Positions 1 to 64,000 of a stretch of DNA of 64,000 bases are shown piece by piece. A program made the position numbers and the translations under genes. The notes beneath the pieces were generated by a model. The model searched no databases, was not told the DNA's origin, and saw only the letters and a list, made by a program, of their open reading frames with translations. How positions within the stretch are numbered: position 1 is the stretch's first letter; every line of letters begins with the position of its first letter. Origin of the DNA: Isurus oxyrinchus. Its lineage: Eukaryota. The DNA is taken from assembly GCA_026770705.1 (NCBI GenBank), contig JANJGN010000026.1, positions 5,890,001 to 5,954,000 of the forward strand. Direction: 5' to 3'.

Positions 1-639
1 TTCAGCGGAATATCAGGTTGTTCAAAATGCTTAAATGATTTAAGCAGCAGAACTTTCAGAAACATTTTTTTTATTTAATTACTTCTTTTGTATATAATAA
101 ATAACATTTTTACCAATTGGTTTTCGGATAATTACGCTTCTGTCTTATATCATTCGTGAATATTTTTAAAATAAACTTGTTTTGAGCTGAAGATAATCAA
201 CAATTGACAGTTGATCTGATTTTGCTGCCATGAACACCACTTTGAAACTAGTGAGGCGTTTATGTAAATAAACACAGAAATAGAAGCCTCAGAATAGAAT
301 ATTGAGCGACAGAAATACTATAGATGTTTCCCCACCAACAGAAGATAGAAATGTCAACAGAGAGAAATGCAAATCACACAAAGGATTTCAGTAATGATTG
401 ATATTTGGAATAACAATATAAAGATGATATCTGTATTCAAAACTGGCGAAGACTCCTTTGATCCCTGTATATAGCAGCATTGAAAATGTGTTTGCGGAGT
501 TTCCTGCATTCTATCCCGCTCTGCCTCCCTTCCACTCCTATCCCAGTCGTGCCTTGGCTCTCTTTAATGTGTCATGGTATTTAACTCATGACATGAAGTT
601 AGTATCTTACCAAAGTATATTCCCAGCCCTATTCATTGA

Positions 640-1030
640 CTGTTAACCAAATAGATGGCTGTTCACAGAAGGAGCTTAAATCTAAAATGTGCCTGTTGCA
701 CTCAACAACGTGGGAGTATTTAATGAGACAGTCTAGAGAGACCACGACTCTGCATATTAACATTCCTTTACCTTCCTGTGAGTGATATATGGGACACTGT
801 AGAGGGATCTTTATTCTGAATCTCATGGTGTTGTATCATCCGTGGGAGCCTTCGACTGAATCATATGTCTATGCAGTGCCATACATGTCCTGCAAGTGTT
901 TGTCTGGATAGTTTACAGAGAGCTTTACTCTGTCCCTCACCCCGGAATTTGGCAATGAAGAGGCAGCTTTACTCTGTGCCTGAACTGCCCTGTATTTGTC
1001 CTTAGGAGTGTTTCGTTTTATTTCGGATTC
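640..1030. repeat. degenerate ~60-bp elasmobranch-type minisatellite
   Basis: Units like GGGACAGTGTAGAGGGAGCTTTACTCTG...CTGGGAGTGTTTGAT. Related copies occur at about 16150-16450 and inverted at about 47000-47100. Confidence 0.55.
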
Positions 1031-1549
1031 ACTGCATGAAATGGTGATCCAGACCGAATCCCTCATCACAGATGAAAAATATTTGGATGTTCACTTGAAG
1101 CAATGTTGCCTCAAGGGCTCTGGAGAAAAAGCTGGGAAATGGCAATAGACGCGATAGAACATTTCCAGCCATTATGGACAGGTTGTGAGGAATGCTCTCT
1201 TTCGGTGTGGCACATGTCTACCATTTTCAGATCCTATGAAGTGTGCTAAGGTCTCAGAACGTGTACAGTGGAGAGTAATCAGTTTGTTAACAGAGATCAG
1301 CACCTTTTGTAAAAACGATAAATTGGACAAATTATGAGCATTCTGTTTGTGATAAAGAAGATTAAGCAATAACCTCATCGCTGTTTCTGAGATGATGAGA
1401 GGTTTTGAGAGAATTAGCAGAGATAACCAATTCCTTCTGTTAATTGCGTCAATACCCAGTGAACATAGATTTAAATATATATATATGTATAATTTATTAG
1501 CAGAATTGTAAACGGGCGATGAAGAGAAATGTTTCGCTAGCAACTGGTT

Positions 1550-2060
1550 CCCTTTACATTACACCAGATCCTGCCTCAATTGTGACTCTATGAGTTCAAG
1601 TCGCAGTTTTAGTTTGGCTCAAACCTGTGAAATTTTTGGATACTTAAAATGGTATTTGCATTTGTATTACACTAGGCTCCACCACAGTTATGACTGTGCT
1701 AAACAAATCTTTGTTTCAGATCGGCCCCCGCATCAGTTATTACTACATCAGAGCATTTCTCTATTTATATTATAAAACTCTCTGTTTCAGTTATTAGTGA
1801 ACCATACCCCGTGTCTGCTTATTTCGCTCTGGAACATTTCTCAGTTAGTACTATACCAGGGTATGTGTGTGTTAGTATTACACTAGATCCTGTCTCTGTT
1901 GTTACTGCACTGGAGACTGTCTCTATTTATAATCTTTTACACTATGATTCTATTAAAATTACACTAGAGAATATATCTGTTCATATTTTACAATGGGCCG
2001 TTTCTCAGATATTAATGCCCTATGTTATGTTTCTGTTCAGTTAACATTTTACCAGCACCA
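1550..2060. repeat. degenerate ~28-30-bp minisatellite
   Basis: Recurring units like TATTACACTAGATCCTGTCTCT. Confidence 0.5.
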
Positions 2061-2479
2061 GTAATCCCGAACATGGAAAATGTAATGGAAACTGATGAGG
2101 AAATAGTGAAGGTAACATGTAGCACAAGGCAGCACAAACATAAACAAATTCATTTTTATTTTATTGAATTTCATTGAGATTGGAAAGTGTTACATTCCAT
2201 TCCAAGTGACAGAATTACAGATATTTATTATGCTCACGTCAGCTGTAGATACAGTTACATTTTCAGCGTCTCTTGCACAGATCATCACACACTGCAGTGA
2301 CGCACAAGTGATCACTTGTCAACAAACAGAGAGAATGGTGGTTAAATGTCCTTTATTCTCCATGCGATTTAATCCACTTCTGAGCTCAATTCTGAGGGCA
2401 GTTAAACTAATTTTGGAATCTCAATAGGCACTTTCTACTCAAGAACTCTAAAATGACGTCAGCATCAGGACATTTTAAC

Positions 2480-2610
2480 GGTAATAGATGATCTGAAATA
2501 GCTAGATGGATAGATGGATGGATAGTTATATAGATATATAGAGAGACAGACAAACAGGTAGGTACGGAGTTAGATGGGTAGGCAGATAGATTGACCGAGA
2601 TATACAATAG
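2480..2610. repeat. degenerate (GATA/GGAT)n microsatellite
   Basis: tagatggatagatggatggatag... Confidence 0.6.
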
Positions 2611-3069
2611 CAAGGGTAATATAGACAGTTTAACTCTCAATAACCTTTTCAGTGTCTCGTATGATACAAACAGGCCGACGGTCTTGGCACATGAAAACAG
2701 CTGTATGCACCAATGCACTTCATCGAACAGGGTCAAGTGGAAATCACAAACTGAGAATTTGCCTTTTGCACTACTGTCTGAGGCAGCGTCTGTGTAATTT
2801 AAAGAAAGGCATCAACTAGTCATTACGTATCGAGACCATCCATTGTCTTGAATATCTCGGATAAAAACCCTCTTAACATCTTCCATTCCAAGGAAAAGAT
2901 CCAAGAACTCCAAAATCTTGTAACAGTCTGATCAATCTCCTCTTCATCCTCTCCACGGCCTTCTAATGCTTCATAAAACTTAATTCCCGGAATATTATGT
3001 ATAACACTCATGGAAACACAATGGGGAGTGCTTAAACAAATTTTGTTTTTAATCATTAACTAGGCTGGA

Positions 3070-3770
3070 GTATTTTTTCTCTATTTATCCTGGAGATGTG
3101 AGCGTCTCTGACAGGGCCAAAATTTCCACCCATGTTCAGTTTTCTTTGAGCTGAATAACTCGCTAAGCACTTTCAGAATCGAAGGATATTTAAGCGTCAA
3201 CCACATGCGGTGGGCGTGGAGTCACATTTTACCAGACTGGGGAAGGATGGCAGATTTACTTCACTGAAGGTTCATTAGTGAACAAGATGCGTTTACAACA
3301 ATAATAATTATAATCATCCTTCTCTATTTCCGTTTTTTTCATTCATGGGATTTCGGTGCTTTTGGCTAAACCAACATTCAATGGCCAATTTTAATTGTCA
3401 TTGTGAAGGTGATGATGAACAAACCTCGCATTCCGCTGCTGTCCACGTGTTGTAGGAACACCCAAATTGCTGCTAGGAAGGGAGTTACATGACTTGGACC
3501 CAAGGATAGTGAAGGAAGGAACAGGGACTTTCCAGTTGATGTTGTGACTGTGCTTCTGCAAATCTTGTCGCCTGGAGAATTTGAGAGTATTCCATCACTC
3601 TCCTGAAATGTGCCTTGCAGATAGTGGGCAGATTATTGCGGAATTCCCAGCTTCTTAACGGCTCTTGCATCAATTGAATTTAAGTTCCACCAGCTGCTGT
3701 GGTAAGATTTGAATCCACATCCCCAGAAGATGAGTCGGGCCTCTGGATGGCTAGGCTAGAGACATTAAAA
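3070..3770. mobile_element. SINE and LINE-tail fragments (same family as 49015-49660, 42160-42440, 52500-52830)
   Basis: Shared blocks such as gcgtcaaccacat..., ggaaggatggcagattt, ttgacccag..gacagtgaaggaa, and a tRNA-like antisense end (gatttgaatccacatccccag). Confidence 0.55.
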
Positions 3771-4789
3771 CAACAACGCCATGGACAGGCTATGTCTGAA
3801 TTAGGGTCCAGTGTAATATGACCAGAGATAGGGTCTAGTACAATATAGATGCAAAGCTGCTCCAGTAATAATCTGAAACATGTCCCAGTACATTAAAAAC
3901 TGTGAAAATTCGTTTGAAATATAAAGAGAAACAGTTCAGTACAGCAATAACTGAGAAAGCGCCTTATGTAACACAAACAGATATTTCATGAGTTCAACTT
4001 TGACCAAAGCTTTTGGGAATTTAAATTTAGTTAACAGTGTACATCTGAACTATTAAAAATCCATCCAGTATCAATAATGGGAAACGTACATCTTCAAGAG
4101 GCTTCAAAACACATCTGCTATATAAATGTCTGCTTCATAAATAAATGTCCCCGCTTTGCCTGTTTCTTTCTCGATGGCACTCCAGATAAAGAGCAAGGTG
4201 GTTAACTTTTAGTCTCCCTCTAAAGATTGTCAGTATGCAGTCATTTTTTATTAAACTGCTCCGAGAAAAAGCAGTATGAGCACAGTCAGAAAAGCCAAAC
4301 GGCATCAACCAACGCACATACAAAGATACAGGCCGTCCATAAAATTCTATAAAACTCTATAAAATTCTCCACACTAACATCCGAGAAACACTGACTGCGG
4401 ACTGGCTTAAAATCTGCCTGACCTAGTCATGGTCAATGTTAATACCTTCCCACCAATATCCCCATGTTTGATTGACCCACAAGAGATGGCGGGACATTAG
4501 TTGGGAAGTGTTGCCGCTGCGGGTCCTGATGATTGACTACAGGAGTCGTGAAATTTCATGGCAGCAGATCAGGCAAGGGTGGAAAATCTTCTTCCTAATT
4601 ACGATCATTTTTCCTACCTTACATAATGAATCAGTGCGTCATCATGTTGAACACAATTTTGGAGAAACATGGAGAGCAGCAAAGGGAACGGAACTTCAAT
4701 GCGCATCAGCAATAATGGCTCGATACCAATGCTACTGACTAACGTGGCCGAGTCATGAAGGGCGTAGATACCAGGCCGGCCCTCGGAAG

Positions 4790-6290
4790 GTGGTTAGAGA
4801 AGACAACGGGAGAACTTACTGGAGATGGCACTCATTAATCAACCTGGCACACTTATGTTTCTCCACGACAATATTGGTGAGCGTGTCCACCACACTATTA
4901 TTTTGGATACAAAGACCCATCTTCAGACTGAAAGCACCGCCCATCACGTTGTGTGAATAGATTTAGAGAATATTTGGCAGTTAATGTGCATCATTGAGGC
5001 CATTAGCATGAGCAAAATTCTTACTGCCCCAATATATGGGATGTATAACCCTCACTCTACCATTACGATGAAACCAGCTGATCAACTATTGTTCAATGAT
5101 GAGTTCAGAAGAGCAGGACATATGCAGCAACAGGCGTAGCTAAAAATGGGGTGCCAGCCTGATCAAGCTGCAACATGTTGAAAAATGCCAAACAAATCCT
5201 ACCCGGTCCACTGATCCTCAGTCATTCTACTCTCAGCCATCAGCACCCTGATGGAAGGTGTCATTGACAGAGCAATCAAACAGCAGCTTATCACCAACAA
5301 GCTGCTCACCAATGCGTAAGTTAAGATTCACCAGGGCCTTTCAGTTCCCGACTACATCACGTTGTTGAGTTGAACAAAGACAAACAGATGAATTTCTAAT
5401 ATGAGAGTTGCTGCACTTGACATCAAGGTATTAGTTGACAGGGTATGGCAACAAAGGTTCCTTATCAGCATTGAAGTAACTGAGAATCACTGGGAAAAGT
5501 TTCCTTTCAATGGAACCATTCCTAACACAAAGGAAAATGTTTGTTGTTGATGGAGGGCAAAAACCCCACGCCAGAGCATCGATTCAGAGCTCCTCAGGCC
5601 CAGCCATCTTCAGTTGCTTCATTTAAATAATCATGTCAGAAGCCACGATGTTCACTAATATTGGCACAATTTTAAGTAACATTCACGATTCCTCAGAGGC
5701 TGAAGAAATTCATGCCTCCATGCAGGAAAAATAAACACGTGGACAACATTCAACCTTTGGCTGATGAGTCGAAAGTGACATTCGATGTTGCAAGTGCCAG
5801 ACAATGACCAAATCCAACAAGAGAGAATCTGACCATCGCCCATTGATATTCTGTTACATCATCATCGCGGAATCCCTCACCAGCAACATTCCAGGGGCCA
5901 CAGCAGAAAATAAAGTTAATTGAACCAGCAATAATGAGGAATTTAGAACAGGCCAGAGGCAGCACATTGTTTGGCAAGTGACGCATCTCCTGACTTCCCG
6001 AAGCCTGTTCGCCATGTCCATGCAAACGTAAGGAAAGTGATTGAATATCCCAACTTGCCTGGATAAGGCCATTTCCAACAATACACTTTCAGACTATGCC
6101 CCAGGAACAACATTTTCTTCCCCTGACTGATAGCACCTAAAAGAACAAGTGTAGCCGACTCAAGGAAAGACCAACACCAGAAGTTCCCCTCAAGTTCAAA
6201 AGCAATGTTGGCCTGGAAATATATCATCTTTTCTTCACTGTCGCTGGTTAAAAAGCCTGAAACTCAATATCTAACAGGAATGAATCATAG
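4790..6290 (+). mobile_element. decayed L2/CR1-clade LINE (RT and 3' end)
   Basis: Remnants of RT motifs (AALDIK..DRVW..G; degenerate FADD region) and the 3' block matching the inverted fragment at 49060-49660. Confidence 0.7.
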
Positions 6291-6489
6291 GGTCGTAGAA
6301 ATCTATAGCACAGAAGAAGGGCGTTATTTCCAGCGAACAAGCAGCAACCACCCTGGCCCAACTTTATAGCTCTTGTTCTGTAACTATTAGGTTGTTTCAC
6401 TTCAAGTTTCTACAACCCTTTCACATCATGACTTTTAGATTCCCATCATACGCTGGAAGAAAACATTTGCCGTGATCTATTCACACTGG

Positions 6490-7440
6490 GATGAAGGAGT
6501 CGACTGTGCTGTAGCCGAATTTGCTGATGATAGAATATTAGAAAGGAAATCAAGTTCCAAGGAGGATGCAAATAGGCCGCAATAACATGTAGGTATGTTA
6601 AGTAAGTGTGCTAAAGTTTGGCACATGGAATATAAGGTTGCAAAATATGAGTTTACCTAATTTTGCAGGATAAGTCGAAAGGCAACATAATATTTAAATT
6701 GAGAGGCTGCAGAATTATTCAGTGCAGAGAGATCAGCGTGTCTTTGTACACGGATCACAAAAGGCACGCAGGCACAGCAAGGAATTAGGGAGGCAAATAG
6801 AATAATGGTTTTTATTGCAAGGGTATGGACTTTTGAAACAGAGAATTATTGATATAATTGGACTTGCCATCGCTGAGAAACCACCTGGAATATTGAGTAA
6901 ATTTGTGGTCTCTGCAAATAGAAATATGCGTACATCGGAATCAATTCAGAGGATGTTCACTAGGCTGATGCCTGGGAGGAAGGGGTTTTCTTATGAGGAA
7001 GAGTCGAGCAGATTACACGTGTACTTACTAAAGAGTAGAGGATAGCGAGGTGATATCATTGAAATCTCAAAGATTCTGAGGGGGTTTTACAGAGTAAATG
7101 CTGAGAACAGGTTTCCACTTCGCAGGGGAATGTGCAACTAAGGGGCAGGGATTCAAAATCGGTGTTCTTGCATTTAAGGCGCAGATGAGTGGGAATCTTT
7201 TTTCTCAGAGAGTCATTAATCTCTGGACTTCACCTCCTCAGAAAGTGCTGGAGGCTGTGTCATTCAATATATTCATGACTGAGTTGGACAAAGTTCTGAT
7301 CAACATGAGATTGAAGGGTTATGGGATGCAGGCAGGGAAATGGAGTTGTGGCCAGAATCAGATCAGCTTTGATATTCTTGAATGCTGAGCAGGCTCGATG
7401 GGCTGAATGACCTAATCCTCCGCCTATTTTTTATGATCCT
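6490..7440 (+). mobile_element. CR1 LINE, 5'-truncated
   Basis: AEFADD motif, RPHLEY-like and QRMFTRLMPG...SYEE, FSQRVINLW, and a typical CR1 3' UTR. Confidence 0.85.
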
Positions 7441-7444
7441 GCCA

Positions 7445-8690
7445 TAACCTTTACCAGGGCGAAATTGGTCTCTGTAGCTCCACTCTCTAGATCCTTCATA
7501 GTTTATACAGTTCAGTCATATCTTCCCTCAGTCTCCTTTGTTCAAAAGTAATCAAACCTATCCTATCCTCCCCAATAGTCAATCTCCTGCAGTTGAGGTA
7601 ATGTCATCGGAACTCTCCTCTGTAACTTTTCTAGTCCAATCACATCCTTCCTACAGCCTCTGGCATAGAACCGCAAGGAATACTCTAACTCTGGCCTAAA
7701 TAGTATTTAAACAGTTCCACCAGAACGTCTCAACTCGTATTTTCTAAGCCTCGGATCATAAAAGCAAGAATCCCACTTGTTTCTTGATTACCTTTTCTAC
7801 CTGAGCAGGCACCTTCAGGAATCTCCGTGTTCTTTAGTCCTACTGTACTTTTCAGTGTCGTATCATTTATTGTTTAGTCCTTTTCCTTGTTAGCCTTCCT
7901 CAAATGCACTACCTCACAATCATCTTTATGCCATCTTTATGTCCAACTGACTAGTCGATGTCCTGCAGGCTACAGCTTTCTGCTTCATCCTTAATCACAC
8001 AGCCAATTTGTGTATGATCAAAAGCCTTCTTAATCATAAAACTTTTCAGTCATGTGTAAGTAAGTTCTATATGTAAGAAAAGGCAAGGGTCCTATTACTA
8101 AGGCCTGGAGAATACCACTCCCATTTGCAGAAACACCTATGTCATTCCCCGTTTGCTTTCTGGCTTTGAAACAATTTTGGATTTACCTAGACACTTTGCC
8201 TTGGATCATACAGGCTATCACTTTCGGAACCATTCCGCCATGTAGAACCTGATCGTTTTAAAATCCACATACACTACAACGAATGCACTGTACCCATCGA
8301 CACTCCTTATTACCTCTTCAAAAAAATAAACCATAGTAGTCAGATTTAGCCTTTTAACAGATTATTGCTATGCAGCTTTGATTAATCACTATCATTCCAA
8401 GTGTAGATGCATCCACTCCCTTAGAATTGACTTTTCCAATACAATCCCCAGCTTCGAGATCATGCTTACTGTCCTGTAATTACTCTGAATAACCCTTTCT
8501 ACGTTTTGAAGAAGGGCGCAAAGTCAGCTGTCCTCTCGCCCTGTCTCATTGCCTGGAGTTGCAAATAACTACAAAATGCTGGTCATTCCATCTTTTTCCC
8601 CCCGATAACAGCCGAGGATTCAGTTCGGGCGGGCCTTGGGCTTCATCCAGTTTCAAAGTTGTTAAACTCCTTAATACTTTCAAGAAGGTA
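7445..8690 (-). mobile_element. decayed CR1 LINE fragment
   Basis: Antisense CR1 RT remnants similar to 19785-20975. Confidence 0.65.
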
Positions 8691-10777
8691 GCGCATCGCC
8701 ATTTCTCAAGGAGAATTGGGAATGGGCATAGATATTTGACTTAACAACTATTCCAAATCAGGCAATAAAAAAAAAATAGGTAAAGCATTAGAGACTGTCT
8801 AATGTAATATAAACCATCTATGGCCATCCATACATTACACCAGGCCCTTTTTCACTTATTGCTGCCTCAGGCAATGCTGGTTTGTATAACTTCAGCAAGC
8901 CATTATACACCACCACCTGGTGGCCAACCATTGCCATTGCTGCTATCGTGAAGACGTCGACCTTCGTACTGTTGTTGATAGAAACGTGTCAAGAAATAAA
9001 TTTGCATTTATATTCCACTTCAACGCATTTTTAATTAAAGGGAAATCAATACTGTAAAAATAACTGGTGAAGTAAATCCAATTCTGTGGCTGTAACTTGC
9101 AAACATTAGGAATGCTGTGTTTTGTATGGGCATACACTCAAAGACACAAATATACGCATAGACACATGTTTAGGCTCGGCAGTACAAGCAGTAGCCACGG
9201 AAAACCTGAATGTAAAGGCCTTCAAGAAAAAAAAATCCTTAACATTAAAACTCTGTGTGCAATTACCACAACAGAGGCTTCCATTAATCAGAAACTACAG
9301 TGCACCTTGACTCACCTTTCCTTCTGCCCCTCAATCCAGTTCAACTTTCCGAGATTGTCACAAAATTCGACCAGTCCTTTCCAGAAAACTGTTACCCACA
9401 TAACACCAGAGCAATGGGAAATTGCACACAGCTTCTGATGGCTGTGACCAAGACTAAACGCATATTTCAATCAAATAAATTCCATCCTCCCACCCAGTCA
9501 AATATATATATTTAATTACTATGAGATAAACTCTCCCTTCATCCACTCGTCTTTTAATCTAACACACACAAAAAATTACAGTATCAGAATAGCTAACATT
9601 GACCATAGACTAATATGAACTAAGGTGGCATTCAGTGCTTTCATTACTGAAAAGGGGCCTTAATTAAGATAAGCAACGATATGCTGTCCTGCACAATGAG
9701 CACATTAGAGCACGAATAATTATGTCAGACCCATTCGAATATAAACACGGATATGGTCTCATGCAATATATAAGGAGTCATTATATAGTGCAGGAATAAC
9801 CGAGGAAACGTCTAGTTTGCTATAAATAAATGGGTGCAATATAAACTGACTAATGCTTTAGTAGAAATAACTTAAAAAGGGCCCAGTGTAAAGTATGGAT
9901 GGACAAAGAGTTTCTTGCACTAATATCCGTGACTGGGCGCAATATAATATGGACGATGACATGGTCAGGTTATGGCCTATCAAAGCCCTTCGGAAACTTG
10001 AAGCCCGCTTTCAAAACATCTCCTAACTTTTTCTGCTCTAGGATACCACTTCTATGGTTTGTCCACATAACGAAAGCCCCTCATCCCGTTCTGGTAAATC
10101 CTCCGACAGCATCTTCGGAACCCGAGAGCTCTGCTACATAGAAGGACAAGGACAACAAGTGAATGAGAGCCCCAACACCTACAACTGCCGCTTCAAGCCA
10201 CACACAGTATTCTGAATTGGATTTTTTTTCCTTCGTTGTTATTGAGTAAAATTCCCAGAGCTGCCTTCCCACCAGCACTGTTATTGGATTTGTGGCACAC
10301 ACACTAGAGCGTTCCAAGGTGGCTCACCAACACATTCTCCAGGGCATTTAGGTATGGCTAATAAATGTCGGCATTAACAGAGATGTCAACTTTCGTGAAT
10401 GAAGTAAAGCTAGTAATAATTGAGTGAAGGTTTGCTGTGATATAAACATAGACATGCCATGGAGCAGTAATAATTGACGCAGTTTGTGTATGTTTTCATG
10501 GAATCAATCACGAAATAACAGCCATCTGGTGACGAAAGATTGTCATTGCTTTTACTGTCAAATGCCGTTATCAGTTATTGTTTCTCATATTAACGCATGT
10601 AGAAACAAGCCACAATGATATACAAGATCATTACGTTCTGCAGGTGGCCACAAAGGATAAAAATGTTAAGAATTCCAGATGAGTGCACGTTTTTCGCACA
10701 AGGAAACATTAGCAAAAGAACAAAGTGGTTCAAATCCTCTGAATTGATATTAATGTGTAAAAACATTTGATCAGGGA

Positions 10778-10965
10778 ACGCGTGTGCGTCTGTATGTGTG
10801 CTTGCGTGCGCGCGCGCGCGCGTGTGTGTGCGTGTGTGTATGACTGTGTGTGCGCGTGCGTGTGTTTATGCCTGTGTGTGTGTATATCTGTGTGTCTGCG
10901 CGTGTGTGTGCGTGTGTTGTGTGTGTGTGTGTGTGCGTACGTGGCTGTGTGTGTGTGTGTTTGTC
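10778..10965. repeat. (TG/CG)n microsatellite
   Basis: Alternating purine-pyrimidine tract including a pure (CG)n run. Confidence 0.95.
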
Positions 10966-11409
10966 TGAAACACATCATTCGTAATGTTTCTATGCGAATT
11001 CCGTAAAGATAAATTATTATGTTTTCCACTTATGTTTCAACATTTTATTTCTTTTGATTCAAAATATAATTTTAGGTCATGCATTGATGATTCTTTCATT
11101 TTGTGCTCATTTTTAGATCGCATTGTCCCATTCTGTTCCCAAGGCAATGTTTGTCTGTCTTCAGAATTCATTTGGAAACATGGTTAAATCGGAGCACGCA
11201 TAATGAATATTAACACATTATTCTTTGTGACTCTGTTAGTTGATCATCCCAGCAACACATAGAAGCACTGAATATATACCTTGACCATGTAATGATTTTG
11301 GCATGTTACAGTAAATGTGAACATCTCACTACACCTGACCTAAGATTAATAAAATTGTATGCCAATAGACCTATTATTAGCTTCACATAGATTGAAATTG
11401 AATACTAAT

Positions 11410-12750
11410 CAATAACAACTTGCATATATAAATGTCTTTTAATGTCGCCAATCGCCCCAAGGAGACTCACAGGACCATGCAAAGACCAAGTTTCATACCG
11501 AGCCACATAAGGAAACGCAAGGCCATATGACCATACATTACGTCAACCTTGTAGCTTTAGTGAGGGGCATAAAGGACGGGAGAGGAAGAAAGGATTTCTG
11601 AATGAGTTCCTGGCAGTTGACAGCAATTGATAAAATTCAGGAATGCAAATAATGTGAGAATTCGAGGAGGGAATAACTCTCGGAGGATTGAAAGGCTGAA
11701 GGAGCTGGCAGGGGCATGGAGGGAGGAGGCCATGGACGGAGTTTGAAAAAAAACTGCGATAATTTTATTACTGATGCATTATGTAATTACTTAACCGAGA
11801 GCCCAGGTAGGTCGGGTAGAACGGGGTTGATGGGCTAACGTGCCTTATGTGAATTAAGGTACGGGCAGAAGACTTTATGTTGAGTTCCTATTTATGGAAG
11901 GTGGCTTCTGGGAGGATAGTCACAAAACCATTGGAACATTCAGGTCTAGAGATGACAAAGGTATATCTGAGGGTTATAGCAACAGTTGTGATGAGGCTAT
12001 TGCTGAGGTGGGGGCCGTAATAGAGATGGTGGAGGTCATATATTTGAATGCGTTTTGGGCAAGAATCTCAGTTAATGGTCAGATCGGGCGCCAAACCTTG
12101 CGAATGATCTGGTTCATCTACAGATTGTGGTCATGGAGAGGGAGGTAATTAGTGGCGAGGGAATTAATTTTGTCGGGAGACGGAAGACAATGTGCTCATT
12201 TTTCCAGATGTTTAAATTGACAATATTTCTTCTTATCCTGTACTCGATGTTGAATGATCAGATTGGCAAATTAAAACCATGGAGGAGTTGGGAAATGCGG
12301 TGTTGACTTGGGGCTGGACATCATTAGCATACATATGAAGCTACGGGTACCTATGGATGATGTCACTGGCGAGCAGTATGTAGGTGAGAAATATAAGAGA
12401 GTGAATTCTGGATCCCAGTGGTACACCAGAGGCAACAGCGCGGTAGCGAGAAGGTAAACGATCAGGGATGCTTGTCTTACCAGACGAGTTTAGTTCTGCT
12501 CAGCTAGGAAACTGAAAGAATGAAACGGGGCTGGGGTTGGGGGGCGGTTGGAGTGGGAGAAGGAACTTGCGCATAACCATGTCAAAAGCTGCTGACAACT
12601 GTAGAAACTTGGGGATAGTTCCCCTGTCACAAACACAACGCTTCTTATTTGTGTCTTTAATAAACGCACTTTAGTCCCCTGGCAGTGCCACAACCAGATA
12701 GGAGGGGTTCAGAAATAAGGTGCTGGATCGTGTATGAATAGATTGGGGAG
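11410..12750 (-). mobile_element. decayed L2-type LINE
   Basis: Starts with the antisense L2 tail (aacaacttgcat.tata...ttt aa...cccaagg...cacagg). Antisense YADD-like gacatcattagcatacatatgaa at about 12317-12340. Confidence 0.65.
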
Positions 12751-12899
12751 GCAACAACAAATTTCCGTGAATTACACTCTATTTGTTTCTGCACAGTCAC
12801 ACTTTCGTGTTAATATTACTTACATTGTTTTTCCCCAATATTTTCCAAGAAATACTTCGCTGGGCCCATTGATATTTAACCGCTTTATTACTTAAGCTT

Positions 12900-13670
12900 G
12901 GACATAGATTCGCTACTGCAGAACAGTCCTAGCTGGTATTTCCTAGCCCATCTGTGTCATGTACATTCAGAAACAGGGAATCATTCATTGGATTTATGCT
13001 CCCTCAGTTTTTGTGTAATATAGAACTGCAAAAAAGTAATCATTCAGAGATTTTGTGCTCCACTCATTGCCTGCATCATGTAGATCCAGAAACAGGGAAT
13101 AAATAATTTGATTTCTGCTCCCACGTCTGTCAGTGTCATATAGGACCAGTAACAATGCATCAAACATAGAGCTTGTGTTCGCATGAACGCCTGTTCATTT
13201 CCGCCCCTCATGTGGAGATAATGCTCAAGGCTTATAATTCAAGATGTGCCTGAGTAACATTTGCCCCGCCACTGCGAATCATTAATAGGGTTTTCGCTTC
13301 AAGGACACTTCGTAGCAGATAATCCCTGCACCTAGAAGCAACTAGATTGTCATGTGTCAGATAGATCCAGGTTCTGGGGATAATTCCTAGCGTTTGTGTT
13401 CTCTGGTGAGTTGGCTGCACCCAGGTGTTTGATACTAACCCCAGGATTTATGCTTCCTAATGCTTCTAATATTCTCCAGTCTCCAGGAATCACATCAAGG
13501 CGTTCTGCTCCCTGGAGCGTCAGATAGGCCCCAGGCTCAAGGATTCATTCCTTTGGTTTGTTCCCAATGGTGTGCCACAATTGCCCAATGCTCCGAGAAT
13601 CATTCCTAGAATTCACACACCTGGTCCCTTAGAGAGGTCACAGGTTCTAGGAATCAATCTCAATTTTTTA
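12900..13670. repeat. degenerate ~57-60-bp tandem repeats
   Basis: Recurring units like TAGATCCAG...GGAATCATTC...GATTTGTGCTCC. Confidence 0.55.
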
Positions 13671-14159
13671 TTCATTCGAAATTAACGTCCAATGGAGATG
13701 AGCCTGGACTGTTTGAGCATACTGTTGCTGGCAGATCTATGTATAAATAGGGTCCGTTCCTAATACCCGAGTTCTAGTTGGCTTTCTATCTCTGACTAGC
13801 GGACTGGAAACAGCTTGTTGAAGTTTCCGCACCACAGCCACAGATGTTTCCTGTAAATTGCAAAGTGATTTATCACTCCTCCCTGGGTTCCTGCCACTTT
13901 CTGTGTAGCAGAGATATGGGGTGAATGTGTTGTTCAACAAATTGGAATCAAATTCATCAGCTAATGAATCATTAGGCAATGTCAATCGAAATTGCGTTTC
14001 TTACGGGATGAGATTAAGGAAACTATGTTTCGCATATGACACGTGCAGAACAAAATAAACGCGACGGCAAAAGTGTCTCAGATGAAGCAGAAGAATTGTT
14101 ATCTCTCAGTTCTACATTGATAATTCAGGATTTTAATTTCAATACGTAGCATTATATAC

Positions 14160-14358
14160 TTAAACAGAAAATGCGGAAAAAGAAACTCAGCAGGACTGGC
14201 AGCATCTGTGCAGAGAGAAGCAGAGATCCGAAGAAGAGTCATACGGATTCGAAACGTTAATTCTGTTTCTCTCTCCACAGATGCTACCTGACGTGCTCAG
14301 TTTTGCCAGCATTTTCTGTTTTTATATCAAATTCCCAGCATCCACATTGCTTTCGTCA
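14160..14358. mobile_element. Penelope-derived short palindromic element with a hammerhead-like motif
   Basis: Inverted arms (aaacagaaaatgc...actcagcagg...gcagcatctgtg.agagagaa / ttctctctccacagatgct.cctg...tgct.agttt..ccagcattttctgttt) around ccgaagaagagtcatacggattcgaaacgtt. Confidence 0.75.
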
Positions 14359-16534
14359 AATATTTTAAACTCATTTGCGCACAATGTGTGGATTACGGGA
14401 GTGGTATATCAAAGCTTGATTGTATTATTTTCTAGGGGAGGCTCCGAAAATGGCAAAAGATTTCCAGGATTATATGTATTATAAAAAAAAATACTGTTGT
14501 TGAAATTTGGGATTATGTTTAATCTCTGGAGTCCTGCTTTAGTGACTAGACGGTGTTGCACTCCATTTTTCATTACAAATGTGATTACCCGAATAGTGTT
14601 TGAACAATTTTAATTTGCCCACTTATAAATCTATCATGGGAAATACACGATGAGAACAGAAGAGCTTTTATGTTGTGTCAACATATTAACAAACATGAAA
14701 AGCTGATCGATGTGTAGGTAGAGCAGCAGTTTTATAAATTATTGATTATATTCATTTATTAAAATAAAACTACATGTTTGACCGAATGTGTGTGGAATTG
14801 TTGTTTAATTTAAGAATTGTTACATTAATTTCATTAAGTCTATTATTAACAACAGACAAATCAGAAAGAGGAATACAATTATTAACTAATTTGACATAAT
14901 AGAGTGAAACATCACCAATATGAAAATAGAATATAAGATCAGGGCGAGTTCATTAGAAATAAATGACCTCTCTCCAATGTGCTGCGCTGAGTTCAGGATT
15001 AAAGTTAAAACACATGGTTGGAGAATTTTAAAAATTATATTGTTGTACAATTTAATTAATTATCTTCGTGTTTTGCCTCAGCAGTTTCACTAGCTACATA
15101 TAATTCTGAAATTATGTCAGTGAATAATCGGAGTTCAATGTAAATATCTCCCGATTTGTTAAATTCTTGCTCTGTTACACTGTCCCTGTTATAGACATAA
15201 AATTACCCTGAATGTAAATTATTTTGATCGAACTGTCTCAGCCAAACTAACTCTAAGGCTGTTGTGAAAACTGTACACAGACAGGGAGAAATGGCCCGTC
15301 AAAGGGAGGTTTTCAGTTTAGAATCAGCTTCATTTCAAAGAAGTGACGTGGACATAAATTTACTAAAGTTCTAATCTATTCAAACGGATTAATGCATACT
15401 GGAGAAATCTATCTTTAATAGAATGAGTTTTGCATTGTTTCTGTTTGTTCTGTTTCTATGCGCGTGGTGAGAATCAGGAGGCCTCTGGCAATTTGTGAAT
15501 TTTCTGGTTCATTCTCATGTATTTCAGGGGATTATTTCCGAACCATTTATTTAAGAATTTTGTATCTCCGAGAAAAGTGCAAGTCTGTTATGAACTTTGA
15601 GAAGGTGTCTCAGAAATAAGATCATTTTCCCAGTTTGCGGAATTCAGAAGGAATGCAAAGTGTAGAAAGATATTCTTCCTGTTCAGTGTTTGCTGTATCA
15701 GAGCTGGTGATTTTTAGATGGTTCGGTCTAAGCACAAGTTTTCACCAACAATGCAGAATAGAGGACATTTTAGAATGCATCCCGCCATTACTATTCCGGA
15801 AATACAGCGCTTCACAGGACTGTGCAAACAGAGTTTTAGTATCATTCACCTGTTCTGCATCTGACATGAGAGTGTTGGCACCGCCAATGTTCAAGGAACA
15901 TTAATTACTATCAAACATATCGAGTGCTCCGAATTAGATATATAAAAGTAAATGCTTCAATTCCTCTGATGAACTAACAGATCGTAAATTTAATGTACAT
16001 TTCATTCTAAAAAAAAAAAGTTTCTAATGAAGGGATGATGTTTTAACATTTTCAATATCAGAGGTTAATTGAATCAGATTGACCTGCTCCAAAGCTCAGT
16101 TTCAGGACAGTTAAAGGAAGTGACTGTAACGTTACTGGCTGCATTATGTTTGAATCTGGAAATAAATTGTACAACTTAAATGGACAGTGTGCGACTTTAC
16201 CCCGTATCTAATACAAAGTAAGCTGGGAATGAAAGATGGCAAAATATGGAGTTAACTTAATTGAATGCACAACCCGATTCCAAGTGTCCTCAGGGCATTT
16301 GATGAACTATCATAAACGCAGTTTTACTACTGTTCCAAGGACTTTAATAGGGCGAGGGGTTTGATGTGGAACTTCAATGTTCTTCTCTCTTGGATCCAAT
16401 CAGTACAGTCTGTGAACCGTGAACATTTGATTCAGCAGTGTAGATTATTCTATCTATTTATGCACGCATTCTTCCATCCATCAATCCAACTGTTGAACGA
16501 TTGAGCTACGTATCTAACTACCTATTTAACTCTC

Positions 16535-16780
16535 TTCATCTCGCTACCTCTCTCTATCTCTATCTCCCTCTCTATCTATCTCTCTCTATCTCTCCCTCTA
16601 TCTCTCTCCATTTCTCTATTTCCCTCTCTCTATTTCTCTCTCTCTATTTCTCTCTCTCTCTACATCTATGTCTCCATCTCTCTCTCCCTCTCACTATCTC
16701 TGTCTCCATCTTTCCATCTCTCCATCTCTCCCGCCCTCTCTCGCTCCCTCTCCCAATCTCACCTTCCCTATCTATTTATC
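16535..16780. repeat. (CT/CTAT)n polypyrimidine tract
   Basis: Direct observation. Confidence 0.9.
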
Positions 16781-17543
16781 TAACCAAAATGGCTGAATAT
16801 AATGGATTATTTGTAAACATCGTTGGCAATCTTGGAGAGTTAAATCAGAAGTGTGATTGACTGAAAGCCTACCATCTGTGCCATCAAATAATATTATTTA
16901 TCAACTGTGGGTCATGCTTTACAAAAGTGCTACAGATTTGTCTGATCTACTGGTCAGAGTTGCATAATTTTTAGAGCAAAGGCTGCCGAGAATCATCGAA
17001 GTGTATCCCCTGAAAGCAACAACACGTTGATCATGAAACTAGAATAGATTTGTGTAAAAACACCTCTGGCTCACTGATGTCCTCAATGGAAAATAACCGG
17101 TCATTCTGGCCCACAGATTGTTACATTTTGCTGTAGTGAAATAGTAATTTGCGAATGAAAAGAGGTTGACAGTGAAAACATTAAGCGAGAGCTCAGTGGA
17201 AATAACATGGAAGGATCTAAAGTGAAAGTGTCGGGGGAATGATTGATGTTTTCCTCAACTGAGAAGCAAGGGCTTGAGGAAGCCGAGGTTACAATAAACC
17301 TTATTTAACTCACAATTATGTGGCCTCATGGGTAGAATGTCCCTTTTCGGACTTGTGCCTCATCTTGTGTACAAGACTGACCACCATGAGGGCGTGTCCT
17401 GTCGAGTCTATCATCTCCTAAAGTCATTTTATGATCACAGTATTTTGGAACCTAATTATACCAATATTAAACTTCAACCAATTTACTTTTTTCATCAGCA
17501 CCAATCAAATTTTTCACTTGTTCAATTGAATCTTCTTTCCCAG

Positions 17544-17838
17544 CGAAACCATCTCTCCCCATCCTCTACGCCCTGCACTCCTCCTGTGAACAAGGAAATA
17601 CTGCCGGCTCCGTGACCTATGGCTGTTTGGCTGCGGACTACTCCGCCGAAATCACCAGCGTTTCCTGGAAGAAAGATCAAGAGATCATCACAGCTGGTTT
17701 GCAGACTTAACCATCACTGTTGAACAAGAAGGGAACTCACACTCTGAGCAGCCAGTTAACCATCACCGAATCAGAGGTGGGAAGCAGCAAAATCTACTGC
17801 GAGGTTCAGCGGACCGGTCTGGCAGAACGAATTGCCAG
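17544..17838 (+). pseudogene. IGHM: IgM heavy chain CH1 exon (disabled)
   Basis: After acceptor tttcccag (phase 1) it reads [88 protein letters not shown], close to shark IgM CH1 as I recall it. In-frame TAA at 17708-17710 where Tyr is expected, and a frameshift at about 17813 (the PVWQNELP end is in another frame). The donor is unclear, so the 3' end is approximate. Confidence 0.93.
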
Positions 17839-17899
17839 TTTCGTGTTATGGGATGCACGGGGCGGCAATGGCGGGGTTGGATGAAGGGTGAAAGGTGGT

Positions 17900-18720
17900 C
17901 AGCAAATGAGTTATGTTCAAATTCTGCATCACATGGTTTAGAATGGAGTGAGAATATTGTGTGTACATCAGGTGCCCATACCACAATTAGTGTACTGTGG
18001 ACACTTGCATCCTCCACATCACACCTAGTGGAATGTGTAAAATTCTGGTCTCCAAATCACACTTAGTGTGCTTTGTGCTGATCTGGTCTTCGCATAACAG
18101 TTAGTGTACTGTGAACAGTTCTGTTCTCCACATCAGAATGTAATGTACTTTGCATAATTACGGTCCCACATCTAAATTAATGTACTGTGTACAGTTATCC
18201 CCTCCATATCACACCAAGTATACTGTATGTAGTTCTGATTTCCATGTAAGGAGAATGATACAGGAGCGTTGCAATAAGAGCTAAACTACTTACAAGGTCA
18301 ATACCAGAGCTGTTAGATTACAACTGTTAAGTACGAGTGAATAGACTGGTGGTCTATTCTCTACAAAGGAAAAAATTGTGGTGTGACCGAATAAACGTCC
18401 CAGACTTATGAAATAGTTTGATAGATTAGATAAGAATTAGAGTTCATATGTATGTCCTAATGTTTAAAAAGAAAATGGAAATTTTGAATCTTCTTTACAC
18501 AAAGAGTGAGCAAAATGTGGAACTTCTTGTAAGCGAGACGTTACCTAGATCTTGCTCAGGGGAATCTTAATGGATACATGCGGGAGAATGAAAATTCAAT
18601 GGATTTGATTCTGCGAGATGAAGTAGGGCGAGAGGATTTTCACGTGGAGTCTAAACTCAAGCATTGAAATATGGGGCCGAATAGTCTGGTTCTGTTCAGT
18701 GGATTCTATGTAAATAGTTT
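17900..18720 (+). mobile_element. old CR1 3' fragment with an internally amplified ~38-bp unit
   Basis: About 8 copies of TAGTGTACTGTGTACAGTTCTGGTCTCCACATCACAC-like units (17945-18250), followed by degenerate CR1 C-terminal and 3' UTR sequence. Confidence 0.65.
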
Positions 18721-18783
18721 TACAGTTTTTAATTGTTTGGCTTGAAGCAAAATTAATTCTAAATAATATGTATTTTCTTGCAG

Positions 18784-19095
18784 GTATTGTGGTGCATCAT
18801 CCAACTGTTCTCCTCACCGTGAGCCCCACTGAAGAAATCATAAGCGGCAGATTTGCAACCATCGTCTGTTCAATCGTTGATTTCCGTCCAAATTCAATCA
18901 ACGTGAAATGGCTGAAGAAAGGACAGGCCATGGACTCGAGCTTCGTCACATCTCCCGGCTTTGAAGTGAACAGGAACTTCTCAGCGACCAGTCGACTGAG
19001 TGTCCCAGCTGGGGACTGCTTCAGTAACACGCTCTATACCTGCCAGGTCACTCATAATGGGGTCACTCAAAGCCAAAAAATCACCAGACCTCAGT
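18784..19095 (+). pseudogene. IGHM: IgM heavy chain CH2 exon (frame open, part of a pseudogene)
   Basis: Acceptor ttcttgcag, donor cagt|gtaaga. [42 protein letters not shown]...[28 protein letters not shown] shows the C1-set C-W-C pattern. Lies within ORF 18768..19178. Confidence 0.93.
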
Positions 19096-19784
19096 GTAAG
19101 AGTCGCAACCCGAGGAAGTTCAAGGTCATTCTTTGTGCTAAACTCTCTCCAAACCAAGGGTTATATTGGAATGATTAAAACTCAGAATGTGTCCCATTTA
19201 CTAATTTGCCCGTTTGTGTTTCCTTCCAAAGGAAACAAAACACACTAGAGAAATCCATTCATTTACAGAGCGTCTTGACCAGCATCAGATTGTCCAAAGC
19301 ACTTAACAGCCAATGAAAAACGGTGAAAATGTGCTAATTTTCGTAAATTGGAATATTCGGCAGCGATTTGCTGCACAACAGTCTCCTAGAAACTGGGACA
19401 TGATGCTGACTGGATTTATCTATTTATTTATTAGTTTCATTCTGTTTGTTGAGGGATATATGTTGGCCAGGAAACAGACACATTTCTGTTAAATATTTCG
19501 ATCGTTTTCCTTACTTTTTATTTCAGATTTCCAGCTGTATTTGGCTTTCAGAACTGAAGAGTATTACTAATTTTGCTGTTGGGGATGGTGTAACCGAACT
19601 CAACAGGGTCGTGGAAACAAGGAGAGAATGTCAGAAAGTTATACCTGGGTGCATGGAATTCTGGGACAGGCAGGTAACACTAAAATAGGGAATAGTACGT
19701 TAATAGACGGAGTCGATGAAAGGGAGCAAGCAATGAAGTCTAAATCGGGTTTGCACTGCATCCAAATGCATGAACGGAGTATCG

Positions 19785-20975
19785 TCACAGAATCAAACAA
19801 TGCTGAAAAGGCCCTTCGGCCCATCGAGCCTGCACCAACACGTGAGAAACACCTGATCTACCTACCCAATCCAATTTACCAGTACTTGGCCTATAGCCTT
19901 GAAAGTTATGACGTGCCAAGTGCTCATCCAGGTACTTTTTTAAAGGATGTGAGGCAAATCACCTTCACCACTTGCCCAGGCAGTGCATTCCGGACAGTGA
20001 CGACCGGTTAAAAAAGCTTTTCTGCACATCCCCCTTAAACCTCCTCCCCATCATCTTGAACTTAGGTCCCTTTGTCACTTACTCTGCAACTAAGGGGAAC
20101 AGTTGTTCCCTATCCACCCTGTCAATGCCCCTCATAGTCTTGTACATCTCGATCAGGTAGCCTGTCATGCTTCTCTGCTCCAAGGAAAACAGCCCAAGAC
20201 TACGCAACCTCTCTTCATAACTTAAAGGTTTCATCCCAGGCAACATCTTTGTGAATCTCCTATGTACTCCCTCCAGTACAATCACACCCTTCCTATAGTG
20301 TGGTGACCAGAACGGCACACAGTATTCCAGCTGTGGCCTCACCAAGTTTCTATGCAACTTCAACATGACGTCCCTACGTTTGTAATATATGCCTCGATTG
20401 ATAAAGTCAAGTGACCCGTATGCTTTTTTTTTACCACCACACTAACATGCCCCTCCACCTTCAAAGATCTATGGACACAGAGGCCAAGGTCCCTCAGAAC
20501 TTCCTACTGTCATGCTGTTCATTGAATACTTCTGTGTCAAATTAACCTTTCCAAAGTGTATCGCCTCACACTTTTCAGGGTTAAATTCCAGCTGGCACTT
20601 ATGTGCCCATTTGACCATCCCGTCTATATCTTCCTGTAGCCCAAGACACTCAAACTCACTAACTACCAGGCCAATCTTTGTGTCATCCACAAATTTACTA
20701 ATGCTATCTCCGACATAGTCATTTGTGTCAATTATATAAATGTCAACTAAACGGGGACCGAGCACAGATTCTTGTGATACGCCACTGGACACTGGCTTCC
20801 AGTCCCTAAAGCATCCTTCTTCATCAGCCTCTGTTTTCTACAACGAAGCCAATTTTGAATCCACCTAATCAAATTACCCTGTATCCAATTTGCATTTGCC
20901 TTCTTTCTAAGTTTCCCATGTGGGACGTCATCAAAGGCTTTGCTGAAATCCATATAAGCTACCTCAGCTACATTT
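19785..20975 (-). mobile_element. CR1 LINE (RT to 3' end)
   Basis: ORF fragments MDFSKAFDDVPHGKL, SGVSQESVLGP...SKFVDDTKIG and LVRPQLEYCVPFWSPHYRK...YEERLRSLGLFSLE. Confidence 0.92.
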
Positions 20976-22315
20976 AATACAATTTGGGAGTTAGAGGCAC
21001 CGATTGTTTTGTGGGATTATAATGTTATAAGGCGATAACGGAGACCAAGCTTGAGCGGGCGGGGGGGCAGAACTGGGTTTTAAATATTCCTTGGTTAAAA
21101 GATGTTTAGAAAATACAGGAAAGGATAAAAACGGGGTGGTGCGGGCGGTGGGGGTGGTGGGGGTGGGGGGGTGTTGTTGGTGGCGGCCTTTCTGGTTAAG
21201 GCCAGTATTGCACTACTGGAGAACAAGGATGGAATAGGGGATTCAAGGGCAGAACCAGAACCAGAACTAGAGCAAAGGAATAAGAAGGGCATAGTTACAT
21301 TGCTCGGTGTAATGCATAGACCACGATAGCTAATGGGAAGATACAGAGGAGCGAGTTGTGTAAACATATTCGGGTAGATGTAATGAAGGTGGGGTCTCTG
21401 GATTACTACTCCAGAGACAATATTTCTACGCCATGCCCTCCCCAGAATGATATCAATGGTTTCTTGGGGGGATCGAGAAGTGGCAAATGGAACTAAATCC
21501 GTAAAAGATGAGGTAATGCATTTGGAGAGGGCAAAAAAAGCAAGGGAATACTCAATGAATAGAAAGTTATTGAGAGGGGTTGAGGAAGTGAGAGACCTTG
21601 GAGCGCATGTCCACAGGTCCTTAAAGGTGGCATGACAGGTGGACAAGGTAGTCAAGAAAGCCTATGGAATACTTTCTGTTTTTGGGCGAGGTATTGAATA
21701 CAAAAGCAGGGATGTAATGACGGAACTGTATAAAACACTAGTTAGGCCACAACTGGAATTGTGTGCATGGATCTGGTCACCGCAATACTGGAAGGGTATA
21801 ATTGCTCTGCAGAGGGTACAGAGGAGATTTACAAGAATGTTGCAGGGCTTGAAAACTGAAGCTATGAGGAGAGATTGCATAGGCTAAGGTTGTTTTCCTT
21901 ACAACAGAAGAGGCTAAGGGGTGACTAAATTGGGGTATACAAAATTATGAGGGGCCTAGATAGAGTACACAGGAAAGACTTGTTTCCCCTAGCTGAGGGG
22001 AAAATTACCAAGGGGCATAGATTTAAAGTGGTTGCTAGAAGGATTAGAGGGGACATGAGGAAAAAGTTTTTCACCCAGAGGGTGGTGGGCATCTGAAATT
22101 CACTGTCTAAACTGGTGGTTGAGGCTGAAATGCTCAACTCAGTTAAAAGGTACCTGTATCTGCATCTGAAGTACTGTAACCTCCAAGACTACAGACCAGG
22201 TGCTGGAAAGTAGGATTAAAACAAGTGGCTAGTTTCTTTCTTTCTCTTTTTGGCTGGCGCCGACATGATGGGCTGACTATCCTCTTTCTGCACTGTAACT
22301 TTTCTTTGTTTATAT
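20975..22315 (+). mobile_element. CR1 LINE fragments (endonuclease remnant, then RT C-terminus and 3' UTR from about 21460)
   Basis: ITETKL..G...GF endonuclease remnant; EEVRDLGAHVHRSLKVA, LYKTLVRPQLELCAWIWSPQY and FFTQRVVGI. Confidence 0.88.
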
Positions 22316-23299
22316 GTGAGGATCAAATCTGTTTCAGATCATTAGAATCTGTAGGCTCTATATTTTAATTGAAATTTGTAGCCAGTAGTGTAATACTTTT
22401 AAGAAGTGTCTTCTATGAGAGATTTGCCCTTGTGAAGGAGATAACATGAAATCTGACTGTGGATAACTTTCCTTCTGAATATATGTACTCTCCAATTTGA
22501 TACCTTTCTTAATGTCTTCCATGCCTCACTACAAATTTTAATTCTCTATAGTTGTCAAAAAAATCCAATTGGTACCAGGTGCACGAGGTCGATAAATATT
22601 TGCCCACTTACATATTCTGAAATGTTAGGCTGCAAAGTGCAGATAATACCAAGATGCGTGGCAAAATTAAGATGTATTTTCCCCAAAATCTGTTCCTTCA
22701 GGCGACACACCTAGAAGTACATGATCACATATTGCCCGCATAAAAAATAATTTTGTGTAAATTAATCTTGAAATCTTTATGACCATTCAATAACTGGACA
22801 CCTCTAGAAAATGAATTCATTGTTTAGAGAACTTCACACACTGATATCAAGCATCTTCTTAAAGGGACCGCACTAGAGTGTGCATGGATAATAAACATAA
22901 CAGAGAAACTCTCTAGTTATACATTTGCATCCATGCTCTTATTCTGTGCTCTTGTTTCCACAACTTTCTCCAGTCTTTATTTCTCGTTGGCACTGTCTAA
23001 AACTCTAGGTTTTCAGGGATTTATATTTCATCAACCAAACAGCTGTTTGATTTGCTAACCAACTCTCTAATCTGCAGGCATTGATAAAACATCTCCAATG
23101 CAACTGAATATCTGTCTCATATGGTCAAAATTATCTATGGAATTCGTCAGTCACTAGGCTGTCATATTCTATTCTTTCCATGTCTGCATAAATTAATATT
23201 GCATTCCGGTTATTTGACACAGTGAATTCCACAATGACCATTGGGTTTGAAGTCCATTTAAAATATTTCTCACTATGCGAGGCAAATGCACTTAAATCT

Positions 23300-23660
23300 T
23301 AACTGCAGTCAATAGCAGTACTCTCTCCTTGGAGTTAGAAGATCTTTACATCTAGCTGGGAGGGCAGGCGCAGATACCAGCTCACGCCCTTAAACTTTCA
23401 ATTTTCTAACTCAGCTGTGAGAGCACAATTCAAAAAACAGCAATTCGCCCAGTGTCCTGGCTATCATTTATCCCTCAGTCAAAACCATCAAAACAGACCC
23501 ATTGATCACATAACTCATAGTTATTTCTGGGACTTGTAGCTTGCAAATTGGATGCTATGTTTGCTTACATAACAATAGTGAGTGCATTCCTAAATTTTTT
23601 TTGCCTTTGAAGCACTTTGACACATCATTAGGTATTACAAAATATTAGAACAAAAGCAGC
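23300..23660 (+). mobile_element. decayed tRNA-head SINE (Deu-SINE-like)
   Basis: Head agcagtactctctcc.tggagttagaag, core gtgtcctggc.a.catttatccctca, L2-like tail tgaagcactttga.acatc. Confidence 0.55.
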
Positions 23661-24589
23661 AGTAACTTATATAAAAATCAACAGATTGTACTTCCTTTCC
23701 TCCATTTAAAAAAAAACTAACCCTCACTCCACTGTTCAAAGTGAAGGGTTTGTCATACAGATCCAAGAGGTTTTTCTTTCTTCCTCACACATCCTAAAAT
23801 CAGCAGACCCACTGATAACTACCTAGTTGAAATGGCTACCAGCTATGCTCTCCCTCTTGTTCTACCCTTGCTTTCTATCCTTTCCCACCTCTATTCACTC
23901 TTAAGCCCTCGCCTCCTTCAACCTCTAAACATCTCTGATCTAACCATAGATTTTGCACAGATGACAGAGAACCCAGGCAAATTATTATATTCTGACAATG
24001 TACACTAGAGATCATAATTTTTTCAACATATAATCACCGAGGAAGTGCAAATATAAACACACCTCATTATAGTGAAAATAAGATGGACAGAACAGGCAAG
24101 TAAAATAGAATGCCAGCAATATTGTTGAAAGAGTGATCATATGCATTGGAGAAGATTGATGTGCAAAGGAGGTTCAATTTGTCAATCTGATTATTAGACA
24201 TCAAAAGATAGAAACAGATCACTTTAGTGAGGCTATCTCACTAACTAACCAACGTAATTACAGGCCAGGTAGTTTCTACAGTTGGGATTGGTTGGAGTCT
24301 TATAAAGATCAAACTACGACATAGCTAGATTAATAAGATGATTTAAGAATTCAACCCAGCAGTTGCCGTTTCCAGAAGGACAGAAATCGTCCACTTACAT
24401 CGTTAAACTTCCCCAACACCGAAACCAGAAGGACCACCAAGTTCAGCCTGGATTCACCGAAGTCATCAACCTATGCGAACCATATCACATTAATCTTCAA
24501 CAGACTTTGAAAGTATCACTTAATCTATCCTCCCACTTTGTAATCTCTTCTTGAATATGTGAACTCTAGTGTTCGAGAGATATTTTTTG

Positions 24590-25720
24590 GAAAAAGTTGT
24601 GCTTGACCAAATCCATTCAAGTTCTTTGAAGTCATGACTGGTATGATGGATGTGTGAGATACAGTGCAGGTATTGCACATGAACTTTCGGGAAGCCTTTG
24701 ATAAATTACTACACTGCTACAATCAGGTAAGGAGGGGTAGGATTGCTCCCCACTTCTCCTCCCTCATTTGATTGTGACACGTTTTTTTTTGCAAAAAGAA
24801 TGAGCTTACCAAGAGGTCTTGTATGGAAGTGATTAGTGACCCTACCTCTGGGAACTTGTTGGCCAGGGAAGGTGTGTAAAATAAAGTGGCCAAATGGGTT
24901 GGTTGACATTCAAATCCTTCCCATACTTCTATGGGTGACGGTAATAGCAGGAGAGTTTCCTGGTCAGCCATCTGCAGAAAGCAACAACAACCCACTTCAC
25001 TACTTTGCCAAGCATAGCCATGGACCAATCACAGAGGTCCATGGTCATCAAAGTCCTTTCAGTTGACAGAGGAGAAAACTCAGTCAACAGAAGGGTTTAA
25101 AACTGATGAGATGGAGCTATTGCATCAGCTATCGGCACTTTAAGTTGATAAGGCACCGGGATCGGGGGTGGGGGGGAAATACTGAAGAAAGTGAGAGTGG
25201 AAATTGCAGAGACACTACCAATCATTTTTCAGTGTTCCCTGCATTTGGGGAACCTCGCTGGAGCACTGGACAATTGCAAATATTACGCCCTTGTTCAAAA
25301 ACGTTGTAAAGATTTGCTCTGCAATTACAGACGAGTCGCTTTAACTTCGGTGGTGAGGGAACTGATAGAAACAATTATTCCCGATTGAATTAATATCATA
25401 TGGGATAATGTACATTGAATAGGAAGAGTCAGCATGGATTTAGTAAAGGAAAAATTTGTCTAACTAAATTGCTGATTTATGTTTTGCAGGGGTAACAGTG
25501 ATGGTTAATGAGGGCAAGGCCGTTGACGTGGTGCATATGGACTTCCAAAAGGCATCCGATACAGTGCCACACAACAGACTTGTGAGGAAACTTATAGATC
25601 ATGGAAGTAAAGAGACAATAGCAAAGTGGATAAATATTTATATGCATAAATGATCTAGATCTTGGTTTGCAGGGGACAGTTTAAAAGTTTCTGGACGACA
25701 CAAAACTTGGGAGAATTTGG
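24590..25720 (+). mobile_element. CR1 RT fragments interrupted by an unrelated insertion at about 24720-25045
   Basis: EIAETLPIIFQCSL, NYRRVALTSVVRELIETII, HMDFQKASDTVPHNRL and KFLDDTKLG. Confidence 0.8.
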
Positions 25721-26787
25721 GGAAGTGTGATGTCACACTGACAAGGCAGGCAGCCCCGGGCCTTAACAGTTGAGGTTAAAGTCGTTACCTCCCAGAATAC
25801 AGCACTCGCTCGGTACTACATTGCTGGTGTCAGCTATACTTGCTATCAAAAATCTGGAGTGGGACTGAACCCATGTTCTTTCTGAATCAGAATCCCCCGG
25901 TATTCAGGATTCCATCAATTCACAAAACACAGTGAAATTTTGTTCAAAACCTGCACATTGAGTTAGGAGTAATTGGCTTTGGCTTTATCTGAAATTGATT
26001 GTTCATATTGAGAGTAGCTGACCTTTGCTACTAATTGCTGGTAATTGTCGACGACTAAAGATGTGCACTTTATTTCTGCTGCTGCTTTCAGATTGAGCAG
26101 CGCTGATAGTATTTTGCATAGTCTCGGCTGCATTCTTTGACTGATCGAATTGTGGTGTTTCGGTTAATTAATGAAATTGGAGGTGTAGTGAAAATGCTTC
26201 CTCTGGACTGGGTCCTCCGAATTAAGAAGGGAAATATTCTGAGGAAGGTGATTTTGGCAACTTTTTTCTCACACTGTGAAATATTATCACTTTCATTTTC
26301 CCCAACACTTTCTGAGGCTGGGAAACAATTGTCATTTCAAAAAAAGAGATTTGACATTTTTCTGACAATGTTATCTCATGTGACAGAACGAGGAGGATAA
26401 AGATGGTAAAGGCACATCTTATTCTTACAGAGAGATGTGGAGAGCTGAATGCTCTCCTCCGGTTAGCATTCTATCATTCTCTGTTTCCTTTATTTCGGGA
26501 CGAGTGATATTCTTTCCACAACACAACTGTGCCTGAATTTATTCACATTGTTGCACCGACATTTAGTTTTGTTACTCCCGGTGGCTCTGGCTGGAAGTAC
26601 GCAGGGAATGTTATGGAGTTTCCTGGAATTATTGCAATTCGCTGACCTTCAAATAATAATGGCGTTTACAGCACAGGGGGAGGTCAAATATCAGAAATAA
26701 ATAGTCTCCTTGTGAGAGTGAAAGCTTAATACCAGGTTTCTGATTCTGAAGATGATATTTTGCTTGGCTTTCATTAGTATTTCACAG

Positions 26788-27095
26788 GCGATTTCGGCTG
26801 CACAGATCCCGTAATTACGGTACAGCCACCACAAAAAGAACAGGTCTTATTGGAGGCGACATTGACCTTAACCTGCATCGTGAGTAACGCCGCTTATAGA
26901 GTCCTCGTGTCCTGCACACAAGGACAGAAACCTTTGGAATCAAAGATTGCTGTCCAGCCGGGAGAGCATCTTAACAGCGTGGTCAGCCACTTGAACATCT
27001 CAACACAAGCCAGCTGAGTGGGGTTCTGTTCTACTGCGTGGTGAGCCATCAGGCTCTGTCGAGTCTTTTAAGAAATTCCATCCACAAGGAAGAAG
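26788..27095 (+). pseudogene. IGHM: IgM heavy chain CH3 exon (disabled)
   Basis: Acceptor ttcacag, donor gaag|gtgagt. Reads [54 protein letters not shown]...[21 protein letters not shown]...IHKEE. The core Trp is changed to Cys, and there is a 1-nt frameshift at 27012-27013. Confidence 0.93.
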
Positions 27096-27589
27096 GTGAG
27101 TGGTCAAAGTGAACCAATAATTGAGCCATTGTGCAAATCCACAGTGAAAGTGTAAGGGACAATTATTCGTGTTCCGTGCATGAATGGGCTAGTCTGGTTG
27201 GTAATTTCACTAACGGAAACATCCAGGCCCGTAGATGATGCAGTTAAGCAAAAAGTTAACAAGTAGGTGAACGAACAAGAAACGGTTCTGTCGGTGTTAA
27301 TGAAAAAAGGTTGGAGAAGCCTGGTGTGAAGCTTAGACACCAGCACAGAGCAGTTGGGCCGAGTGGCCTGTTACTGTTACTGATTAAACTTTCCAGTCCA
27401 ATCCTGCATATTCTCAGAGAAATGATTGCATCCGCCTCTGCTCCGAGCTAGAAAACCGGTCAGATCCTAAAGTGGAAAATGGTGACCTTGAAAATCAACA
27501 CATAATACATTTCTCTTAGATGTAACCACCGGTTTCATTGAGCCTGGAATTCTCCAGCTTTTTTGATATTTATTTTAATTTTTTTCCTG

Positions 27590-27961
27590 CTAAACATCCG
27601 CGGGAACCGTCCGTCTTTGTCCTCCTGCCCCCTACGGGGGAAGTCTCCGCTCAGAGATTCATCTCCCTCAGCTACTTAGTGAAAGGCTTCTCCCCCCGAG
27701 AGATCTTCGTCAAGTGGATCGTCAATGACAAGCCGGTGAATCCCGCGAACTACAGGAACACCGAGGTGATGGCAGAGAACGGCAATAACTCCTTCATGTA
27801 CAGCGGAGGAGTAGGCCAACTGTGCTTTTTTCTCCTGTGTGGTGGGACATGAAGCGATTCCCCTGAAGATCATCAACAGAACGGTTGATAAATCCACCGG
27901 TTGACCGAGTGTTGTGAACATTTCCCTTGCACTAAGGGACACCGTAAATTCATGTCAATAA
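27590..27961 (+). pseudogene. IGHM: IgM heavy chain CH4 exon with secretory tailpiece (disabled)
   Basis: [11 protein letters not shown]...[44 protein letters not shown]...[41 protein letters not shown]. Lesions: acceptor reads TG instead of AG (27588-27589), first Cys changed to Tyr, frameshifting deletion at about 27804, TAG 27812-27814, TGA 27902-27904. The tailpiece keeps NIS and the penultimate Cys. Confidence 0.93.
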
Positions 27962-27997
27962 GAATCTATCGCGTACATTTCGTACTTTAGCGGAAAT

Positions 27998-28003
27998 AAT
28001 AAA
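27998..28003 (+). terminator. polyadenylation signal, secretory IgM form
   Basis: AATAAA 36 nt after the tailpiece stop codon. Confidence 0.6.
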
Positions 28004-28490
28004 GTATTTTCCTCCAATTCTGAAGTAAATATACAACCACTTAATTAATTGTGTTTTCCAGTTTTGCTAATGTTAGACCTGTTTATTTGACGTCGGGAAT
28101 TCACAAGTCTCAGACCAGAGCCTTGTAAAATCAGTGCCCCCAGCTCAGATACTCCCTGGGATTGAGACAGAATAATGCTCATTCATTACAGAATTCTGCA
28201 AAGTTAGTGCACTAATTTGCCCCTCGCTGAGTGAATTCTGACCATTTCCCATTTCCCACAAGCACACACAGCAGCAGCATTTAGATCACGTCGTTCATGT
28301 TTCACTTAAGGTCCATCCATTCAAAATTGTACCTGTTGGAGTTGCCGCATCGCACCCAATGGGAACAGATGTGAGGGTCACACGGGGAAGCGAATTGTAT
28401 CTCCACTTAGCCAGCATAGAGAGCGGGGACGGCATTAGTTAACGTAATGTACCTGCACCGCCCCCACACCCGCCCCCCCCCGCCCCCCCC

Positions 28491-28523
<33 letters not shown>

Positions 28524-28974
28524 AACAGAAACAACCAGGAAGGAAATTGTTTAGCCAACGAGAGGGAGTGGAGAGCGGAACATTAACTCACTAAACTCCT
28601 AGTCCCATTTAGAACTAACGGCTGTCTATGATATGGTTTCAGTACATGGCGGCTTTTAGCTTGCTGCGCTCAGATTGTAAACTTCAATCGTGGCAATCAT
28701 AATGCAGCATGATATCTATAAAATGATTTTCAATCTCTTGTTCTTGTAAATCAGAAGCTGCCAACTGCTCTCATAATCCAAAACTGAACTGTTGATTCCA
28801 TCCTCCCGTTTTTCCGGTTCTGTTTCTGGAGTTCTTCTGTTTAATTGTTGCATTCTTTCGCTTGATGATACATTGAAACCCACAGAAAACACATTCATTC
28901 ACAAAATGGCAAATAGTGTTCTCCATCGATAATACCTTCACGGTCACGCCCAGTTATTCATGTTCAGTGATCCG

Positions 28975-30114
28975 TGGAACAACAATTAAAGAACACACAC
29001 ACTGACACAAGCTCATAAACACACACACAGACAAAGATACACACACACACCCTGGCAAAAGATCACAAACATACACACACACACGCACACACAGACTCAC
29101 ACATACACAGAAATGCAGACTCACACACACACAAACACCCAAACACACGCACATACAAACATCCACACACATGCACACATACACACACACACCCGCAGAC
29201 AGACACACTCGCACACTTACAAAGACACACTCACCCAAACCCTGGCACGAGATCATGCACTCACACACATATACACTTGCACATGCACAGACTCACACAA
29301 CAAATATACACACGCATTATGACACAAGATGTCTCTCTCTGAGACAAACACACACAGATACACATGCATGCACGCACTCATGCACACATGCAAACAAACA
29401 CAAGCACACATACAGCCATATACTGACACAAGTTCCTAAGCACACTCAAATGCAAAGAAGCACACACACATTCTGACACAATTTCATTCTCCCACACACA
29501 CATATTCGTACACACACAGGCACAAACACAAACACGTACCTGCACAGCCACTGAAACAAAATTGCATGCACACACATACACAAGGGCAGACACACATACA
29601 CACACAATGGATCATGCACAGATATCTGAACACATAAACACAGACGAACATACACACAGACTGACAAAAGCNNNNNNNNNNNNNNNNNNNNNNNNNNNNN
29701 NNNNNNNNNNNNNNNNNNNNNNNNNNNNNNNNNNNNNNNNNNNNNNNNNNNNNNNNNNNNNNNNNNNNNNNNNNNNNNNNNNNNNNNNNNNNNNNNNNNN
29801 NNATGCCCGAACACATAAACACAGTTTGACATACAAACGGGCAGACAAAAACACAAAGGCAGACACAGAGGCACACACACACACAAACAGACATAAACAA
29901 GTACACACATACACACACATACAAAGATAGACACAAACGCACACAGACATTGGCACAAGCATGCGCACACAAACTCATGCATAAATGAGCACACATACCG
30001 GCATACAGACATGCACACATTCGGGCACACATGCAGGCTGACAGATAGACAGAAAGACAAACACACACACATACATAGAGACAAAGACACACACACACAC
30101 ATCCTGACACGAGA

Positions 30115-30156
<42 letters not shown>

Positions 30157-31560
30157 ATGCACACAAACACACAGATGCATACACACAGATACAAAAATAG
30201 TCACATGATCAAAATAGACAAACACAAGTGCAAACACCCACCTCCACATACTGATAACTACACACACAGAACCACACACAGGCAGAAGATCACATATACA
30301 CACACACTGACACAGACACAAACATATACAGGTACGCCAAACACACACACATGCATGCGCTTAGACACACATTCACCGCACACACACACACATACACACT
30401 CATACACAGGTTCATACACATGCATGGAAAAAGTGACACCCATGCAAAAACATGCACAAGCATACATAAACAAATAGACACACACACACACAATTGCACA
30501 CGCATTCACCTACATACACAAGCACAAGCACAAACATACATACACAAAGAAAGATACACACAGACGAGTATTGACGGAGCCATTTGCATAAGCGTACACA
30601 GATGCACATGCAAACACTCACACACACTGATAAATATACACAGGCAAACACACACAAACAAACCCACACAGACACGCAGACACACACTCACAAGAGCACA
30701 TGTATACAGAAAAAAAAACATGCACACTCACAGTATCACACAACAAGCACGCACATATGTAAACACGCGCACAAATATACACACACTCTCAACAAACAGG
30801 CACACACACTCATACACACACTAACACGCACACACAAACACAGGAACACACAAACACACACACACTTGGACACACACAGGCGCATGCCATTGTACCCGCA
30901 TGGGCACACACAAACACACAAGCACACACACCTAAGTATGCATACTCTCTCAAACACATGCACTCAGAGTCACACACATTCAAACATGTGTGTGCACACA
31001 CACAAAAATACACATGCATTAATACACACAACAGACACAAATGCAGATATGCACAACCCCATGAGCATACTCATACAGGACATGTAAGCATATACATGAA
31101 CATATTCATTTCTATGCTTCAACAAACACAACAATATAGGTCTAAAGGACATGTAAGCATATACATGAACATATTCATTTCTATGCTTCAACAAACACAA
31201 CAATATAGGTCTAAAGGCACACTATCATGCACAAATACAAATATATTCTGCACACACATTAACAAATTGACACACAGGCACACATACACATCGATGAACA
31301 GGCAGTTGCTTTTTCACAAACAGAACGATAAACAAATATGAAATATTCACACAATCACAATGATATAAAAACACACATAAACACACGTTTTAGTAGACAT
31401 GGACAAATAAACAGAGATGAAGACATAGTTATAAACATCCATCAACACGTAAAGGCACGCTTTAAAATACTCACACGTGCATGGGGGCAACATCTTTTAC
31501 AGAGTAAACATAGAACATAAAACGTCATAATATCAGATACATGAAAAGGCATGGACGTAC
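28975..31560. repeat. long degenerate (CA)n-rich tract in the CH4-TM intron (resumes 32900-33150)
   Basis: Direct observation. It is the source of the many HT- and CV-rich pseudo-ORFs. Confidence 0.95.
29672..29802. other. assembly gap
   Basis: Run of N. Confidence 0.99.
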
Positions 31561-32900
31561 ACAAAAGCAAACATAGCTCGAAAAACTCCACAGGTCTAAC
31601 AGCATCTGTAGAGAGGAATACGGTTAACGTTTCGAATCCAAATGAGTCTTCATCTGAACTAAGGAAAAATAGAAATGTGGTGAAATATAAACTGGTTTAG
31701 GGGGGTAGGACAGGTAGATCTCGATAGAGGGCCAGTGACAGTTGGAGGCAAAGAAGATATTTCCAAAGGTATCATAGACAAATTGACAAAGGCGTTTTGA
31801 CGGTGGTGATATCAGCTAAAGAATGTGCTAATGGGGACATTAATGGTAGAAAGCATGACGAGCAAGCGACAGATAGCCCTCGTGGGGGTGTGGTCGTGGG
31901 AAGAGATCGAAAGAGATTAAAAGGTGGAGATAAAACAATGGGTGGAAATAAATTTAAAAATATTAGGAATTTGTGGGAAAAGAAAAATGTATTCAAAAAT
32001 GATATCTTTAAAAATTATAAATTATTGCAAATATTCAACAATATGCAGACTGGGTGACTGCTTTGTGCAACACCTTCGGTCTGTCTGCAAGCATTAACCA
32101 GACGTCCCTGTCACTTGCCATTTCAATACTCCACCCTGCTCTCATGCCCACATGTCCGTCCTTGGCTTGCTGCAATGTTCCAGTGAAGCTCAACCCCAAC
32201 TGGAGGAACAGCACCTCATCTTCCAACTCGGCACTTTACAGACTTCCGGCCTTAACGTTTAGCTCAACAACTTTAGATCATGAACTCTCTCTTCCATCAA
32301 TATCCATTTCTGGATCCCCCTTTTCCAAAAATTTATAATTTCTACGATGCATTTTTTGAATATATTTTCCTTTTCCCACCTATTTCTATTATTGTAAAAT
32401 TTATTTCCATTCATTTTTTACCTCCACCTTTTAACCTATTTCGATCCCTTCCCCCACCTCACACCCACCCCTCATTTGCTCGTCCTGCTTTCTACTCTTA
32501 TTGTCACCATTAGCGCATTCATTTGCTAATATCACCACCGTCAACACACCTTTGCCCTTTTGTCTATGACATCTTTGGCAATTTCTTCTTTGCTTCCACC
32601 TATCACTAGCCCTCTAACCAGATCTACCTGTCCCACTTACCCACCCACCACCTCCTCCACCACCCCCGCTGCCAACACCACCACCGCCCCCCACCACTCA
32701 ACCCCCACACCCTCCCCGCTCCCCCAAACAAGCTTATATTTCACCTCATTTCTATTTTTCCTTAATTCTGTTGAAGAGTCATCCTGACTCGAACCATTAA
32801 CTGTATTTCTCTCCAAAGATGATGTCAGACTTGCGCAGTTTTTCCAGCTACTTTTGTTTTTGTTTCAGATTTCCAACATCCACAGTATTTTGCTTTTATG
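31560..32900 (+). mobile_element. Penelope-like element, 3' part with an inverted upstream pseudo-LTR
   Basis: 32040-32283 encodes a GIY-YIG C-terminus (RLGDCFVQHLRSVCKH...VTCHFNT...LEEQHLIFQLGTLQTSGLNV). 31560-32030 is an inverted copy of about 32330-32880. Confidence 0.85.
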
Positions 32901-33745
32901 GACATAAACAAACTCTTTAGCACAGACAATAATAAGTGAACATAAACATCAACGCAGAAACAGGGACATTAAAACATTCATACACACACATTTACAAATG
33001 AAAAAAAAATACACACACAGGCGCGCCACACATGAATAAGCATATCATGTTCATGCCATATGAACACACACATCAACACTCATACAACACGGCACATAAA
33101 CACAGTTACATGCAGAGCAAGAGACACTCGTGCACACATGCGCAAATATTTTTTAAAAAGGTAAATGTCAGGCTATAGACAGACGTGTATTTCAAATGTA
33201 CTTTTTCAGCGGACACAACTTCCAAAAATTGCTGGGAGCACATAAAGACCAAGAAAAGACACTGAGGCGATGTTCTTAATTATAAGCTAATTTAAGTTAA
33301 TTATATGCCAAACATTACTACCACAAATAAACAAACAAGATGAAAATTCACAAAGAGTTCAGAGTCTGAGAATTAGTAGCTATCAGTACCAATCATTAAA
33401 ATAATTGTTATCAATTATTAAACCTCTTGCAATTTACATCATAATACAATCCAATGATGGGCCGCACGTAATTGATCCAAAATGAACTGTCACCGAAGAG
33501 GGAAAAAAAACACATTTTCCAAAATGTGCAGGATGGGGAATGTAAAGTGAGAACAGCTGTGGAGTTAGTGACAGGCAGATATTCCTGAGAGTCACCAATT
33601 TATTAGCAGAAATGCAGTGAAAATTTAATGAGAAAACAAATCAATAGCTTGGGAAAGATACAATAGAATTAATACATATTTTGAAAAGTAAGATGCCCTC
33701 GATTTCTAACAATGTAATTAAATTTCCTCGGTTATATCCCTGTAT

Positions 33746-33870
33746 ATTGCACAGACCGCATCTGGATTGAAGGCTATGAGGACGATAATGGGAACATCTG
33801 GACAACCGCTTCCACATTCATCGTTCTGTTCTGCCTGAGCATTTTCTACAGCACTACCGTCACTCTGGAA
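33746..33870 (+). pseudogene. IGHM: IgM transmembrane exon TM1 (copy 1)
   Basis: [41 protein letters not shown]|gtgaga contains the Ig TM (CART-type) motif. The homologous acceptor reads AT instead of AG; an in-phase AG lies at 33753-33754. Confidence 0.92.
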
Positions 33871-34008
33871 GTGAGAAGATTCCATCTACTGACTACAATC
33901 CGACAGAAGCAGTTTGAAAACTTCCTTAATGTTTGAACGATTCAGATCTATAATATAAATGTACCAGATCATAAACATCTGCTTCACTATTTTATCTCTC
34001 GTTTACAG

Positions 34009-34017
34009 ATCAAGTGA
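34009..34017 (+). pseudogene. IGHM: IgM TM2 exon coding part (IK*), copy 1
   Basis: gtttacag|ATC AAG TGA, 138 nt after TM1. AATAAA at 34422 and 34458. Confidence 0.8.
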
Positions 34018-35383
34018 TCGGCTGAATTTCGGACCCGGTAGCCTTTCCCCAGCCGGTTATTAAGATCCTTGAATTCCAATTTAAAATATGTTCTCTTGGT
34101 CACTGAAAAAGTGAAATGTTCTCAGTTTGTGATTCCCTATCTGTAACAGAACCTGTAACGGAATTTCCATTTTTGTGTTTGAAATGTGCGAGATGTTAAT
34201 GGTTGTAATGAAATTAGAGCATCCATAGACTTAGAGTTCCATTTGTAATTAATTAACTTTTCTCGTCCCTTGTTCACAATTGCCCCCTTCCCTTTCCGTT
34301 GAGCCGCTGTTTTCTCTTTCTGATCTATGTTCCAGTGGTACAGGCAGTTTACACACTCAGAACGCATGCGTTCTGTTCTCAACGGGACCTCAGGCATTAT
34401 ATTCACTTCTGTTAACTTTAAAATAAACTTTCCTCTATAATATTCTCTGAAATTGCTAATAAATGTGGAATGAAATGTGAAGTAACTATGGCTTTGCTGA
34501 ATTCCTTTTTCCGAGGTCCATTGACACTGTTCGATTATCCCTATTACACATTTCTCCCTGTTTTACCAGTCCTGTCTAGGATCTATTTGCCCAGAAGGCC
34601 CCACTGGGCCACCCATCGCCCCGTCCATGCAAAGGGACCTTTATCTCTGCCTGTTTCTGGCAATTGCCTGAGGCAGAACGATTGAACAGGGAGGGCCACC
34701 TCGGTGATTTGACTCATACTCTGGGAGGACACAGTCACATGTCAGGTAATTTTAAACAGTAGCGTTCGGCTTCTTCGGAGGCTGACGCACGACAGGTTGT
34801 TGGAGCAGAAAACTTCATTTATACTGCCCCATTCAACACTCCCATGGTTGGTACAGCCAGGGTCATAACAGGGTAAAAATCCCTCTGCATTGTCCGATTA
34901 AACACTTTGAAGGCAGGGTGCCACTGGCTAGATATATATACACAGGCATAACAGGGAGCACTAACCAATGGGCCATTCCACAGAATGGACAGTGTCTGGC
35001 ACTGATATATGATAGAGTGAAAATCCTGTAAATTATTACAGATCTTTAGGTCTATTGGACATACCAGGGGGACAAAATCGCGAAAATGCCCAAACACAGG
35101 TTTGCACATGATGCAGTAAGTAACCACAAACATGAGGCTTGTTCCTTGATCCTGGGGCCTATCAGATACTGAGACACTGGCTTAGAATTATCATTTAAAT
35201 ACACAAACAGACATTATTCGCTCCCCAACCAAACGAACACCTTTCTGTTAAGCATATACACAGTCAACATTCCGGTAGACACACACTGACTCTCAACTTC
35301 CACCTTTTCTTTAAAAACCATTAGCACTGTCATTCTCCATTTTGCTTCGATAATGAACTGTCTCCACCTGATCAGCTCATTTC

Positions 35384-35622
35384 CTCTGATACCATCTCAC
35401 TGAACTCACTGAACATCATCCAGAGATCCTTTCTCCCTGCTCCATCCCCTCTGATAACTTGTTCGTGAGCTCACTGAACATTACCCGAGGGATCCTCTTT
35501 CCTTGCTCCATTCCCTCTGGTACTATCTCGCTGTTCTCACTGAACATCACCCTGGGGATCTTCTCTGCCTGCTCCATTCCTTCTGATACCATCTCACTGA
35601 ACTAACTGAACATCACCCCAGG
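35384..35622. repeat. ~66-bp minisatellite, about 3.6 copies
   Basis: CTCTGATACCATCTCACTGAACTCACTGAACATCAC... units start at about 35384, 35449, 35515 and 35580. Confidence 0.85.
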
Positions 35623-35627
35623 GTTAC

Positions 35628-35845
35628 TTAAACACAAAAAATGCTACAAAAAACTCAGCAGGCGCGACAGCACCTGTGCAATGACGAATAGAGTTGACGT
35701 TTCGAGGCCGTCTGATGAAAGTTTATAATGGCTCGAAATGTCAACTTTGTTTCTGTCTCCACAGATGATGTTAGACATGCTGAGTTTTTGCAGCGCTTTC
35801 TGTGTTTCTCTCAGATTTCCAGCATCCGCAGTTTTATTCTTTTAT
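35628..35845. mobile_element. Penelope-derived palindromic element with a hammerhead-like motif
   Basis: Same arms as the 14160 element; ctgatga...gctcgaaatgtc at 35712-35742. Confidence 0.72.
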
Positions 35846-36147
35846 CGTTTCGTTCCATCTGCTTCATTGTTTTTTCAGATGTTCCTTCAAAGCCTCCCGA
35901 TCACGGGAATATCAGCAGAAGTTTCTCTCCACAACCTACTATCTTCCAACATTGTCTCTAAAATCCCAGATTTCACGGGCGAGGTTGCTTGTTGTTGAAT
36001 GTAGGAAGGGTGAGGCAGTGAAAAATTACTGACGCGTCTTAAAGACTCGGAATGCTGTTTGTGAATCGGTGAAGTTAATGCTGAAACACTTTATCTCTCC
36101 CAATCTGTTTCCCATCCTCTCTCACACCACCATTCAGGACATTTGAA

Positions 36148-36390
36148 ACAACAACGTAAAATGCTATGAAAGCTCAGCAGGTCTGACAGCATCCATTAAG
36201 AAAAAGACAGAGTTAATGTTTTGAGTCCGTATGACTCTTCTTCAGAGTCTTTTTCTTCTCTGAAGCAAAGACATACGGATTCGAAACGTTAATTTCCTTT
36301 CTGTCCACGGATGCTGTTGGAACTGCTGAGTTTTTCCAGCATTTTCTGCTTGTGCTCCAGATTTACAGCATCCACAGTATTTTGCTTTTA
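36148..36390. mobile_element. Penelope-derived palindromic element with two opposed hammerhead-like motifs
   Basis: Minus-strand ctgaagaagagtcatacggactcaaaacatt (about 36213-36245) and plus-strand ctgaagcaaagacatacggattcgaaacgtt (36260-36290). Confidence 0.75.
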
Positions 36391-36879
36391 CCGTTCAGGA
36401 TATCCCTCCACTGTTAGCAGTATTTATTTTTAGCCACCACCGTTGCGCTCCCCAGTTTCCCTGTCCTTTCCTAGGCTCGGAAAGACTCAATGGACGCACG
36501 GTCCCTTTAAGATGCCAAGAACTCATTCCCTGGGGGGCACAGTCCTGAGTCAACAGTCACAGGCGGAACAAACCTCCCTGCTGAGCGGAGGCTGTGGATG
36601 ACCCGTGATCACTTGATTGTGGGAAATTACGAATCACGGTCGATATATGTTATGGTCCCATGAGTGTTGAAATTGAATGGCTATTTTAATGAGAAGGGAA
36701 GTAATTTTTTCTTTCAATCGAAACACTCTTTTCAATAAACAGCAGGCACGAGCAGGGTATGACTTCACGATAACATGGCCTTCGCCGATTGGTCATGTAG
36801 CGAATGACGTCACAGTTCTTCGAACACGTCGCTGCACCGTGATTAGTTTTTTTTCATTAAAGTCGACTGTGCACTAGTT

Positions 36880-37440
36880 CATTATTCTTACTCTGGATTT
36901 TACTATATCCTTTTCGACCTTCACCCTAAACCTTATGAGACAATGATCGCTAACACTTTTATGTTTCCCAGTGACACTCGATCTACCTGTCCAACCTCAT
37001 TTTCAAGAGCCAAGTCTAGCAGTGCGTCCTTCCTTATTGTACCAGACACATACAGCGGTAGAAAATTCTCCTGAACACAATCTAGGAGCTCTTGCCCTTC
37101 TCTGCCCTTTACACTGCGACTATCCCAGTCTATATTCGGGTAATGAAAGTCCCCCATTATTACTATTCTTTCATGTTTGCACCTCTGTGATCACCCTGCA
37201 GAGTTGTTCCATTACAACCTTCCCACTGGCAGGTGGACGACAGATAACACCGAGCACTTAAAGGCACTTTTTTTCGCCAAAATGATTCTGTCCTTCAACC
37301 TTCTGGGACATCCTCTTTCTGCAGCATTGCAATGCTCTCCTTAACCAATACCGTCACCCCCGTTCTTTTCTTCATGCAAAATCTTTCCTGCACACCTTGC
37401 ACACAGGAATTTTTAGCATCCAGTCCTGCACTTCCTTGAT
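36880..37440 (-). mobile_element. CR1 LINE APE endonuclease fragment
   Basis: ORF MGDFHYPNIDWD...ELLDCVQENFLPLYVSGTIRKDALLDLAL. Confidence 0.85.
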
Positions 37441-38193
37441 CCTGTTGAAATCGGAAGGCTATGAAACAGAAAGCCAGAGGCAGCATGGCCGAATTTATGA
37501 GAGATTTGCAGTAAGGTGATGCAGTGCATACTTTCCAAGGCAGTAAGTGCACAATTATCTTGAGGCTGCTTTAAAAACTCACATTGCAACTTATAACATT
37601 AGACAAGCATATTAATATCGATAATCACATGACAATCCTGCAGCCTGTATGCATATTTCTTGTCCTGTTTGAAAATTCTTGACTCGGGGCATTTTCTACC
37701 ACAGCTTGTGCATCATTTTGTGTTTAAAGGGTTTTTCATGTATATGAAAGTGTTAGAAAAAATTGAAAAGTTTTAAAGTCCGTCGAAGTGTTTTAAATCA
37801 TAACAAAACACTCATCTGCCTTCGGCCTGAAAAGGGACCCCATGCAGCTTGTATCCGGCGTGTGACGTCAGGAGGGGCGCACCGTCGCCAGAAGCCTATG
37901 CTACTTTTCACAGATCATTTTGTCCATGGGCAAAGCATCAGCCAAAGGATTAAATTCTGGCGACAGCCACTGAACCAGTCAAATTGGGATTCCTCAGAAC
38001 GATCAGGGCCAAATGCCTCTCATTCACCCCTGACCACAAAATCCAGGTCGGTATCTTTTTATGAGAAAATAAATTGTGATCATGCTGCAATCTCTGAGCG
38101 TCAACTCCATTGAAAAAAAAAACTTTTTATTCCCCCAAAACATAAACGTCAGTCCTGAAGCAGCTCGGCTAAACTGTTTTTATTTTAAATTAA

Positions 38194-38257
38194 TGTAATT
38201 AATGCAAAGGATCAAACCACCTAACTAACTCCCTGGAGCTTCACAGCAGTTATAAAT
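38194..38257 (+). promoter_or_regulatory. proximal promoter module of the GPCR pseudogene: homeodomain site + O/E(EBF)-like site + TATA
   Basis: TGTAATTAATG 38194-38204, CTCCCTGGAG 38229-38238, TATAAAT 38251-38257, ATG at 38308. Confidence 0.6.
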
Positions 38258-38307
38258 GTGACAATCTTTCAGTGATGTGCAGAAGGCATTCAGAACATTT
38301 GTTAAAA

Positions 38308-41300
38308 ATGCACGGATCAACAAAAGACCTTCTGTCTGCCATTTATTATCCAGTCCTTGCAACTATCGGGGTTCCAGGTGAAGTACTTAGTAATTCGATA
38401 CTGAAATCGGTTATCTGCAGGAATTCTACCATTTAGAAGCATTGAATATCCATAATGTAATACCCATTCTCCCATTTCGCCCTTTATCTATATAATTGTC
38501 CCCATTAATGGGGCAACTTTCCTCTTTTAACAAGTATATTTTTCCCCTCTAAAAGCACTTTTTTCCCACTTTATAGGTATAATGTCTCAATTTTGACAAT
38601 ATAATTTGTTCCCTTTGCCTAAAATTCTCGCCGCTAATGGCCTAATAATATGCTATTAATATGCTATTAATAATATGCGCAGGGTGCAATGACTCGCTGT
38701 TAGTGGCATAATATAAACTTGTTCAAAACAACATTTCACAATTTAAGTGCTATCATATCACCCTGCTAAGTGTGCAATTTCTTGCTGTTAGTGATAAAAT
38801 ATTACTCTTTTCAGGGTGAAATTTCTCGCTGTTACCGGTATAATATCACCCTTATAAGGGTGTAATTTTTCGCTTCAAGTGGTATTATATTACCCTGTTC
38901 AACGGTGTTTTGCACCATTTAGTTCTGGTGTATTTTCACCCTGTTATCACAGTGCAAATGCCTTTCTATTCTGTTACTGACATCGTTGCTGGACGAGAAT
39001 TATCACATTGTAATCACGGAGGATGTGTGATCATCTTCTGTTACTGCAGGTGTATTTTAACACTGACATTGCAGTCTAAATGTCTTTCCATTCTGTTTCC
39101 GGTATCATTACTGAAGGCGAGTTATCACATTGTAATCACGATGTGAATGTGATCAACTTCCGTTACTGACAGTCTAACTGTGGTTGAGTGATCACACTTT
39201 AATCGCAGTATGAATGTGATCGTGTTCTCTTACTGGCAGTCTAACTGTGCTTACGTTATCACACTTTAAACACGGTGCGAATGTGATCATCTTCTGTTAC
39301 TGACAGTCTAACTGTGGTTGAGCTATCACACTGTTCTCACGGTGCTAATGTAAACCTGTTGTGTTGTTCACATTGACAATGATCGAAAAGTTCCCACGAA
39401 TAATGCACTGATATAGAGCATTGTAACATTCAATATTCCCCCAATGAATTTGTTGGAAGGACATGAGCACCAGTTTCTAACAGATGTACAAACAATGTGA
39501 CAGTAGCCGTCCGATAAATATTCTATATTAGCAACACAATCAGAGAGGTGTGTTTCTGGTCTCAGTCTCCAACACTCATTGATTCAGCCCGTCTCACCTC
39601 TTCTGCATGAGCTGCTGCTGAAGCTTCTGCATTGACCATTGTTAACGCCAGAATTTCTTTCTGCTGATTGCACCGGGCAATGTCTCCCATTTTCCCGTCT
39701 CCGCTGTTTGTCCGTATTTGCGCAAGGCTGCGAAATTGGTTGCGTCTGTCGCCTCTGAGGCGCAAAGCTTTGATTTCAAATATCCACCACAGGACAACGT
39801 TGATAGTTGATCCCGACAGTGCAGTGCAGTACAGAGTAGTGCTTCATTACAAGAGGGACCTCACTCGGGAGGAGACCTTGTTTTCCGCCATTTCCGATCT
39901 TCCAGTTGACTACTATGTGAGGAGCTAGGATGGATCTTCACATGCAAGCAAACGCCCTGTCTGCAAGATCAGAAATCACTCATTGCCCCTTCACTCCTCG
40001 CTGTATGTGGATGTTTTTGAGCAAGTTTAATTCCCAAAGTTCCCAACAACGAATAGTTTACAATGATTGACTGGAAGGGAACTATATTGATCTTCAGTGA
40101 GATATAATCTGCTCCCTTGTTAGTTTCAGCACTTCTTGTTGTTTGTTTTGTTATCTACCTTCGTTTTTTATTTCCTGCAATGCTTTGCAGATGCGTTCAA
40201 CTTCTTGCTTATTCAAAAATTCTACATTGGTTTCTCTGTTAACGATGCCTGTTGTTCTCCATTAGTTTTCATTAAACTATTTGACATTCGTATAACTTTT
40301 ACCTGCCCAATATTGAATTAAGATTTCAATTTCCAAAGCTGAATCACTTGCCATTTGCAATTGCGCAACTGGGGACCACATCTGAAAGGTACAAATTCAT
40401 GCAGAATCCTATAACATTGTTGATTTGTTTATAGTTTGAGCAGTAGCCTTCCTGTTTTCGTTCTCCCCCAAACTCACACAAACAAATCCAGTCTCTTTCC
40501 ACCTTCTCTGTTTCCCTCTCAGTCTTTAAAGCAGCTAACTTGCCGGTGATTATGATCCTCTCACGAGGGAAATGCCATCTCTCCACGTGTATAACCTAAT
40601 ATTTACAATCCATGGCGGTAACGGATCTCCTGCTCATTATCACTGCTGTGATATTGAACCGGAATGCTGGTATATATTTTCCACTCAGTTTCCTGACAAT
40701 CACATCAGTATGCAGTCTGTGAAACCCTAATATATTGAGCCATAGGCAGCTCTGCCTGGTTAACTATAGCTTTCACCTTTGATCGATTTGTAGCCATTTG
40801 TTGCCAGAAGCTGAAAATAAAATGTTGTTACAAAAAAACGGCGGCACGGGTTATAGGGACAATCTGCTCAATCAGCTGTGTCAAAAACACCTTCCAGTAT
40901 TTTATATACGAACTTTTGTACATCATTGACAATGTAACCTGGTTCTGCGATGTAAAATAGATATTTTATACGTCACTTGCATGGATTGCCTATTACTGCA
41001 TTCATCACATTTTAAGTCCTTGTCTCCCATTCATTCTGATTTTAATGCTCAATGTACTGAGAGTCAGACACATTCTCGCAGCCAGTAGAGCTCGCAGGAG
41101 ACTCCAGACCCAGAGAAATGGAAACAATCACTGTGACCCTGAGATGGAGAAGAGGAGAAAGTCCATCATTTTACTCTTCTGTGTATCAGGAAGTTTCATC
41201 CTGTTATATTTGTTACTTTTTACAACTTTCCTCTATGTGCAAATTGGAAATGTTACTTACTTTTCAAATTCTGAAATCAATCTTTCAACATTCATTCTTG

Positions 41301-41443
41301 AGGAAAAAGCATATATGCTTCGGTTTTTGAGTTCCTGCATCAACCCTTTTATTTATGCAGGGACCCAGAGTAAATTCAGAGAGAAGTTAAAGAATAGACT
41401 GAAATATCCACTTCTTTTAATTGTTAAATTATTGGAACGATAA
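38308..41443 (+). pseudogene. GPR139/GPR142-like GPCR pseudogene (exon 1 38308-38377, exon 2 40535-41443)
   Basis: Exon 1 reads MHGSTKDLLSAIYYPVLATIGVP G|gtgaag (70 nt). Exon 2 reads NLPVIMILSRGKCHLSTCIT*YLQSMAVTDLL...DRFVAICCQKLK...SSCINPFIYAGTQSKFR. Stops at 40597-40599 and 40720-40722 plus a frameshift. The C-terminal part is ORF 41045..41443. Confidence 0.9.
38480..39360. repeat. two adjacent degenerate minisatellites (~43-bp, then 67-bp units) in the GPCR intron
   Basis: ATCACA anchors at 39124, 39191, 39258 and 39325 give a 67-bp period. Upstream units look like GCAATTTCTCGCTGTTAGTGGTATAATAT. Confidence 0.75.
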
Positions 41444-42539
41444 GGACAGTGGAATCCAACTTGAGATGTACACAAGATTCCAGCCTTTCCCCTTCTTGTC
41501 GATGCCACGCATGATTTTCCATCCCAGTTAACAGTCACTCAGTTTGAAATTAAGACTGTTTAAGGCGCAATGCATCCGAGCACAATTAAGTGTCGGTATC
41601 TATTCTCTGGTAGTTGAAAGTTCTCTTTCCCATATTATCTGTGGTCTGTCTTATTCCCATCAGAAACAATGATCCTTGTAGTCCTCGTAGTATCTCTACG
41701 TTCATGTGGACGGCAAAGTGTAGTATCTCTGATTTGTTACCACATTCCAAGATGCCATGCTGATAAAACAACTTCAATCTCCCTGCTTCCCGCCCCGGTA
41801 ATGATTCTGATCTTGATGGTTGGATACACTTTGAAATTGACGCACATACTATCCTCACCAGTTGTTCTCCACTGACCAAGCACGACTTTACAGCAAACTC
41901 CTGAGCCCCTAAATATACAAGCAGCGGACTGTGAGATTGAGATGGCAAAACACCATCAATTCACCTTTTGCGCTTTCCATTGGCCAATTGGGAAGAGTCC
42001 CATCTGTATAGAGGCCCCAAAACATGACCAACAAAATCATTTAAAAAAACAAGTTATAAAACTGCATGAGAACATTATCTTCATTTATCATTTATAAATC
42101 GTCAGCCGATTTCATTTCCTCCGGTCCTGTTAGCCACTTGATAAACGTGGAAAGGATTTTTTATTCGTTCAATCGCTAACTGCTCTTATTCAGAGAGCAT
42201 TTAAGAGTGACGTAGAGGTCAGACAGCCGATGCTCTTTCCTGAAGGACATCATTAAACCAAATGGGCTTTTTCAACAATTAGCAATGGTTTCATGATCAT
42301 CTGACGCTTAATCAGAGATTTTTATTGAATTCAAATGTCCCCACCTCCAGTGGTGGGATGTGACCGTAGGTTCCCAGAGAATTAGGTTAGGTCTTATGCA
42401 ATGTTAACCTGGTCATAATACTGCTACGCCACCACCTCCCGGTCAAGAGTTCGCTGATCGTTCCAATGAATCTTTAAGAATTATTCGACAACAGGCACCG
42501 ACGTGAAGCAAGTAAAATGTGAGTGCATAGCTTTAATAT

Positions 42540-45060
42540 TCAGGGCGCGAAATTACTTGCAGCAGTGCTACTGAGGTTTAGCTGTGGTTTGCTGGGGCAC
42601 CCTCCGCCATGACCCATAATTCCATTTAGTGAGCGTTGGCCTGTGGGAGTATCCCCCATATGTGCCTGGAGGAGGTGAATTGATGTTTCATTGAAGTCAC
42701 ACATCCTGACCACGGATGGCAGGATACCAAATGTGGACTAGACAACGCATTGATACATCATTCGGCAAAGAGAAGCTCAACCAAGGCAAAATTGACACTC
42801 CACCAGCGTTTCTCGATGGGCTTGGCACCTTAGTATTATGGAATTCAATTTGGAGTTCTCCTCTCACAAACTATATGGTGGTATTAAGGCTTGTTTTTGG
42901 AGGCCGTGTGATGAGTTTCTGGATTTCCCAAATGACGCTTCTGCATCCTGTAAGGAGAGGCATCAGATCTGATGATGTGTCCACGGAAAGGCTGCAGCAG
43001 GGCCAGCGGTTGTGATGCCTCTGGACCAGCAACGTTACATTTAAAATGCAGTGTTGGCTATGAAGAGGCGAAGCTCTGCCAAATGCATTCTGTGTAATTG
43101 GAGCCAGACCCTTTAATGCTCCTTGACAGCGGCAGGGGTTGCGTTTACATTGTATGAACCAATATTAACAATTTCAGTCTATCTTTTGGCAATACTCAAT
43201 CGATCCATTTATCATTGAACTGGTGAGCAGGATTTTGGGGTATGCATAGCGTGGAAAGCAGGCGAGTTTAGTTGGCACTTAATGGGTTTTGGATTGTTAC
43301 AAGACGTTGGTGTTACAGTGTTGCTTTGTAATGCAGCAGGGGCCAATAATTCGGCAATTTGGGCTCATTGGTGAGACGTTCCAGTGGGGTTGGGGGCGGT
43401 GTTGGAATCATCGGGACTGTCCCGAATTGTTACATTTGGATACCAGCAGAGACTTCGGGGTGCTTGTAATGGTGGTCGCGGTGTTAGAGGGACACCCTGG
43501 GCTGTACAGATGGTTGGAAGGCTTATGGGGTAATTAGGGGTCTGGATGGTGTTTGGGGAATTGGAGGAGATTGTCCATCTCATGCTTGCTGAGTATTCAA
43601 TGTGTTGGGAGGTTAGATGGCAGGTTGGCGGGGGTATTCATGAGGATGGTTGGGTCTTCACTGGGTGGGGGTGTAGTCGGGTGCTTGTGGTTCATCGAGG
43701 GTCGGGAGGGCAGCCTGGGGGCCGGAGGTTAGTCGGGGGTTGGGGAAGATAATGGGGAGTAGTCGGTGCGGGTTGAGAGGGTAGACGGGACAGCTTGGGC
43801 AGTCGGGCTGGTTGGGGAAATAGTTGAGTTTTCCAGTGGGGGGAGTCGGTGGTCTCATTTCTATAGTGTCTCAGGAGTTGGAAGCGATTTTAGTTCTTCT
43901 CACTCCTCCTGGGAAACTGCTCTCCAGGACAGGCATAATGATCTGAAGTTTCTGATTTACATCCACGTGTCAGATGGTTTGGATTGTTCCTGATGTTCTT
44001 CGGATGTTTGAACATTCTGGTCAATACCCGTGCAGTCCTCACATCGGGGGTTCCAGGCCGGCGGCGGTGGGGTTGAGGTTGTGCTTCTCCCACAGCATCT
44101 TCTCCCACAGGGATCAGAATGTATGGTCAAAATGTCCCAGATCTTCTGACCAGTGGATGGCCTGACCCCGAGGTACCAGAGAAATGCTGTGTTCGATCCC
44201 ATGTAACTCCCCGCTTCAGGACGGCACGGCAACTTCCAGCGGATTTTCAACATCTGTTGGACAATTATTCTGCATCTGGAACACTCCTGAACCTTGAGTT
44301 AGATTTGGAGGAGTTGGAATGCCCTGAGTTACTTCGCAGAATAGGTACCTAGGAACCGTGAGAAGGATTAAAACCAGTCCCAGCTCTTGGGAAACCCGAA
44401 TTCCGATCGCAAACTCTGGAATGGACATCCCGATTACTGTCCAGACAGACCGAATGTGCCCCAGACCCCCGACTACAATCCAAAACCCAATTATCCCCAC
44501 ACTGACTAATACACAGAAACCCCCGGGTGATCCCGTATCCCAAAACTAATTCCCCATATTCCCATTGCGTCCAACCCCGACTATCCTCCTGAACCCCCGA
44601 ATCTCCCCCTGCCCCCCTGACAACCATCCGGATAACCCAAGCGCTACTGCACTTCCACCCCAGGCTGCCTACTCTCCGTCTCAACGCCCACCCTCTACCC
44701 ACCCCCCTTCCCCGATGAAACGTCAACAACCCTGAACTCCCCGATATCCCCCGGCCTACCCTATTCCCCTTTAGCTGCCACCAGACTACCTGACCCTGCT
44801 ATCTTGCACAATAACCTTCTCTCCACGCTGTGTCAATCTGGTTTTGTAATCATTAAAGCTACGGCTACACGGCAGCTAGAGCTACAGAAAGGATCGGCTT
44901 CGGCTTTCCCCGACATTCCTGCACACCGAAGGGGGACTCTACACCCTGCTCTTCCCAGGAAGCCCGCTTATGAAGTGCAGGTGGGAAATGAGGAGCTGCG
45001 AGGCAAGGGGTTTAAAAATGGCAGAATGACCATCCCAAACATCCGGTCCTTTGTGTTTCA
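42540..45060. mobile_element. decayed foldback or DNA-transposon-like element with G-rich and C-rich arms
   Basis: G-rich arm about 43380-43860 (gtagtcggg...) and complementary C-rich arm about 44430-44800 (cccgactac...). The core is shared in inverted orientation with 50540-50800. Confidence 0.45.
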
Positions 45061-45901
45061 AGTTTAGCAGCTGATGAAAGCTTACTTTATAACCTTCAAT
45101 CTATCAACTTGAATTTGGTTATCTTTTGATGAGATGGGATTCCCCTGTCAGATCCACCCTGTCTGCCCCGAATCTCAACGTGTACCCACTCTGCCCTCGA
45201 AAGAGCTGTGGTCGGAGTAATAACACTTTCTGGAATGTGACGTTGGGAGAAGCTCTGGAAAATGATGGAGTGGCCTTGATCCAGCATCATTCCGATCAGC
45301 TCCATAAAACAGGATTCTGCTCTCTCCGAGCTGAAATTATAATCCTTTGTTTGCATTTAACAGTCGTATCCTCCAATAATACTTTCAAACACATGCAGAC
45401 CCTGCAAATACATTGAAACAACGCTCTCACTTAGAAACTGATTTTAAGTGAATGACCTTCCAAGCATTTTCATCACAAATTATGAAAGAAGATGAGAATC
45501 CCCAACTGATCACGTAAAAGATGACAGGCAGACCCTGCAATTTAGTAGCCATGCGTTCCTATCATTAAAGTAACCGTTTTCAAGTAGTAATTGTCCCACG
45601 ATATCCAATAACAGGTCATATGAAATTGATCCAAAATACACTGGCACTGAATCATTAAAAATACAATTTTCCAATAGGAACAGAATGAGGAATGTAAAGC
45701 AAGAACGGCTGCAGTGTTAGTAACAGAGAAAGTTTACCACGAGCCACTAATGTAATAATAGGCATGCATGAAAATTTAATTCGAAACTAAGCCAAAAGCT
45801 TGAAGAAGATACAGAAGTATCTTGTTGCATGTGCAAAAGATAATGGGACGTCCTGGATTAATATACATATTAAATACATTTCCTCGGCTACATCCCCATA
45901 G

Positions 45902-46029
45902 ATTCCACGGGCAGCATCTGGATTAAAGACTATGAGGATGATAACAGGAACATCTGGACTACCGCTTCCACGTTCATCGCCATGATCTTCTTCAGCATTT
46001 TCTATGGCGCTGCCGTCACTCTTGTGATG
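45902..46029 (+). other. IGHM: orphan IgM transmembrane exon TM1 (copy 2), frame and splice sites intact
   Basis: ccccatag|AT TCC... gives [42 protein letters not shown]|gtgaga. Flanks about 45480-46980 align by eye with about 33330-34790. Confidence 0.9.
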
Positions 46030-46169
46030 GTGAGAAGATTCAATCCACGCACACATCAATATGACAGGAGCAGTTTGAAAAACCTCCAAATGTTTCACTG
46101 ATTAAAAACTCCAACATAAATGTCCCAGCTTGTTAATATCTGCTTCATTATTTTCTCCCTCGTTTACAG

Positions 46170-46178
46170 TTTAAGTGA
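46170..46178 (+). other. IGHM: IgM TM2 exon coding part (FK*), copy 2
   Basis: cgtttacag|TTT AAG TGA. AATAAA at 46619-46624. Confidence 0.78.
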
Positions 46179-49014
46179 TCGGTTGATTTTCGGACCTCCT
46201 TAGCTGTTCCTCAGTTGTTTATTGAGATCTCTGTATTCCGACTTTAAAAAATGTTCTCCTGGTGACTCTAACAGTGAAATGTCTTCATTTTAAGATTCTG
46301 AATCTGTAATTGAGACATTCGTGGACAGTATTTCCTTTCTGTCTGAAATGTGAGAGATAATTATTATTGTAATATAACTGTAGCTTATAATTTGACTGTA
46401 GCTTGAATTGCATTTGTAAATATGTCATTCCTTATTCGCTATTGTCCCCTTCCCTTTATGCTGAACTGCTGTTTTCTCTTTCTGACCTATGTTACACTTC
46501 TACTAACAGTTGGCAGCTCAGTGCGCATGGGGTCGTCTCAATGTGACGCTCAAACGATAAACTCACTTCTGTCAACTTTAAATTAATCATTTCTACAAAA
46601 TTGCGTCCTGAAATTGTTAATAAATCTTGAGTAATATTTGCAACAAGTACGACTTTGCTGAATTCCTTTCTCCGCGGTTCATCGGCACCGCTGCATTTTC
46701 CCTATTTCACGTTTTCCTCCACTCCCGCCTGGTATTTATCACGAATCCTGTCTGCGATGTGTTTGAACTCGAAGCGCTTCAGTGAAAAAAACGAATCGCC
46801 GCCGAACACCCCATCCACGTAAGGAGGTGTTTACCTCTTCCCTTTTATGGCAAAAACCAGAAGCAGAATGATGGAACGGCGAAGAGAAACTCAGTGACGT
46901 CTCTGATCTGTCACAGTCAGCGTCGGGTCGTTCTAAGTAATAAAGGCACTGTTCCTTCAGAGGTTAATGCAGGACAATGTTTGAGGAAGAATATGTTATT
47001 TACATATCCCATAACATATTCCCAGGCCTCTACAGCACGGGTTAGACACGAAGTAAAGTTCCCTCCGCACTGTCCGACTAAATACTTACAAAGCAGAACA
47101 GTCGCAGAGCCGATATCTAACACTGACATTGCCGTTGGCACAACCATAGGCTAATTTTTAGAGGGCGGAAAGTATATGGCACATAAACACCGTCGAGACA
47201 ATATCCTGTCGGCTTTAATACGCTGAACTGAGCAAAAAAAACCTAAGAATGATTCCGAGAGATTGGCACCGATGCAGGTGTGATATAGATATATTATTGA
47301 ACAGATATTCTGCAAGCCTTGGCTAGAATTTATGTTCTCTCAGGCACGAGATGGAGCAGAATCCTGTGGGACATTGGGGCCTCTATGACGCAACAAGGAA
47401 ATCAGCCAAAACAATGTGATCTGGTCCAAAAACCTGGGCCTGTCCAATGCACAGGCCCAAATGCCTTCTCCGGCACTTTCAGCTTCTTTGATCTGGGAGC
47501 TGCATGACTATTTGAACCCCTATTGAAAACAACTGCAGATATCTCGTCCCCAGCATGAAAAGCAGCCTATTCTTTAATGAATCCACACTGGCACATCAGG
47601 CCTTTTTATGTAGACATCGATTATCCATTGAATTGCAGTTATTGTAAGGCTGTTTAACAATTTTAGAAATCCATGCGACCCACTTATCATACATGTAAGA
47701 CTTCAATTATTAAAACTAAAAAAAACCTCGAAAAAACACGAAGTACCAGATTGGCTGCTCACAACCCTTGATATCATGCTTCTCAAAATTGTCAAAGCTA
47801 GCACGAATTACTTATTGATTGCAAGCAGGAAGCCAGGGCTGAGAGTTGACATTTCCCATCACTGCTGGAAAATTCTCGTATCCACTGGTCAAGAACAGCT
47901 ATACAGGCGGAGATAGGAAGCGAAGGAAAGGGGTGGAATGGGCTGTGATAATACGCAATCCACAAAAAGTTAACTGACTAAAGATGGTGGAAGGCTGAAT
48001 ATTGGTTGCAATGGCACAGATGTTTCTTCTTGCTGTTTTCAGGAATACACACATTACTCCTGATCAACCGATTACAACTGACCTTTGAAAGCAGCACTCC
48101 AGGCCGAATGGCCTCTTTCTTCGCTGCAAGCAATGGTGCAACTCCGCCAGGTTTACAATTCGCTTTGTGTTGGCGACTGGAGAGTGCCTAATTTCAAAAT
48201 GTGAATACAAATATTACAACACTGACTTTAAACATTGTATCATGGAACAAATACTGAGTATAGTTGTTTGAATTTGCGTGGTGTTATTAATGATTGAGCA
48301 AAAGTAATTATACATTTGGATATTTGCTGGACATAGACTCTAACATCCTGAAATTCATTACAAGCTGAGGCACCAGGGGAAAACCAACAGTTGTCCTCCT
48401 GTAATAACTGGCATGGCGCCTTATTTTAACTATTAAGAACTTCCAAGCATTCTGGTAGATCAGTGCCTGCCTGTTTCCAGACCAATGTTTATCATTTCTA
48501 ATGTTCCGTTCCCTGATCTGTACAAGTAATCCAGCATGTAATCTAAGAAGGGATTTGCACAGCTGTAGCAAAGCTTTTCTCCTTTTCTGTTACATCCTCA
48601 GTTCAATGGTTGTACAGTAAATGGAATTACAATGCGCATATCCATTCAGAGTAATGAGAACCGAGTTGTTCAGTATAACCGACTTTTGACTATTTAGTAT
48701 GAAATAAATTGCACGAGTAAACACTGCATATGCCGAAACTGTTTAAGAATCACGAGCCCAACACTTCATGTCTTTCCATGAGGAAAGTTTGTTAATTCAG
48801 GCATCAATGCGGGGATGGCAGAAAATGCTTCAAAAGGGAATTGGTCAATTACTTGCAAGAGGATATGCAGCCCAACACATGTGGTCATTCAACATAACTG
48901 ACCAAAGCATCAGTTACTTGGTCAATGTTAGAGTCGGGTATCAATACTGCGTCACGATTAGACACGATATCAGTTACAAAATCAAAGGTAAGGTGCGGCT
49001 TCTGTTAGAGTTTT

Positions 49015-49660
49015 TATTCCTTCGTTGATGTGAGCATCCCTGGTCCTGTCAGAATTTAATGCCCATCCGTAATTGCCCTTGAGAAGATTGTGTTAATGAG
49101 CTGTCTTCTTGAACTGCTATGGTCAATCTGGTGTAGGTATACCCAGGGTTCTGTTAGGGAGGGAGTTTCAGGATATTGACCCAGTGACAATGAAGGAACG
49201 GCGATATATTTTCAAGTCAGTATGGTGAGTGACTTGGAGGGAAAATTCCAGTTGGTGGTGTTCACATCTACCTGCTGCCCTTGTCATTCGAGATGGTAGT
49301 GGATGTGAGTTCGGAAGGTGCTGTCTAAGGTGCATTCCTGCAGTGCATCTTGCAGATGGTAAACACTGTTGCCAATGTGCGTCGGCAGGGGAGGGAGTGA
49401 ATATTTGTGGATAGGGGGGTCAATCACGCGGGCTGCTTTGTCCTGGACGGTGTCAAGCTTCTTGAGAGTTGTTAGAGCAGCACTTGTCCAGGCAAGTGGG
49501 GAGTATTCAATCACACTCTTGACTTGAGCCTTTAGGTGGTGGGCAGGCTTTGGGGAATCAGCAGGTGAGTTAATCGACGCAGGATTCCTAGCCTCTCACC
49601 TGCTCTTGTAGCCACAGTATTTATAAGGCTAGCACAGTTCAGTTTCTGGTCAATGGATGT
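49015..49660 (-). mobile_element. L2/CR1-clade LINE 3' fragment
   Basis: ORF MIEYSPLAWTSAALTTLKKLDTVQDKAARVI. Confidence 0.8.
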
Positions 49661-50820
49661 GTCAGCCGTAGAGTAGATCGGGATTAGGAAAGCCCGAGTG
49701 AGGTAGGATGCTTTGAACTGACGGAATGTTTAAGGTGTTTCAAATAGTTGATGTAGTGTAAGTTGTTTCAGGGGTAGGTTTTGCCAGCGGTGTATCAGTG
49801 GTCAAACTTGTAGTATAGTTCAAGTGGGGCAGGATTGTTCGTGGCAGAAATGGTCGGATGGTTGAGCTGGTTCCGGGTGTCTGTTGGGTCGGGGAGGTAG
49901 AGTGGTTAGAATAGGTAGACTGGGCTAGAATGGTCCAGACTGTAGACTAGGTCTTGGGTGCAGGATGTGTTGGGGAGGGTAGGATGGACTAGGAGCATAG
50001 AGTGCTTCGAGGGTAGCATAGCTGGAGTGCTGTATGATGGGTTGGAGGTAGGACGGGGCGAGTGGGGTTGGGTGTGCCTGACAGGATGGATGGATCAGGG
50101 GTAGAATGGTGGAGCGTGGTAGGATGGTTCAGTGATATAAAATGTAGCTGCCGGGTTGGATGAGTTGAGTGGGGCAGTATGGGTCGGGGTATAGGATGGT
50201 CCCGGGCTTAGGGTAGTTGGTTTGGGATAGGATGGGTAGGGTGTTAGCATGGTTCAGGGGAATAGGATGCGTCGGGCGTAGGATTGGTGGAGTGGGGAGG
50301 ATGGGTCCGAGGGGATAGAATTAGTCCAAGGGTATTTTGTGTCTGCGGGTATCTGGTGGTCATTCGAGGCGTGGGTAAGACTATTTGTGGAGGGACGAAT
50401 AATGGGGTGGTGGTTTTATAGTCGGGTTATTCAGGGGGATGTGGTTGTAGTCAGGGGCGGGAAGGTAGTCGGGCTGTCAGGAGGATAATCAGGGCTGGCC
50501 GAATGAGCAATGGTGGAGGGAATATTAAGGGTCAACTGGGGAATCGCGAAGTTGGAAATGATTTCAAGCCCCCTGACTTTTCCTGGATATCTATTCTGCT
50601 AAAATTGGTGGAGATACCTATGATCTCCAATATAAAGTTGATTTCCAGATAATTCCAAGGCATCCAGGAAAATTGGCCAACTGCAGTTTGAACTTCCTGT
50701 GCAATTTCTGTCCAGTGTTTACATGAGAAATTCCTGGGGGGCCCCGGGTGTATCTTCTGGGGCACTTCCCGTGTGCGACCCCTCCCACCCCCACCTCCCG
50801 AATTCGGAAGATCTGTGCGA
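49660..50820. repeat. G-rich arm plus core of the same family as 43-45 kb
   Basis: Dense GGG runs. The reverse complement of 50550-50620 aligns with 44325-44390. Confidence 0.55.
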
Positions 50821-50847
50821 ATGATAACCGTTCCCTGAATATAGTCT

Positions 50848-51068
50848 GGTCTGTCCTCTAAATACAGTGCTCACTGCCCTGTACATGAGATGAGCTGTGT
50901 CCCCTAATGCAATGTTCACTGTCCCCTAAAACAATGATAACTGTCCCATAAACGTAATGATCACTGTCTGCTAAATACAATGTTCAATGTCCCCTAACTA
51001 CAATGATTAGCTTCTCCTAAATTCAATCTTTAATGTCCCCTAAATGCAATATTCACTGTCCCCTGAAA
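50848..51068. repeat. ~23-bp minisatellite (CTGTCCCCTAAATACAATGTTCA)
   Basis: About 9 degenerate copies. Confidence 0.85.
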
Positions 51069-53169
51069 ATAAAGATGATTCCTCTGTAAATGGAACAATG
51101 TGCTCTCTGCAGGCAACATTTGTCAGGGATCCGCAAGGGATTATTTAGAAGCTTATTTTAAAAATATCATATTACCACTGCTTTAAATGTTATTTATGGA
51201 TAATTATTTTAAAGTAGACCCGGCACAGTGACAGGCCCCTGTGCATTGTACCCAGTTCGGTGAGTCTGCTTTTGCCAGAGAGCTGGTGAAGCTCTTGGTA
51301 ACTTCCAACGTGTTTTCGTTTTGTTTCTTTATGAGATTTTCACATATCTTTCCATGTTACATACCTGCCTTTGAATTACTTTAATCTTTTTCAGCTTGTG
51401 ATTCCTGGCTCTAATGGCTTAATTACAGTATCACTTTTTACAGCCAACGCTTTGTTCAAATATCTTAAGTGGGAAAATGAAAGTAAGAAGGGATTGAAGC
51501 ACATCATTAAACGGAGATGAGAATCGAACTCAGGTGTAACCTAAAGCAGAGTCATTCTATCTCATTGATTTATTAACTTGTGTTTGCTTTTCTACATATA
51601 AGTTCCAAGCCCTGTATGGTAGAATCCAGACGATCATAGAAAACACACTAATTTGAATCATCAAGACTTAGTTTCACAAAGTTCAAATGAACATGTGCTT
51701 AAGAAAATAATTTGATATGGAAGTCGATCTGTAAGCTAACTAAGCTAGATATCGGGCATTGTAGCTTACATGTCGTCTCAGAGGTGAAACGCAATTGTAA
51801 CATTTAACTGCTAACCAAATCTCCACTTTAATAGCAATTTCTCGAAATGCACAAATCCAACCAAGAGGATAATTAATTTTTGTTTTAAATTTCAGCTTCT
51901 TGTTCCGTCGCCAGATCTCTCCTTTTTTAAAACATTCTTATATATTTGTAACAAAGCGTGACACGTGTTTTCTGATGTATGGCCTCTAACATAGGTGCAT
52001 TGGCTCCAAAACTAACTTCAAATATGCAAACGTAAATTTGTTGTTTGATAGTGACAGCGATACTAACCAATCAATGTAGACATTTATTTTGAGTGGAATG
52101 ATTGGGCAGCTTTTAAGATATCACTTTTATTAAGGTCAGGAGATCTATGTGTTCTAAATAACCAGCAAAGAAGTATTTGAACTTCATCATTATTTAACTG
52201 TCATTTGGCCAGTTTGGTGCAGGTCACTTCCTAGTCTTGGGCAAAAACACCCAGCACTTTAAGATTTTTTTTCGCGGTATGGCAGAATCTAACAGGGAAT
52301 GGTGATAGAAACCTGGAATATTGGCTGAACGGTACGATTCGGAACTCTGACTATGTCATGCTGTTGCCAGACTGCCCTCTGGGGCAGCTCTCATTTCCCC
52401 AGATGTGAGTGAAGAAGACTTTGCAGGATCGACAGAACTGGTTGTGTTTTTGTTGTTTCCGGTGCTTATCTCGATGTCGGGTGTTCCATCACTTTTATTT
52501 TCAAACATTTTCTCCCGCTTGCTAGGCCAGTTAAGGGGGCAGCTATCTCTCCACTACATTTCCCTGGGCGTAGCGTCACATAGAGGCCAAAGTTGGTAAA
52601 GACAACAGAATTCCTTCACGAAAGTACATGAATGAAAGCGATTGTGCTATTTCTTGTCACTGTTCTAGTTTAATGGTCTTCATTCGTGATTGCTCTTTTA
52701 TAATTTTCAGATTAATTTCGTGAACTGAATTTATGTTCATCAGATGACGTGATGGGATGTGGATTTTCACCCCGAATCACTTACCTAGCCTTCAGGTTTA
52801 GTAGTCCATGAGCATGTCCACTGTTCCAACATACACCGAGGAAACCGTCTACCAACGAGATAGAGAGACTCGGGGTCAATTGAAAATATCAAAATAGAGA
52901 TTGATAGACTTTTGTTACCAATGGTTTAAAGGTTACCAAACTAAAGTGACCAAATGCAGGCAATGTGCAGATTATCTATAATCTAATTGAAGGACAGGGA
53001 AGCTTCGAGTCCAGAATACCCTCCTCCATTTGCTACGGGTCAATATCGTCGGGATAAGATCGACAATTGCACTGGTCAATGCAGAACTGAAACCAGAAAC
53101 CAACCATAGTCAGCACTTTCTGGAAAGCAGCGAGAATGGAACAAGGGGGCGTAGAACAGAACCAAGGAG

Positions 53170-53590
53170 ATTGGAAAAAATGTTCACCTGAATGGTGTGT
53201 GACTAAATTTCAAACGTTAGTGTAACACGAAAAATAATGTGATGCACACTGGACCGAGAGTGTTCCAATGCAATAGGTGTGGGAAAAGTTTAAGATAGTT
53301 TGCACAGCATAAATAAATAAACACATCGCACCATTCGCAGTGGGGAGAGGTCTTGCAAGTTTTCGGTGACTGGACGAAGTTTCAACTAATCATCCAAGCA
53401 CAAAGATGCGGTATACTGCGAAACATTGCAAATGAGGACACTGTAGGAAGGGACTCGCTTCCTCAGCCCGACTGCAAATTTATCGAGATATTCCCACTGA
53501 GAAGAAGTCATTCATGTGCCGCATAGACGAGGGAGGATGTTAACAGTTGCCTGATCTTCTCGCCGTCCGGTATGTTCAAGTGGTAGAATT
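53170..53590 (+). pseudogene. degenerate C2H2 zinc-finger array
   Basis: Fragments HTGPRVFQCNRCGKSL, THRTIRSGERSCKFSVTGRSFN*SS and GHCRKGLASSARLQIYRDIPTEKKSFMC resemble the HTGEKPFxCxxCGKxF linker and finger. Stops and frameshifts are present. Confidence 0.7.
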
Positions 53591-54760
53591 GGAAAACCCT
53601 TTCAAATGATATGTTGTTGGGGAGCGAAACAGTTGTGCATTTCAATTGCTGACAGATGGGTGAATTTGCATGTAGCAGCAGAGTTTCAATTCTGTTCTTA
53701 TTCATGATGTTAATCAGACCCGGGGTTATTTAATAATCTGGACAAAGATCAAATAAAGCGAAGGCTAATGGATCAGTTTCCACCTCGACATTGAAAGATC
53801 TTTCGAGGGATAACAAATAATTACTTGCTTATTCATGATCTTCCGCAGGCAACAGTGACAGATATTGAGACCTTTGCCGCATTTTGCAGTTGGGGAGCAA
53901 GAGAACTACATTACCCCAAGCGCATGTGCAGTTCTCACCCGAGATTGGGATAATGATTTGTTGCTATGAGTAGCCCATAATTTCTCTGGCGTGTCATCTT
54001 CTGGCTGTCAGGATGGCAAAAAAATGTGTTTGTGCATATTCTGTGGCGAGGGGCAGGGCCGTAAAATGTGACGAGCGATTCACTGGCTTTGGCGGAACCA
54101 AAAAGATCTCGCCGCCGAAAGGGGCTGTAAAATTCGGACTTTGCCATTAAATTTGATGAGTTATTTTTAATGATTCTGTTGTTTATGATTGATGCCCCTT
54201 GAAAATGAGACACTGTGGTTAGATTCGATTTATACTGTTTGATAACACAGGAGATGTCATCATAATTGGCCGAGTGAAAGTGTAGAAGGCGAATTAGGTG
54301 TCCATTTTTTCTTGCCCCTTATTCCTATCTTCAATGACAAGAGAGTGCGAGTGTGAAGCGGTGACTAGTGAGTTGAGAACAATGCATGAGTATTTGTTCC
54401 CATTTCAGAAAGCCTTTTACCTCCAAGATGTAAACAACACTAAGCAATAACATTGAGGTTCCTACCTAAAATTGTTAAATTTTGGTATCCAATATCAGTT
54501 CGAAGTCGGACTCTCTGTCTCCCACATGAATTTCCAAGGCCCTGGAGGCTGGCAGGGATGTTCGAGGCCCCTGCCAGCACGAGGAAGACAACTAAAAACT
54601 AAGCAGGAGCAGGCAACTTTCTTTATACATTGTTAAATTCACTCAGAGCAAAAGGGCCTCGAAGAAAATGACGGTGCTTCCGGGAGAGAAAACTTTGTGT
54701 GAGATGAACAAAAGCAGCAACGGATGGCACACAATGTATGACTCATGTTGGATTTTATTG

Positions 54761-55674
54761 TTAGCATCTTTTAAATAATTTAACAATCAGATTCAGTGGG
54801 TATTTCACGCCATTCTTTAACTCGTCTCTGAATTTACTCTGGGTCCCTGCATAAATAAAGGGATTGACGCAGGAACTCAGAAGCTGAAGCATTCGTGCGC
54901 TTTCCTCCAGAAGAAAATTTGATGCATTGAAATTGGAAGCGTCTAAGTAGCTAAGATTCGCAATTCGGACATAGAGGAAGTTTATAAGTCTTAACAAATA
55001 TAACAGGATGAAACTGCCCGAGATACAGAAGAGCAAAACGATGGATTTCCTTCTCTTCAGCATCTCTGGGTCACTTTGATTCTCTCCACTGCTCTGGATC
55101 CGGAGTCTCTTGCGGGCTCGACTGGCCGTTACAATGTGTCTGATGGTCAGAGCATTGAGCAGCAAAATAAGGATGAATGAGAGGCAAAGGGTGAAAACGG
55201 CGATTATGCTTTCATAAGCCACCCATGCAGGTGACGGATGGAATATTGATTTTGAGTTGCATTGCCAGGGTATATTGTCAATGATAATAGCAGGCTCACA
55301 AATAAAATACAAGGGGATGCTTTTAACACAGTTCAGTACACAGACAGTTCCTATCACTGCAGCCGCCATTTTTTCAGTGCAATATTTAATTTTCAACTTC
55401 TGGCAGCAAATGGCTACAAATCGGTCAAAGGTGAAAGTGACTGTTAACCACACAGAAGAATCGATGACACCATAGTTTAGCACCAGTCTGAAGCTGAAGA
55501 CCGGAGTGATGGATAGGAGACTGAACGGGAAATAAATACCTACAATCCGGTTCAATATCACAACTGTGATCCCGACAAGCAGATCCGTCACGGCCATGGA
55601 CATCAGGTAGTAAGTGATACATTTGGAGAGACCGCATCTTCCTCGAGTCAGAATCACAATCACTGCCAGATTAG
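54761..55674 (-). CDS. GPR139/GPR142-like class A GPCR, exon 2 (intact gene, 327 aa with exon 1)
   Basis: Uninterrupted ORF (track 54761..55708) with NLAVIVIL, MAVTDLL, FTFDRFVAIC, KRRKSIVLLF and SSCVNPFIYAGTQSKFR. Acceptor gctgtcacag|CT AAT is phase 1. AATAAA follows the stop directly. Confidence 0.9.
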
Positions 55675-56209
55675 CTGTGACAGCAAAACGCAGCCAGCGA
55701 ATAGCCAATGTTGAGAAAGAAATTTAGAACATAAAATGTTGGAAATTCTCAGTCAGGTAGCAGTTGAAATGAGAGGAACGAGTTTGCATGTTAGAGAGAT
55801 GATCTGGAGGAAAATATTCTAAAACACAGCAATCTTTTCTGTACTGTCAGCAACACTAAGGGCTAACCCAAAGGTGAACATTAAACGCCCTGCATTGTGA
55901 CTCTGAAATACAATCAATGTTGTTCTCATTCAATGATTAGAGACGAGAAAATATAAGAATACTCTGACGTATTGGAAAATCGAAGGTTAATTGGTACGTA
56001 TAGAGCTTGAAATTGGGGAGAAAGCTATCAGATGACATTTAATGTAGAGAAATAAAAAGCACTTCAAATGAGGACAAACGTTCAACAAAAACAAAGCTAC
56101 TACTTAACTGAAAAGAAGATGAAGGAGATCTGGTGCATCTGAGCTGTAACAATTCGAAGTTAAAGGAACAAGGCTTCACAGCTACTTGTAAAGCTGATCA
56201 TGCTCACTC

Positions 56210-56310
56210 TGGTTCAGGTGTGGCTCAGTTTGCAGCAATCTCATTTTTGAGTCAAAAGGTTTAGAGTTCAAGCCCAACTGTTGGACTTCAGCAAAGTTGC
56301 ACTACCGATG
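56210..56310 (+). mobile_element. tRNA-derived SINE head
   Basis: A-box-like gtggctcagtttgcagc and B-box-like gagttcaagccc. Too degenerate to be a tRNA. Confidence 0.55.
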
Positions 56311-56986
56311 TGCTAAAACAAAATACTGAATATTGGTCCAATAACTCGGGAATATAAAAACTAACTTAAGAGATAGCTGTTAATCACATGCCAGCGCAAG
56401 GAGCAATATATGCACATGGCAAATTGAGGTAATTCAACAGCTGTGTCAATAACACAATAGAGCAACATTTACAACGTGATAAATCATCCATGGTGACAGT
56501 GCCAATAATACAATTGATCTACATTGAGCTGTGATACTAGTGCGCTAAATATTTCACCCACATTAATAATATCGATAACAACATATAATTACATTTAGAC
56601 TGAGAGGCGGCACTGCTAAGTGGGAGAAAATTCACAGTTAAAGAGATGAAATGGCATTGGTGAAGCAAATATAGTAAACCTTGAAATGGAAGTAAGTCTA
56701 GTGGCAATGGGAAGAAACTGTTCTCGTGAAGGGGAGAAATGATACCCTTAAAGTGGAGAAAATAGACCAGTAATAACCAGTAACATTGCGAGGAAAGGCA
56801 AGGTTTAATATCATTTAAAAGAAGATGCACTAAACGTGGAGATAAGGATACTGCAAAAAAGGGAAAGCTTTATAAAAAACAAATCCTGTTAATGGGGTGA
56901 ACCATAGAGAAGCAGTACAGCTAAATTAAAGAAGTGATAGAGTGAAAAATGATTCTCGTAACTGGTAACTAACCCTAATACTTTAC

Positions 56987-57056
56987 CTGGAACACCGATA
57001 GCTGCAAGAACGGGATAGTAAATCGCAAACACCAGCCCTTCTGGTATGCCATACAT
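56987..57056 (-). CDS. GPR139/GPR142-like GPCR, exon 1
   Basis: ATG...MYGIPEGLVFAIYYPVLAAIGVP G|gtaaag. The 70-nt exon plus the 914-nt exon 2 gives 984 nt in frame. The P|AN intron position in TM1 matches my recollection of vertebrate GPR139. Confidence 0.88.
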
Positions 57057-57106
57057 TTCTCTCATCAGCTCCGAGTGCGCTCTGTGCTACATCGAAAGAC
57101 TGTTAC

Positions 57107-57171
57107 ATTTATACATGATGTCGGCCTCTAGGGAGACAACGAGAAGGTTTGGCCTTTTACCATTAATTACA
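57107..57171 (-). promoter_or_regulatory. proximal promoter module of the intact GPCR: homeodomain site + O/E(EBF)-like site + TATA
   Basis: On the minus strand: TGTAATTAATG (57161-57171), CTCCCTAGAG (57126-57135), TATAAAT (57107-57113). Conserved with the paralogous promoter at 38194-38257. Confidence 0.65.
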
Positions 57172-57529
57172 CTAACTGAAAAAAACATTTTAGTGCACCT
57201 GCTGTCCCGCTCGCGTTCATGTTTTTGATGGAATGGAATCTGTTTTCAAGGACACTGGCGCGTCTCCAAATTAAAATACTCAGACAGGAGAGTACGGTCC
57301 AAGTTTCGTTTTTTCCTAATAAATAACTAACAAGCCAAATAAGCAATTCTAATTGAGGTACTAAGCACTGTGGACGAGCATCCAGGGCTTTAAACTCTCC
57401 AGGAAAACATTACAAATTTCTCACTCTTGATCATTTTTCAGCCCGTATGAACATGGAGCACCTGTAATGTGGCTCCCCTTCATTTCTTGAATGAGGAACC
57501 AATAAGTCGCCATCCATCATAAGCCTCTC

Positions 57530-59120
57530 TGCCTGGTTGGACGTCAACTCACGACGAAAAGTGTCTCAATTAACTCCGCCAATGAAACGCCAATACTATG
57601 GGTATTGGCATGTGTCCAATTTCTGTTCGGATTTTAGGTGGATTTGAAGCAGAATCATTGTTCTAGTCCCACTCAGGCACCTCCATCGCACTTCTTCCTG
57701 GTATATTCTTGAGGAGATCAGTGTTGATCTCGTTCAACCCCTGAACTGGAAATGAATTAATGTTTGCTTCGGAATGTAACCCTCCCCATGCTCTTACCTG
57801 CTCCATGTTTGACCTTTATATTTCATTCTTGGCTTTGATGTGGACATATCGGAGAATTGGTGATGGCCCAATATTCAAGAGAAGCTCACCAACACCCAGC
57901 TATCTTGAACAAATATCCGCGCACATCGCTTACTGGAACGGCTCTTTTCCGTTCTCTCGCCATCTCAGTTTCTGCTGAATATGTTCAATTATCCCTTCTA
58001 GCTTTCTCTAATATAGCTTCCAATTATTTCAGCCGAGTATTTCCATGTCACCGTGGTTGAGAGAACCCAGCGCCATGCGTGCAACATGTCTCACACTTCT
58101 GCTTTCACCCATTCTCCCCCTCCAGGATCCACAATATGTTTCTTCTTGCCCTCGCCTACCATTCCACACACCTCTAGTATCAATGGGTCCTCGGCTGCAT
58201 TTTCAAGCACATCCGGCATGTTCTCACCGCCCTATATGTCCCACTCGCCTCTACTCTTTTAACATTGAGAATGGGCCATTTGCTCTACTCCGCACTGGTC
58301 TCCTCCTCAATCAATCCAACCCTTCCTTTCCTGATGAACCTTCCCATGCACGCAATGAACATGCAACCCCAGTCGGTGTCTCTTCGCCCTCCTCTCTGGC
58401 CAACGTCTCAAACACTCCTTCCAAATGGAAAATTCATTTTTTGTACTTTTATCCATTGAGCATACCCGGTTAGCTGCTCAATATGCAGCCTGCTCGACAT
58501 TCTGGAGGCTAAATGTAGATTGGTGATCATTTTTCAGAAACATCCATGCCGTCAACAAGTGTGATCTTCTGGTCACTTGTCACTCTAATTATCTGTTCCG
58601 CTCTCACTTTGACATGTCTTGGATTGAACCCTCCTATTGCTCCAAGGAAATGGAACCTGTGCTCCAGGAATAAAATCTCATATTTCCTTAAGCCACTTTC
58701 TAGGCTTTGGGATATACCATAAATTTCAGCAATCGTGGTCACACCCACTGCATTTTTCTTCCTTCTTTGCTCTTTTGCTGTTGCGTTGGGAAAGCATTTG
58801 TTGCTTTTGATTCTATTATATCCAGTTTGCCCTCTGTTTGGCATTCGTCTACTGCTTTTCCTTTTTCCACTCTAACTTCCGCTATCACTGTTTTTGCCAT
58901 TTGATTTCTCCTGTTTTCCCCTTTACCTGAAGCATCTTCTTTTGACCCTTTCCCAACAGACTCGTTTTTTGCCTCTGTACTTGCATGAAGACTCTTCCGT
59001 CTGTAACGTTTGCCAGTTCGGAGAGAAGGTCACGGCCCTGAAACGGTTTCTGTGTCTCTCTATGCGTACATGCTGCTGGATATCTTGAGTATTTCCATCG
59101 TTTCCTGCTTAATTCCATTC
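57530..59120 (+). mobile_element. decayed Penelope-like element (RT plus GIY-YIG remnants)
   Basis: MGIGMCP.. (AMGTRMGPSYA-like) at about 57598; the GIY-YIG region about 58400-58720 parallels 32040-32283; the 3' end resembles the palindromic elements. Confidence 0.7.
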
Positions 59121-60119
59121 AGCATATTTACATTCTGTGTAGAAATGTGCAGCTCAGCACAGTTATATTCGCAGTGCGCACAATTAGTTCTGCATGGTTA
59201 CTTCCATTGTGGCCTAGTTCAACTCAATTTGTGCAGCCAGGTCAATCCCGGCAATAATGAATGTGCACAGGTAGGTGATTTGCATTTTGCGAGGCAAGAT
59301 CCAGTTCAGTATGTGTGTGCTTGGTGCTTGCTTATTGCAGGCCAACCTCAGTGCACTCACATTCAGAGAAGACAGTCTCCTGTTGAGCACGATTTAATTA
59401 ATGGTGGAACACTCCAGATCGACATGGTTATATGCTGTGTAAAAAGTTCCGTTCAGCCTGCTTAGTGGAAAACCAGTTTAGGGGTAAATCACGCTATTGT
59501 GACCGTCCAGTTCAGTAAATTGCATTCAGGTTAACTTATGCACAGCTGCACTCAGTACGAACAGTACAATTTCTATCCTGTTACACTGAATGTACATAGA
59601 CGACTTCTTGCCCGCTTATTGTCAACTTTGTCCGCTGTAACGTACTATGTGCACTGCCCCGGTTGTGAACACTTTCTTTCTTGCTGCGAAAAATTTCATT
59701 TCTGCGTGATTACATTCCATGTAGAATACTCATGTTTATTACTGCTGCATTCGACGGAGACAGGGTCGGCTGATCAAGCTTATGTTTCGTGTAGACTTAT
59801 CGAAGTTTGCTCGGTGCTAATAAATGTGTATATGGACAATTGCATTCAGACTGGACTAGTTTACATCTGCATTCTTACTTTTAAAGTGAGCTTGCGTAGT
59901 TCACTGTGGTGGACAGTCCCAATTGATCACTGTTACTGCCAGCGTGAACCTTTTAATGTCCCAGCGGATATGTTTCGTATGCAGATGGCTTGATCAATGC
60001 ACTTGCATTCAATTTGCGCAATTACGGTTCTGCAGCATGATTTTCAGTGTAGACTGATCTCGGCCAGAGAGATTTTATTTATTGTGATTTTCCACGACAA
60101 AACCCAAGTCTATTGTTAA

Positions 60120-60395
60120 TGATAAGGGAAGGCTCATATGCAAAGTACCAGTGGATGAGGAGGGTCCGGAGACTTTGGAATTCTCTTCCCCAGAAAAAAA
60201 GAGGCAGCAAGGTCACTGAATGTATTCAAGGCATAGTTAGAGAAATGATTGATCGAGAAGAGATCCAATGGTTATTCAGTCTCGCAGGAAAATGGAGTTA
60301 AGGCCAGGATCACATCACTCATGAACGTATTGAATGGTGGAGCAGGATTGTTAGGCTGAAAAGGTTACAGTGGCTCTCATTTTTCGTGATCTTAA
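60120..60395 (+). mobile_element. CR1 3' end
   Basis: RVRRLWNSLPQK followed by a CR1 3' UTR. Confidence 0.75.
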
Positions 60396-60400
60396 TGACT

Positions 60401-61291
60401 TCAAATAAATATCCAGCAATTGTCACCGTTTATGCCATTTGGTAATAGATTGAAAGGGTATTTAAATGCATTTTTCAACCCGTTTTGAATTTAATCTGGG
60501 TCCCTGCATACATAGGCGTATTGGTGCAGGAACTAAGGAGTTAGAACATCTATCGGCTTTCCTGCAGAATTAATTTTGGGTCATTGGAGATAGAATTGAT
60601 AGAACAGCTATTTCCTGTAATTTCTGCAAACAGGAAACTTACAATATGCGTCAACGCCAGCAGGAAGAAACTGCCTGAGATGGAGAAGACTGCAACAATA
60701 GACCCATCTGTGGGTCACTCTGATTCTCTCCATTTCTGTGGGATAAGAGTCTGCTGCAGGATCTACTTTAGTGTAGAATATTTCTGAATGTCTCAGTATC
60801 AAGCAGCAAAACCAGGAGGTTCGAGAGACATGGGGTTAGAATACGGTCCAGCAGGTCAAACATTCTCCATGGAAATGAAATATAAAATGCGTTCCCTATG
60901 ATAGTGCACCAGGTTTGCATATGAAATAAAAATGGGTGTTTATGAAAGAGAACAGCACATAGATCATTCCTAAATTTACAGCTGCTGTTTTCTAATTGCA
61001 GTATTTCATTTTCAGCTCCTGGAGAAAAATGGCTAGGAAGCGGTAAAAGGTGAAAGTGAAAGTTGACCAGAGAGTACAACCTCTGGAACCAAAGTTTGAA
61101 GCAACAAAGTTGACACGCAAGAATGGTAGATGGAAAACTGACTGGAAAATAAAAAGCCTGAAATGGGCTTAATATCACGGTAATGCTAATGACAAGTAAA
61201 TCTGTCACCACCACGGATACCAGATACGGCGTGATACATTGGGAGAGACCACATGTTCCTCGGGAAAAGATCACAATCATTAGAAAGTTAG
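60401..61291 (-). pseudogene. GPR139/GPR142-like GPCR pseudogene, exon 2
   Basis: NFLMIVIFSRGTCGLSQCITPYLVSVVVTDLL (ORF 60768..61280), then frameshifts. The C-terminal SSCTNTPMYAGTQ is recognisable at about 60495-60535. No exon 1 found. Confidence 0.85.
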
Positions 61292-62959
61292 CTGGAAGGC
61301 AGAGAGAAAGAGAGGAGAGAATTAGTGCCGAAACTCTCAGCTACACCAGCAGTTTTGTCGGAGAATGGTATGGAATTTGGATCATGAATACTTGATTCAA
61401 CGCTGGAACTCATTAATTTACCAATGTAATACTACTGTTTTTTATTAATATTGTCCTAATTAAATTGAAAGTTGGAACATGAAATAACACAAAACACTTA
61501 TTTTCTGATTCTTGTAAAATTTTATGCAATCGAGAAGTAGAAGGAATTGAACAAGACCAACGCATTAAGTTGACAAAAGTACAAATAATAAATCAGTACA
61601 TTTGCTCGTTTAAAATGTGGTAAAAAATAACGTATGAAATCTTAAACCGTTATAATAGTTAAAGCAATATAATGTCAGGAAATAAGATATGGATAAAACT
61701 CATTCCTAAGAAATACCTGAAGGACAATGGAAAATGAAGTTGAGTTAACTCCATTGATTCAATTCGGGTTTTGTTCCTGTGGAAAAATAAGTTAAAGAGC
61801 TTCAGCAGTTTTTTGCAGCTCAATGATTGCTGTAGTGGAAGCTTAAGTCTGGCAGCAGTTGTGAAGATTATCAGTTGAAGAAGCAGAAAGACCTCGGTTT
61901 GGAGTCTCATCAAAAGAGCGACAGAGCAGATAGTGCTGTCCTTCCTCAGGAGTATGCAACTAGGTTAGGGACTCGAGATCGGGATTAGCGCTCAAACCCA
62001 GGGCTTGAACACTGAGAATTCAAAATTTAGTTCCCTGAAAGAAGGTGGCTATGAGTGTAATAAATGTCGGCTCAAAGTGTATCACACAGCCTTGTTAACA
62101 AATAGCATCTTAGGAGAATTGTATGGAGCAGTTAACAGTAGCATCAGAGTTAAAAATGGTCTTCATAACAGTTCATTGATTGCAATTATTTGTTAAATTT
62201 ACGAATAAACAAGTGGAGGATAAACGAAAATATCAGTAACACATTTGACTATCATTTATAATTTTGTGCCAATTAGAAAATATGGTGATCTGTAATAGTT
62301 ATGCTCAAACTGCCACAAAAAATCCCGTCCACAAATTGTATTCCTTCTCCCACAGTTAGCTCATTCAGTTATCCAACAACAACCCTTCCCAATGTTCTGT
62401 TCTTCTCTAAACTATTTGCTGTGCCATTTGAATTATTGCTGGTAGCAATTTGGATATGAGACTTCCTGTTGCTTCATTTTGATCCTTCTAAATGCGGTGA
62501 AAAGCTGAAGCCCAAATACAAATCCTGCCAATAAGCTGTCACCTCCTGTCAATTGAACTATATTCAGATTATCCATCAACAAATCAGATGAGCTTTGTAC
62601 ATACCACAGCCATCGCGAGTTAAATTTAGGTCGATATCAAAAACATCTAGGCATATAAAACCTGTTTAACTAAGAAATTCATGTTTTAATGACATTATTG
62701 AAGTAACAATTAAGCTACATTGTGCATCACGTGTATGATTGCCAAAACGTCCATGAACACAAGACACAAAATTCGCGGGAACACATAAAGCAATCTTGAA
62801 TGCTCGGCTGTTAGAGGGCAGCCAAACACCCGTAGAAGTCAGATAGTAAACATCTGAATCTCAAGGCTTCACAGTTAAACAAAGATTGATAAGACCTAAT
62901 TCAGGAAAAATATGTAGAATACAATGAATTCAGATTCAGAATGATTCCGTTTCGCATTT

Positions 62960-63124
62960 TGAATGGTTCAGATAACTGACTGGAAACTTAGCAACCGTAA
63001 ACTGGCTTAATACCAGTGTAATGATAATAACAAGGAGATCCATCACCGCCATGGATGCCAGATACTGTGTATCTCGAGAGACCACATCTTCCTCGGGATA
63101 GGATCACGATAGTCAGAAAGTTAG
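62960..63124 (-). pseudogene. GPR139/GPR142-like GPCR exon 2, 5' fragment
   Basis: NFLTIVILSRGRCGLSR/TQYLASMAVMDLLVIIITLVLSQF...FPVSY, then homology is lost. Its upstream intron duplicates 61292-62100. Confidence 0.8.
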
Positions 63125-64000
63125 CTATTAGGCAGAGAGAGAGGGAGAGAGAGAGAGAGAAAGAAAGAGAGGAGAGAGAAGGGAAGAATTAATGCTCAAA
63201 CTCCCAGCTGGACCATCAGTTTGGCTGGAGAATAGTATGGCATATGGACCATCAATAATTCATTCACCGCTGGAACTGATTAGTTTACCAGTGTATTAAT
63301 GCTGGTCCTTTTTTTATTTATATTGTCCCAAATAAACTGGAAGTCGGAATATAAATAACACAAAACAATTATTTTCCGATTCATGAAAATTTTATGTAAC
63401 CTAGAAGTTGAATGTATTGAGCTTCACTAACGTGACGAAAGGGCATTGAAAATGGCATAAAAATACAGATGAAAAATCACTACATTTATTCATTTAAAAA
63501 TACGGTAAATAATGTTATGAAACATTAAACCACTTTAATAGTGAAACCAATCGGATGACAGGAAATAAGATATGGGTAATAACGAATTCTTAACAAATAT
63601 CAGAAGGAACCAAGGAACAATGCAAAAGAAAAGTTGAGCCAACACCATTGATTCAATTTGGGTTTTGCCCCTGTGGAAACAAGTCAAAGCTCATCAAAGG
63701 CTTTATTGCAGTTCAGTGATTGCTGTAATGGGAGGTTAGGTCTCGCAGTAGTAGTGAGAATTTTCAACTGTTAAAGCAGAAAGGCCTCGGTTTAGAGCCT
63801 CATCAGAAGGACGACAGAATAGATAGTGTTGAATTTGCTCAGGGTCATGGAGCTAGGCTTCCGACACAAGGTCGGAAGTAGGGCTCAAACACAGGGTTTT
63901 CCGAATGAACAGTGAGATTTCAAAATTAATTTCGGCTAAATAAAGTGGCTATGAGAATAAGGAATTCCGGCTCTGAAGGTTATCACACATACTTGACAAC
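63125..64000. repeat. segmental tandem duplicate of 61292-62100 (GPCR intron)
   Basis: Collinear similarity, e.g. aaactctcagctacaccagcagtttt / aaactcccagctggaccatcagtttg and ccattgattcaatt.gggttttg. Confidence 0.85.

What the first reader, a model, noticed from the sequence alone, without database searches (positions are those of the whole stretch)
57056..57171. GPR139-like paralog promoters share an olfactory-receptor-style homeodomain + O/E(EBF) + TATA module: candidate shark chemoreceptor family
Seen: both GPCR copies with a visible exon 1 carry TGTAATTAATG (identical), then 24-25 nt, CTCCCTRGAG, then 12 nt, TATAAATGT, with the TATA exactly 57 nt from the ATG in both (57161-57107 minus; 38194-38257 plus). 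The intervening bases are visibly diverged. Established: paired homeodomain (Lhx2-type TAAT core) and Olf1/EBF sites (TCCCNNGRG-like) characterise mammalian odorant-receptor promoters. GPR139 and GPR142 respond to aromatic amino acids. Sharks have few classical ORs but sense amino acids well. Inference: this birth-and-death GPCR family may be an unrecognised amino-acid chemoreceptor repertoire of olfactory neurons. Alternatively, since EBF1 is also the B-cell factor and the genes lie among IgM relics, it could be lymphocyte-expressed.
Basis: partly seen in the sequence, partly recalled or inferred. Interest (0 to 1): 0.85.

Follow-up and report, generated by a model that had tools for sequence, protein, structure and literature searches.

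The report
Conserved promoter of shark GPCR paralogs
Two old copies of a receptor gene family that has expanded greatly in sharks still share a ~170-base promoter whose TATA box, homeodomain-type site and O/E(EBF)-like site resemble mammalian smell-receptor promoters, but nothing yet shows the genes are used in the nose.

Summary
Copy A (minus strand, intact) and copy B (plus strand, a pseudogene) carry TGTAATTAATG, then 25 or 24 nt, CTCCCTRGAG, then 12 nt, TATAAATGT, with the TATA 57 nt before the ATG in both.

Between the two genes only exon 2 and a ~250-nt block (promoter, 5'UTR, exon 1) can be aligned. The 169 nt before the ATG are 66% identical with almost no indels. Intron and flank segments sit at or near the shuffle background. 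Each copy is closer to genes of other shark orders (75-76% aa) than to the other copy (65%), so the block has survived a deep split and is most likely a constrained TATA promoter.

The motifs match published O/E, LIM-homeodomain and TATA consensus strings for odorant-receptor promoters. With two sequences their extra conservation is only marginal (P about 0.04-0.29), and the homeodomain site also fits NKX6.

I could not test olfactory expression.

The "GPR139" label is loose (33 bits), and GPR139's ligand-contact residues are mostly replaced.

Other first-stage notes report the same cassette on other pieces of this genome. I did not verify them.

The parts
57172..57225 (-). Copy A: upstream part of the conserved promoter block. 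Homology to copy B starts sharply near 57225.
   Evidence: blastn block A57225-56975 / B38137-38390, 70%; this segment 65% identical; the next 169 nt upstream are at shuffle background.
57161..57171 (-). Copy A: homeodomain-type site TGTAATTAATG (TAATTA core).
   Evidence: Matches the V$LHXF consensus ttAATTaat; its reverse complement matches V$NKX6 TTAAttac.
57126..57135 (-). Copy A: O/E(EBF)-like site CTCCCTAGAG.
   Evidence: Matches the V$NOLF core TCCCyngrg quoted in PMC3247239.
57105..57113 (-). Copy A: TATA box TATAAATGT, 57 nt before the ATG.
   Evidence: Matches O$VTBP staTAAAwr.
57057..57084 (-). Copy A: conserved CAGA (57084-57081), with its A 30 nt after the first T of the TATA. This gives a predicted initiator/TSS at 57083 and a predicted 27-nt 5'UTR containing CTCGGAG 12 nt before the ATG.
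   Evidence: Alignment. The spacing is inferred from general knowledge of TATA promoters. A third paralog contig shows CTCAGAG + 12 nt + ATG (table 7). No TSS was mapped.
56987..57056 (-). Copy A: exon 1 coding part (70 nt, phase 1), followed by a GT donor at 56986.
   Evidence: An in-frame upstream ATG also lies at 57065.
54761..55674 (-). Copy A: exon 2, an intact open frame including the stop, after the acceptor cacag at 55679-55675. Class-A GPCR.
   Evidence: Pfam 7tm_1 E=1.4e-19. 76% identity to the best shark 'probable GPR139' protein.
38137..38307 (+). Copy B: homologous promoter block. Homeodomain site 38194-38204, O/E-like 38229-38238, TATA 38251-38259, conserved CAGA 38280-38283.
38308..38377 (+). 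Copy B: exon 1 coding part (70 nt), followed by a GT donor at 38378.
40535..41443 (+). Copy B: exon 2, disabled by in-frame stops and a frameshift near 40720-40733. Pseudogene.
60484..61295 (-). Copy C: degraded exon-2 pseudogene with no detectable exon 1 or promoter block.
   Evidence: tblastn 40-45% with a frame change. nhmmer and blastn find no third promoter/exon 1 copy.
62966..63125 (-). Fragment D: short relic of the start of an exon 2.

Best explanation
The stretch is the selectively conserved proximal promoter and short 5'UTR of a two-exon class-A GPCR family that has expanded massively in sharks. A canonical TATA box should place the start site about 30 nt downstream, at a conserved CA (57083 in copy A, 38281 in copy B), which leaves a ~27-nt leader. 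Two candidate activator sites sit upstream at fixed distances: an O/E(EBF)-like TCCCTRGAG 12 nt before the TATA, and a TAATTA homeodomain-type site 24-25 nt further up. The cassette was inherited through the family's duplications and kept by purifying selection on sequence and spacing. Copy B still carries it because it became a pseudogene only after long constraint. Shown: the motifs, their spacing, the confinement of non-coding similarity to this block, and the depth of the A/B split. Inferred: the start site, which factors bind, and the tissue in which it fires.
For: Between the A and B gene regions only exon 2 (73%) and the promoter/exon 1 block (70%, 256 nt) align; introns and outer flanks do not. 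The 169 nt before the ATG have 111 matches against 56.6 +/- 9.9 for shuffles, with only 6 gap columns. Segments of the same length further upstream and at both intron ends are at shuffle background, and the 3' flank is only modestly above it. Block identity of 66% exceeds the 57% at four-fold degenerate sites (P=0.027). A and B are 65% identical as proteins, yet each is 75-76% identical to Heterodontus proteins, and they sit in different supported clades (A with Rhincodon and Carcharodon, support 0.95; B with Heterodontus, support 0.90). The TATA-ATG (57 nt) and O/E-TATA (12 nt) distances are identical in both copies. A third paralog contig keeps the same 12-nt distance from CTCRGAG to the ATG. 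The motifs match the published consensus strings.
Against: Only two promoters could be compared, and one belongs to a pseudogene. Motif blocks are not significantly better conserved than the rest of the block (P 0.04-0.29 depending on the null). No transcript, splice junction or start site was observed. The RNA-labelled runs held none of the gene's words, and the one exon 1-like contig in X5 was unspliced and ran more than 200 nt upstream of the predicted start. Past gene conversion of the 5' end cannot be fully excluded.
Confidence: 0.7

Rival explanations
1. One reading: the cassette is an odorant-receptor-style promoter bound by Lhx2-type and Ebf-type factors in olfactory sensory neurons, and the family is an unrecognised shark olfactory chemoreceptor repertoire.
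For: The composition (O/E core, LIM-homeodomain site and TATA within ~110 nt of the predicted start) is the one enriched in mouse OR promoters: 78% have a conserved O/E site within 200 bp, and 39% have a TATA at -60 to -10. The sites are separated, as in OR promoters, not juxtaposed as in Greek-Island enhancers. The family is very large, clustered and rich in pseudogenes, and its variability lies in the outer halves of TM3-TM6 and in ECL2/ECL3. Published shark genome papers stress a paucity of ORs and GPCRs. Other first-stage notes report the same cassette at eight more genes; I did not verify them.
Against: There are no expression data. The gene was absent from all RNA-labelled runs. The catshark study found no GPCR among the top 50 genes specific to its 'brain & olfactory epithelium' library. 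Homeodomain and O/E-like sites are individually unspecific. EBF and LIM-homeodomain factors act in many other cell types (my own knowledge).
Confidence: 0.25
2. Lymphoid or other immune-cell promoter: the O/E-like site is used by EBF1 in B-lineage cells, or by another factor in leukocytes, in keeping with the genes' position among Ig/TCR relics.
For: An Ig C1-set exon lies at 18768-19178 in the same window. Other notes place family members among TCR V segments; I did not verify them. Another first-stage note read the same element as kB/EBF-like.
Against: Linkage alone does not predict expression; mammalian OR genes also lie beside the TCR alpha locus (my own knowledge). There are no expression data either way. 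Very large class-A GPCR expansions are usually sensory.
Confidence: 0.1
3. No motif-level function: the identical blocks are chance runs inside residual or conversion-maintained similarity of the 5' gene end, and the real regulatory logic lies elsewhere.
For: At 66% identity, runs of 11 and 9 arise in 29% of simulations. Copy B is a pseudogene and so is under no present constraint. Four-fold sites are still 57% identical, so part of the similarity could be neutral.
Against: Anchored intron and upstream segments of the same age show no similarity above shuffles, while the block has z of about 5.5 and almost no indels. The longest runs coincide with a textbook TATA box at a textbook distance from a conserved CA, and with two known site types. 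The A/B split predates shark orders. Promoter identity (66%) is not higher than exon identity (73-74%), so there is no sign of recent conversion.
Confidence: 0.12

Closest known systems
Mammalian odorant-receptor proximal promoters (O/E + homeodomain sites, TATA in a subset; Young et al. 2011, PMC3247239)
   Same: An O/E-type core TCCCYNGRG, a LIM-homeodomain-type TAATTA site and a TATA box all lie within ~110 nt of the presumed start. The region is AT-rich and is not a CpG island by GC content. The gene is a clustered, pseudogene-rich class-A GPCR.
   Different: This is a different GPCR family with the coding sequence split over two exons. The spacing is rigid (12 nt and 24-25 nt), whereas mouse OR promoters are described by enrichment, not fixed geometry. 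Binding and tissue are unknown, and n=2 here.
Greek-Island composite Lhx2/Ebf motif of OR enhancers (Monahan et al. 2017, PMC5608512)
   Same: The same two site types are involved.
   Different: The composite motif needs directly adjoining sites, and a 2-bp insertion already impairs it. Here the sites are 24-25 nt apart and next to a TATA box, so this is a promoter arrangement, not an enhancer composite.
GPR139 / GPR142 (aromatic amino-acid-sensing class-A receptors)
   Same: Human GPR139 is the only solved structure matched at E<1e-5. An aromatic residue is kept at 3x33.
   Different: The match is only 33 bits. 5x43 is A (H in GPR139), 6x48 is mostly Y (W), 6x51 is F/L/Y (R), and 7x38 is Y/F (N). 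'Probable GPR139' is an automatic name also given to mollusc GPCR expansions.

Membership tests
Odorant-receptor-type proximal promoter | O/E (Olf1/EBF) site within 200 bp of the start site | tested here: met
   TCCCTAGAG and TCCCTGGAG fit the V$NOLF core TCCCyngrg. This is a string match only, and the two positions after the core do not fit.
Odorant-receptor-type proximal promoter | Homeodomain (Lhx2/Emx2-type) site within 200 bp of the start site | tested here: met
   GTAATTAAT fits V$LHXF ttAATTaat. It equally fits V$NKX6 TTAAttac on the other strand.
Odorant-receptor-type proximal promoter | TATA box at -60 to -10 from a mapped start site (a subset of ORs) | tested here: inconclusive
   A canonical TATAAATG is present with a conserved CA 30 nt downstream. 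No start site could be mapped.
Odorant-receptor-type proximal promoter | Sites enriched across the gene family relative to background | not testable with these tools
The metagenome scan gave only 24-31% relatives over long matches.
Odorant-receptor-type proximal promoter | Activity in olfactory sensory neurons; Lhx2 and Ebf occupancy | not testable with these tools
   No RNA run held the gene, and run names and tissues are coded.
Greek-Island composite Lhx2/Ebf motif | Lhx2 and Ebf sites directly juxtaposed at a fixed distance | tested here: not met
   The sites are 24-25 nt apart.
GPR139/GPR142 receptors | Close sequence kinship with GPR139 | tested here: not met
   phmmer against the PDB gives GPR139 as the only hit, at 33 bits, E=3.8e-7.
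GPR139/GPR142 receptors | Ligand-pocket residues F109, H187, W241, R244, N271 | tested here: not met
   The residue list is from PMC5430874. In 91 family members the majority residues are Y/F, A, Y/W, F/L/Y and Y/F (using the alignment, which is uncertain in TM5 and TM7).
Rhodopsin-class (class A) GPCR | 7tm_1 domain over the whole exon 2 | tested here: met
   Pfam PF00001, E=1.4e-19, residues 13-286.
Birth-and-death sensory receptor repertoire | Large lineage-specific expansion, clusters with pseudogenes, variability concentrated near the ligand pocket | tested here: met
   The 120 best hits (414 bits or more) are all from sharks, 83 of them from one species. At least 14 Atlas clusters have 50 or more members. 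The window holds one intact gene, two pseudogenes and one fragment. Entropy peaks lie at the outer ends of TM3-TM6 and in ECL2/ECL3.
Birth-and-death sensory receptor repertoire | Expression in sensory cells | not testable with these tools
   Searches gave no usable RNA evidence.

The most novel reading that the evidence does not exclude
The shark 'GPR139-like' expansion is a previously unrecognised vertebrate olfactory receptor family. Its members would be switched on in olfactory neurons through an ancestral, rigidly spaced homeodomain + O/E + TATA promoter, the same logic as OR genes. That would supply much of the odorant repertoire that sharks seem to lack.
Probability: 0.2. Interest if true: 0.9.

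Novelty: new variant of a known kind. Interest (0 to 1): 0.5.

Why it matters
Shark genome papers repeatedly report very few ORs, and even a paucity of GPCRs. Yet sharks carry hundreds of genes of this class-A family, and I found no paper in the held library that discusses it. A promoter cassette kept across a split older than the shark orders, built from the same site types as OR promoters, turns "what are these receptors for?" into a quick test. Existing tissue RNA-seq sets can be mapped to the family, and the cassette can be checked genome-wide. If the genes prove olfactory, this would be a new vertebrate odorant-receptor family, and would show that the Lhx2/Ebf promoter logic is older or more portable than the OR family. 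If not, it is still a clean example of long-term promoter conservation in a birth-and-death family.

Tried and rejected

2. The metagenome scan with a family alignment gave 23 loci, but the matches covering most of the query were only 24-31% identical (distant GPCRs, probably from invertebrate hosts). They are useless for promoter comparison.

3. A third promoter/exon 1 copy in the window was sought with nhmmer and blastn. None was found, and copies C and D lack it.

4. RNA evidence was sought with the look-up of sequencing runs on exon 2. No run on record as RNA held it, and X1 and X2 (kind unknown) held 0.21-0.25 of the words. Read laying at 80% likeness showed hundreds of paralog contigs on exon 2 and exon 1 in X1, but no spliced joint, no start site and no readable paralog promoter. 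Contigs cannot show these.

5. The idea that the three motifs are significantly better conserved than their surroundings was rejected as unproven with two sequences.

6. Transfer of GPR139's aromatic amino-acid ligands to this family was rejected on pocket residues.

7. No supplementary expression tables of the catshark paper are held.

The spliced exon 1 + exon 2 protein was never joined or searched; exon 2 was searched by reference alone. Copy B was read through its breaks with X only, inside a script, for the tree.

Full report
**The observation.**
- Copy A (minus strand): TGTAATTAATG at 57171-57161, CTCCCTAGAG at 57135-57126, TATAAATGT at 57113-57105, ATG at 57056.
- Copy B (plus strand): the same strings at 38194-38204, 38229-38238 (CTCCCTGGAG) and 38251-38259, ATG at 38308.
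- The spacers are 25/24 nt and 12/12 nt, and the TATA-to-ATG distance is 57 nt in both copies.
- Pattern searches find exact copies of the first string only at these two places. The second string has one further exact match, at 13508, and TATAAATGT has four others.
- A loose module (TAATTA within 120 nt and TCCCYNGRG within 60 nt upstream of TATAAA) occurs only at these two places in the window, and never in 200 Markov simulations. The two sites are homologous, so this counts as one origin.

**Gene anatomy.** tblastn with a shark homologue maps four family members.
- Copy A: exon 1 at 57056-56987, and exon 2 open through to its stop at 54761. The donor GT is at 56986 and the acceptor cacag at 55679-55675. 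The junction codon is G|CT, giving ...GVP-A-NLAVI..., as in annotated shark proteins.
- Copy B: exon 1 at 38308-38377 and exon 2 at 40535-41443. Exon 2 has three in-frame stops and a frameshift, so B is a pseudogene.
- Copy C (61295-60484) is a degraded pseudogene, and fragment D lies at 63125-62966.
- Neither nhmmer nor blastn finds a third promoter/exon 1 unit.
- I searched exon 2 by reference only. The spliced exon 1 + exon 2 model was not joined.

**Is the block more than leftover similarity?**
- blastn of the two gene regions with 3 kb of flank aligns only exon 2 (73%) and a 256-nt block, A57225-56975 against B38137-38390 (70%). Introns and outer flanks do not align.
- Within the block, identity is 65% upstream of the homeodomain site, 91-100% in the three motifs, 56% and 42% in the two spacers, 60% from the TATA to the ATG, and 74% in the exon 1 coding part.
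- The 169 nt before the ATG give 111 matches, against 56.6 +/- 9.9 for shuffled partners, with six gap columns.
- Segments of equal length anchored further upstream and at both intron ends are at shuffle background. The 3' flank is only modestly above it.
- Four-fold degenerate sites of exon 2 are 57% identical. The block's 66% exceeds that modestly (P=0.027).
- The near absence of indels contrasts with the flanks. The 12-nt and 57-nt spacings are exact, which argues for constraint on geometry. That last step is inference.

**Depth of the comparison.**
- A and B are 65% identical as proteins, but each is 75-76% identical to Heterodontus francisci proteins.
- In a FastTree of 97 sequences, A groups with Rhincodon and Carcharodon genes (support 0.95) and B with Heterodontus genes (support 0.90). 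Their common ancestor spans the whole sample.
- The two promoters have therefore evolved apart since before the shark orders separated. I infer this from the tree; the dates would come from my own knowledge.
- Promoter identity is not higher than exon identity, so recent gene conversion is unlikely.

**Are the motifs themselves special?** With two sequences this cannot be shown.
- At 66% identity, a longest run of 11 or more occurs in 44-45% of simulated 172-column alignments. Runs of 11 and 9 together occur in 28-29%.
- At the 57-60% identity of four-fold sites or of the rest of the block, the joint probability is 0.04-0.09.
- The whole block is well supported as conserved. The three footprints inside it are suggestive only.
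- Other conserved pieces exist: CAAAACAT, CAAACC in the first spacer, TCTTTC after the TATA, and CAGA with its A exactly 30 nt after the first T of the TATA in both copies.
- That CA fits a TATA-directed initiator. It predicts starts at 57083 and 38281 and a 27-nt leader (inference).
- One paralog contig in run X5 shows CTCAGAG, 12 nt, ATG. Copy A has the same 12-nt distance after CTCGGAG, and copy B after TTCAGAA (table 7).

**Comparison with odorant-receptor promoters.**
- Young et al. 2011 (PMC3247239) report that 78% of 314 mouse OR promoters have a conserved O/E site within 200 bp. Homeodomain matrices are enriched and conserved, and a TATA match lies at -60 to -10 in 39%.
- Their consensus strings are V$NOLF ...TCCCyngrgar..., V$LHXF ...ttAATTaat..., V$NKX6 TTAAttac and O$VTBP staTAAAwr.
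- Both shark copies fit the O/E core TCCCYNGRG, the LHXF core and the TATA string.
- The homeodomain string also fits NKX6 exactly on the other strand, so it is not specific.
- Monahan et al. 2017 (PMC5608512) show that the composite Lhx2/Ebf motif of OR enhancers requires adjoining sites and is rare in OR promoters. The 24-25-nt separation here is promoter-like, not enhancer-like.
In function it is untested.

**The receptor family.**
- Exon 2 is a 7tm_1 domain.
- The protein search returned 2084 proteins at E<=1e-10. The best 120 (414 bits or more) are all from sharks: 83 from Heterodontus francisci, and others from Heptranchias, Rhincodon, Stegostoma, Pristiophorus, Scyliorhinus, Mustelus, Carcharodon and Chiloscyllium. 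They are mostly auto-named 'probable GPR139'.
- No hit exceeds 76% identity, so the window's own species is not in that annotation set.
- The ESM Atlas lists at least 14 clusters of this kind with 50 or more members.
- Human GPR139 is the only solved structure matched, at 33 bits.
- The residues needed for activation by Trp/Phe and surrogate agonists are F109, H187, W241 and N271, with R244 as the polar anchor.
- In 91 family members the majority residues at these positions are Y/F, A, Y/W, Y/F and F/L/Y respectively. Amino-acid ligands therefore cannot be inferred from the name.
- Sequence entropy peaks in the outer parts of TM3-TM6 and in ECL2/ECL3, while the intracellular side is conserved. 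That is what a ligand-diversifying repertoire looks like, but it does not say which tissue.

**Expression.**
- The single run search, on exon 2 of copy A, found no holder on record as RNA. Eight runs guessed to be RNA held none of its words.
- Laying four runs at 80% likeness showed hundreds of paralog contigs in X1, which covers the introns and so looks like DNA.
- X5 (RNA?) gave 21 paralog-like contigs, and X6 (RNA?), of similar size, gave one.
- No exon 1-exon 2 joint was seen. The exon 1-like contig of X5 runs on into intron-like sequence and continues more than 200 nt upstream.
- Tissues are coded, so nothing can be said about olfactory versus lymphoid expression.
- The catshark sensory study found no GPCR among the top 50 genes specific to its 'brain & olfactory epithelium' library, and it does not mention this family. 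Its supplements are not held.

**Literature and earlier notes.**
- Searches for GPR139 together with shark or cartilaginous-fish terms, for 'GPR139-like', and for shark GPCR expansions found no paper on this family. The whale-shark genome paper speaks of a paucity of GPCRs in cartilaginous fishes.
- Within this scan, other first-stage readers reported the same kind of cassette on other pieces of the same genome: s1-870781 (four genes, 'HD-18-HD-2-O/E-11-TATA'), s1-864214 (two genes) and s1-869162 (two genes).
- These are unverified AI notes. I could not see their sequences, so they are leads that the cassette is family-wide, not evidence.

**Verdict.**
- The best-supported reading is a constrained, TATA-directed proximal promoter inherited across an ancient shark GPCR expansion, carrying homeodomain-type and O/E-like sites (confidence about 0.7).
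- That it works as an OR-style promoter in olfactory neurons is a reasonable and cheaply testable hypothesis (about 0.25).
- A lymphoid reading (about 0.1) and a reading with no motif-level function (about 0.12) remain open.

Noticed in passing
window 38308-41443 (+): Copy B keeps an open exon 1, both splice sites and the promoter cassette, but its exon 2 has three in-frame stops and a frameshift. It is a pseudogene with an intact-looking 5' end.
   Followed up: yes
window 56956-57356 vs 38008-38408: The CpG observed/expected ratio around the promoter is 0.93 in the intact copy A (16 CpG in 400 nt). It is 0.49 in pseudogene B and 0.54 for the whole window. This may mean A's promoter is protected from germline methylation, but the sample is small.
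   Followed up: partly
window 57063-57065 (-): Copy A has an in-frame ATG three codons upstream of the family-typical start (M-R-E-M-Y-G...). Copy B has none.
   Followed up: no
window 18768-19178 (+): An open frame encodes an immunoglobulin C1-set domain (Pfam E=1.1e-15).
   Followed up: partly
window ~28000-33000: A long low-complexity, strongly strand-skewed tract (GC skew to -0.32, AT skew to +0.43) gives Cys/Val-rich and His/Thr-rich pseudo-ORFs. A run of about 131 N lies between about 29660 and 29810.
   Followed up: no
Read laying on window 54600-57400: Two runs guessed to be RNA, of similar size, differ sharply: X5 has 21 contigs resembling family paralogs and X6 has one. If both are RNA, this hints at tissue-specific transcription of family members, but tissues are coded and X5's exon 1-like contig is unspliced.
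   Followed up: partly
loci L001-L023: JGI metagenome contigs encode GPCRs sharing the FTFDRF motif and, over matches covering most of the query, 24-31% identical to the shark family. They are presumably host DNA of invertebrates in symbiont metagenomes.
   Followed up: no
window 55990-56087 (intron of copy A): Several X1 contigs replace about 85-96 nt here with 22-34 other letters (tables 5 and 5c). This suggests a repeat family or an indel-variable element in the intron.
   Followed up: no
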